Both the position numbers and the translations under genes were made by a program. Below, piece by piece: positions 1 to 64,000 of a stretch of DNA of 64,000 bases (position 1 is its first letter; each line of letters starts with the position of its first letter). Below the pieces are notes generated by a model. That model did no database searches. It saw nothing but the letters and a program-made list of their open reading frames with translations, and was not told the DNA's origin. The stretch is from NCBI GenBank assembly GCA_964106915.2, contig OZ066916.1. One strand, 5' to 3'. This DNA comes from Podarcis gaigeae (Eukaryota).

Positions 1-1689
1 AGCAAGCTGTAGAAAGAGCCATATGCCAGAGGAAGACATTTACCAGGAACATAATTGTAATTGAATTTAAAGTTTAATTTTCTGCCTTAGTAACATATCA
101 TAGGATTAGCCATTTTGACCAGATATTTCCTAGCAAAATTTCTCTGTGATACCTGAGGACCCGTCTAACTGTGTGACTGCTATAAAGACTCCACTATTGC
201 ATTCAGATCTCTTAGTCTTTTTTGCTCACTGCATTCCAGGCAAAGTGACAGTGAATTGATGTACTAAGGATTTGCCAATTGAAAATAAATGATAGGCAAA
301 AAATTGGCACCTATTTTTTAAAGAGAAAGATTAGGAGAACTGCAAAACTTATTGGTTGTTTGCCTTTGGGCACTTCCAGACTCCCACTATTCTCATGTGG
401 GCTTCAGTCGCATCCCAACAAGTTCAGGCTGGGCAATTAAAGCTGTCCTGGAGCCCTTACGAAACAAATCCGCTTCCCCAAAATGATTATTTCGGGATAA
501 GGAAAGTGATGAATAAATGCACTGGAAAGTGGGGGATAAAACTTGCTTGGTGTAACATCGTTTAATATCCCCCAAACAAATCAGGATGAATTTGTTTTAA
601 ATAGCCAGTGTTGCCTAAACTCCATGAACCAATAAAGTTGAATGATCATTATAACAGGTTGCCTGGAAACAAACTTTGTTACTTCTGTGAATAGGGTGCC
701 TGCATTCCTAAAAACAGTTTCATAAAGGCATGGATGGAGAAACTGGCCTTCCAGATATTGCTGGATTAAAATGCTTATCACTCCTGAGCTTGGGCCATGG
801 TGACTGGGGATGATGGGGGTTGCAATCTGACAATGCCTGGAGGACCACAGGTTCCCTGTTCCTGCATTAGGGGAACTTCCACGTGTCAGTGACTCCATTG
901 CCAGGTTATGCTTCATGCTGTACAGTATTGGGAACCATGGTTTGATTTAAGTCCCCCTTCTCCCTCCAACCCTTTTCTTATTTTTTCTCTAATGTCCTTT
1001 ACCTATTTATTCATTTTGCCCCTGAAGTCTAGTTTTCATGCAGTTATAACCACTCCCTCTTTTCTGTTTTGCTTGTACGATTCCGTAATGAATATTCAAA
1101 TAAAAAATGGAATTGGGAGGGAGGAATTTGTGTGTAAGAAATATTTCACCGAGAGTCCAGTAGAGAGCACTAAGGGGCCATTGGAAGTGCACCAATCTGG
1201 GAATTACACTGAGGGAAATAACTTAATTCTCCTCATTTCTCTGGAAACCTAAATCTAAATATGGCAGCATTTTTAATGGTATAATATGTTTTGTAATTAC
1301 CTTTATCACATCTCTGCTGTTACTTAACAACTGCCAATTTTTTTGCTGTTCTTCTTCTGGAGGAATTTCATTCTGACACAAATTCTTCCCACATGTTACA
1401 TCATTAGGCATGTCTGAATAGACACAGTTTAGGAGAAGACACTTCTTTTGAGGCACTCCAGTGACAGCAATAGGGCACTAGTTATGCAGGCTTCACAAAG
1501 CATGTGCTAGTTCCACAGTTTTCCTCATCAACCATTTGACTTCACGGCATCATCACTGCAAAGACAGATAATGGTTTTCAAGGTGGAGAATCCTGAAGGG
1601 AACTGGCGCTAAAACTTCATTGACGGTTCCCATTTTTCTGTTTCAAAAGTACTGACATTTCTGCCTCAGGACTAAAGCAACTTGGAAGC

Positions 1690-1736
1690 AAGGAAGGAAG
1701 GAAGGAAGGAAGGAAGGAAGGAAGGAAGGAAGGAAG
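1690..1736. repeat. (GGAA)n microsatellite
   Basis: Directly visible. Confidence 0.95.
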
Positions 1737-1917
1737 TCAAAAAGAGAATCAGCAATATACAGCTCCTACTATCTAAATGTCACTTTGCTAAGTGGAATCT
1801 ATTATACATAATAATCAGAATTTGTTGGTGTTTTGTGATTTTCTAGCCACAACTTACATGCTTTTTCTGTTGAGTTAAAAATCAGAAGTCTTTCAAAAAT
1901 AATAATAAAAACATAGA

Positions 1918-2081
1918 TTCAGGTAGGTAGCTGTGTTGGTCTGACACAGTCGAAATATATTAAAAAAAATAAAATTGTCCAGTAGCACCATAGAGACCAA
2001 CTAAGTTTGTTCTTGGTATAAGCTTTCGTGTACATGCCAAGAACAAACTTAGTTGGTCTCTAAGGTGCTACTGGACAATTT
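1918..2081. mobile_element. Penelope-like element fragment with fold-back (inverted) duplication
   Basis: 45-bp inverted arms 1972-2016 and 2037-2081 (1 mismatch), 20-nt spacer containing half a hammerhead (minus strand CATGTACAC-GAAA-GCTT-ATAC); homologous to 27566-27691. Confidence 0.7.
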
Positions 2082-2109
2082 ATTTATTTATAATAAAAAC
2101 ATATTAAAG

Positions 2110-2212
2110 CAGTCCACAAAAGAGTATGCCACAATAAATCTATTAGTCTTTAAGGAACCACAATACACTTGTTTTTGCTGCAAGAGATTAACATGCCTAC
2201 CCCTGTGGAAAT
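2110..2212 (+). mobile_element. Older degenerate Penelope-like fragment
   Basis: cacaaaagagtatgccacaataaatctattagtctttaagg...gattaacatgcctaccc resembles a diverged version of the same PLE terminus. Confidence 0.4.
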
Positions 2213-2525
2213 AGTTACATTTTGATAATGAAAGATCAGTGTTAGCCTATATAACTGTAGACTGTTAGAACTGTATGTACTACTTAGGACAGATCCCCAC
2301 CATACATTTCAAGTACCTCTAATACACATTTAAAGCATGTGGCTTCTTCCCCCAAAGAATCCTGGGAACTATAGTTTTCCCCTCATGGAGACCCTTTCTC
2401 AGCATACTTAAAACTACAGTTCTTAGAATTCCAAAGTCACATGCTTCAAATGTGTGTTGCATGAGCTTTAAATGTATGGTGTTGATACATGCAAACCCCC
2501 CAAACACAATCAGATTTGCCCATAG

Positions 2526-2889
2526 AAAGGTAAAGGTAAAGGTACCCCTGCTTGTACGGGCCAGTCTTGACAGACTCTGGGGTTGTGCGCCCATCTCACT
2601 CAAGAGGCCAGGGGCCAGCGCTGTCCGGAGACACTTCCGGGTCACGTGGCCAGCGTGACATCGCTGCTCTGGCGAGCCAGAGCCGCACTCAGAAACGCCG
2701 TTTACCTTCCCGCTGGTAAGCGGTCCCTATTTATCTACTTGCACCCGGAGGTGCTTTTGAACTGCTAGGTTGGCAGGCGCTGGGACCGAGCAGCGGGAGC
2801 GCACCCCGCCGCAGGGATTCGAACCGCCGACCTTTCGATCGGCAAGTCCTAGGCGCTGAGGCTTTAACCCACAGCGCCACCTGTGTCCC
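2526..2889 (-). mobile_element. Sauria SINE (Squam1), full length, young
   Basis: Minus strand begins GGGACACAGGTGGCGCTGTGGGTTAAAG with tRNA A/B boxes (GGTTCGAATCC) and ends in (ACCTTT)n; short TSD ATAGA(AA); near-identical to 30893-31256. Confidence 0.92.
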
Positions 2890-3389
2890 ATAGAAACACA
2901 AATATAAAAGCAGCATGTTACTGCCAGATTTGTTTTCAATCACTTTGCAAGTGTTCCCCAATACGTAATTTGCCTTTTTCACAGTAGCTACACACCGGGT
3001 CAAAATTTTCATTGAGCTATCCTCCACAACTTTAAGATTCCTTCCCTGGTCATTCATTGTCAGCTCAGACATCATCAGTGTATATGTGAAGTTGATATTA
3101 TTTTGCTCCAGTGTGCATAAGTTTACATTTACGTCCACTGAACTGCATTACAATTTACTGCTCATTTGGAGATAATCCTTTTTGAGCTCTTTGCTAACCC
3201 TTCTTGTTATAACCACCCTAAACAATTGGGTTCCATCAGCAAACTTGGACACCTCACTGCTTACCCCAACTCTAGATCATTTATGAACAAGTTACAAAGC
3301 ACCAGTCCCAATGCAGATCTGTAGGGTACACTACTATTTACATTCCTCCATAGCAAGAGCTGTCTGTTTATTGGTACTCTCTGATTCTG

Positions 3390-3500
3390 AAGAACATAAG
3401 AAGAGCCCTGATGGATCGGACCAAAGGCGTATCCAGTCCAGAATCCTGTTCTATTGGTAGCCAACCAGATGCCCATGAAAGTCCAGAAGTAGGGCATGAT
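3390..3500 (-). mobile_element. CR1-type 3' end (or CR1-mobilised SINE tail) nested in the older CR1
   Basis: agaacataagaagagccctgatggatcggaccaaagg is the reverse complement of the squamate CR1 3' terminus; relatives at ~14600-14815, ~59670-59720 and ~59945-59980. Confidence 0.6.
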
Positions 3501-3799
3501 CTACTTCATTATTGATCTGGTTCATTATTTAGTTTTGTTATTGTTAAGATGTCCTCTCTCTGTGACATGATGGCCAAGTTCAGGAGTTCAGGAGTCCTTA
3601 GCAAGTGACTTTGCCAAATGTCTTCTGAAAAGTCAGGTAAACAATGTCTCCTGTATCACTACATATCCATAAGGTTGTTGACACTCCCAAAGAACTCTGA
3701 AAGGAAAGGAGACAGGACTTACTTTTGCAGAAGCCATATTGATTCTTCTTCAGCAATATTTGTACTTCCATATACTTGATAGTTATATCTTTAATAATA

Positions 3800-4137
3800 G
3801 GTAAAGGTAAAGGGTCCAGTCGTGACCGACTCTGGGGTTGTGGTGCTCATCTCGCTTTATTGGCCGAGGGAGCCAGCGTACAGCTTCCAGGTCATGTGGC
3901 CAGCATGACTAAACTGCTTCTGGCGAACCAGAGCAGCGCATGGAAACGCCGTTTACCTTCCTGCCGGAGCGGTACCTATTTATCTACTTGCACTTTGACG
4001 TGCTTTTGAACTGCTAGGTTGGCAGGAGCAGGGACCGAGCAACGGGAGCACACCCCGTCGCGGGGATTCGAACCGCCAACCTTCTGATCAGCAAGTCCTC
4101 GGCTCTGTGGTTTAACCCACAGTGCCACCCACGTCCC
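3800..4137 (-). mobile_element. Sauria SINE (second subfamily) inserted into a CR1
   Basis: tRNA head GGGACGTGGGTGGCACTGTGGG, B box GGTTCGAATCC, ACCTTT tail; 14-bp TSD TATCTTTAATAATA (3786-3799 and 4140-4153). Confidence 0.9.
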
Positions 4138-5878
4138 AGTATCTTTAATAATATTATTATTAAAATAATATTATCTTTAATAATACTTTGCACCAATTTA
4201 ACCAGAACAGACATTAAGCTAGCTGGTCTTTAATTTCCTGGATCCTCACCCCCACCCCCCTTAAAACAAACCTGGACACTCAAGAAAGTCCAACTGGACC
4301 ATCAATGAAGGCAGAAAAAGATCTAATTATGTTACTGCACTGAGGATGATTGGACAAGACACAAATACTCAAGCCACCCCCTTCAGTACAGTATAGCAGT
4401 TCTTCTAAATCCAGCTTGGCAGACAGTATGCTTAATGATTGGTACATGATTGACAAGGCGGCATGTTAACACGGGCTAGGACTAATTCTCTGGTCTGATG
4501 CCTCCTTCTCTGAATGCTAATGATGTCTGTCCCAGTGAAATGAATGAAAAGTACATCAATCCCTTGTGGCTTTGTGCAGATGCTCAGTTGTGACAGCTGA
4601 ATTTGCCCAGGAGAAAACTCACAGCTATAGGGCCATCTGGTTATATAGCATAAACTTTAATCTGTCCAGCCAAATGTTTGGCAAATCAGCAGCTGATAGA
4701 AAAGGATTTATTGTTTTCATGCTAGATAGCGCCAAAACCTCACAGGGAAGAAACAGCTGCAGTTATGTTATGGGAAATGTGTAGGCTAGGTATAATGAAA
4801 TTAAGAATCATTTCTGGACTTGGTCAAATAGACATGATTATACCTAGCAAGAAAAGCTGAGAAGTAGTCACCATATAATGAGAATACAAAAAAACTGTGT
4901 GTTTCTAGTTATTCTGGATAAACTAAGCATTTGCTCTGTTGCAGGCTCCTTAATCATCCTATTATATCCAGCTCCTGTTATAAAACCCATGACATCGCAT
5001 ATTGTATCAATAAATCATAACCTTTTTCCCATTTTTTTAGGTAGCATTCTCACAGAATATTATTTCTGAGCTGCATAGTCTATCTTTGAGTATGACTTTT
5101 AATATTGATGATGGATTCACACTCCTCAGTGCTTATGAAAGGTAGCTGTTACATCTACTGAGGCAAGGAGACGGAACGCGCCATCAAGGACTGAGGCATC
5201 TGGGTGGCTAGGAACGTTCAGGAAGGACCAGAACACTGGTGACATCCATACCCTATATCTAAAGACCTTTTGGTGCCACTTTTGCAGTCATGGCCAGCCC
5301 AAAGAATCCTGGGAACTGTATCTTGAACTAGGCACAGTTAGCTATGGAAAGTTCCTGTCTGTGTGCTTCCTACAGATCTCAAGTTGGCCCCTGTGGGAAA
5401 CAGGATAGTGGTAGTCCTGTGATTGACTTGACTCATCTGAGCTCCTCTTATGTCCCTGTGACATATTTTGTTTGGCGGAATGTAAACTCGTAATTTAACA
5501 AAGTTGCTATTCCAGCAACGGGCGATTCTGCTTCCAGAATCAGGCAGCCAGCTAGGTAATTGCTGTAATTCTCCCTCAATCTCAGCAATGAAGTTATCAT
5601 TCTATTCAGGATCCATTTTGGCCTGGTTTCTGCCAAGGCATGACCTCACACAGCTGTAGCAAAAGGAGTTGATGGGAGTTGAAGAGGTTTAAAGTAGGAG
5701 GTATATCTTGCCTTGCAAATCTGTCATCTTTGTGCCTTTTTAGGGGTGTTTCCAAAGAGGCATGAAATTGTGCTTAGAAAGACGGGATCCCTTCATCTGT
5801 GAATATGGCTTATAAGGTGTCATATCTTCATTAGCAGGCTGTTTTGCTTGCTGCGGAAATAATGCACATGGTGGAAGC

Positions 5879-5883
<5 letters not shown>

Positions 5884-5911
<28 letters not shown>
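5884..5911. repeat. (TA)n microsatellite
   Basis: Directly visible. Confidence 0.95.
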
Positions 5912-6674
5912 CTGACTGTGCTATGCTACTCAGTTTCAGTTTTCCTTCCAATATTTCTTTCATGCCCACATTTTATTTCCTTTTGTTTGATAAATGTAAG
6001 CACAGTTTTATTGATCTCCTTTTATCATTCTTGCTTTATGGTGCAAGAACTAGAGTGTCGTCTAAATCAGTTTGATATTGCAACTGTCATCAAACATGTA
6101 ATGATTTCCCCTCCAACCCTCCCATCTTGAAGTAATATCAAGGGAAGATTTATACATCCATCAGTGCAATATTATTTGCCCAGTGGCAAAGGCAAATTTT
6201 ACATAACGGAGAGAGCAGCAAAACCAAAGAATTCAGTAGCTTTATATGCTGACTTACAAGGCTATTTAATTTTTATAGAGTCCTGTTTATTCTTCTTCCT
6301 TTTCTTATTTGATCCTGATGACCTTTTTTCATTTCGCTCCTCCAGCACCAAACACATGCACGCAAGAGAGAGAGATTTCCTTCTTTTGCAGTTTGCAATC
6401 ATTACTGAAGGATGAAATTTCAGTTTATGTTCAGTGCGGGAGCATTTCAGTCTTATGTTTCTAATGCTCCCTAATATTTTCTGAAAAAAGTCTTAACGGC
6501 GATAACAAAGCAGGAAGGCCTTCCTGTTGTAGAGCAGTTTATGTTACATAAAGCTGATATTCAATACAAAGCATGAGTGTAACTTTATAGTATCCCAGTT
6601 TGCAATATACTTGCTATCTCCAGCTGATCATTTATCATTCCGTTTCCAGTAGCGAGGCTGTGAGTGGTGTTGGT

Positions 6675-6855
6675 TATACATACACACCAGACATCTAAAA
6701 GTGCAGGACTTCCCCCAAAGAATCCTGGGACCTGTCGTTTGTTAAAGGTGCTGGGAATTGAAATTTAGTGAGATAAATAACTGCTCCCAGGATTCTTTGG
6801 AGGAAGTCACATGCTTTAAACTAAGTCACATGCTTTAAACTATAAGTGTAGGGTG
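6675..6855. repeat. Palindromic squamate interspersed repeat (MITE-like); relatives at ~2320-2485 and ~5295-5350
   Basis: ACTTCCCCCAAAGAATCCTGGGA / TCCCAGGATTCTTTGGAGGAAGT inverted arms; local tandem duplication of AAGTCACATGCTTTAAACT. Confidence 0.6.
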
Positions 6856-7165
6856 TTGGCAGACGGTGCTGCTGCTGTTGCTTGCTCACTCGCAGAGGAA
6901 GCTGAAGAGCTGTGCTTTTGAGAAGACTAGCTCTGTTCCTCCAGTGCTGAGAACAAGGCACAGAGCAGATGTGTGGTTTGGGGGAAATGGCTTCACAGGC
7001 CAAATTGGACCTCCTGGTATGCCCACAGCTATAGATGCCTCACCCCTAGTGCAGATTCTGCGCTATATGGACCAATGGTTTCACTCAATATAGGAAGGTT
7101 TCTATATGTCCGCATTTTACTTTCATACACATACACACACTTGCACACACACACAAATACACACA

Positions 7166-7285
7166 GAGTGAGGGGGGAAGTATTCGATCCCCTGCTAAAT
7201 TTGCCCGTTTGCCCTCTGACGAAGAAATGACTAGTCCATAATTTTAATGGTAGGCTTATTGTAGCTGTGAGAGACAGAATAACAA
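7166..7285 (+). mobile_element. Tc1 transposon terminal-repeat fragment
   Basis: AGTGAGGGGGGAAGTATTCGATCCCCTGCTAAATTTGCCCGTTTGCCCTCTGACGAAGAAATGA...TAATTTTAATGGTAGG...GTGAGAGACAGAATAACAA closely resembles Tc1 long TIRs I recall from fish/amphibians. Confidence 0.65.
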
Positions 7286-7315
7286 TATATATGGAGTGTG
7301 TGTGTGTGTGTGCAC

Positions 7316-7466
7316 ATTTTTCCATGTATAAGACCCCCCCCCCCCCAATTCTGGGGGACTCAAATTTAAGAAAATGGGGAAGATCTATCCGTGTATAAGA
7401 CACTCCCAAATTTTGGACATTATTTTTTAAGGGGGAAAGCCTAGTCTTATACATGGAAAAATACGG
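7316..7466. mobile_element. Related Tc2/pogo-like MITE with eroded left end
   Basis: ATTTTTCCATGTATAAGAC / GTCTTATACATGGAAAAATACGG-TA. Confidence 0.8.
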
Positions 7467-7999
7467 TAATTCTTTTCTACAACAACATTAAGCTCATCCC
7501 AAGTACATGTGCTTAATATCAAGACACCAGAATCAAACTCTATTATTGTTTAAGTGCAGCTAAAATTCAAAACTGCACATGCATAGAGTATTATTCTTAA
7601 AATTCATTGTTGTCAAACTGTGTTTTCTTTGTGTTTGACTCTAAGAATCAGGAATGCAGCAGCAGTTGTAAACTATGCAATGGTTGCGGGATTATGGGGA
7701 GAGAAGAGAAATATTAACTGGGTGCTTCACAACGTAAGTGAAACACATGACCACCTAAAAGGCCAAAGTCTAAAATTACCTTGCTCTATCACTGATCAAG
7801 GCAGTAAGTCATTTTCAAGGGAATCCTTAAATTGTGTTGGTTTAAGCAAACTGACTGTTTTCATGTTCTAAAATACGGGGCTTATCTAGGCTGCCACCTT
7901 GCGGAACACATTAATCTCTTTTACATGTGGCTTTAATGTGTGTCTCATTTGTAAGATCTGCACAGGGCACAGCTGGTTAGAAGTGTAGTCCCTAACGAG

Positions 8000-8160
8000 T
8001 GTAGCCATGGCTCAGTGAGAGAGCATCTGCACTGCATGCAGAGTCCCTGGTTAAATCCCTGGCACAGCCAGGTAAGGCTGGGAAAGATGCTTGCCTGAAA
8101 TTCTAGAATGCCGCCAAACTGCAGACAAAACTGATTAGGTGTGATTCCTGTGTACATTAC
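8000..8160 (+). mobile_element. tRNA-derived SINE (Squam3-like), degenerate
   Basis: GCCATGGCTCAGTGAGAGAGCATCTGCACTGCATGCAGAGTCCCTGGTTAAATCCCTGGC. Confidence 0.6.
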
Positions 8161-8566
8161 CAGGATGTTTGTCTGTTGAACTAGTTTACCTTTTCGGACC
8201 CTTCCAACTCTATGACTCTGTGAGCTAGATTGGAGGATTGGCGGCCAAGTTCTAATCCATCATGTGCAAAAACAGGAAGAAATAACAATGTGTGTACTTG
8301 CCACTCTGTTTCCGTGAGTACTCAGCTGATGCACAAGTGATGAGCTCTGACAATGCCTATACACAACACATTTATCGAGAAGTTATCCTTATTTTACTTG
8401 CACAAAGCTTATTTGGAGGTTAGACCATACCTGAGCTTTATTGAGCATTCACTCTGACTTGTTTGAGGGGAGGTTACAGTATAGGACCGTGAGCATTCAT
8501 CTTGATTTGCTTGCATGGTGCTTATACGTACGTTCGTCTCACACTCTTCAATGCATTTTCAATGTA

Positions 8567-8796
8567 CAGTGGTACCTCGGGTTACATACGCTTCAGGTTA
8601 CAGAAGCTTCAGGTTACAGACTCCGCTGTACCTTGGGTTAAGAACTTTGCTTCAGGATGGGAACAGAAATCGTGCTCTGGCGGCACGGCAGCAGCAGGAG
8701 GCCCCATTAGCTAAAGTGGTGTTTCAGGTTAAGAACAGTTTCAGGTTAAGTACGGACCTACGGAACGAATTAAGTACATAACCTGAGGTACCACTG
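8567..8796. mobile_element. Tc1/mariner (Tigger/pogo-type) MITE, family A copy 1
   Basis: TIRs CAGTGGTACCTCGGGTTA / TAACCTGAGGTACCACTG, TA TSD both sides, 230 bp. Confidence 0.9.
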
Positions 8797-11019
8797 TACT
8801 TCCCAGTCAGTTTCCTAACAGCAAAAATAATTGTTGCACTAGGGCAGCAGAGTGCTTTAATTCACTCCTGTTGTGCAAACCTATACATCCTGATTTGTTC
8901 TCAAATTCCTCCTGCAAAATACTGAGTCTGGTGATGCCTTTAAGGATATTGTGAATTTTATTAAGCTGCTGCCTGCTACCCCAACCTCTGAGCAGCACAT
9001 GATTCCAGGGATGCCAGATACTGACCCAGGATTCCAGCAGAAACCAGCCTTGGCTCACTCTCTCTGCCTTTGAAGCCTGCAGCTTTTGCATCCAGCTTCT
9101 AGATCAGACCTCTCAACTCTGACCTTTTTCTAACTAACAGACAGTTGAGGGATAGAGGCTCACCCATTTGCCCCCAGAGCCACCCGCTTTGTTCCCTTAA
9201 AGACTTATCTTTAGTGGGCCATTACCAGGCTGGCCTGGCTATTCCAGCAATGGAATCCATGCTGGGTCCTAGAATTAAAAGTGTGGTTCGGGCACACAGC
9301 GCTCCCCCAACTCATAACAATACATTTTGTGGGTTTTATTTTCATCTTGCAGTAATTATTATTTTATGGTGAGCTGCTTACTTACATTAAAAAGTGCAAA
9401 TACTTCCCCCCCTCTTTTTCATAGAAAATGAATAGGTGATCAAGGGGGAAAGAGTAAGAGATCTCCAGTCCTGGGACCACTGCATTTTCAGTCGTGATTC
9501 CTGAGACAGCTCCTGAACTGACTTACAAGAACAAAGTCATTTAGAGAACAGCACTGCAGAAACAGTGGCTTGGTTTTATTCTCCTGTATATTGTTTAATT
9601 TTATTTCTGGCTTGCATGCGTGATGACATATTGCTTCTTCCCCACTTTTAATGCTCCGAACATGGGAAAGAATAATCAGTACTTTTAATTGCTGAATTTA
9701 AAAACATCCAGATAACAAATGCCCCCTACTTATATAACATTTTGCAGCTTCAAAGTGGTGCGCAGATCTTAACTCATTAATCTCAAAATATCAGTGTGAG
9801 GAAGTTAATTAAATATTACTGTGCATATTTTAGAGATAGGGAAATGGATTTCAGGAGACCGGTAAGAGCCTCCAGCAAGGTCACAAAGCTATAATTCACA
9901 AAACTGCTTCAACTGGAGTCCTTAAATTTGAGGTGTTGGGTAGCGAAAGCACTCATTCAGCTTCAACAGAGCTGAAAGAGGTTTGTATTACAATTGGCAG
10001 ATACTAGTCCATTAGGGGAAATGACGCACTACCCAACCAGTCTTAGTCTGCCCTCAGTCAGCCTCTACCTGCCCACTTTCTTATTTATTACCTCCAGTCC
10101 AGGGAGTAGCCTTGAATTCTTCCTCCTTAGTCTCACTGTTGCCCATGTAGGGAGGAGGGCAGGGACAAAACCAGAATTAGTTGGCTCTGCCTGTCATTGG
10201 CTCTGGCGCCACCTACTGTTGGCCTCCCAGCCTCCCACCCCACCAGTCCCAATGGCACTAGCCACCACTGATTGTACCAGCCAATGCAATAGGCTTTGCT
10301 TAGCAAATTGGGCCAAGGAAAAGGCAACAATCTCCTTGCAATCAAAGAACTGTCACTGAATTTCTCAAAATACTTTAAAAAAAAAAAAAGACACCCAGAA
10401 TTGTGCTTGTTGTGGAGATCTGGACTTCCAGAGTTTCATGGGACACAATTTAACTGGCCATGGGTAGTGAAAAAGATAACTGTGGGCCAGGTAGCACACA
10501 GAAGGTGACCCATGTGAGGTCATAACATGAGGTTCCCTGAGACCACGCGTTCCTGAATACACAAGAGAACACAATTTCCTTTCAATGGCAAAAGATGTGT
10601 CTAAACATATGAAAACATGCTGACAATGTTCAAATTTCCTGTCTTGCATTGAAAGAAGATGGCTTTACTGAAACTAATGTCAAATTGAAGAAAAGCATGT
10701 GAGTATGGGATTATCCTAGATATTTCCAGAAATTGTTCATAAAATGGAATGCTAAATCTAATACTGCAGAAAACTAGAATTGGATCAAAGGGAGGAGGGA
10801 TTTAGGCTATGCTTGCAACAACAGATGAAAATGTGAACAATATTGTTCAAGCTAAAAGAATAGTTCAGGGCAACTCATTGCTAACAAAGGTAGAAACTGA
10901 ATTTAGTCTTAAGAATCTCTCTTAGTTTGGGCCTTAGTTTGCCTACCCATGTCCTAGGCCACCACCAGTGTAACATTACACCAGCCAACAAAAGATGTGG
11001 TAAGGCATAACTCTCTGGA

Positions 11020-11208
11020 ACACAGGGACACAGGAAGCTGCCTCATACGGAGTCAGACCATTGACCCAGCTAGTATTGTCTACACTGACAGGCAGCACCT
11101 CTTTGGGGTTTCAGACTGGCGTCTCAGTCCTCCTGGAGATGCTGGGGATTGAAGCTGGGAATTTCTGCATGCAAAGCAGATGCACTACCACTGAGCCTCA
11201 GCCCTCCC
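11020..11208 (-). mobile_element. tRNA-derived SINE (Squam3-like)
   Basis: Minus strand GGGCTGAGGCTCAGTGGTAGTGCATCTGCTTTGCATGCAG...TTCAATCCCCAGCATCTCCAGG head and GGCAGCTTCCTGTGT tail. Confidence 0.7.
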
Positions 11209-11297
11209 CTACTCTATGGAGAATCACCACCTGATGTTCTGCAGACCCCCCACTAAGCCAGGAACCTCTTTGCACAGCCAGGCTTGCCCCTATATAC

Positions 11298-11611
11298 CAT
11301 GGGTAGGCAACGTAAGGCCCGGGGGCTGGATCCGGCCCAATCGCCTTCTAAATCCAGCCTGCAGTCCGGGAATCAGTGTGTTTTTACATGAGTAGAATGT
11401 GTCCTTTTATTTAAAATGCATCTCTGGGTTATTTGTGGGGTCTGCCTGGTGTTTTTACATGAGTAGAATGTGTGCTTTTATTTAAAATGCATCTCTGGGT
11501 TATTTGTGGGGCATAGGAATTTGTTCATCCCCCCCCCAATATAGTTCGGCCCCCCACAAGGTATAAGGGACAGTGGACCGGCCCCCTGCTGAAAATGTTT
11601 GCTGACCCCTG
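11298..11611. mobile_element. hAT-Charlie non-autonomous element with internal 71-bp tandem duplication
   Basis: Ends CATGGGTAGGCAAC / TTTGCTGACCCCTG; subterminal GGCCC motifs; duplicated unit starting at 11378 and 11449; no clean 8-bp TSD. Confidence 0.8.
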
Positions 11612-12250
11612 TATTGCACAACCCCCAATATGTCTAGACCTGTCAGCATAACCGAGCATCCTCTCAAACTATATTTTAGAACAGCGGCTATTTTTCCATG
11701 TGTTTACTGGTGATGCATCGCAATGAATAATAGAGAAGCCAGCAGGCAGAGGGGCACCTCTGGCGCACTTTCCTCACCAGCAGCGCAAAACATAAATCAA
11801 ATATTGATAGAGTTTTAGTTTTCAGTTTCACTTTCCACAACTGCAAAGTTCAATAGTTTCTCATTGTGCCTTTCAGCAAGATGTCAATACTGTATTACTA
11901 GAGGGGGGGAGGGAATTCCCAATTAACCTCTCTGAAAGCCTCTTCTACCCTAGAGCAGTCTCCATCCCCATAGCAAACTGTAGATGGTGCTGAGCCCCAA
12001 CTTCCACCAGCTGCAGCTAAAGGTTGACTGCGGTGGGACTTGTAGTCCAAAACAGCTGCCTGAGAGCATTCATTTCCAAGCTAACTGCAACGAATGAACA
12101 TTTCCTTTTTTGTTTAACACACACTGTGTTTTTATTCCCGTTTTCCTTGTGTAATATTTGGACTGTAACATTTGCTGTTATTCAGTGGAAACTTCACCGA
12201 CTTTGTTAATATGGAATTAGGCCCATGGATTTTAGGCTAGTTAGCCTAAT

Positions 12251-12677
12251 TGTTGTTGTTGTTGTTTAGTCGTTTAGTCGTGTCCGACTCTTTGTGGACC
12301 AGAGCACGCCGGGCACTCCTGTCTTCCACTGCCTCACACAGTTTGGTCAAACTCATGCTGGTAGCTTCGAGAACACTGTCCAACCATCTCATCCTCCGGC
12401 GTCCCCTTCTCCTTGTGCCCTCAATCTTTCCCAACATCAGGGTCTTTTCCAGGAAGTCTTCTCTTCTCATGAGGTGGCCAAAGGATTGGAGCCTCAGCTT
12501 CACGATCTGTCCTTCCAGTGAGCACTCAGGGCTGATTTCCTTAAGAATGGAGAGGTCTGATCTTCTTGCAGTCCATGGGACTCTCAAGAGTCCCTTCCAA
12601 CACCATAATTCACAAGCATCAATTCTTTGGCGATCAGCCTTTATGGTCCAGCTCTCACTTCCATACATCACTACTGG
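12251..12677 (-). mobile_element. BovB (RTE-clade) LINE, 5'-truncated 3' end
   Basis: ORF 12246..12671 YGSESWTIKADRQRIDACELWCWKGLLRVPWTARRS...EKTLMLGKIEGTRRRGRRRMRWLD is the characteristic BovB ORF C-terminus; (CAA)n tail; possible CTAAT TSD. Confidence 0.92.
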
Positions 12678-13363
12678 CTAATATCGAACCCAATAAGGAT
12701 TTTAAAGCTAAAATCACCAAACTTACAGAATGGCATTTGCCAGCCTGGTAGTCTCATAGCCATGCAGGGGATTTTTTTTTTATTTGTGGGGGAGGGGGGA
12801 ATGAGGATCATGTCTGGGGATGGGAATGGATAACCACCCTCTCCCCATGTGCTACAGTCTCAATAACAATCCCTCTTCCCACACCTGCAATTAAATAAAG
12901 ATGAAAACCAGCTGCATGGTATACACCTTGTATAGTTAGCTTAAGAGGAGTTATCACAGAGGTGTACAAAATTATGCATGGTAGACAATTTTTTCTTTCT
13001 CATAACAGAAGAACTTGCTGTTTATAATTTTATAAAGTTCAGAGACAAAACTGTCTTGCAATTCTTAAACTTGATGTTTAACTTGATCAGTTGATTTTCA
13101 TATTTCTGGGTGGTTAGAGAACTGCAGGAGATGATTCTGACTCCAAAACAACCAAGTTATCAGTGTCATAGTAGCACTGCTCTGGGTGAAGAGATGCAGC
13201 AGCAAATATAATTCTGAGTGGAAATATAGCCAAACAAATTGTACAAATCAGGTAGTCAGACTGAGTCATCACATGCAGCCAACTTACTCTTGAGGTTCAG
13301 AATAACATAATAAGAATGTTTGCACGTATAAAAGAATCAACCTTAAGAAATCAGATTCTGAAT

Positions 13364-13397
<34 letters not shown>

Positions 13398-13405
13398 CGT
13401 GTGCA
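13364..13405. repeat. (TG)n/(CG)n alternating purine-pyrimidine tract
   Basis: Directly visible; Z-DNA-prone composition. Confidence 0.9.
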
Positions 13406-14599
13406 GGAGTCTTGCAAACAGAAATTAAAATTATATATCACTTTTATTCCTCTTTTTTGCCATGCATGTCAAATCAGCAAATCAAGTAATGTTTACAGTG
13501 CTTCAGTTCTATAATTTAATGAAAGTCCTTGAGAATATCGCATAAAGACTGGCATATTCTTTGGTTTCTTAATTCCATCTAGACCTTTCCTATGCACATA
13601 CAGTGCATTTGGAGGAGCTTTGGGATCTGTCTTAGAGGGGAAAAAGGAATAAATATTCCATAAGTGAATTTTTGCTATGAAACTCATCCAAGTGATTAAT
13701 CAAAATGATATGCCGAGACTCCCTGTTTATGGCTTCATATTTCAAGGGACAGAGTTAAATATCATGAAACAGTTTAGCATCTTGGCTACCAAACACAAAA
13801 ATGACAGGCAGCTGCATCTGAATTATATTGCAGATGCACTTGTAAAGGTCAGAGAAACCTGGTGACATTTGGAGATACATATTTACTGGAGACTATTTCC
13901 TTTGATACAAAACTAACATGTGTCCAGATTGAAAAACCTATTTGTTGTCTTATGCCACGATATAGGGGTTTCAGAAGGTGCAGATTCATCTCTCTCTCTC
14001 TCTCTCTTTTCTTATTTGTAGACAATATAGCATTTCTATAGATGCTATGAACAGGTTGTTAGCAAAATGTATTCTTCAAATTATTGGATTTTTCTGGGAA
14101 AGTGTGTATCTACAATAAAAGGGGAAAAACCTGTTGGTACTAACAACCCCACATGGATGCTTTGAAAAATGTGCATGTGTGAAGAGCACCCATCCCACAA
14201 TAAACATCTGCCTGGAAACATCCTCCTGTGACAAGCCCTCAGTCTTCTTTGTGTACCACAAAGTCTTGGTTTAGTAGCCGTATATCTATGTAAGAGAAGA
14301 ACTGTATGTTGGGTATATGCAGTACAGTATACAATCACAGGGATTTATGGAGTAGAAAGATGTGAATACTGTGAAGAACCCCTTAGGTGAGATGCATCTC
14401 CTATGCACAGAAACACTTTCTGGTACCTTGTCAGGTGTACCTCACTGGAGGCTGGGGAACTATTGCCAAGGATGGGCAGATTTTGTCCCTACAGTGAGTG
14501 CCCTGGAGTGTGATACTTCTTCCCCGTAAGAGTTATTGACAGATAACTAAAATGGGATAAATGTGTGAAATCCGGAACAACCAGGCCAGTATTATTGTA

Positions 14600-14815
14600 A
14601 GGAAGTAAGAAGAGCCTTGCTGCATCAGGCCAATAGCCCACCTAGTCCAGCAACCTGTTCTCACAAAGGTCGACCAGTTGTCAGTGGGAAGCCTGCCAGG
14701 AGGAACTGAGTTCAACAGCAATCTCCCCACTTGCAAATCACAACAACTGGTATTCAGAGGCACACGGCCTTCAGCTATGGCAGCAGAACACAGCCATTGT
14801 AACTAGTAGCCACTG
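14600..14815 (-). mobile_element. CR1-type 3' terminal fragment
   Basis: aagtaagaagagccttgctgcatcaggccaatagcccacctagtccagc..., same family as 3390-3500. Confidence 0.6.
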
Positions 14816-15599
14816 GTGTCCACCAGCTTTGAGTGTGCCATTTCAAAAGATGCCTTTTTGCTGCCAAAAAATTATGACATGGTAAGAATGATTCAAGGAA
14901 TACAGATGAGAGTCGCATCATCTGCTGTCAACCACTGCTCACCTTTTTATGATCGAACAGATAGCCTGATCCCTCCCTTACCATTTATCACATATTACTG
15001 GAAGTTACTGAAGCAAAACCTTATTTAATAAGGTGGAAGCACTACTGAAAACATTTTCTTATAGGGAAGATAAATCCATGGGAGAATACACACCACTTTA
15101 GGTCAATTTCCAGTTATTGGTTTGGCTATGGCAGTCATGTTTATAGGACATAAAGCCACTTTTTCAGTATACAAAGATCTATGCAACGATCATCATGCAC
15201 AGAGTCAAGGGCAACTATAGCATCATCTAGATTTTTCCCCTCAAGTGGAGATTGAACTGCACCTGTCAAACTCTGATCGTCATACGGTTGGACATCACAT
15301 ATTTATTGTGATTTGACACCTTGTAAGCAACTCCCCCTCCCACAGTCCCCCGTGATGTGATGTGGTGGGTGCTGTTGTGACACCTTGATGTCCTGGCATC
15401 ACATGTGTGAGCATCGTGCCGCCCTTCCTAAGCCGGATAGAAGCTTCCTTGCCTTTGGGAAGGAGGTGCCATACTTTAATACTCTAATTGATCAGGAACA
15501 TTTAGGGGACAAGCCTAAATATGTGCCTGGCCTAGAGAACCAAGAAACACTTCCAGGCACTTCCCACTACAGTACTTCCTAAATAGCATTGAGCCCATT

Positions 15600-16800
15600 T
15601 TCCTGCCCTTGCCCTCGGGGTCGTGTCCTTTGGCCTACATAGCTACGAATAATCCAACCAATATTTCGGCTGTTATTGACCGGCTAGCACCACCTTGCTT
15701 TCGGCGGCTCCAAACTGCCTTGCCTTTAGCCCCAATCCTGTAAGGCCACGGGCCCCAGGGAGCGCCCCAAAGCAACCGCCCGAAGCAACTCATCCCGCGC
15801 CACTTTGCGAACAAAAGCGCAACAGGCAAGGCGCATTGGGGCGCAGGGGGCTTTCTTTTTTGGGTGCGTGTGATCTGGCTTCTACGTTCCCGATTCCGAG
15901 TGTAGATCGGGGAGGGTTGGCCGAGCAGGTGGCGAGAGCGCGGCATGATGCGGGGCGGCTGGTGGGGCTGGGCTCTTCTTGGGAAAACGCCCCTCCTCCC
16001 CGCGCCCTTCCTTCAGCTTCCTCCTCCCGGCCAACAAAACCGAAGACTAGCGAGCGAGAGGAAGGGTCGTGCTGGGTAATAACAATGCGCGCGCGGGGGG
16101 CGGGGGCTGCATCGGGAGCCACTTGCCGCCGCGGCGACGGCAGCAGCAGCAGCAGCGACGGCTGCCGCCCAGGGAGCCTTGATTGACGTCGACCTGCTCG
16201 CGAAGCGGCGCATCGAGCGCCAGGCAGAGCCAAACAGCCGCCGAAGCCACCGGCTGGCTCGCGCCAGAGGAGCACAAAGAGGCGGCAGCTCCATCTTTCC
16301 CAGCGGCAGCGAATCGGCCCCTCCGAAGAGGATCGCCGCCCGCCTCCGCGCCCTGTCTGCGGCCAGACGGCGCCGGCATCTGGGCAGGAGGGCGAGGAGG
16401 AGCAGGAGACCCACATGGGCATGTCCTTGGCTCGTCTGACCGCGCTTCTCGCCGCTGCTTCCCATCGCAGGGAGCTGCCGTAGCTGATGGATGCCGGAAG
16501 GTGCCGCATTGCCTTGTGCGGCTTTGCAGCCTGCTTTGCTGGTGCGGATTACTTGGCTGTTCCCTTTTCGCCCCGGATGCCTTTCTCCTGGCGGATGGCT
16601 GTTCTGTTGCGAGGCGACTGAATCCTCTCTTGTCCTGCGACTCTGTCTGTCCTCGCGGGGAGCGGGGCGGGTGGTGGGGAGGAAAGGACCTGGAGGATAT
16701 TTTTACCCCCTGCCTGAGAAAACCTGGGAGCGAACGAGAGGGACATGCGACAGTCTTGCTGGTAGTGGATGAGATCACTGTGTACGTAGGAGGGGAACTG
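15600..16800 (+). promoter_or_regulatory. CpG island: CLVS2 promoter and probable non-coding first exon
   Basis: Sharp rise in GC and CpG content ~1-2 kb upstream of the ATG exon; GC box GGGGGCGGGGG at ~16096-16106, SOX-like AACAATG at 16081-16087, overlapping TGATTGAC/TGACGTC at 16180-16190, short (GCA)n run at ~16140-16156. Exact TSS and exon-1 donor cannot be fixed from sequence. Confidence 0.85.
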
Positions 16801-17255
16801 GGGTGGGTGGGGGGAGGGCGAATCCAACCCAAGCTCCATGGGCTAAAAGGGGTGGGGTGGGGGTGCAAATAAGAACCTCGGGTTTTTATTTTTATTTTTT
16901 TAAAGAAGCACCCTTCAGCAGACCAGTTGCATGCCCTTAGCACCCTGTCACGCACTGACTTCTAAATCCACGAGGATCTGAGTTTCTTAATTTGCGGGAG
17001 GGAGGAAGTCCCTGGTGGAAACATTGCATTGCCGCCTGATTTATTGATACAGCTCTTCTTGCTATCTCCATTGCACCAGTACCAAGGGTGAGATCACTGG
17101 TTTGCACAGAGGAGTGAGGTGGGAATATCTGAAGACAGTGGTGGTGGGGGGAGGGGGAGGAGAGAGATATCCAGTACTGATCGCCCCCAGCTTGGGGAAA
17201 GTCACTGTACAGCGGCTGTTTGGCCTTCCTCTCTGCCATCATGTTGCTTTAACAG

Positions 17256-17813
17256 TACCTGCTGATCAGGGACTCTGGTGATCTAGCCAACATGACTAGT
17301 TAACCCAAAGGACAATATTGTGTGGGAGGGAGGCAGGGAGCACCATTGCCGGAGCCAGGCTATAAAGAATACCAGCTCCATCTACTTGGGCCGTGCCAAA
17401 GCCATTATTTCTGTCAATCAACAAGCAATTGCAGTGGAAGGATAGCAATTGGGGGTTCGGTTAGATGCAAGGTATAGTTATACTGCAGCTTTGAGCTGTT
17501 AGTGGGTGTGGGAAGGGTGGGAATTTGAGGGCAAGGAAGAAAAGCAGCAGCAGAGTGGAGTCACTGTGAACGGGCCACCGTGAGATGGAAAAGGGAAACA
17601 GGAGCTGAGCGGGTTGGGCACACTGGACGACATCAGGGTATTTGCTTCGCAGAGATTCATGCTGTGAGGCAAAGGGGCACCAAACTTGTCGGTTCTGGAA
17701 AGGGAAATAAGGAACTCCCCTCTCTCTTTTTTGGAAAGAAGAAGAACAGACTTTGTGGCATTAGGAGCTGTCTCCCTTTTTTACTTAAGAGGAGTATTGG
17801 ACGGAGTGGCACA
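17256..17813 (+). other. CLVS2: Probable 5'UTR portion of the ATG-containing exon
   Basis: Pyrimidine-rich acceptor ccttcctctctgccatcatgttgctttaacag ending at 17255; contains four short uORFs. Confidence 0.55.
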
Positions 17814-18202
17814 ATGACTCATTTGCAGGCAGGCCTATCCCCAAAGACGCTGGAGAAAGCCCGGCTGGAACTGAACGAAAACCCGGACACCCTGCACCAG
17901 GACATCCAGGAGGTGCGGGACATGGTCATCACCCGGCCAGACATTGGCTTTCTCCGCACGGACGACGCCTTCATTCTCCGCTTCCTTCGGGCCAGGAAGT
18001 TCCAGCATTTTGAGGCGTTTCGCTTGTTGGCCCAGTACTTTGAGTACCGCCAGCAGAACCTCGATATGTTCAAGAGCTTCAAAGCCACAGACCCAGGCAT
18101 CAAGCAGGCACTCAAGGATGGCTTCCCAGGAGGACTGGCTAACCTTGATCACTACGGCAGGAAGATCCTGGTTCTGTTTGCTGCCAACTGGGACCAAAGC
18201 AG
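17814..18202 (+). CDS. CLVS2: Clavesin-2, first coding exon (aa 1-130; CRAL-TRIO N-terminal region)
   Basis: ATG at 17814 reads [63 protein letters not shown]...ANWDQSR, matching clavesin-2 as I recall it; donor AG|GTAAAC at 18202/18203; 389 coding nt, phase 2. Confidence 0.98.
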
Positions 18203-21200
18203 GTAAACATAAGAGTTTGGGTTGTGGGTAGCTGGGGTCAGATGAGACACTCGCCTGAATTTACCATCATGCTGCAATCATCATAGCAAACTGAAATCCT
18301 GTTTGGCCCCAGTGATGAAATGATGTTAATATTCCTTTCCCAGCCAGCAGAATGCCAGGTGTAAGGCATCTTGTTTTGTCCTGAGTTCTCCATGTGGCAA
18401 ATTGCAATTTTGATGATCTGATCCAGATGTCCTGCCATAGTGGGGTGGTTTGACAGGTATCCTTCAAATTCTTTCCAAATGCAGAGCTCAGAGACAGGGA
18501 GAACCAACATTCTTAGGTTCACATTTGCATTGGGCCAGGTTGGGCCATAAAATGTAGGAGAGGGGAACAGATGAATGGAAACTTGTTCTTTTTGTTGGGA
18601 TACTGTGGATCTTGGATCCTTCACTTGGAGGGCTGTCGGCTAAGGCATTGTAGAGATCATGCTCAGTAGGGGAAGAGGGATGGTCTTGATATACCACCTT
18701 TAATATCTTTCTGTGACAAGAGCTGTGATGCCTGTAAAGGAGCAAAAGTGTTGGTCGTTTGTCCTGTCACTGACATATTTATCCAATGCAGTTTTGCCTG
18801 CTGTGAAATAAGCAGTCAGCTGGGACACAAACAGAGGATGACGTTCAGGAGTGCTCATTTGCATGTCAACCATAGTCTCCCAGGTCCTGGTCCTACACTA
18901 TTCAACCCATAATTACTCAGAATTTGCCCCAGTTTGGAGGTAATTTTTATAGTGTTTCCCCCGGTCATCTCCCATGTTGTAGCAGCAAAGCCTGAACTTC
19001 TGCATCAACATGGGTTGCCCAGAAGATAGAGGTACTTCCTAAGACAACATGCCACTTCTCTTGGTGTCTGCATGGTGGAAATTACCCATTGTGATATATA
19101 ATTTCAGATGATACCAATGAAATGTGGGAGCCAATCATAGTGGGACAGAAAATTTGAACTCTGACTTGTTAATTCTACCACTTTGGTTCAGTGGAAGTTG
19201 ATGGAACTCAGCTGAGATAAGTGCTGCACACATGCTGATTAAGCATTCTGTCACAATGCTACTGAGCCCACAAGGAGCACCCTATGCACTTGATCCAACC
19301 CTCTTGCAGGTACCTTGGAAAAGCAAGGACTTTATCTCGGAGGCAAACTCCATGACTCCTGCCAGTAAATCTATTTATCCTAAAATTTATCAGATGCCTT
19401 TCCAGGCAATAAACATCAGTTGCTTAAAATGTAGTGAAATGATAATGCAAATGCAAAAGCAGAGTAGTCCTAAAAATATCTTGTAGCAGGAAATTGAATA
19501 TTCATCCCTAAAGAAATGCCTTTATTCTCATAAAGTCCTGCAAGGCTCCATCAAGTCTCCAGAGCATGCAGACTTCCTGGCCCAAGCTGGTCCCAGTTTC
19601 CATTGTCTGGTGTGTGTGAACACAGGCAAGGGACCAGCCTGGTTTAAACCACTGGAATCTCTGATGTGCTGGGGATGGATATGCTTTAGGGCAATGATGG
19701 GGAATCTGTGACCCTCTAAATGTTGCTGTACTAAACTCCCATCATCCCTGACAAGTGGCCACGCTGTTTTGGGTTGATAGACACTGGAGTCAAACAACAT
19801 CTGTAGGTTCACAGGTTTGCCACTCCTCCTCTACAGTTAAAAGGGGATTGGCTATCAGGTCTAGCAAAGGCCTTTGCTCAAGGTTTTGGAGGGCAGGAAT
19901 TACTAGGCATAAACAACCTTGAGTTACATGTTCTGTGCTGCGATTGTTCTCATTTGCTCATTCTCTCATGTATATATTGAATGGATGGAGAATGGAACAG
20001 AGTTCGTGTTTGGCTCCATCTTCAACAGGAACAGTAAAACAACAAAATAGGCCTTATTATGGCATAGGTTTTCATTGACAACAGCTGTATTAATCAGATG
20101 CAGGAACTGAACTGAGACGGTAGGAGGCATGAGGTGAAGTGTAGTAGAAAATAAATCATACTAACCTAGTTCTGAATTTTCATTCAAACCCTTCCATTTA
20201 TCAAACTAATACATGTAATACAAATGATTGTACATAGAGCAGAGTGAACAATACATATCTTGTCAAAATGACAGCAGAAACAGAAACACAAGGAAGCCAT
20301 ATTTGCTTATAAGCACTTACACTTTGGGGGGGGGGGGAGGCAGTTACACCCAGGAGTTGATGTTAAACACTGCCACCATCACAAGGTGATGGTGGGGGGG
20401 GGTTTAATTAAAAAGGTAAAGATGACATCATCAGGATGCTGGATTCTGTAGTGTCAGTTTTGAGCTTTTCCTGCAATTGCACATAACCATGAAATAGGCA
20501 CAGCCCTGGTTAATACCTGCTGAAGCATAATTTGTAAATTAAGCCTTTCCAAAAGGAAATTCTACTCTGTGAATAGTTTATCATTTATGCTGGTACAACC
20601 CCATGCTGTATCAGTGTGAAAATAACAATAGCACAGTCCTATATATCTTTGCTCAGAAGGAAGCCCATTTTGTGCATGTTGGGGATTATTCTCAGGTAAG
20701 TGTGCATGAGACTGCAGCCTCAGTATGTGCATTTACTTTTAAATATGTTTTGAGAGTTGGCAATGGTAAGAGTTAATTTTGCTTATAGCACACAAGTGCT
20801 ACAACTACTTTACAGATGCGTAATTGGGTCTCTTTTCTTAAGGCATACAACATTTTAGAAATGGGATAAACAGTGGTTTTCTAACAGCATGCATAAATAG
20901 GGGGCATTAAGCACAGTTAAATTAATCATGGATCTCAGATTATCTTTAGAAATTAGTTATACACTACTGAGTACATAAATGTGACCCATGAGACACTATA
21001 AGAAAACTAAGTTTCAGTGAAAGCAGCTGGATATAAAACAGAATTTAATTTACTGGCATGCTAATGCAAATTTTCTCTATGTTACTGAAAGGCAATAGTT
21101 CCTAACTTGCTTTTTCAGCTCTTGACATCATTTGCTATTTATCTGAGAAAACTTGAAGATGGAGAAGGAAGAGGTTACTCTTACTTAAATTGCGTCTAAT

Positions 21201-22317
21201 TTTGACTTACAGACACCCTACAGTGGCCTTTAGGAAATTACACAAACAATTCATATGTGGCAACATACATACTGCTTACTTTTAATCACTTGATAAGTCA
21301 TTGAAATGGATTGGGTAAATATTTTATAGGCACTCCCAAAGTCAGCAAGTTTGATTTAGCTGTGAAACAAACTCTGGGGCTGGGGGATCCTGAAGCATAT
21401 TCTCCAAACTCAGTTTGTACACAGAAATCTTAATGCATGTTGACCCAGTCCTGCCTGCTCCACAAACAGTCCTCTCATGGATAGTTTTTGATGTGGTGGT
21501 AGTTGTAAAAGCACTACATTTCCTTCAAAGAGATTTACAGGATTGCAAATTTAAGTGTCCCTCAGCACAGAGCACTTGGGAATTTTTCAGAATTCAAACT
21601 CTGAAATGTTGGCAAATTTCAAATTTGAGCAAAACTTCATTTCAGCTCTACTTCAAACATAACATTTAAGTCCTTAAGGTCTATTTCAGAATGGAGCATG
21701 TGTTGTGTTTCATCACTCAGGAGAATACGTTAATGTAATCTGTCACGAGCCTGTGATGGAACTTCAAGTTTACATTCATCCGCCTTACTGTGCTGTCAAC
21801 ATAAATAACGATAAGGATGAGGTGAAATGTTGGATATTGCAAGTCTAGGGTGAATTTATGCAAATAGTTCCTTCTGTGGGAAGACTTCAATGCAGATGTC
21901 TTTCATCATAATTTGCTTGATGCTGCCGCTTTGAAAACAAAAGCTTACAATTTGTGATTCCTACAATGTATCATGGGGCTAATGGTTGGGATGTCTTAAC
22001 CAAGTCTGGAATCAAGACCTGGTATCCTAACACCAGTTGCTGGGTTTGTTGGCTGCCATTTACACTTCCCAGGACATTCTGGACTAACATTATGTTGTGC
22101 ACTTCGCAGCATTGCTAGAAATTTAAATGCCAGCTCTCAACCATCCTTGCGACTGCCCATCCATTTTCAGATATGCCTGAGGGATCCAGCAACATGAGAA
22201 GGGAGACACAGAGGGCATTTTGCTCATGCCTCTTCAAACCTAGCTTTGGCCCTGGTTTATCACTGAGCTATTTTTTTTTAATAAAAAAATTGCTGCCTTA
22301 AATTGTGTCCTGTAGTG

Positions 22318-22453
22318 CAGTGTTTCCCAACCTTGTGCCTCCAGATGTTTTTGGCCTACAACTCCCATCATCCCTAGCTAGCAAGACCAGTGGTCAGGGA
22401 TGATGGGAGTTGTAGGCCAAAAACATCTGGAGGCACAAGGTTGGGAAACACTG
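22318..22453. mobile_element. Palindromic hAT MITE, very young
   Basis: Perfect 58-bp inverted arms, 20-nt loop, perfect 8-bp TSD CTGTAGTG; degenerate relatives at ~775-870, 11960-12080, 19690-19830, 22955-23080, 28040-28110, 35055-35175, 41075-41135, 47920-47985, 50935-51066 and 51305-51450. Confidence 0.93.
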
Positions 22454-22827
22454 CTGTAGTGGATATTATTATTCATCAGTGGTGGTGCAAAATGAAGCTT
22501 CCTTATCTCAATGCCATGTAAGGCAAGGAGAAGGCCACTTAAGAAAACCAAGGTATCCCATGGAGATTGCATATTGACTGCTATTTTTAAGTACTTTTAA
22601 TAGGTCTTTCTGGATGAACAGGTTCTTTAAATGCTCTGTTCTTTTTAAAGCTAATGGCTGCAAACCTGAAAACAGTTACGCTTCAAGAATCCAATTGACT
22701 TCCATGAGTTTTAAGCAACTCAACAGGGAGCAGGACTGCAGCCAGTATTGCTACTCTCTCTTGCTAGCTAGCTAATGAAAATTCCACAGTAGGTAAATCA
22801 TGGAGAGGCATAGAGAAACATACTGAA

Positions 22828-23372
22828 GGAACATAGCTCAGTGGTAGCGCATACACTTTGCATGCAAATAATTCCAGATTCAATTCCTGGCATCTCCAAG
22901 TAGGTTGGGAAAGATTACTCCCCCAAATCCTTGAGAGCCACTGCCAGTCAGTATGGACGAGAAAGGGATGGGAAACCTCTGGATATTGTTTGCACCATCC
23001 CTGATAGTTGGCCAGCTAGCTGTGGCTGGTGGGAGTGAAGTCCAATTGCATCCGGGGGGCCCTGGTTTCCAGACCCTTGAACCTAGTACAGTGGTACCTC
23101 GGGTTACATATGCTTCAGGTTACATACGCTTCAGGTTACAGAGTCTGCTAACCCAGGAATATTGCTTCAGGTTAAGAACTTTGCTTCAGGATTGGAACAG
23201 AAATCGTGCAGCAGCGGCGCGGCGGCAGCAGGAGGCCTCATTAGCTACAGTGGTGCTTCAGGTTAAGAACAGTTTCAGGTTAAGAACGGAATGAATTAAG
23301 TACTTAACCTGAGGTACCACTGTACTAAGCTAGGCCAATGGTCTGACTAGGTGTAAACACCTTCCTATGTGG
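22828..23372 (+). mobile_element. tRNA-derived SINE (Squam3-like) split by nested hAT and Tigger MITEs
   Basis: Head ATAGCTCAGTGGTAGCGCATACACTTTGCATGC...TTCAATTCCTGGCATCTCC to ~22952; tail GGCCAATGGTCTGACT...CTTCCTATGT resumes after 23324. Confidence 0.7.
23089..23322. mobile_element. Tigger-type MITE, family A copy 2
   Basis: Same TIRs, TA TSD, 234 bp. Confidence 0.9.
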
Positions 23373-23792
23373 ATGAGGCTCAGTGAGCCTGAACAAAGTG
23401 CTGGGCTTGCAGACTCTCCCCTCTCTTCCCCCTCTGCCTCCTCTGAAACTAGAGTAAGGAATTATGCTAAGTTTAGTTTCATATTTAAACATTCTTGCCT
23501 TAGTGTTATGTACCAGCCAGGAATCCTAATTTAAAATACAGTGTATTCTAGCCAGTTTACAAGAAGCCAACTTCAAAGCTTGGGCTATTATTAAGCTAGG
23601 CAAAGTTTGTTGCAAGCCAAGTAAAACTAAGATCAGACTCTTTAAAACTGAAACTATAAACTAGGAAGGGGGGGGTGGGAGTGTACAAACCTGACACTTC
23701 ACTCGGACTCATTGAGACTCAGCCACATAGTTTCATGTTTCATACAAATACTGTTGTGTTGCTGTGTCACCCCAGTCTTAAAGGTTTGTGTA

Positions 23793-24051
23793 CCGTATTT
23801 TTTGCTCTATAAGACTCACCTTTTCCCTCCTAAAAAGTAAGGGAAAATGTGTGTGCGTCTTATGGAGCGAATGCAGGCTGTGCAGCTATCCCAGAAGCCA
23901 GAACAGCAAGAGGGATTGCTGCTTCCACTGCACAGTGATCCCTCTTGCTGTTCTGGCTTCTGAAATTCAGAATATTTTTTTTCTTGTTTTCCTCCTCCAA
24001 AAACTAGGTGTGTCTTGTGGTCTGCTGCGTCTTATAGAGCAAAAAATACGG
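23793..24051. mobile_element. Tc1/mariner-superfamily (Tc2/pogo-like) MITE
   Basis: Perfect 23-bp TIRs CCGTATTTTTTGCTCTATAAGAC / GTCTTATAGAGCAAAAAATACGG, TA TSD; 150 bp upstream of the exon acceptor at 24201. Confidence 0.9.
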
Positions 24052-24201
24052 TATTTATCTGATCACATATAGTGAAACTGTGATTGCCATACTTTATCAT
24101 ATGCAAACTGGATACGTTGACAGCAGATTGGAAACAATATCTTTTCTTCTAGCATCGGAATATTGTTAGCTAGCTTAATACGATCTTGTCTTTGTTGACA
24201 G

Positions 24202-24376
24202 GTACACACTGGTGGATATTTTGCGTGCCATACTTCTTTCCTTAGAAGCCATGATTGAGGATCCTGAACTTCAAGTAAATGGATTTGTTTTGATTATAGA
24301 CTGGAGCAACTTCACTTTCAAACAGGCTTCTAAACTGACACCAAGTATGCTTCGATTAGCCATAGAAGGCCTTCAG
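24202..24376 (+). CDS. CLVS2: Clavesin-2, second coding exon
   Basis: Acceptor ttgacag|G; reads (R)[58 protein letters not shown]; donor CAG|GTAAAA; 175 nt, restores phase 0. Confidence 0.98.
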
Positions 24377-24929
24377 GTAAAAAACTTTTTTTAAAGCATT
24401 ACTCGTATATCTCCTAATCTTCCCTCCTCCTCACCCCAACCCCATCCTCCCAGTTGGTGTGGTTCCATGCTAAAAACAGAACCAGAAGAATATAAATTCA
24501 AACAATCCAGTAATTGAAATGTTAGGCTATATATTCATTTCTCTCAATTTGTGACCTAACTGAAGAATAATCAAGTGGTTGTTTATTTTATGGCTGAGAA
24601 ACTGAGTCTCATATTTGATGGTTGCCTCAAAACATGCAGTTCTAAATTATTATTGAGGGAAGAGAAAGAACAAAAACTCCCAAAGGAGGCAGAGTTGGAT
24701 TCCTGATGGATGTTGTGCGTTGTCCAGCCAAAGCAAGTTCCTCTTCAATAGTGGTATTAACTTTGGGATTCGCAAATGTGGAGTATAAGTTCATTGCCTA
24801 TGAACTTGTTTGGAGTCTTCCCTCTGTGTTGTGTCTGTCTCACCTTTACGTGGGGCACATACTAGTCTGGATTGCAGCAGTTGACCTCTTGTGGGTGGGG
24901 AAGAGCATCTAAATGCAGGGAGGTGGAGT

Positions 24930-25174
24930 CAGTGGCATAGCTTCAAGCTCTGGCAGGGGGGCGGAGAACAGGTGGGGGCGTGGCTGGCGTGCATCCTGGG
25001 GGTGTGACACGCCGCCCGCAGGGGCGTAGCGTATGTCCTGGGGGTGTGGCGCGCATTCTGGGGACGTGGCGTGCCACCTGCGGGGGTACGGGGGGGCAGC
25101 CGCGATGGCACCCCACTAGGATTGTGCCACCGGAGGTGGTGCGCTCCCCCCGCACCCCTGTTCCTCCACTAGTG
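24930..25174. mobile_element. GC/CpG-rich hAT-like non-autonomous insertion
   Basis: Perfect 8-bp TSD GGTGGAGT (24922-24929 and 25175-25182); CAGTGG.../...CCACTAGTG ends; internal repeats of CCTGGGGGTGTG(A/G)C. Confidence 0.75.
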
Positions 25175-27167
25175 GGTGGAGTAGATGGCATTTTGGCCTC
25201 TTCCTTCTGTAACTCATGTTTTTTCACTGATATCTTTTCTAATAACACAGAATAAGTTGGTTGTGCTAGTTGCTATGTATCACATGTAAGAAAACTGAAA
25301 TTAACCCCCCCTCCAACAAACCTATAATTTAACAGATGTGCTACATTAGGTTTCTGGTGTGTTGTGAGGAGAGAGACAGAACACATAACTGGATATCCAT
25401 GCTTGTATGAATGGTTGCAGAATTAATTTTACACTGGCCACGCTTTGGCCACCACAGGACTCTGGAGATGCATTTCTGAGATAGTGAAGATCTTACTTTC
25501 AGTATGCAAAATGTCATTCCTTGCAAGCTTCCCACTTTGTCTGTTTCTAAGCATTGCTCAGCACATGAGTTGTGTGTGTGTGTATTGCACAGCCCTGCCA
25601 GCTGCCACCATGGCCTTGAGTAATGCACAGTGGCCCTGTTTCATGTGGTGAATAAATGCTTCACAGCATTTATTTGGGAGGTAGGAAATTTGCTACTGGG
25701 ACATTGACCGCTGTGGTGAAAGTAATGTCTAGATTGGCTAAAACATATCTTCATGTCCTCAGGATAGAGTTCTGAGGTGGCCTCAGTAGTTCACAAACCA
25801 CATGGAGAGCTTATTGTTTGTAGTTTCAGGCTATTCAGTAAACTGGCTGTCACCACACACCCAGTTCTCTCAATTTTCTACCATGTTTAGGAGTGGGGTG
25901 ATTCTTGCCCTGTGGGCAACAGAAAATGAGTTCATTAGTGTGGTTAGAGGCACCACAGCACAATGTTTTCAGAGGCCACTATGCAGTAAATGGTTGTGTG
26001 ATTCAACCCTGTATCTTGAGAGTTTGCTGATACCTTAATGCTTAATGGAGGTTGCTGTGAGCTTTTTCTTAGCCATTAACTGCATACTTGATTAAAGTTA
26101 TCTATAGGTTAAAGTGCTTCTCTTGCAATGTTAAATCATTGAATCATGGTACATAAGTGCTTTATGTTCTATTTAATAAATGCAAAACTATCTTCATTAA
26201 AGCAAATGTTTATCTAAGAGGGAACTGAATTTTTATATCCAAATATTGAGGTTTTTTTGCCTCATTTCTTACTGCAGTCAGTTCTGCTTTTACTCGAGGA
26301 AATGCTTTCATTCCCTTACATTTCAAGCTCTGAAATGTTTTTATGACTCCTATAAAGCAAATGAGCAACCATCTCTATGAGCTTTTATGCGCTCTGATAT
26401 TGCAGTCAATTTTAGCAGGGCCTGCCAGAATTTTCATTGTTCTTCTGTAGAGTTATGATCTAAGGCCACTTTCCCATGTTGATTCTACACCCAATATATA
26501 TCAGGCTAATGAAATGGATTCACATGTCCCTGGACTTGACATAAGACTGTTAGATAAATGCCAGGCTGGTTGAGGAAATGCACATTACTTTAGGACTGGG
26601 GCAAAAATGACTCATTTCTCACCCTCATCCCTGAGTGCAGAAAGTCACTTTCCATTTCTGGAAACTTTAGACACGCTTATTTGTTCTTCTGGGCACCATT
26701 TTCCTGCTTCTGTGCCCACTCTAGCCCTCTTCAGGTCTTCTAGCTTCTGTATAGAAGAACATAGGAGCAGGGCTGCACTCAGTAGCCCTGCCTCTAATAT
26801 GATGCAAACTGAGAAGTCAGTCTGCTGGTATCCACACATAGAGAGTAGATGTTTGTGGGAAAAGTGCCTCCCCATGCATACAGCTGGATGTACAAACATC
26901 TACAGATGTTCTCACTGTTTGCACAGATGTTGGGAGAGGGCCTTCCCAGAACACATGATATTAGGAGGGGGATACTACTTGGCCTGTTCCTGCTCCTGTG
27001 TCACTGCATGAGTGAGCTAGAATGCCTGAAGGGGGCTACTGTATTTTGCCCTGTTTGCCTACCCGGTTGTTTAATCTGGTTGGTGGTGGTAAGCCATGTG
27101 ATGTCACCATAGTATTCTGACATGATGATGCCACAGACACATTGAAACAAAATCATCTGAGTCCATA

Positions 27168-27409
27168 CAGTGGTACCTTGGGTTACATACGCTTCAGGTT
27201 ACATACACTTCAGGTTACAGACTCCACTAACCCAGAAATAGTACCTTGGGTTAAGAACTTTGCTTCAGGATGAGAACAGAAATCGTGCTCTGGCGGCGCG
27301 GCAGCAGCAGGAGGCCCCATTAGCTAAAGTGGTGCTTCAGGTTAAGAACAGTTTCAGGTTAAGTACGGACCTCCGGAACGAATTAAATACTTAATCTGAG
27401 GTACCACTG
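27168..27409. mobile_element. Tigger-type MITE, family A copy 3
   Basis: Same TIRs, TA TSD, 242 bp. Confidence 0.9.
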
Positions 27410-27565
27410 TAAGTTTATATGACATTGTGGGAAAATCAGAAAGGAAATAGTGTTCAGGAAACAACCAGAAGAACAAAAGGAGCAGCATGGAAACAATGGG
27501 ATGTGCACATCACATGGCAAGAAAAGGAAAGGAACCAGTTTATAAATGTTCTTTTTTTTCTGTTA

Positions 27566-27691
27566 CAGATAGGTAGCCGTGTTGGTCTGCCATAGTCAAA
27601 ACAAAAAAAATTCCTTCCAGTAGCACCTTAAAGACCAACTATGTTAGTTCTTGGTATGAGCTTTCGTGTGCATGCACACTTCTTCAGATAC
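27566..27691 (-). mobile_element. Penelope-like element terminal fragment
   Basis: aggtagccgtgttggtctg...ccagtagcaccttaaagaccaac...ttggtatgagctttcgtgtgcatgcacacttcttcagatac; same family as 1918-2081; carries the hammerhead motif typical of PLE terminal repeats. Confidence 0.7.
27654..27691 (-). ncRNA. Minimal type I hammerhead ribozyme motif (Penelope-like element associated)
   Basis: Minus strand reads GTAT-CTGAAGA-A-GTGTGCATGCACAC-GAAA-GCTC-ATAC: stem I GUAU/AUAC, CUGAnGA box, stem II hairpin, GAAA box, palindromic AGCU mini stem III, cleavage predicted after the final UC. Confidence 0.75.
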
Positions 27692-29275
27692 AGAGCAGGT
27701 TAGAAAAGTACAGATGGGAGATACTGAAAAAGGAGCATAACCAATAAGTACACATGGCGTATTTGCTGTCTTGATAAACAGCTACGCTATTTAATCAGTG
27801 GAATTGTATTTGCTTTGGCTTACAAGACTTTGACGAGATCACATGGCAGCTGAGGAAGAAAAAAACCTAGCACTCTAGTAAATTAATTGCTCTTACAGAA
27901 AAAGAAAAAGACACAGAGATGGGTGGACGGGCGACTCCAACAGACTAGCACAGGCTGTTTAACACTAAGTGCACCTGTATACCAAATCAGCCTGCTTAAA
28001 GATAGCCAACATTTTGTACAGACTCCCATTATCTCTGATTGTTGTCCATATTAGCTGGGGCTGATGGGAGTTGGAGTCCATCTGGAGGCCACCACATTGC
28101 CAGTCCCTGATCAGCAGTGACCAGCTGCAGTTCTAACCCCACTAACCTGGAAGTGAGGTCTGTCGAGGACTTCTGATTGTGCATGATGAGGATTGTACTG
28201 TTATTCCAAAAAATGATTGGAATGCATACTGAGTGACTCTTTGGTGACCTTCTTTCCTGCAAGGTACAGAAGCACCTTGGTTGTGTGTGAGAGATAAGGG
28301 ATAAATACATGGGTCCTCCAAGGTGCCCTATTGTCTTGTCTCACTTTCTGGACCCACATGCATGATTTCCCTCTGGATGTCATTAGGCAATATTTGGTCC
28401 ACCTCTACCTAATTACGTTGTATGGATGACATTTGAATTCCAGAAACATTTCATGAGTTGAAAAATAATTTCATACAAGTGAAAGTGTAGAGTTTGGTGC
28501 TCTTCTTTGAAGGACAGCTTGTTGTTTCATGGTTCTTCATTTTCATTGCTTAGCTCAGAAAAAATCTTGCTCTTTGTGTAGTATGGTAAGCAGTGTCATT
28601 AATCTGATCAATTTTGGAAGTCAATCTGCATAGAAAGCCAGATTCTGAGTGTTGTGATAAACAAATGTGGGGGTTTGAACTCTGTTCTCTCAAAAACAAC
28701 AGGCATGTTGATCAGAGGTGAAGATTGAGGCCACATTTTCTTCTAGGCTGTCTTATACCAGTGCTGGGCAAGGCGAGACGTCAACATGAATAGATGCAAG
28801 AGGTCGAGCGATGGGCTTACGCTATGCTCCGTGCTATGGAGCTTGTGGAGTTGAGTCAGTATGGGAGAACTCATTCATTGTGTCTCCTTCTGCATCATAG
28901 GGATTATAATAAAGTGCATTTTCATGTAAAAACCTACCACAAGACTCTGAAGCAGTGCTTTGGCAAAAAAAGAAAGAAAAGTGTATCAAATTGTATTGAA
29001 GCTTTGTAGGTAACCTGGATTGAAAGTGTGGCGGCTCTACTGTTGAAACAAAAATCACACTGGAGCTTGTTTGTTTGTAGCAAATAGTTTTCAAATAGTG
29101 TAAAAGTCTTAAGCACTTACTGCTGCCTGAGCAGGCCACAATGAAGCCAGACAGATCTGATGTTGAGCAGTTCCATGTTGTTGCAGTGGTCGTTACACAG
29201 GATTGGGCTCCCAAGTCCCCTCTTGCCCAGCTCCCCTGCCTTCGGGGGTTGGTGAAGGAGGTCTTCTTGTCTGTA

Positions 29276-29501
29276 CAGTGGTACCTCAGGTTACAAATGC
29301 TTTGGGTTACAAACTCCGCTAACCCGGAAGTAGTTACCTCGGGTTGCAAACTTTGCCCCAGGATGAGAATAGAAATTGTGCGCTGGCAGTATGCTGGCAG
29401 CGGGAGGCCCCATTAGCGAAAGTGCGCCTCAGGTTAAGAATGGTTTCGGGTTAAGAACGGACCTCTGGAACGAATTAAGTTCTTAACCCGAGGTACCACT
29501 G
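29276..29501. mobile_element. Tigger-type MITE, family A copy 4 (variant subfamily)
   Basis: Same TIRs, TA TSD, 226 bp. Confidence 0.9.
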
Positions 29502-29869
29502 TATTATTAATGCACCCAACGGCTAACAAGCCTAGTGTTTAAAAATCTGTCCCTGTTTCCTTTCCCCTTTTTATGTTATTACATGTAATTGGCCTTCACA
29601 CATCGCTGAGCATTTCCAAGGAAGTCTGCTAATTAATTAAAGCAAAAATTACTTAATAGGGATCCTTTTAAGAACATACAGCTCTTCCTTGCATGAAAAT
29701 ATTGTGATGTTAATTAACACTTCCATAATTTCACACGCATAGGAGAAGCTCTGCGTGTCATGGCGCTTCCTGTTGTCTGTATAACTGAGTGAAGAACACG
29801 GACTTACACCATGATCCCTGCCCCACACTTCCAACACCCTAGCTACTGGGAATACTAGAATTTTCTTCC

Positions 29870-30220
29870 AATTCTCAGGAACCTTTTTCAGCCCAAGGGC
29901 CACATTCCCTTCCATGCAACCTTCCGGGGGCCACATGCCAGTGGTGGGCAGGGCCAGGGGCAAAAGTGGGCACAGCAACAAATGGGAATGTGATATTTGT
30001 TTCTTCACACACTTGCACACCCCTCGCTATCCTGCAACCAGGCGAGCAAGAAGTGTTCCAGCTGCACAAAACTGGGCACTCAAAGAAGATACAAAAGCAT
30101 AGCCAGTAAGGGGTGTGGCATGGGAACAAGAGTGTGGCCTGGAGAGAATCCCAAGGGCCAGACAGAGAGGCTTGGAGGGCCACATTTGGCCCCTGGGCCT
30201 GAAGTTCCCAATCATCCCTG
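29870..30220. mobile_element. Old hAT non-autonomous element
   Basis: GGAACCTTTTTCAGCCCAAGGGCCACATT ... GGGCCACATTTGGCCCCTGGGCCTGAAGTTCCC...CCCTG, typical hAT-Charlie subterminal motifs. Confidence 0.6.
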
Positions 30221-30674
30221 ATCTGCTTTCATATTCCCCTTTCTATCCCCACTTCTCCCCTCTCTCAGTGCTGAGTGCTTGGCACCTCCCGCAGGGCCCG
30301 TATTTAGTAGTTATATTCTCAAGGGCTGATGGGTTATTTGAGAATTGTCCAGCATCATACTGATTCCCAGGTACCTCTGTGCATCTCAACGGGATTCATT
30401 TATACTTCCCCCTCACCCCTGACCCCTGCTTTCCCGCCATTATGTTGTTGAGATAAGTTTGATATTTGAAATCCTCCTTAGAGAATGGCATTCAGCATGA
30501 CGCTTTGGTTCATGGATGGCTGGGACAAGGGGGCAGCCAGGCCTGTTCTGTGCTCTCTTTCTCCTGGTTTTGCTGAGCTTACTGGCTTGTTGCTCACATT
30601 ATGTCGCAGCATCAAAGGTTAGCGATGAGCTAGCAGATCAACACACTGGATGGATTTCTGTGAAGGTAGCAGTT

Positions 30675-30760
30675 TAATAAAAGGTGTTTGTGTACTATAT
30701 CTATCTATAATAAAAGGTGTTTGTGTACTATATCTATCTGTAATGTGGCACTCTGACTAT

Positions 30761-30812
<52 letters not shown>

Positions 30813-30833
30813 GATAGTCAGAGTGCCACATTA
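30675..30833. repeat. 33-bp tandem duplication followed by a 23-bp perfect inverted repeat enclosing (TA)n
   Basis: TAATAAAAGGTGTTTGTGTACTATATCTATCT x2 (30675-30706, 30708-30739); TAATGTGGCACTCTGACTATCCT (30741-30763) / AGGATAGTCAGAGTGCCACATTA (30811-30833). Confidence 0.92.
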
Positions 30834-30892
30834 TTAACATGTCTGTGTCAAGCTGATATTTAACTATTTGAGGCACAGTAAAAGGAGGGGGA

Positions 30893-31256
30893 GGGACGCA
30901 GGTGGCGCTGTGGGTTAAAGCCTCAGCGCCTAGGACTTGCTGATTGAAAGGTCGGCGGTTCGAATCCCTGCGGCGGGGTGCGCTCCCGCTGCTCGGTCCC
31001 AGCGCCTGCCAACCTAGCAGTTCAAAAGCACCTCCAGGTGCAAGTAGATAAATAGGGACCGCTTACCAGCGGGAAGGTAAACGGCGTTTCCGTGTGCGGC
31101 TCTGGCTCGCCAGAGCAGCGATGTCACGCTGGCCACGTGACCCGGAAGTGTCTCCGGACAGCGCTGGCCCCTGGCCTCTTGAGTGAGATGGGCGCACAAC
31201 CCCAGAGTCTGTCAAGACTGGCCCGTACAGGCAGGGGTACCTTTACCTTTACCTTT
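30893..31256 (+). mobile_element. Sauria SINE (Squam1), full length, young, intronic
   Basis: GGGACGCAGGTGGCGCTGTGGGTTAAAG...GGTTCGAATCC...(ACCTTT)3; 13-bp TSD AAAAGGAGGGGGA (30880-30892 and 31257-31269). Confidence 0.93.
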
Positions 31257-34200
31257 AAAAGGAGGGGGAGGGAAAAGGATATCCAGTTTAGGTTGCCATC
31301 CTTCTAAGGGAGCAATCCTAACTGAACACAATGGGATTTTCTTCTGAGCAAACATGCATAGAATTGCACGCTGTGGATATGTAAACAAATCATGTGATAG
31401 GACTACCTTTTTAAAAATCACTTCAAATGAGGGAAGGGAAAATAGGGAATGCTCTAGGTGTCATAAATTGATCGTGGGTGGACTCGCTAGACAGAATCAT
31501 GGTTTTTTACATCTTTGTTTGGAAACACATGTTGGGAGGGGGGAAACTTGCTCTCTTTAAGGGCATATTTAATGTTACCCAAAGGCAGAAGGCAAATGCC
31601 AGAAGTTCTTTTTAAAATTATTATTATTCCATCTCTTTGGAAGTATCTTAAAGCGAAACCAGAGAAATGCTAAAGCTGCAATTTAGATTTGAGTTACAGA
31701 AAATGTATTAGAAAAATAGAGCAAGTTTGTTTTTAAGAAGCTAAGCTTACCAGGGTTGTCATTTGGTGAAGTCCTTTCTGGGATCTGCTGCAACAGATTA
31801 AAAACAAAAACCAAAGTAGGCACAGTGATACAATACTGCAGCTCTTCATTTGTATGCTGACAGATGGGAGAATGTATTGTTCATGCCTGAGAGGGACAAG
31901 GAAGGACTGTCTGGGTTTGCACTTACAGTAGCTTTCTCTACATTTTGAGCCTTTTTTGTGTAAATATAATTCTATCTATTCCCCAAAATGATTTTGTAAA
32001 AGGCTGGCATAGGCAATGGGAAAGAATCTGTATTTTATCTCAGCTACTCAATTTGTATTCATGTTTGTCTAAGGTAAACCTTCCTTGCTTTTACTTGCTG
32101 GGTTTTGATATGATAAGGTATATAATTTTGAAAAGGGTTCCTGCATCTTTATCTTTGTCCAGTGACAACCTATCATCAAACACATACATCCATGAACTCC
32201 CATTTCTTTTCTAGTCTATTGAATGGAAAGGGAAGTAATCATCACTCTTGTCAATGAGCAATTAATTACTATTGCTTGTTCTCCTGTAATGGCATAAAAA
32301 ACCATGCTGATGACATTAATGGCTGTTATTCAAGCCAGGCTAATTAGCAGTTCTGGTCTAAGGTAATGTTGAGTTGCAAGGAAAATCATGTCAGAGTAAT
32401 GCTGGAAATATTGTCAGTTATCAGCATAGTTCTCTGTATACTTGGATGCCAAGCAGCTCCTCACTTAAGCTGACAGTTACCATGGTGAGCCTTGATCAGT
32501 TAGTATGCAAACATGCATTAAATTGTGGTACAGGAGAATAAACACAGATCTGAGATGCTTAAAGCGGGAGGCGAATAGTTGTGAACTATGTGAAGAAAAT
32601 TGCTCCATTTCTCCCCCCCCCTTTCTAACTCATAATGTTTCCAAAGGGCAGCCAGCAGGTTTTTAAGATACAATAGAAAACTTGAAAATAGACAATTTAA
32701 AAAAGTAATCTGCCATTCAAACAACCCCCTGCTCTTCCCTGACTGCTAAATGACTGATCAAATTAGGCTTCATGTTGGTTCTAGAGCAGATTTTGGTTGG
32801 ATTTTCTTAGCCACCTGAAGAAAAAGAGTCACCTAATGAACTTTCCACAATTGGATTTGCTTCTCTGGGGGCACCACACAGAGACCTCTCTCTCTCTCTC
32901 TTTTTTTAAATTGTTTTATTTATACACAGAGACCTCTCTCAATTGACAGTAAAGTTTGTAACCAATTGTAGGGAAGGAAATGATTTTTTAATTTTTTTTA
33001 GTTCCTCCAAATCAAGCAGGTCAGAATTGTTGTAGCTTTGACCTCAAAGGCAACGTTCAGGCATATTGATTTCTAAAAAGAGAAACTGGAACCTGGAGAA
33101 AATGAGTGATAGGTTTCAAAGTTTGGTTTGATTTTCTTTGAAAAATACGAAGGACGGCAACATTCAATTTGTTCTGTTAGGGTTTATAGATGGGGGCTTG
33201 GCCTGCTGTCAGAAACTATGGAGCAATCAGACAATGCACTATTGGGGTTTTATTGCTATTTTCCTCTTCTGCTTTTCAGGAAATGGGGAGGAGGACAGGT
33301 ACACTGAATTGTTTTCTGGCCTGTTGGCAACCATACTACAATTACATGGTGGGGGTGGTTGCAAATTAGCCAGTCGAATAGATTGCAGATGGACTTGGTG
33401 GAGCAGAAATTATACAAATCTGTAGCAGGGAAATGACTTTGTAGAGCTGTGACCTCAGTGCTTAAGAAGCAGAGCAGAAATGTAGTGGTAGCAACAGAAT
33501 CCAGGAAATATGCATAGATTAGGTGACACCTGGAAATAAGATTTCATTGTTGAGAAAATAGCTAAGGGTTATATCCAACACTACAGTTGCACTTGCTCAA
33601 CAGACCTCGGCTTGTACAACAGAACTTCCTGTCATCCCTCTCCTCTGCATTTCCTTTCCTCTCAAAATCTTCTCCAGAGCGTGGGCAGACCCTTCGGAAC
33701 CTGTTTTGGGAGCAAACAAAAAGTGGAGAGAAAGAGAGAGCTCTGTTGTGCAAAGAGAACTATGCATGTTCAGCACCGGACACAATTCTTAAGTACTTGC
33801 CTGTTGTTTTAGAGTACAATCTTATGCAGGCAAGTACTCATAAGTAAGTCTTTTTATATTCAGTTGGGCTTGCTTCCAGGTAAAAGTCTTCGGCTACAAT
33901 CCTGTACCCCACTGCTTCTTTTTCTGAGAATATATTTATTTGTTGGTGCTGTTTAACATAGATGGTTGGACAACAACTCAGCATTTTATTGTTTCCCTCC
34001 AATATCCATTCACCTCGAAACATGGCCATGAAGGACACAATAAATCCCTCTTTTTCCTCCATAAGAATGATGGATTTTCTTTTGCTTTCACTCACATTAA
34101 TGATGACAAAAAGCCTCTATAATTTTTATTGCTCTGTGTAGGAGAGTAGCACTGAAGGAAACCTTTATGTAAGTGTAACAGAAGAATTATTTAATGACCG

Positions 34201-34543
34201 TATTACTTATTTATTAATATCTTGTGGACCCAGTCTAAGCTTTCAGCTCTTAGACTCTGCGTTCAAATGTTATGATTCCTACAAGAGGGTTTTTTCTGTG
34301 TGTGGCATATATATGATGTAGTTTATATAAGGGCATGTTAACCTGTCAGCATACTCCGTTTAAGCATACTGCTGCTTTGAAAAACGACATAGTTTTCAAA
34401 CAGCTATATATCTACATTTATTTCTGTGAATAAAAACAAGCTGAAGGAGCTTTGTTCTATCCAGTATTTAGTTCTATTTTTGAGTTGCAGAACCCGTTCA
34501 AAGACCTGCTGAGATATTTTTTGTGTGGACACACACACAAACA

Positions 34544-34546
<3 letters not shown>

Positions 34547-34582
<36 letters not shown>
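34547..34582. repeat. (GA)n microsatellite
   Basis: Directly visible. Confidence 0.95.
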
Positions 34583-34584
<2 letters not shown>

Positions 34585-36459
34585 TTTGTGTACAAATTAC
34601 TGAGTATAATTATTATAAATTATGTTTATATTTATACTTTTTGTTCTGCCACAGGATGTTTTTTATATGCATGTTATATGCATTATGAAAACCATCCATG
34701 TCCATTTGGGGATGAACACTTTTAAGCCTAGATATTGGTGTTTTTGGTCAACCCCCACCCATATCTGTATAAAAACTTCATGATTAGAGTAAATTTAAAA
34801 CTTGTCTAAATGCAAGATGTTTCAATCCTCTTCAGTTCCAGTACAGACATCCAAATGAGGATGGTAATTATTTTCAAAAATCATTAAGAATCCATAGGGT
34901 CATCGCTTTCAGATATGGTGCCAAGACAATGTTTAGGCTTGGCACTCTCCAAACATTCCCTCAGAGCTTCTTTGTTCATACAATATCTAGCAGTCATGTT
35001 TGCACCACCTACACTAATGCTGCAATGGGGGTTTCCTGCAGGAAACATATATAGCAGGGATGAGGGACCTGTGGTGCTCCAGATATTGGTGGTCTACTGC
35101 TGCAGTCACCTGTGATCATTGTTTGAGGCTGGTGGGAGTTGGAGTCAACACCTGGAAGGTCGCAGGTTCTTTGTCCAAGATACATAGTGTGGAGGGCTGG
35201 TGTGCATCTCTAAATATTAAAGAACAGACATTAGGAAGCCATGATTTGATGCTGCTCCCTTACACACATCCACTATGCTCATTCAATTCAACCAACCTAT
35301 TCAAGCCCTGAACAGGGTTCAAGATGATCACCATTAGATCTATGTGAGTTGGCGTGTAGCATTAGCCTGAGGTTCTTTCATGTCAGTTACTTCGTGACTT
35401 TCATCAAACTTAACAAATTCAAATGACAACAACCGAGAAAACCTGAACATTTTGTTTATTGACTGACCACTGGGCTTTCCGCAACTACTCTTTGGGTGTC
35501 TCCAAGCGATAGATTTGTCCCTTTAAAAACTTGCCCTCACTAATGGGCAATATATTAATGTGATTAGATTTTCCTGTGATGGTCTGATTTGTGAATGACA
35601 CTTCCAAAGCCAAGCAATCATATGATAATGAACAGTGCATGAGCTCATGTTGTGTGAATGAGCTTGAAGAAACTAAGCATAATTAAGTGAACGTTCATCA
35701 TCTGGAATAGTTCAGGGTGAATTCATACTTGCACTTTCCAACAGCAGTAAATTAGTCCAGTATTAAAGTACCTTACTCTGGACTTTCCACACAGCCAAAT
35801 CAGTAGGGATCTGGCTAGCAATATAGACAGTAATGAGGTGAAACACAACATTGTTGGAGTTACTGCTGGAATAAAGTGATGCTGTTTGATTGCATAGATG
35901 CAAACACACAACCCTTGGTGGTTTTCCACCTTTCCTTCCAAACAAGTTTCAGTATATATTTCCACAATAGAGGGTGATTTCTTTTGAATGCAAGACGAGC
36001 TATATGGTGTGCATTTGTTAATATTTATTATTTATCAGGTATTTAGACAGTAGATTGGAACAGCTACTAATCTCTGTAATTATGTATTTAAACAGCAGGC
36101 GATAACAGCTCCAGAACAACCATTAAAACCTGTCTAATCAATAGTGTGCAACTTTCTGAATGTTTACTGATTTAAAGCCCATAAACTCATAAATGTAATA
36201 CTGCTGGGACAGCAGTCTGTGCATTTTAAATTCAGGCGTGCAGCTGCAGATACGATCTTCAGACAAAATCTGTGCTGTTCAAATTGCTGTCAGCAGTTAG
36301 AACAGGCCACTCAGAATGCTTCAGGGAGTTCAGTGTGCCAGAAAAGTTGTTGCAGGATCACTAGGCTAATGGACATAGCCCATTTGTGTCTTCTGGGCAT
36401 GCAGTTACCATCCAGCAGCCTTTAGATATCAGTCTGTCTTAGTTATGTGATTGGTGCAT

Positions 36460-36489
36460 TTCAGCACCTCCAGGGCTCTGGACAGAGCA
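36460..36489 (+). promoter_or_regulatory. Candidate non-canonical (long-spacer) RE1/NRSE
   Basis: TTCAGCACC + 11-nt spacer + GGACAGAGC; both half-sites match the REST consensus. Confidence 0.45.
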
Positions 36490-39400
36490 AGCATGGCTTG
36501 GAGTCAATAAGTGACTGCTGAAAATGAGCAGAATACTTGTGAATTCTAGTAAGCAGTTTCTACAACTCTTCCCCAAACCTAGGCCCTTATATCTATTTCT
36601 GCTGGAATTTGAATGAGGGCAAGAAATTCTGAGTAAACTTCCTTCCTTCCTCCTTGTGTTGCCCAGATTGATTCATGGAATTTCTCTCTCAGTTTTTGTC
36701 CATCTAATGGTTAGGCTAAGGATGCTAATATCATTAAGATTATAGACTCGTGTAGCTGGAAGAGAATGAATCACCCCAGGACAGTACATTCACCAGCTCC
36801 CTATAATTCAGCCTTGTTGATCAAGGCGACAGCATGTCACATGTAGGGGAAAAGGTGAAAATAAACGTGGCTGGAAATATTGCTAGCTTATCACATCTTT
36901 TGTGCACAGGCCATGGAATATGGTAGATTTCAATCAACGACCTTTCTGAAGATTTCAAAAGAAGTGCTGGGGCATAGCCAGCATTTCACTTCAATTTATT
37001 AATTGTGATAAGTCACTGCTGAATTTACAGTTCTTGACCCATTGTTCATTCCATTAAACAAATGCAACCATTCCTAGTTGCCTTAAAAAAAGAAAGGAAA
37101 AAAGTACACAGCAAGTTTTCTTACAACTTCAGGATGCAAAGAAAGATTACTTTGTTTATGTGAAGCTAAGGGAGGAATTTTAGACCAAAGAAAATAGCTC
37201 AAGCTGGAATCTAAGCTGAATTTTAAAGATACTTTTTGAGGGTTACTTTTACAAAATTTTCAATCCAAAACTATTGAGAATTTTGTTACTGGTTTTAACA
37301 AGGTGCCATAGAATGCTGTATGATCTCATTCTACTTCAGTTTTAGATGCGTCATGGAAGTAGAAAAGTGTTGCACTGTTGCTTCTTAGAAGAAGCCTAAA
37401 CAAGGGACATTATTTTTTAATTCTATTAAATCAGAACATTGCATTGTTTTGAATTGCCAGCATTAAGTGGAGTAAAAAGATAATACTGCATTTGCAGCTT
37501 ACAGTGAATTTTTGCTGAAACTACTTCTAGATATGCCCCTACAAGCTGGAGGATATGTACTTGGCGAGCATTAGTTTGACAATAAATTATTTCAGGAAAC
37601 ACTCAGCAGTAGGTAGCTTCTGTTTCTCCTTGGATATTTGAAAGGGATGGCTCAAGTGAGTTGGGAGTGGATCAGTACCCTGTACAATTGCTAGTAGATA
37701 CTACTAGCATCAATTCTTTACTAAGTAGGGTGTGCAGAATTGCAACCATAAATGGATTTTCTGTGCCTTCGGTGCAGAAGGGAAATATTAACTTTATACA
37801 GTCCTTATTCTGTCACCTTAAATTTATATCAAATGACTAATAAACACCAAATAAAACATGTCAATTTACTCAAGTCTTGATAGTTTGGGGCCAAAAAAAA
37901 AATCACTGCTTTAAACATCCGCTTTATATAAGAAGACAGTTTCAGCCAACATTGCCTTAGATTCAGCACTTTATCTGGCATTTGCTCTGAATACACTCTG
38001 CTGCCGCCAACCATGTGACCTTGCACCTGTTATTGACTCACTCAAGTGTTTGATTGCTGGCTCCTTTTGTCTGTGTATCTGTACGGAGGTGTGAAAATGA
38101 CTTTTTTTGTGACATGATCTCTAGGCTGTCTCAGCACCTGCATCCTCTGTCAATGGCAGATCGGCATAAGCAGAGTCAATTTGCATCAAGCAAGAGCAGT
38201 TTTGATTGTGCCTCTGCTTGTCATATGGCCTCACTGACGGAGGCTGCCTGCAGCTGGTGAGAATATGCCTCTTTTCTCCAAGGGCGGCTCTTGACTGTTC
38301 AGTGAAAAGATGGCAATTCTCATTCTGGGATTAAAGCCTCATCCTCTGGGAATGCTGATGCCGCAGATGCCATTTATTTAAGAGAAGCTTGAGCTCGCAG
38401 ATCCCTTTAAGGAGCACTCTGGTGCAAATCTTTTTGTTGCACACTTGGGCATTGAACTAGCTCCGGTAATGTTATTTATTTTAAGGCATTCTGCGCCATC
38501 TTCCTGTCAGACATGACATTCAAGGCAGCTTATAGTTTCATAAAAGCAAAATGAATTTTTCAAAAACCACTGTAAGAACAGAGGGTGATGCCTAGCATGG
38601 GCATGCACACAGGGTGTGTCAGGTGTGCAGTAGCAACTGGAAGGCACCATTTATCTATTTATATACTGTGCCTCAGCCCTGTGTGTTTAGCAAAATATAT
38701 ACCAGCTCCATTCACATCCGGATGTTCATCTGTGCCCCACTGAAATGATGTGCATCTCCTATCCAGAGCCACCCCTTTAACTGCCTGGAGATCATGTCAC
38801 AATTTTTATGTAGGGTGGCATAGAGATTAGGACTAGATGTTGCCTTTTTTGTTTGCCTTTCCCATTAATGATACTGCTTTAAACAGCTGCTCCTAGATTC
38901 TTATCTGATGCTTCCAATTTATTTTCTGGCCTGAAGTATTTGCTCTGCTCTCCTTCTCCTCAACATCTGCAGTTTTGCTGTAATTCATTATCTGGGTTGT
39001 ATCCAACTAAGTCATACTCACATAGACCCACTGAAATGAATGCACTTACATTAATCATGCCCACTGACTTCAATGGGTCTTCCCTTATCTCACCAAATTC
39101 ACAGCATTTCCATGACTTCTGCCACCTCTTACCATTTCTTGCATCGTCTGACCTCTTTGGGGTATTAACTTCTCTTACATCAGAACCAAGAGAAAAACTC
39201 TTAGAAAACAATATTGGTCTAAGGAACTTCATAAAGAAAGCACAAATGTTCTTCCATCCTGAAATGGATGGAATGCCCCTAGCTCTTGTCTTCTAGCAGG
39301 TCAGTCAAAGATTGTTGCCCTTGCAGATTTTGAAGAGTTTCAGCTGTCATCTCCAACGCCTCATTTATCTGAGCACTTCTTCTAACTGACACCATGCTTT

Positions 39401-39541
39401 CTGTGATGGTCTGGTTGGCTTGTTCTCCTAATACAGAAGTTGCTTCTCTGCTAACTCTGCTCTTTGTCCTGGACTCTGATGGCTCCCCACCCCCAATAAT
39501 AGACTCCCCAGTCCTCCCTTGCCCTGAGCCTACTCGCTTGA

Positions 39542-40000
39542 TGTCATGGGCAGGCTGGATGCAAAGGAGTGGTGGGAGGTACCAGCTGGGGAACCCCCAA
39601 GGGAACCTCCAGGGGAAGAAGGCTCAGAGCCAGAGGATTGGTGGTGGGACAAGAATGGTCAGAGAGCTAAGAGGGGGCAGACTGGGAGGAGGAGGTGTCG
39701 GAAACCTGAAGAGGTAACAGGGTTTAGTGAGCAGGAAAAGGCGGAGACGGAGTGCAGTCCAGAATCAGAGACAGAAGTGGAGGTTGGAGAAGAGTGGGGG
39801 CAGGACTGAAGAAGCTAGGGAGTATTTGTCTCCTGCTGTGACCATCTCCCTTCCCTTCCAGTGTTCCAGAACACGGAGAGGAATAAAGAGCTTGGAGCAA
39901 GAGAGAGACAAGACAAAAGAGCCTCAGGTTGCTGGGGGAGGGGTTTTAGAGACCAGTGGGAAGGTGGGAACCTTCAGTTCTTGCAGCTATTGGTGTTGTC
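39542..40000 (+). repeat. Purine-rich interspersed repeat, possibly an LTR remnant
   Basis: Abrupt TGTCATGG start and G/A-rich composition unlike the flanks; no 3' CA end or TSD identified. Confidence 0.3.
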
Positions 40001-40261
40001 CGCTCAATCTACTGGAGCCTATCTTTGCATGCAGGGGAAGTTCCTAACTTATCCACGGTTTGAGACCCATTAGCTACCCTGGTTTAGCTGGCCAGTCAAA
40101 GCGAGGGTGTAGCCACTGTTGTATGCTGACAGCTTCTAGGGGCCACAGATGAGAGCTGAGTGGAGACCAAGGCAGACAAACAACCCCAGAAGGAGCATGG
40201 CATATACCCCACCAGAGGTACTACCCCTACCCCACAAACCCCTGCAATATTATCTTACATA

Positions 40262-40615
40262 CAGTGGTGCCCGCAAGATGAACGCCTCGCAAGACGAAAA
40301 ACCTGCTAGACGAAAGGGTTTTCCGTTTTGGAGGCGCTTCGCAAAACGAATTCCCCTATGGGGTTGCTTCGCAAGACGAAAAAAATCTTGCACCCCCGCG
40401 GTTTTCCCCCGCTTTTTTCGCCCTTTTCTTAAGCCGCTAAGCCACTTATCAGCTGTTCCGCTGATAAGCCGCTTAACAGCTGATTGCTGGAAAGCCGCTT
40501 GACAGCTGTAGCGCTAATCTGCTAAGATGTCAATGGGCTTGCTTCGCAAATCGAAAAAACCGCTATACGAAGAGCCTCACGGAACGGATTAATTTCGTCT
40601 TGCGAGGCACCACTG
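40262..40615. mobile_element. Tigger-type MITE, family B
   Basis: TIRs CAGTGGTGCCCGCAAGA / TCTTGCGAGGCACCACTG, TA TSD, internal repeated CGCAAGACGAA motifs, CpG-rich, 354 bp. Confidence 0.85.
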
Positions 40616-43600
40616 TACTCTGTCCTGGAGTCTATTGGGTGTTCCCCTCCTTGCACAGGCAATACTGCTTTCACTGCTGAGAGCAAAATCTGCAGAGACT
40701 TAGACTTGTGCTTCCTATTCTCTCTCTGTAAACAAGTGAGGTTCCTTTCTTGCTGCTCTTACTTCCTGCCAAGTGTCATCCTGGCCTTTATGCCCATTCA
40801 TAATTGCCTCCTTGGCGAGTATCGCAGCGAACAATGATTTTGTAGACTCTTTCTGTAGGGGTTCTCTTAGCTCGCTCTGAAGGGCTTTCCCAAGGGTAGC
40901 CAGCTCTTATATGGTTTCTTGCCACTTCTTCATGTTCTTCTTGCCTCTAAGCAGAACTGTTTTTGTCATCTGTTGTATTTACTTTAAAATGATTCCCAGA
41001 AAGCTTAGCCCTTCAATTATCAGGGCTCGGGGGGCATTCCTTTGGTTGGGTCCTCAGGCTACCAGCCTTTGCCAACCTGTCGTGATGGGAGTTCTCACCC
41101 AAAACATGCAGAGGGCATCAGGTTGGTGAACCTTGAGCTGAGGAGATTTTTCTTATAAAAGGAGACACATGAAAAGGCATACCCACAGAAACTTCAGGAG
41201 GTGTGGATAAATCTACTTAGTTTATTCAGAGGACTTCATTTTGAACAAAGGTGAGGTTAAAAAAATTAACAGTTTTTTTCTTGCAGATCTATCAATATCA
41301 CGAAACACACAATTCAGCTTTCCAACTTATAAAACCTCATTCATCAGTAATGAAATGTGTGATCCATAGCTAATGAAATGTGTAGCAACAGCTGTACACC
41401 TGAGGGGATTGTAGAACAGGAACAGATCTGACAGCTCCAACTAAACTCCTAGATTCTGGATTTTTCCATTTCTTTCAATGATATGCCCCCCCCCCCCAAT
41501 CTGAAGGCATCAACTGCATGTTATGTCATTCTAGGGTCATGTCAACCACAGATCAACTTTATATTGTAAAATAACAGGGGGAGAAGTGTGCTCTCATCCT
41601 GGGAATATGCAGTGACGAACTATATGGCATTTTAGCTTGGGGATTTAGTGGACCCATATTTAAAAGTTCACGAAGCTGAATGAGAGTTTCTGATTTGGAA
41701 CTGCAATGTGCACAGGAACATAACTCCAGAGAAATGATCTGTTGGTCAGTTTCATGAGTCATCATCATGGAGTCCTCAAGCCTTCTCTGTGTTGAAAACA
41801 AATCGGGAACACTGCTGGAGTCTACACTGTCATCATCAGCAGTGTGGTTGAAGATTTTGTATCCACAGCTTTTAGTATCGATAGAAAACAGAAACTCCAA
41901 TAAACTAGCCATTAAGCTGCCATAGGAACAAAAGACACAGGTACTCTGGATTTTATCCAAAGTACCACACTGCTTTCAGGAGAAAAGAAAAGAAAAACCA
42001 CATGTGAAGATTAGCACTTGTAGACTGATGGCCCTTACTGCATCAAACGGCTGATGCTGCCGTTTTATACTCTCACCAGGTAGCTTTTCCTGTTTTGCTG
42101 ACCATGCATTCTGCAGCTCAGGTGTTCTGTAGGGAGGGGGAGAGAGAGAGAGGTGGATGATTCAAGAAGATAATAAAAGTCACATTTTAAACTTCTGCTG
42201 TGTGTCTGCCTCACATTTAGAAAGTGGGTGAAGGGTTTATATATGAGGGCTCCCATGTGAGGAAGGGCAATATATAATGAAATCATGAAATCATCATCAG
42301 AAGATGTTGAGCTGAAAAGGGAAACAGTGAATCTCTTAGCAGGAAGTTTAGGGAAAAGTCAGTGGGATGATTTCTGAGAGAGGCCCTCAGAGTTGGGAAA
42401 ACATCTTTGCTTGAATTGTTCATCTGAGAATAATCATTGTGCAGGCTTGACTGGAAAGCAGGAAGGTGACAAAGGGTACATGTCTACTGCATAAGAGACT
42501 TTGGCTGTTAAGTTTGAATGAATATGTTCCAGCCTCTTCATAAATCTTGGCAGTCGGTCAGCAACCAAAAAGTTAACCTGATTGTAGTACAAATATATCG
42601 TAGCATTAAAAATTCCAAGTGCTATATGCGTTGTTCCCTAATCAGCTCTTACATGGATATTCAGCAATTACATTAAATTGACATTTTAAAAATCCATTGT
42701 TCCTTTGCACAATGACTTGTATAATTTCCCTAAGAGCTACAACTAGAATATTGCATGCAGATATGGTAAATACAGTTCCAATCTTTTACACACACAATAC
42801 AATGTTTGTTCTGCACCTGCAAGGAATATATATTTTAGTGTATATTTGTATATAATAGATATTCATGTGTACTGTATTTGATAGCTATGTATACATGTTT
42901 TTAACGTATGTGCATATGATAGATCTTTATGTATATTTGTTTAAAAGTCTGTTAATTTTATTTATATTTTGATAATTTTATGTCCTCTTGTTTTTGAAGT
43001 CTGGTGATTTTATCAGTGTTTTACTTAAGGTACACAAGGTATTCTTTTTTTATTAAACGGTCAACAAATCTTGCTTTTAAAATAATCCCACTTTGCCAGG
43101 AACAACACTACCTCTTAGTCTGGTCTACCTCACTGTGTTGTTGTAAAAATAAATCAGACACTTCTTTTTTTTTTTACACACACTGATGTGATTATTATAG
43201 TGGTAGCCTAAACATCTTTACTTCAATGTAAGACCCACTGAGTTTAATGCAGCTTCCTCCTAGCTGATTAGTTTAGGATTGCAGTATTGCTAGGAGAATG
43301 TGACATAAATAAATAAAGTTTAAGAGCATATTCCAGGAGTTGGGCATAGCAGTAATGTATGGAAATGCACATTGGGTTGAGGGGCAGTATATAGGTGTGT
43401 CTCCCCACTTATGTGGGGGTTACGTTCCCACGTAAAATGCAGAATTGTGTATAGTGCGAACACTATCTAAGAGCCTGTAAACACCCTCTAAACTTCTGAA
43501 AACTATTTAAACACCCTTTAAAAACCAGCAGCACTTACCAGACTGGCATGAATGGTGGCAATGATGTCTCTCAGCCTTCCTCATCACTGGAGGATGATGT

Positions 43601-45257
43601 GAAAATAACTACAAAGGGGGTAGACCCAGTACCCCAAAGTGGGATTGCAGTTGCAAAGGTTCCTGGGATTGCTAGCTGTTTTCTTTCTCTTTTCAGGCTG
43701 TTTTTGCCCTTTCCATGCCTTTTTTTGCAGTTTAAACCTATTTATTTACTTATTTCCTGGCTTTGCATGTATTTGCTGTTGCACGTAAGTCAAACATGTG
43801 TCGGGGTGTGTGTGCCTGTACTGAAGCATAAATCTTTAAATAACTGAATTTATTACTTGGAACCTGCCAGAAAGGATATTCTTGATCATCAAAGCTCTGC
43901 TGAAACTTACGAAATCGCAGCATTTCTCTTGCTGCTTAAAATTAATACAAAAACTACAATACGTTGAGAGAAGGATGTGCTTTAAGTGATAACTTGGAAA
44001 GATGTTGTAGACAGAAGCTATGATTCTACAGAGAGGATGGATAATTGTGCGCACAGGGAGAGGTGTATACATGGCATGAGAGAAAAAAAGTGAGAGGGGT
44101 AGATGTACTGGAACATAGATAGGAAGGTTCACCTAGGTTACGTTTTCAAGATTTCCTTTTTTCTTTTGCAACAATGAGGCCTTGGAACTTGCATTTTAAT
44201 ATGAAAACCCAACATTCCAGGGTTTTAACAAAATCATTAGAAACCTGCCCCTCTGTACACAGATTCTGTGAGCCGCCAAGTAATGCAACAGAGTCAAGTA
44301 TTGCTTGTAAAATTGGTTTGCACGGTTACATTTTCCATTCTTTCATGTTTCTTTAATAGCCGCCTGTAGAGAAACAGCCAAAACCAATTTAGAAAGCAGT
44401 TCAGTAGAGAAGCTTTCTCCTTACATTTCTTATAGAAAAATCTCTCTGAGTGTGCAGCATAGACAGAGGTTCATAAATATTCTACAGTCACATTTAAAGA
44501 ATACATAATGTAGTTTCAGCTTTATGATGTATTGTGAGTACTGAGTAAGTATTTACCTGTAAATCCCTCATCTCTTTTAATAATCTATAACACAGGAAAG
44601 CAAATATATAATTGTTAGACCGAGGAATGGGACAAACTACTGTGTTAATTTATTGAAACATTTATAGGTTCCCCCTCCCCAATCAAAGACTCATAAGGCA
44701 GCTAACAACATATATAAAACAAGAATAGTGTTCATTCATAAAAGATAAATGAAAGTGAATTTGGGTACATGGATGGGGAAAACAACTTTAGATGGCAAAT
44801 CTTGTATCTAGAATGAACATATTTGAACTGCTACCTAGCAGGCAAAATTGCCATCTCTTTATCTGAAAGATTGAGAGAGGGTTACTGACAGGAAATTGGG
44901 CATCTTGGTTATTGCTATCCTGAAATGAAAAATTGGAATTCCATTCTTTAAATATTACCTTATTTTTGTTCTTTGCCTTTTATGTTTAAAATAATGTGGC
45001 TACATTTTAGGATAGAGAATTCAAATGCCATGCATGAAATGACTTAGGTGTGATAATTGCCAATAGAATATTGGATTTGGAGTGAGAAGGTCTGGATTCA
45101 GATTCGCATTCAAGCATGATTGCACTAGCCAAAATCTCAGCCAAACCTACTGTGCAAGGTTGTGTGAGTGTGCACTTTGTGATGAGAAGGAAGCAAATTG
45201 CAACTGTGATGAATAAAACAAGGCCACTAACCATCTTTTATATGTATTATATCCTAG

Positions 45258-45368
45258 GACAGTTTTCCAGCTCGCTTTGGAGGAATTCATTTTGTAAATC
45301 AACCATGGTACATCCATGCCCTCTATACAGTTATACGGCCATTTTTGAAAGAAAAGACAAGGAAAAGG
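45258..45368 (+). CDS. CLVS2: Clavesin-2, third coding exon
   Basis: Acceptor atcctag|GAC; reads [37 protein letters not shown]; donor AGG|GTATTT; 111 nt; not in the ORF track, translated by hand. Confidence 0.97.
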
Positions 45369-46063
45369 GTATTTTTCTCTTGTTTGTTTGCATGGTTTTG
45401 CAAAATTGTTCTTTGTTTCTAGATTGATCACTTTGATTGGCAAGCAACACAAGCAGCAGAGGCAGTGCCTGTAGCATTGAAATAAATTCCTTATGAAACA
45501 CATTCACTCATTCTAAAACTATGTTTGTTTCATCATGCAATGTGCCAATGGGGAATGGTTTCTGTTGTTCTATTAAGAGTTTTAACTTCCAAGATATTAG
45601 GAAGCTTTGCAAAATCATAATACAGTAATCATATTTTTTAAAGAGTAAGAACAATTGTAAATATGTTTTATGTAAGAGATAAAACATTGATACCAATAGA
45701 CTTTAGCATCCAGATGATAACAGAGACTAAATAAATTCACCTTCAAACACTGTTCCTTGATCAATCAAAGCCTAGCCCCGATTTTATAAGTTTTACAGTG
45801 CTTTAAAATGTTCTGAACCTAATGCAGTAAGCATAGTTTAAAAATGCTGTGTGTAAGTTAATAAAGAAGCTGTCATGAAATGGGACATAATCAAATTGCC
45901 TGTGTTTTAATTTATGGGGAGGTACATTTTCACAAATCTTGGTTATGTTGGGTGCAGGTTCCTAACCTATTACTTTTATTGAGGTGCATAATGCTATAAG
46001 TAGCCAACATGTGAAGCATTGGAGTAAAATACTCCCAGGAAGCACCCCATCAATAACTGGACT

Positions 46064-46145
46064 ATAGTATTTTGTACCAGCTGATACTTCTGAATATCAT
46101 CTCTGCAGATGATATTCAGAAGTATCAGCTGGTACAGAATACTAT
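46064..46145. repeat. Near-perfect inverted repeat (39-bp arms, 4-nt spacer)
   Basis: ATAGTATTTTGTACCAGCTGATACTTCTGAATATCATCT-ctgc-AGATGATATTCAGAAGTATCAGCTGGTACAGAATACTAT; single T/G mismatch. Confidence 0.95.
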
Positions 46146-47657
46146 GTTGACTAGTCAAAGTTATAAAGTCATGAATGGCTCATGTTAACTTAACATTAGA
46201 CAAAAATACGACACCTGTGTTTTAACATATGGTGATGTACATTTTCACAAGAGTCATAAATGGAAATCTGACCTGCTGGCTTAAAAGAGAAATGGTGGCT
46301 GGACTTTGGGGCATTGATTACTGCAGCACTCTGTGTTTTCATTGCCCATTTTCATCAGTCCAGTGTACCAATTTGTTTGATGTGGACACTAATCAAACTC
46401 CAGGAAAGTACACCAGCAGGAAAACCCACTCATACTGTATGTGTTAGGGCTTTTTTTATCCTTTCCCCAAGAACAACTCTTGCACCACATTCATACGCTG
46501 CCTTTGAAATCTATAGGAAATTCAAAAGCAGCTTGAAATGACATGCTAAGTAGCACTATTCTTTGAAGGGAAAGAAAAGAAAGTTCCACTGTACATGCTG
46601 GAGCCCTTGAGGGTACATGCTAAGGCTAGCTAGATGGCAGCTACTAACTATCTAGAAGCAAAATGCGGTGTCCTGCTGTAGTCAGAGCAAGTGGAATTTG
46701 ATGAAGGAAGAAGAAATAAATTCCATGACACACATCACAGATCCCACTCAGTAGGATATTTAAAAAGACCCTGGTGGGGTGCTGTGGTTTATCTTAGATT
46801 TCTGAGAAGCAGAGATGCTGTGTTATCCAACTCATTCTGGGTTTTTCTCTCCAAAAAGACTGTAGTGTTTCTCGGTCATATGTCAGATTTTTTTTATTTT
46901 TTAGTCTGGAAAATATGCTTGGGGGTGTTTGGGGGCACTTATGAACCTATGATTGCCTATTCTTTTAATATAAACACACACACACACACTGAAAAGCCAT
47001 CTTGCCGGATATATTTGCATTCTCCCTTCAGCTTCTGCCACAAAGTGTCAGCTGCATGAAACTTATTCCGGCATGAGATGCACTGGAAGTGGTCCGAATT
47101 TTAAAATTCTGCCCAGCGGGTTTGTATCCAGTGCTGTGTGAATGGAAGTCCACTTGTACCAAGAAGTATTTTTGCAACCATTTGCTTGCACTAGCTACTT
47201 CAACCTAATTTTGGCAATCCTCCTTCCCTTTTGTACCCTCCTGCCCCACACCTCAGGCCATACTTTAGAATGCCTGCCCTTGGAGAAGTTTTTCAGTGGG
47301 CACAAGAGGCTACATTGGGGAAGAGGTATGTGAACTTCTAATCGCACTGGGTACAATCCAGTACTTATGTTTTCTAATAAATTAGAAACCTTTAAGTGGT
47401 CCTAAAATGCAACATTCCTTAGAGTTTAGCAGAACATATACATACACATTACACACATACATTTATTAGCTAGGATCCATAGAATGAGATGCGTGCACTA
47501 GTGGGATTTTTTTTTTTTTACTTTTCCTCGTTGAACATCAGACATCCCCAGCATAGCTGATTTTTGAAAACCTTGCATGGATTTGCCTTGTGTCAGGAAG
47601 GACTGATATCCGCTGAAGGTGCTGGCTTGTAATGTCTTTGATTCATCCTTTTAACAG

Positions 47658-47878
47658 ATATTTCTCCATGGAAATAACCTCAACAGCCTGCACCAGCTAA
47701 TCCACCCTGAGATTCTGCCTTCTGAATTTGGTGGAATGCTGCCGCCTTACGATATGGGCACGTGGGCAAGAACGCTGCTTGATCACGAATACGACGACGA
47801 CAGCGAATACAGTGTGGACTCATACAACACTTCTGCAAAAGAAGTCGAAAAGGACCTGTCTCCCAAATCCATGAAGCG
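47658..47878 (+). CDS. CLVS2: Clavesin-2, fourth coding exon
   Basis: Acceptor tttaacag|ATA; reads [73 protein letters not shown](R); donor CG|GTAAGT; 221 nt. Confidence 0.97.
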
Positions 47879-48066
47879 GTAAGTTAGGCCTGTTGAAACA
47901 GAAAAGAAGGGTGTAGACATTGACCATTGACGATGCTTGGATGGGGCTAATGGGAGTCGGAGTCCACAAAGTTCTCAAGGGCATGTCAGTAGCTATCTCT
48001 CATGTAGTTGATTTTCTAGACTGAATGACTTCTGCTGAGGGCCAGGACAGTAGCATATGATTTCCT

Positions 48067-48240
48067 AGGAACATAGGAAGCTGCCATGACTCAGTCATAG
48101 TGTTGGTCCATTTAGCGCATCACTGTTGGCACTGTCTGGCAGCAGGTTTTCAAGCAGTATTCTTTATCTACTTGGATATATCAGGAATTTTATCTGAGAT
48201 TTTTGGATGCAAAGCATGAGCTGTGGTGCTTCCCCTATGT
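48067..48240 (-). mobile_element. tRNA-derived SINE (Squam3-like), degenerate
   Basis: AGGAACATAGGAAGCTGCC tail (reverse complement) and ATGCAAAGCA head remnant. Confidence 0.55.
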
Positions 48241-49602
48241 AATTTAGCCATTCCATTAAACTGTAATGCATATTGATGCAGTAACATTCGTTGTTTTGTA
48301 TTAATGCATTTTGAAGTGGAAAAAGAAAACTCCGCTCAAGGCAGCTTGCAACATAGAACATTACATTTTCATTAATGATGTAAAATACAAAGAGAGAGGG
48401 TCAGCAGTTTTAAAAGATCGTAAAATTATTGTTTGCCTCATATAATAAAAGCCTGCCAGAACAGAAAGTAGTGATGGACAGGGACCAAATGCACTTCATT
48501 GATTTGATTGACTATGTATTTCTATGCCACCTTCCATTCAAAGGAGTCCCAACATGGCTTACCAACAATAAAGAACAGCCACAGCTGTAGGCTACAATTA
48601 CAATGTCTGGGCAATTTAGAGCTGACCCCACCAAGGCATATAACACCATTAACAAATCAACAAATCACATGATCATAGGTAATTAGAAAACAATTATAAA
48701 ACAGCAGCTAAAACACAGGCTAAACATTCACCTTCACCCATCTGCACATACTGCCTCAATAATCATTTACTCTACTGATTGAAATACAAATCCCAGCAAA
48801 CAAGAGGACATTGATTCAATAGAAATACCTACAAACAGAACCATAATGTAGCAAAAGCCTTGTCTCCTACACACTGATCACAAAGGGGTGTGTTTGTGGG
48901 CAGCAGCCCCTCTACTGTTCACCAAAGTCAAGCTCTCAGCAAGAGATTGGGATAAGCCCCCTCACAAGCAATCTCAATCCCAACAACAAACAAAAGCAGT
49001 GATATCCTATTACAGATCTATAGGTGGGCTGTCCAGTAATTGGCAGCAGACACACCTCTTCTCTCTTCCCAGTAGCCACATCAGTGTCCAGGCTGCTAGA
49101 GCTGCCAGTGAACTGGGTGGGTGGATGGAATTAGTTCCCTTCCCCCCTTCCCTTTGCTCATACTACCTGGTAGTCTGACAGCCAGTCAGAATTCTCTCCA
49201 TCCACGTTTCATGCTCCAGCTGCTCACCACTAAGAAATTCCTCTCTTTTGTCCCATGCAGCTGTGCTTCCACACTTAGCAGGACACAGAGGATGGCCTCT
49301 CCTTCTGATCTAAGGGAGCAGGTGGGATGGTGTGAAGTTATTGCAAGTCATGGCACTTTCATACCAGCCCTGTGGAGTGTTGTGTGATTCCAGATGTGGA
49401 GGACAACCCATTGGGACACAGATATCAGATATTATCATGAGGGAACCAAGTGAATTCCCCCTTCAGGCATTATCCTGGAAGAACAAAAGCTATGGAATTG
49501 AAACATGAATCTAGCAAAGCAAGCCCAACGAGATATGCCCAACCTGTCAGACATTGCTCATACACCTGTGCAAGCCACGCTGTGTGCTACAGAGTTCAGA
49601 AA

Positions 49603-49633
<31 letters not shown>

Positions 49634-49644
49634 TTATTATTATT
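49603..49644. repeat. (TAT)n microsatellite
   Basis: Directly visible. Confidence 0.95.
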
Positions 49645-51644
49645 TAGGTACCAGAGAAATAACCTCTCAATAACAGATTAGACAGTATTGTTAGGAACCA
49701 CATATGTGACTACATTATTATGCTGAGATCTGAAGCCATCCATTTCTACAACATCAGTAACAAATATTAAATTACATTTGAAGGGAGGACTTTAGAGAAA
49801 AAACAGCATTGCATTTCCAGTGACTGCAGTTTCTTTCTGATGAAAAAAATATTAATGAAATGTAGCTGCATGAACTCTGAAGCTTTGTTCTCTGCTAGTT
49901 GACCAGTTTTGCTGAAGGAAACTGTCCTTGCTCAGTGATAATAGGGTAACATATTTCCCTTTGCGTTGTCAGAAATATTAGTGCAGGCTGGTTGCCAGTC
50001 CATTTAAGTTCAAGGGCAAGGGGTGCCATGTGTCACTATCCCAAAGTATCTGTTTGAATCCTTTCTTCCTAAGCCACAGCCTGAGCTCATCCACCCACTC
50101 ATGTTTTTAATATCCTCCTTGGGCATTTCCAAGCCATCCACCAGAGATGGATACAAACAATTTGTTTCATTAGTCAAGTAGATTAAGCTTTTCTGTTGCA
50201 CCTCGGCTAGTGGTCAAGTTAATCTCAAGAAGCTGGCGCATGTATTGCTTCAGCCAAGAATCATTCTGCTCCATGGCTTTGGGGTAAATACTGTTTTGGG
50301 TGCCTGCTAATGCTCCTCTTGAAAAGGCCAAGTAGGGCCTCTAGGTAGCATGTGATGCCAGTTTCAGAGCATTATTAGCCAGATGGTGTGTTGGAAATAT
50401 TCCACTGCCAGCAGCTTGCAGCTGGCAAGACTTTGTATGGAATCTAATCCCCTTTCCTCAGCAACAGGACGTTTTTACCTTACTGCTAGCACAAATACAT
50501 GGAAATCCTTGCTTGACTTCAGTAATAGCTATTAAACCTATTTTTTCGTAAGATTCTTTGAATTCAGATATGTGTGGTTTTTTTAATCTGATATTTCTAC
50601 AGTCAGAATTTTATTTTTATTATTTCTTGGATTTATATACCGTCCTTCATCACAACATCTCAGGGCGGTTTGTCCTCTTTGATCCATAGCAGTTCCACTT
50701 CTACTAGGTAGCTCCCATCCTGTGAATTAAGTTGATGTCTCTGCACTCGCTCAGGACACATGCCCCTATAGACATCTGTGCACTGTGTTCAGGAATAAGG
50801 CCTTTTGAAACACAAAAGACTGGAAGGGACTTCAGCTCAAATGTGCTCGGAATTACTTACTCGGAACGCTGGATCAGAAGCCCTTAACTTCTATATGTTT
50901 TTATCATGGAGTAAGTGATCATGTAAACTTGAGGGTACCCAATAGAGTGCTCTCCAAATGTTGGTGGACGCCAAGCCCCAGCATCTTCGCCCATTGGCCA
51001 TTCTAACTGGGGCTGATGGGAGTTGTAGTCCACAGCATCTGGAGGGCACCACCTTGGTGATCCCTGATATAAAGAATTCAGTGTTGTTCTCTTTGGTGAG
51101 TGGATCAGTTTCATCAAGAGAATGGCACATGGATGACCAAAAAAAAAATGTATTCTTTGTTAGTGTAAAATAATGATTGAAAGTGATTTATCTGTTAGCA
51201 TAGAAAGAATTTGTATCTCAGGGTAGCATTCTGGGGTGAGAAACCTCAAAAAAATACATTTTGAACCTGTCCTGAGAAGTTTACCAGCTTTCTTTAGAGG
51301 AAGTATGGAGAAGCTGTAGCCCTTTAGGTGTTGTTGGACTGCCATCATCTGTGACTTAATAATGACAATTTTATTATTATTGGCCATGCTGGCAGCGTCT
51401 GATAAGCATCTATTTCCAACAACATTTGGAGGGTCATAAGTTCCCCACCCCGATATAGTGTGTGGAGGAGAGGTGTACATCTTTAAATATTAAATATACA
51501 CTGGTTGTAGGTATCACACCATATTTCCCAAGCGATTTTCTGGATACTGGCTAGCTTTTAAAAAATAAATAAATAAGTGAGGTCTACTTTCATTTGTCTT
51601 AATATCAGGCTTTTCTTTAATAAAAAAATACTTTTTTTCCACAG

Positions 51645-51732
51645 GTCTCAGTCAGTTGTGGACCCTGGAGTGTTAAAGCGCATGGATAAAAATGAAGAAG
51701 AAAACATGCAGCCCTTGCTTTCTCTTGACTAA
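51645..51732 (+). CDS. CLVS2: Clavesin-2, last coding exon with C-terminal clathrin box (LLSLD) and TAA stop
   Basis: Acceptor ttttccacag|G; reads (R)SQSVVDPGVLKRMDKNEEENMQPLLSLD*; total CDS 389+175+111+221+88=984 nt = 327 aa. Confidence 0.97.
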
Positions 51733-52340
51733 CAATGTCTGAGCATCGAACATGAATTGGGGTGGAAGGTATTGCCTTTCGGCAACAAGCAAACCATTGG
51801 GAGGAGAATGTGTACCAGCCGGAATCCTATTTTTCATGTTAATGTAGCATAACATAATGAGGCAGCAGGTTTTGCCAGTCAGCCTGGAACATGCGTGCCC
51901 TGGGCTGGAAAACAGGGTGGAAAGGAAGAAGATGAAAAGGAGCAAATATCAATAATATATTCTGTTAAGTGCCAACCTGTTTGTAAATAGAGTCTATTCC
52001 TTCTCTCTGCATTTGTAAGTAATGGTAGGGATGTAGTACAGGAAAGGGGAAAAAAAGAGTGGCTATTAAAATATGCCAGTTGAATGCACTGTAAAAGAAC
52101 GAAAAGCACTCTGAGAAAAAAGAAAGAAAGAAATCAGACCTAAGTAACATTCATCCTTTTTATACAAAGCCATATTACACCTTTCATATGGACTGCTTTA
52201 TTCTGTTCAAACATTTTTTCTTTAAACGAGAAGATATAGGGTCCTGTAGACATCGTTGTAACTGGTGTGATGTTACCTGTCAATCAGATTGTATTTCACA
52301 GACATTGCTGAGATTCATGATGGAGACTAGAAAGAGAAAG

Positions 52341-52342
52341 GA

Positions 52343-52386
<44 letters not shown>

Positions 52387-52388
52387 AG
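52341..52388. repeat. (GAAA)n microsatellite within the 3'UTR
   Basis: Directly visible. Confidence 0.95.
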
Positions 52389-54439
52389 GTATAGACACAG
52401 GGAGCCAAGCACCTTTCTTTGGCATATAAGACAACTGGTTTTTAATCTTTTAATACTAAGTTTGGGGTTTTGAGACCCATTTGGGTCCTGAGCATTAGGT
52501 GTGTCTCAAAGCATCTGCCTCTTATCTGGTCCCCATTTGAGAACTTGCCTCCTTGACTAGACCATTTGTAGTAATGCTCAGCATTCCACCCATAATACTC
52601 AGCAGCAACAGACTGATGCATTTCTAAACCTTACAAAACTGAAGTCTGAATACATATCTATATATTTTTACCACTCTCTACATATAAAGTGTCATTGGTA
52701 GATAAGTATATGTAATCAAGGATTTATAAAAACAAATCATACCTATTTGGTGTGCTTAGAGTTTATTATAGATTGTATATTAAGACAATGTCATCGTTAA
52801 CATAGTAAAAGATTAAGTACCGCATCCTACTTTGAGCAAGATTTAATTGTTATAAGTACGGTGTAGTACAATACCATGCTAAGGCCATCTTTTGTTTTGT
52901 GATGTAATTGTGTAGATGAAACATGTGCCATATTAGACAGAAAATACATTTTTACCTCAAAAGACCAAACAGTCCCTAAAGTGGACTGAACATGGTCAGC
53001 TGTAGTTTAGGGGTATATATTCATCTTTGATGTGTGCTGATATGCTTGTGTATTTTCGCCGTACATCAAGACAAGAATGTACCCTACAACTATACAGATC
53101 TCTGTCATCAGAATTTAATATGCCACTTGAACAGGAATGACAAGATCTCTTTCTCGCAAAAAAACCAAAACGTTACTACTGAACTCTTAAGGGCTCTGAA
53201 GAAACATATTGGAATTAATTATTGGATATTTAAGATGCCTAAGATCAGGCTTAATGCTGCGACAGATTGTGTTCCCATTGAAAATCTTCAGTTTCAAGAC
53301 AGTAGAATGACTTGTTTGTTTTAAATCACCTCCATGCCATTCAGAGACAACCTTCAGATAATTCTTGGGGAAAGAGGAATTAATATACATTCTGCCTGTA
53401 CTGTCTTTGTATAACTCAGATACTCTGTTGAGACACCATGTGCATGTCTGCTATCATTGATTTCCACTGCAAGCTAGTGTTAAAATGATGTGAGGCTGTA
53501 GTGTATTCTAGACCACTTAATGCACTGCTGGATGCTCAGTTAAGAGATTCTTATTTGGCTTAATTTTTCTTTTCCTTATTTAAATTATGACAATGGTGTT
53601 CTTTGCAGGCTAGAGCATTATGTTTGGTTACATTATAGAAGCATTCATCATTCTAATAACATGGTAAACAAGCAACCTATCTATTAAGCAGGGAAACCTT
53701 CATGGTGGGAACACTATGATGAATGCATTAACCAAAATGGATCTGTTTTTGACAGGAATGGCTTATAGTTGACAAGACCTATGCTTATCGCATCCAGAGA
53801 TCTTAAGTTGAAAGCTGTGATCTTAAAACAATGACTGCCTATTGTATGATATCAATTGCCCTTGGGCCACCTCACTGAATAAACACTTAAGAGGCAGCCA
53901 TGGCCAGTCTAGGCTATCTAGCATATGTGCCAGGACCAGCAACTGTATCTGGTTTGACCCTTGGTGGTAAGTAAGCAGCCTAATTTATCACAAGACTGCA
54001 GTCTCAGAGTTTTCCTAGAAATACAGCTGCAGCACCTTTAGCAACATCAGCAGTAAGAACATTGCATGTCTCTCCATGGGGATCTACATCAGTTCCCATG
54101 GAGTAATTTGATTAGATATGTGTTATTTCTCAATTGAAGCTCGGGTCTCTAACTTTAGAAGTTTCCTGTATAGCACTAATACCTTTTTGCATGGCTCCAT
54201 AGGAATGAGCAAGCTGTTTAATGATTGGAATCCTTATGCTTCCAAACTGATAAGAGTTAGACAATTTGGAACAGAAAACATGCTAGGCAAAATGAAATGG
54301 TAATTTGTGGATAAGCTTAACTGCAGATGCAGACATTTGTAGCAATGCCAGACAAGAGGACTCTGTCTTGGTGTAGCACAAAAAAAAGAGTCTGGTGTTG
54401 AAAACAAAAATGAAACACACCTGTAGTTAGCACACATTT

Positions 54440-54790
54440 TCTTGGGAGACAATGGACGAGTGTTCCTTTACTGGTGAGATCAAACTGTTGGCAGATTGCA
54501 ACACTTTCTGTGGCTGTAGAGACTGATGTGGGAGAGACATGATCTGTTGCAGCTGGGGCAGATGGTGACATCCGGTTGTTCTGTTGCAGATGCACCATGG
54601 TGTTTCTTCTCTTTGTGATCCTCCCAGAGGTCATTTCTCCTATGCTATGGATACATGACTTGACTGCCTGTCTCCAGGCACTGCGGTCATCTGCAAAGGA
54701 TTCCCATAGAGCGGGGTTTATGTTGCCAGACTTCATGTCATGTTCACAGACATCTTTATAGCACAGCGTTGGTCTGCCAATTGGCCTATG
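54440..54790 (-). mobile_element. RTE-clade LINE 3' fragment (different family from BovB) in the putative 3'UTR
   Basis: Minus strand reads RPIGRPTLCYKDVCEHDMKSGNINPALWESFADDRSAWRQAV, the RTE 'GRP..RYKD...WE..A.DR..WR' signature. Confidence 0.75.
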
Positions 54791-56539
54791 GAATCCAGTT
54801 AAGAGATCAGCTCACCTATTATGCAATTTCATCAAACCAGATTGGCAGCAACATATAATGCATGGCTCTGAAATTATATGTGTGCAATGAATAATGGCAT
54901 TTGTGGTACATCTTGAACTGTGTTGTGTACATAGATCTGGCTAGGTGGTGAATGAATGATCCTTCTGGTGGTTAGAGTCGGGAGATGTTGTGTCATATAG
55001 TATGTTAGTCGCTCCGAAATCTTAAGATTTGAGATCTGCCAAATACATACAAGTTGATAGAGATAGGAAGCTCCAGGAACCCTGGAATTATGCTACAGTC
55101 AGTTTCTCATTGTCCAATAATATCCTGGCTGAGGCAGTAGGCAAAGAGCTAAGCAAAGGCTTTGTTGAGTGGGAGAGCTGCTCACTTCATTATGAGCTAC
55201 AGGAGCTATCCTTTCAGGACCATATGCAGCATCTGTTTCCCTATAAATCCTTGTTCTCTGGCAAAAAGCTTTTATTCAGAAAGCCTAGGGTTTTTCGGGG
55301 GGGGGGGGAATGAATGAATTCAAGCTTCAAATACTGTGTTTTGTATCACTAGGGCCTGTCCCCATGTTTCCTTCCATATATATGCTGTCATGAAATGGAT
55401 TATAGGTGGGTCTATTTCATAGGCTGAATCACTCTCATTTAGAGCAATAAAAAGATCTTTTTTCTTGCAGTGTCAGAACTAATTTGCCTAGAGTTAACAT
55501 GTTCCATATTTAAGCTTCAGTCAAGTCAGCGGTGCTTAAGCCACAGTTGACAGTTTCTGAATGTACACAGACAGAACAGACAGAACTGCTGCTGGTGTGA
55601 CTGAGCATAGCTTTATTAATTCCACTTCACAAAAGCTGAATTTCATTAAGGCTGTTATCCTGGCCTCACTTACCTGGGAATAAGCTGAATTCAATAGGAC
55701 TTACCTCTGAGTAGTCATGGTTAGAATTGCAGTGTAACTCACTTTTAACAGCACAATCCCATCCAGGTATACTCATTGGATATTAGGTATAGAAAGTGAG
55801 TATAGGTTGACATCTCTAAAGGTTCTTATTTTTGCAATCTTCATGAAACTTCATAAAGGAAAAATCAACCTTACCTCATGAAACCTCCATATACTAAGTG
55901 GCTTGTTTTAGTTTTATTTTTGCATTTGAATTCTTGTCTCTATGTGTTTCGGAAATGCATCCCAATGTCTAATTCAGCTATTGCTGTAATGAACACTCAG
56001 ATAGTCCTCTCAGGAGGTAACACCATGATTTTGCATAATTCAACCTCCATATTTTGCTGAGAATAAACTGATATGTTCCAAAGGAAGTACTCTCGCTGTA
56101 CAAAATCGGGTCTTCAGAGAGCACCAGCAGATTCTAGGCACACTGTATGTCCCATAGCCACAAATTAATTCAGCAGCAGATTTTCAGAGGTGGGTGATGG
56201 AAATTAATAGCTTATTCCTAAGCAGGCTTCCTCCTTTTATGAATTCAAGGCTTATGATGCCAGTAGAAAAAGTCCTTTAAATGAGAAAGCCAGCCCCTTT
56301 GATAGCGGTGATCTAAAGGAATACAGGACATGATAAAATCTTACTCAGTTGAGCCATCCTTGGGTACAACCTCAAAAGCAGTTTAGGAACCTCCTGTATC
56401 TATTTTACATGTTTGCCTGAATTATAAACTAAAACATACTGAGAGCTAGATCCTTGGCAAAGTGATTGTTTTGAATATCACATCATGGATATCTCCAGCC
56501 ATGGCCTGGAGGTTCAGCACCTAAATCTCACATAAGAAC

Positions 56540-56960
56540 ACATGCTGCATATTTTTGTTACAGGACCAGCAATTTCACATTTGAGAGAACTCTTGGGGGG
56601 ATTCCACACTGACCCAGTGAGTTGTTCATTTTATTTCTTAGAAAAGCCTACGATTTCATCTTTTGTCACCACTGCCTCAGATGCTGACTCCCTTCCCGAG
56701 AAAGTTAGTTCAGGCACAGGGATCTGCCTTACATCTTCCACAGTTAAAACAGATGCAAACAATTCATTCAGATTCTCTCCTTTTCCTATTTTAGCAGGCC
56801 TTTGACTCCTTTGCTGTCTAAACATCCAATTACCTCTCTGCTCCTGGTGTTTTTCTTCTTGGGGATTGTTGGGTTTAACATTTTTAACAACATGCTTCTT
56901 AAATTATTATTTTCCTTCCATCCATTATTGTCTACTTGCATTTCTTTTGCCAAAGTTTGC
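56540..56960 (-). mobile_element. CR1 LINE ORF2 fragment in the putative 3'UTR
   Basis: Minus-strand peptide KGENLNELFASVLTVEDVRQIPVPELTFSG resembles the CR1 'AEKLNEFFASVFT' motif. Confidence 0.7.
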
Positions 56961-59900
56961 ATTCCTTTTTGTTCTCATTTTGACAACACTTCCATTTTAC
57001 TTTCTTGACTGCTTGTTACCCATTCTGGCATCCTCTTGGTCTTGGTAGTACCTTTTCCAGTTCTAGCTAAGCTTCTATTATTGTGGTTTTTAATAACCCC
57101 ATACATTCTGGAGAGAATGGTAGCTTTCTGCCCCTCAGGGCACAGCTGGGACCTCTGCCATGGCAATGATTCCATCCCTGCAGTGGTGGTCCCCAGCAGA
57201 TATGCATATGTGCCATCCTGCCGCCACACCCTCCATCAACATTGGTCACCACCAATATGTGGGTGGCAGCTGTGTTAGGGTCTCTAACTCTATTGGGTTG
57301 TGACTGCTAAATCTCAGTGCAAATCATGACTTTGTTGCCATTGGTTTTATTACCACATCTAGTTTATGTGTAGCAAAGGGTTTACTAAACCCCTTGAAAC
57401 AAGGTCCCATTTCAGCCTAAGTTAAGTACATGCTTACTGTTCTGAATGAAATATCTGAATTTTGACTGGCTCATGCCAAATCTCTACCTTTTGGTTTGTT
57501 GCCATCAACAGGCTTCTAAGATTTGTTAGAAGATTATGAGACCAGAGGCAGAAACTACAGCCAGGCAGTTTTGTGGTTTTATTTTGGATTAGATGTTTGA
57601 TAGCAACTGATATGGCATTAACATGGATGACAATATTAAGCATAAGTATGTTAACATGAAATCAAGCTAATGAGATGTCATTTCTTTTAAAGCTTTGAGA
57701 TGTACTGTAAAGTGCCATATTAATGTGTATAGTAGTGCCTGTTAGATATATAAAGATGCGCAAAGCATTGCTTATCATATTGTGCTGGCATTATATCAAG
57801 ATTTTTGTTGTTGTTTGTGTCACCGTTCTTCAGGTGAAAAATAGAAACTGAGGCCTAAATGCATGCAGATTTCAGATCAGTATTCTTTGCCAATTAATGT
57901 TTGAGGCTGGTGGGAAAAGTCAAGCTGGTAACTTCCCAATTCTTTTCCTGAAATTGCTCAACGTGGTCTGATTGAGAATTAACAACACCCTAGAAAATTG
58001 TAGGAAACATTAATCATTGGCCCATCACATAAAGATGGTGGAAACTTCGTCACAAAAAAAGGGAAAATGCACCTCAGGGTAACTCTTCTGTCAAAAAATG
58101 GTGCAAATCAGGCAAATGTTTTCACAGAGGAAATGTTGGATGACTTGTCCATACTCTTAGTTGAGCACTGCTAGTCTGTAGTGATTAGAAGATTACTAAT
58201 AGCACTGGCATTTGTGCTATTTTTATATACACATCTAACATTATGTATTTTGGTCTCTGTGTGATGTGCAGTACAATCCTTCACATACCTTACTCAAAAG
58301 TAAGCCTCATTGAACTCAATGGGGCTTACTCTCCCAAGTAAGTGGATGTGGGATTGCAGCCAGAAGCACCTTTCACAGTCACTCTCTTTTGTGTTATATG
58401 TCTGTGCTACCTGCTCATGTTACGTTTTTTGATTAGGATGGAGTTAAGAATGGAAAGCAAATGATGCCGACAATGTACAGTGGCTTTGTGTAGACCATAT
58501 TGCAGCCAAGTTACCTAAAAGCTGTACATGCTGGATTTGAAAGAGAAAGAATAATCTTTTTTTTAAAAAAAAGGAAACACTGGACGGTTAATTCAGAGAG
58601 GGAAATGGAACTGATTATTTTCCAGTGTTATTAAAAGCCAGCCAGTTTTCAGATGAGGCAGGGACCACATTCCCATGTTCGTTTTTGACGAGAAAGTTAC
58701 CACATAATGACATTACCTTTTCAATTTCACCTGGTGACTGTTCTTATAAAATGCACCTCCACATGGTGCCAGGTGGTATTTATCACATTAGGAAATGCTT
58801 GTGGCCTGCCAGGTGCCCCGAGGCGATATTAAATAGCAGGCACATTTATAAGAATGACCCTCCTTATGAAACTGACAGGGTAAAATTGTATTGTGATTGA
58901 ATCTGGGAATTGGACCAAATCCATGTTGCTAATGAGAGTTCTGCTGAGAGAGATCTTTTTTCTTGTTCACTGTACTGACTGGGAAGAACGTATATTTATT
59001 GTACTACATTTGTGCCAAAACTGATCAGTATAAGTACATGGAATAGAATGTTTCATATTCATTTATTCGCGCAAGACTCTTTGAAAAGTTGTATCAAACC
59101 TTTTCACTGTTTATATAAACAATATATATTTGAACAAAAATAAACAACTGAAGCTAATTAGTAAGAATGGCTTCAATTTTGTCAAAATAAAGCTTTGATG
59201 AAAAAAATGGCTCAGGACATCTTGATTTTGTCTTAATTTGCATGGCTTTTTCCTTTTCTGACAGTACTGAGAATCAACAATTTTAAGAAAAAATAGTAAC
59301 CTTCTGATATGTTGCTTAAATGATATTAAATTTAAACATCAGCAAATTTTTGAATTATTTTTGATCCAAACTCAATTTTTTTACCAGACCTTATTATATT
59401 TTTAAAAGTTGTTTGCATATCATAAAACTGAATTGCCTTCCTTCTAGAAGGAGCTCAGGGCAATGTACAATAAAAATCCCACCAGAACAGAAGAACATAT
59501 CAGATGAAGAAACCATATACAAATCAGTATACATTCCCTGGAGAAAGGGGAAAGAAGGCAGCATGTGATGTGCAAACGGAAGAAGAGATTTTGGGGCTTA
59601 AAAAAAAATACTGCAGTGTTCTGCATTGTGAAGCTATGGCAAACCTGCTTTGTTGCTGTCTGTTGTCTTTGAGGATGGCTTTGCTGGATCAGATCAGAGT
59701 TCATCTGGTCAAGCATTCACAAACAGAGCACATTGGAAATAAATACCGTCTTCAGTTGTGTGTCTCCAGCCACTTTTAATCAGAAATGTACTGCCTTTGA
59801 ACACAGAAACTCCGTTCTGATTTATTATGGCTAACAGAATTTGTTTCATTGATTGCCCCAGAGCTCTAATGTTTTGACAGATAGATAATAATATCTCTCT

Positions 59901-62588
59901 ATTAGCTCTTTGCACAATTCAGTTTTTTTAACCACTATGTTTAGTTGGCCTGATCCACTGGGGCTCTTACGTTCTTAATCCAAGACACATTTTTCTCCAT
60001 CCTTAATACAGTCACATGCTTAGCTGACTGCTTTAAAAATGTTGCTGATGCTATATCTGAATTCCTCTTTCCTTTAGGCAGGCAAACATTTAATTACAAC
60101 CTCTTTGCAACACTCATGTTTACATGCAGGATCAAAAACATAAAGGTTGCCTATTTTACATCATGGATGTAGTGATATCCTAAATTAATTAGCTACAAAA
60201 TCATATCTAGCTTCAGAGTTCATTTGATGTTCTCTCCAAGGATGAATCTCCTACCTACTCACTGCATTAAAAATAATAAAACTAGAACTTAATAATAATG
60301 TTTCATTTAAAATATGAATTTACACTTCTGAGAGACAGGACATATCTGCAGAACACAAGCTTAGGGCAAAAGTAGATGCGCAAAACATGTAATGTAAATA
60401 AACAGCAGTCAGGTTTTAGGTTCAATATTCCTGGGGTTTGAAGGAGGTGAGAGGAAGAAAAGGGGATGAAACATTAGCCTTGGAATAAAGTGTGATCTTT
60501 CTCCCCTCTGGTTATCTTCCTCCTTCCCCTCCTTCTTGACAAGGTGTCTGAATGGGTTCACACACTGTGTACTAGATCTAGTGGCTTCCTCGGGTGCCTT
60601 GCAATCTGTTAGGGAATGGGAGGCCTTGCACTCTTTCCCTTTATTCAATCCACGCACCTGTCTTTGCCACCATTGCACACTTCTTCTGTTATGCCTTTGG
60701 TAAGATTCTTTCCAGATCAAGTGTTGTATTCCCACTGTGAGGCCCGAGTTCCCTGTGCCAGAACTCAAGACAATCTGTACTTGCATAGGACTTTATCACT
60801 TTTGCCTGTTTCCTTGTGCAGTCTAGTTCAACAGCACCCTAAAGGCTCCAGCTGGAAATTCCCCCCAGATGTTAATTCTGCCTTTGAAATCTCAGATTCA
60901 AGCAAATTTCATTGTATTGCCTCATCTGCTATTACTCCACAGCTTCTTGGTTGCGGCACTGCTCTACAGCCAACTATGACGGTTGCTCCTGAACTTAATT
61001 CCAAAGCCAGTAGGTGGAGGAGAATTAACAGTTGCCATGGTTTATTTCAATTTTATTGGGCATTGTGTGTGTGTGTTCCCCAGCAAATGATGAGTCACCA
61101 TGGAAAGAGTTCATTGCAGGTTGAAAGTTGGAAAGCGACCAATTTATACTGGTGCATATTTCTGTTCCTGAGTGTTGTGGTGGATCACAATGTCTTGCTG
61201 CTGCACTGAATTTGAAAGATGCATTATGGCAGCAATTACAGCACATGGCAAGACAATTTTGTCAGGAAGCATGATGAGGTTTCTGGGATGGGGCCATCCA
61301 AGGTTAATGAAGAAGAAATAGATGGTGTCGCTAGCAGTTAAGAGGCAATTCAAAAAACATGCCGGTGACACTGATGGGAGAGAGAAAACCACAAGGTGGA
61401 AAAGTCACGTATAGAACTGGGATGGAGGTCCACAGGCTGAATACAGCCCTCGGGGCAGGCCATGACCCACTCCCAAGCTCCACCTCTCTCTGCCCCTGCT
61501 CCAATCTCTCCTTGAGAGCTTTTGTAAGGTTGGAACGTGTCCTTGAACAGTGGCAACGCTCCTCCTTGCCTGGCTGGAGAGATGCAGAAACCTTTGGCTA
61601 TTGTGGGGATGGAATGTAGCTTACAGTACAAAGGAAAGAGTCACATCCACTTTAGCTTCTGACCCTGCTAACCTTTGCCTCTGACCAAGCTCTGCATTGT
61701 GTTGGCAAAGCAGCAGACATTTCTGGCACTGATCCTGCACTGTGCTGAGCTCCCAGCTGCCTTGATACCCCCTGCCTTGGTAACTTGCAGGAGGGCAATG
61801 CAGTCTCACCTGCATCACATTGCTAGTTGCTATTAGCTACCATCAGACATGGACAGATAATAAATCCTCCTCTTCCCTTTTTAATGAGAAGCAGCAATCA
61901 GGTAAGAACCATAAGATTCAAGTGTGGTTTCCTTTCACTGATTTCTCTTGCTGCACCATAAATGTATCCTTCCTCATGTCACATATGAGGAATGGAGGGT
62001 GGCTTGCACATCCGTTGAACTCATTAACTGGCTTGAAAAGCTGAACACAAAATGCTAAACCCCGTGGCAGTGTGTTATAATTATGCTTTCCCACTGGGAA
62101 CAGAGTTTAAGACTTTGGGGCAGTCTGGCAGAAAGCCAGGGTGTTCTCTAACGAGGATGGTCAGAAATAAGTTACAAAAGAGGATAGAGGAGTCCCCAGA
62201 GATAATAGCTGAATAATATGAATCCAGCCATGACCTACCTGTGAATGTGTTAACTACCATAATAAATCTCCACCTATAGAACCACCTGGATAAAAGCAGG
62301 GAGTTTTTTCCAGCTCTGCAAAACCTCCCTTTCTAATAAGCTGCCTGCAAAGGTTGGAAATAAAATTGCTGAAGTGGTCCACTTCCACCGGCCACTATGG
62401 CTGAAAGCTTCCAAACATTTCTCAGAGAAGCTGGAAGTTCCCAGGTTAAAAAACAGGAAAACCTAGAAAGGCACTGAGGCCCTTTAAACTATTAGGGCCC
62501 TTTAAAGTGGTCATGTTTTAGGTTAGGAGAGGGAAATGTGCATGTGTACAAGCACACCTGGATTCAAAGCAAGACCTAGTGTCATGCC

Positions 62589-62690
62589 TAGTGCTTTTCT
62601 TCTAGAAAAAAATGGCTGGTACCCACTATGAAGTTATTACAGTAAGTGCCACAATTTTAACCCTTGAGTATCTCCAGAAAAAAAGCACTG
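62589..62690. mobile_element. Short hAT MITE
   Basis: TAGTGCTTTTCTTCT / AGAAAAAAAGCACTG ends; degenerate 8-bp TSD GTCATGCC / GTCAAACC. Confidence 0.55.
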
Positions 62691-63034
62691 GTCAAACCCT
62701 CTAACACATCAAGGTGAAAAACTGGGACACTGTCTTCTGGGGCCACGCTTTTTGGGGGGTGAGATTGTGGCACCCAAAATGGCTGCTGTCCTCTCACATG
62801 AAAGGACATGATGTCCCGGTTTTCCTCAGACAGTTGAGGGGTATGCTGTGTGTGCAAGTCTCAATTCCTTCTTCTCGATTAGCTCTGTTATATTACTATT
62901 GACATCAAAGGAAATTTAGCATGCCCTTTTAGAAAGCAGTTTTATCATTGCTTCTTAAGTGGGCCTATTAAATTTCATTTGAATTCCAAAGTGCTCTTTT
63001 ACACATACATTATGTGACTTTGTACATACAACAT

Positions 63035-63140
63035 TATATTATCATCCCCCTTTGGAGATGGGAAACTGAAATGGAGAGAGTTGAACTCACTTAGTGAGTT
63101 AAAGGCAAGGGCAGGTTCCGAGCGAGAAACTTCTTGTTAA
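63035..63140 (-). mobile_element. Ancient MIR/CORE-SINE remnant (another at ~9770-9900)
   Basis: TTATCATCCCCCTTTGGAGATGGGAAACTGAAATGGAGAGAG resembles the CORE consensus ATTATCCCCATTTTACAGATGAGGAAACTGAGGC. Confidence 0.5.
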
Positions 63141-64000
63141 CGCAGCTCTGTTGTTTACCCACAACACTGTGTCAGCCTCACCTCCAACCCCAGTCACCCA
63201 TGATGCCTAAAAAGGTGTTCCCCAAATCGGGAAGACTTGTTGAGAAGGGTAAGTTCAAAGTGCCTAATCTATTGACAAGACAAAGAGAGGAAAAGGAAAC
63301 AAAGGTAAGTATCTAACTTTGTGTTTAGATTTTGTGAGTCACCATAAAATATGTCATAAAGCCACATGATTATTCCTTCGTGCTCATGTAGCAAAAGTAT
63401 TGGAGTACTGAGGATTCGGAAACAAGGAAGCAGTGAGGCCATGGATGCCGATATTACGTTGTTTTGTGTATGTTATAGAAAGGCATTCTGCCTTCACATT
63501 AGTCCTTTAATTGCCCTGTTACATTAGGTGCCTCTAAAGCAAGAGCAATAGTCCCACCAAACCTCATAAATATTAATAGTCCAGAAATAACTTTTAGGCT
63601 AGTCCCACATGAATGGCTATATTATGCAAAAGAACAGCATGCAAGCACAGACAGGCAGACTTGTGGGAGGCGATTAGAATGTACGAGCGGATCTATCCAG
63701 ACATCTAAATCACATTTTCTAAATACCATTATTCATTTCAATTTCGGAGCTAGGATTTTTATGAGATTTATTGTAATTTGACTCCCCAGGTGCTAAAGAA
63801 TTTAGAATGGCTGTCAGAAGCTGTATCTTTGGGGAATTGCAATCTCTAAATAACACTGAAGGGAAACGTGTTTCAAAGTAATGGGAATTACATCAAATAT
63901 TACCTTGGTCCCTGCACAGCCCAACATTCATTAGCTGAAACAAATGTATCGCTGTGCTGTATTTCCCGAGGGACCACAGAACCCCCCAAAGTTCTAGCAA

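Follow-up and report, generated by a model that had tools for sequence, protein, structure and literature searches.

A minimal type I hammerhead ribozyme in a young intronic insertion at CLVS2 of the lizard Podarcis gaigeae, likely the 3′ end of a Penelope-like element

Introduction

Does a hammerhead ribozyme that has all its catalytic letters in place and sits in the intron of a lizard gene cut RNA there, or is it carried along by a mobile element? This question is raised by a 38-nt motif on the minus strand of the DNA analysed here, a stretch of 64,000 nt from Podarcis gaigeae (assembly GCA_964106915.2, contig OZ066916.1), referred to below as the window. The initial annotation had assigned it to the minimal type I hammerheads that Penelope-like elements carry, and took it to lie antisense in an intron of CLVS2, where it might still be active on an antisense transcript.

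The minimal hammerhead ribozymes (min-HHRs) of metazoan Penelope-like elements follow a consensus of CUGANGAH, a G10.1–C11.1 pair, GAAAN, a palindromic 15.2–16.2 step and a helix I of 4–5 bp. They mostly occur as single dispersed copies, and similar motifs are present in turtle and snakes (Cervera and De la Pena 2014, PMC4209133). A single intronic copy is in itself of little importance; its repeat family, on the other hand, gives two cheap handles on what the hammerhead does in Penelope-like elements, namely a pile-up of 5′ ends and a palindromic stem II. For the copy at CLVS2 we consider it quite probable that it is a young, truncated stub of the 3′ end of a Penelope-like element in which the min-HHR is a passenger that does not cut.

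Results and Discussion

Anatomy of the motif

Read directly from position 27691 down to 27654 of the minus strand, the motif is GUAU-CUGAAGA-A-(stem II)-GAAA-GCUC-AUAC, exactly the letters first reported for it. Both catalytic boxes, the 4-bp stem I, the perfect stem II and the palindromic AGCU that replaces stem III are there as described. The 5′ arm of stem I (27688–27691, from the sequence and from folding) is followed by the CUGAAGA box (C3 to A9, 27681–27687) together with an unpaired extra A at 27680, as is typical of min-HHR motifs (27680–27687 in all). Stem II (27666–27679) consists of five Watson–Crick pairs and a self-complementary loop of 4 nt and is a perfect palindrome of 14 nt. 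The next eight positions (27658–27665) hold G12 to A15.1 (27665–27662, with G12 at 27665 inside a CpG), the AGCU (A15.1, G15.2, C16.2 and U16.1 at 27662–27659) and C17 at 27658. The 3′ arm of stem I (27654–27657) completes the motif. The predicted cut falls between 27658 and 27657, in agreement with the minus-strand 5′ end at 27657 that had been proposed.

The sequence features of the class are present: the CUGANGA and GAAA boxes, the NUH triplet, ends that are joined in helix I, the unpaired base between positions 9 and 10.1, the G10.1–C11.1 pair, the palindromic 15.2–16.2 step and the lack of a helix III. With the extra base after A9 and a helix I of 4 bp, the motif fits the published consensus (PMC4209133, Fig. 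S3), and the class assigned in the initial annotation stands. The motif of the turtle Chrysemys picta bellii has CUGAAGAA, the AGCU and the stem lengths in common with the window. It differs by one two-sided compensatory change each in stems I and II, as judged by eye from this single comparison, and by U17 in place of C17, a letter carried by 5–14% of the family to which the window copy belongs. In Fig. S3 the turtle row is not marked as ORF-linked, and no lizard row is found among the 56 motifs of that figure (PMC4209133).

Could such a motif have arisen by chance? The two boxes taken without the stems do occur at chance rate in the window (7 matches versus 6.2 expected), and a 71-nt stretch folds no better than its shuffles (z 0.20). 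Nevertheless, a structure-aware scan that combines boxes, stems and NUH triplet finds one site in 64 kb on both strands. None of 300 block-wise dinucleotide shuffles contained a site under the strict descriptor, which was defined after the motif had been seen; with a loose descriptor at least one site appeared in 13 of the 300. Together with the fit to the published consensus and the compensatory changes relative to the turtle motif, this refutes a chance origin. The motif is a real minimal type I hammerhead of an already described kind. No hammerhead covariance model of Rfam caught it: across the window there were no matches at gathering score, and the three weak matches on 27400–27900 (E 2–5) are unrelated, none of them a hammerhead. 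A search for the ribozyme pattern gave no match in metagenome contigs and none in viral contigs.

The repeat family

To place the motif in its genomic context, DNA contigs from four sequencing runs (X1, X5, X6 and X12; one sample per organism, four of the 24 listed) were placed on positions 27420–28000. Between 9,207 and 18,399 contigs per run fell on this region, nearly all of them within 27562–27692 on the minus strand. The summed depth exceeds one million over most of this segment and is 9–61 in the flanks, a value that shows high copy but is no copy number. The segment is thus a stub of a high-copy repeat, 131 nt long with the ribozyme at its 5′ end; its start may lie up to 4 nt further left, within a T-run. 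The repeat family extends past both ends of the stub. The end of the motif is 92 nt away from the end shared by the family at 27562, which fits a pLTR hammerhead near the 3′ end of an element.

A second copy of the family is found at 1916–2089 (minus strand). It is cut off inside stem II, lacks the CUGAAGA box and has an inverted, 5′-truncated copy attached, which forms an inverted repeat of 62 nt. A perfect 14-bp AT-rich direct repeat flanks this copy at 1902–1915 and 2090–2103. Truncated copies with a neighbouring inverted copy are a layout described for Penelope-like elements (PMC8557442). The second copy and the family ends show the 5′ truncation, the inverted truncated copy at the 5′ end and the variable 3′ tail of these elements; the site without insertion in X6 and X12 (see below) and the 14-bp AT-rich duplication at the second copy show a dispersed, mobile repeat with AT-rich insertion. 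From the type of ribozyme and this insertion layout the family is likely a Penelope-like element and the stub likely its 3′ end (pLTR). We infer the membership in this way since no frame of the element was seen, neither of a reverse transcriptase nor of a GIY-YIG nuclease, and the stub itself is too short to hold one. Thus, the suggestion that the motif marks a ribozyme-bearing family proved right as far as a large repeat family is concerned, with its membership in the Penelope-like elements following from these likenesses.

A useful comparison is Poseidon of Anolis carolinensis (PAc; Frangieh et al. 2024, PMC11167929), a Penelope-like element of a lizard which likewise has a pLTR hammerhead, AT-rich insertion sites and a variable 3′ tail. 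The likeness drawn here is one of features. The PAc ORF is reported to start at stem II, whereas in the window the frame that opens with the AUG in loop II stops after 9 codons.

In the second copy, the inverted piece begins a few bases at most from where the ribozyme is predicted to cut (2033–2040), with 4-of-5 microhomology to loop II; this start could stem from a template switch or from a cleaved template.

No description of this repeat family or of the locus was found in papers, in a search that had most subscription papers and Repbase/Dfam outside its reach; related reptile repeat families are catalogued in Repbase/Dfam. A pattern of the stub body matched eight metagenome loci and one genome locus, which were rejected as chance matches: the best covers 34 nt at 88%, and none reaches the ribozyme.

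The host gene and the history of the locus

CLVS2 lies on the plus strand of the window. Its first coding exon (17814–18203) is 98–99% identical to named clavesin-2 records and about 85% identical to clavesin-1. The exons upstream (24202–24376) and downstream (45258–45368) of the host intron, both on the plus strand, have CRAL-TRIO matches, and CRAL-TRIO is the only family returned by a protein family search. The motif is located in the intron 24377–45257 (20.9 kb), 3.3 kb from the donor site and on the opposite strand, so that the antisense position given in the initial annotation is correct. Upstream of the gene, the region 15600–16900 is GC-rich with many overlapping long frames and is likely a CpG-island promoter, where antisense transcription could arise.

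The four organisms differ at this site. X6 and X12 lack the stub here: one contig joins the left flank (27420–27499) to the right flank (27689–28000), and it holds the segment 27500–27557 in the opposite orientation as well as 575 letters that are missing from the window. Over 312 positions, this right flank is separated from that of the window by 5 letters and 1 gap. One contig of X5 comprises the right flank (1 letter and 1 gap different), 20 letters and then 27500–27585 reversed, including the junction between host DNA and stub. Although the stub is visible in it for its first 24 bases only, this is the same insertion with the ribozyme strand on the sense strand of CLVS2. X1, the closest match to the window among the four organisms, has a contig over 27666–28000 with zero differences, which supports the right junction of the window; 27420–27539, with the left junction 27499|27500, is without cover in this run.

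The insertion is young, as the stub is absent from the orthologous site in two of the four organisms. The host segment 27500–27557 has the opposite orientation in three of the four and was probably inverted along with the stub. The right breakpoint of such an inversion would be a 4-nt microhomology that the 5′ end of the stub shares with the right flank (27689–27692); the right flank starts at 27689 in X5, X6 and X12. With one sample per organism, the simplest order suggested by the contigs is an empty site, a sense insertion, and then an inversion with deletion. In this order the reverse transcriptase/endonuclease of the element would have inserted the stub into the T-run, initially with its ribozyme on the sense strand of CLVS2. 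It would have become antisense by a later inversion through the microhomology at 27689–27692, in which about 575 nt were lost. Thus, the antisense orientation in the window is likely secondary. A target-site duplication was looked for at 27562–27692 and none was found, which the later inversion and deletion would explain. The initial annotation had the fragment stop at the ribozyme boundary. In fact the stub ends at 27692 and this ending is common in the family, but at this locus the end is ambiguous because the right breakpoint of the proposed inversion coincides with it. The segment that is inverted opens with a perfect 12-bp palindrome (27500–27511).

This history also bears on whether the motif might be a domesticated intronic ribozyme that regulates CLVS2 in the manner of the hammerheads of RECK or DTNB. 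It shares with the conserved amniote hammerheads of RECK, CTCL and DTNB that it is of type I and lies in a vertebrate intron, here 3.3 kb from the donor site. Those hammerheads are conserved across classes, as summarized in a review (PMC6155905), whereas the copy in the window is young, lineage-restricted, minimal and antisense. Neither an orthologous site that is kept nor a sense orientation is found: relatives as close as X6 and X12 lack the copy, and the two carriers X5 and the window have it in different orientations. None of the Rfam hammerhead models recognizes it either. We therefore give this explanation hardly any credence and regard it as largely refuted. The three alleles at the CLVS2 site (empty, sense and antisense) nevertheless offer a natural comparison for the effect of a lone intronic copy on its host gene.

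5′ ends within the family

Where do the copies of the family end? In each of the four runs, the six loose-end places listed as best supported include positions 27691 and 27692. Per run, 64–75 contigs leave the family sequence at 27691 for unrelated DNA (agreement 0.36–0.37), and 40–79 contigs run on beyond 27692 with a common sequence. A pile-up at the cut site does not appear among these six places, 675 further rows of loose ends standing outside the listing. If this pattern holds, 5′ ends gather at the edge of stem I and not at the cut site, and the RNA that serves as template would usually be uncut; an uncut template is likewise reported for PAc (PMC11167929). The ends at stem I could reflect a start site, a splice acceptor, or a fold-back of the cDNA on stem I.

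The first two of these possibilities would suit another explanation, in which the family is a short non-autonomous element that derives from a pLTR in the manner of a retrozyme or SINE. Its RNA would start at the 5′ edge of stem I or be spliced to it, and the stub would be complete. Besides the pile-up itself, there is the sequence of the copies that extend beyond 27692: on the ribozyme strand, their stub is immediately preceded by a pyrimidine run with CAG at its end, like a splice acceptor or an initiator. In Drosophila Penelope an intron is described as ending at helix I (PMC4209133), and derivatives of this sort have been reported in reptiles: non-LTR retrozymes, which are short, non-coding, pLTR-related and equipped with a type I hammerhead, were found in four of the five reptiles sampled, and monomers of them occur, also in introns (Li et al. 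2026, bioRxiv 10.64898/2026.07.22.740005). On the contrary, the contigs with a common sequence beyond 27692 imply that a longer parent exists, and the second copy at 1916–2089 is cut inside stem II and has an inverted piece. Moreover, stem I is an inverted repeat, where a fold-back of the cDNA could equally pile up ends. Non-LTR retrozymes are also built of tandem units each with a hammerhead, whereas the copy in the CLVS2 intron is single. On balance a non-autonomous unit seems unlikely to us, and we keep to the truncated 3′ end of a Penelope-like element.

Two further observations concern these ends. In copies ending at 27691 the first loose letter has the consensus C in all four runs, corresponding to an extra G on the ribozyme strand; this G could be a cap-derived base, a fifth pair of stem I, or a mere plurality since A is excluded. 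X6 also has joints between the 5′ edge of stem I (27691–27692) and its 3′ edge (27651–27654), with 2–4 letters in between and with no strand given; they are either fold-backs or tandem ribozyme units.

Conservation of the motif

The initial annotation had singled out this copy as intact. As a distinguishing mark this does not hold, as the window copy carries the family majority letter at all 38 positions of the motif. For 35 of them no variant of at least 5% is listed. The variants at the other three, given as share of depth, are C17>U with 5.2–14.0%, which is still NUH, G12>A with 10.4–19.9% and C11.1>U with 8.1–16.1%. The last two positions form one CpG. G12 is the general base of the hammerhead (PMC6155905), and thus inserted copies would lose a catalytic base by ordinary CpG decay.

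Preferential conservation of the catalytic boxes was assessed by the number of variable places, which is 3 of 38 in the motif and 10 of 91 elsewhere in the stub (p 0.75). When the CpG is left aside, the count is 1 of 36 versus 10 of 89 (Fisher p 0.18). Both counts exclude 27642, where the window copy has a private letter, and contig ends bias the 5′ part. The second count leans weakly towards some constraint on the motif in the parent element.

Predicted activity

A lone copy cannot form helix III because the pair A15.1–U16.1 would close a loop of 2 nt. By analogy to known min-HHRs, two copies in the parent element would pair through their AGCU and so build helix III, probably aided by the protein of the element. 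A single copy would not cleave the RNA of either strand at a useful rate. The published experiments point in the same direction: a minimal monomer showed no detectable cleavage, and dimers and trimers cleaved little (PMC4209133). The ribozyme of PAc is reported to cleave only in the presence of the element protein and to be unneeded for insertion in vitro, and RNA-seq showed no ends at the position of its cut (PMC11167929).

Folding with ViennaRNA gives a similar picture. With 0–10 flanking bases stems I and II form (P 0.64–0.99), so that the motif may fold locally during transcription; with at least 30 flanking bases on each side the pair probability of stem I is at most 0.09. The predicted energies at 37 °C are −11.1 kcal/mol for the dimer joined through AGCU, −13.6 kcal/mol for two monomers and −29.0 kcal/mol for a dimer formed by the stem II palindrome. 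The native loop II ranks 6 of 256 four-letter loops for the gain on dimerization in the folding model. A stem II dimer is still without helix III, and the palindrome is accordingly predicted to favour an inactive dimer, in models which leave out tertiary contacts and protein. Compared by eye, strict self-complementarity of loop II occurs in 1 of the 56 published loops (2 with G–U), versus 16 of 256 random four-letter loops. The palindromic stem II may be an accident of this lineage. In a standard dimer assay that has no loop control it could nevertheless hide activity.

These data can be set against the proposal that the copy is active where it stands, with an antisense transcript cut at 27658|27657 by help of a family copy in trans and of the element protein. 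Such activity would find every core base and both stems intact and abundant partner copies, and protein-assisted cleavage exists in the anole element. Against it stand the inactivity of published monomers, even dimers being slow, the misfolding of stem I that the model predicts in the presence of the flanks, and the AGCU dimer, which is predicted to be less stable than two monomers and far less stable than the stem II duplex. Activity of this young, lone monomer on antisense RNA, raised as a possibility in the initial annotation, is thus not supported, and we regard it as very improbable. The passenger stub described at the outset is the better explanation.

A bolder reading would give the palindrome a function. 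In this case the 14-nt stem II would be a second dimerization surface, much stronger than the AGCU. Acting like the dimer-initiation site of a retrovirus, it would hold two element RNAs together in a ribozyme-off dimer, and the element protein would have to refold the pair before it forms a cutting double hammerhead. The history of the CLVS2 locus, a sense insertion inverted later, would then reflect selection against a copy in sense. We consider this combination a long shot and retain the non-cutting passenger as our reading of the locus.

Other repeats in the window

Further repeats were seen in the window. Another short repeat, which has inverted ends, occurs near the stub at about 27170–27411 and again at 8570–8780 and 23090–23290; we take it to resemble a miniature element of the Tc1/mariner type. 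In addition, two frames on the minus strand (12246–12677 and 54317–54811) resemble the C-terminal end of LINE proteins, RTE/BovB-like and others.
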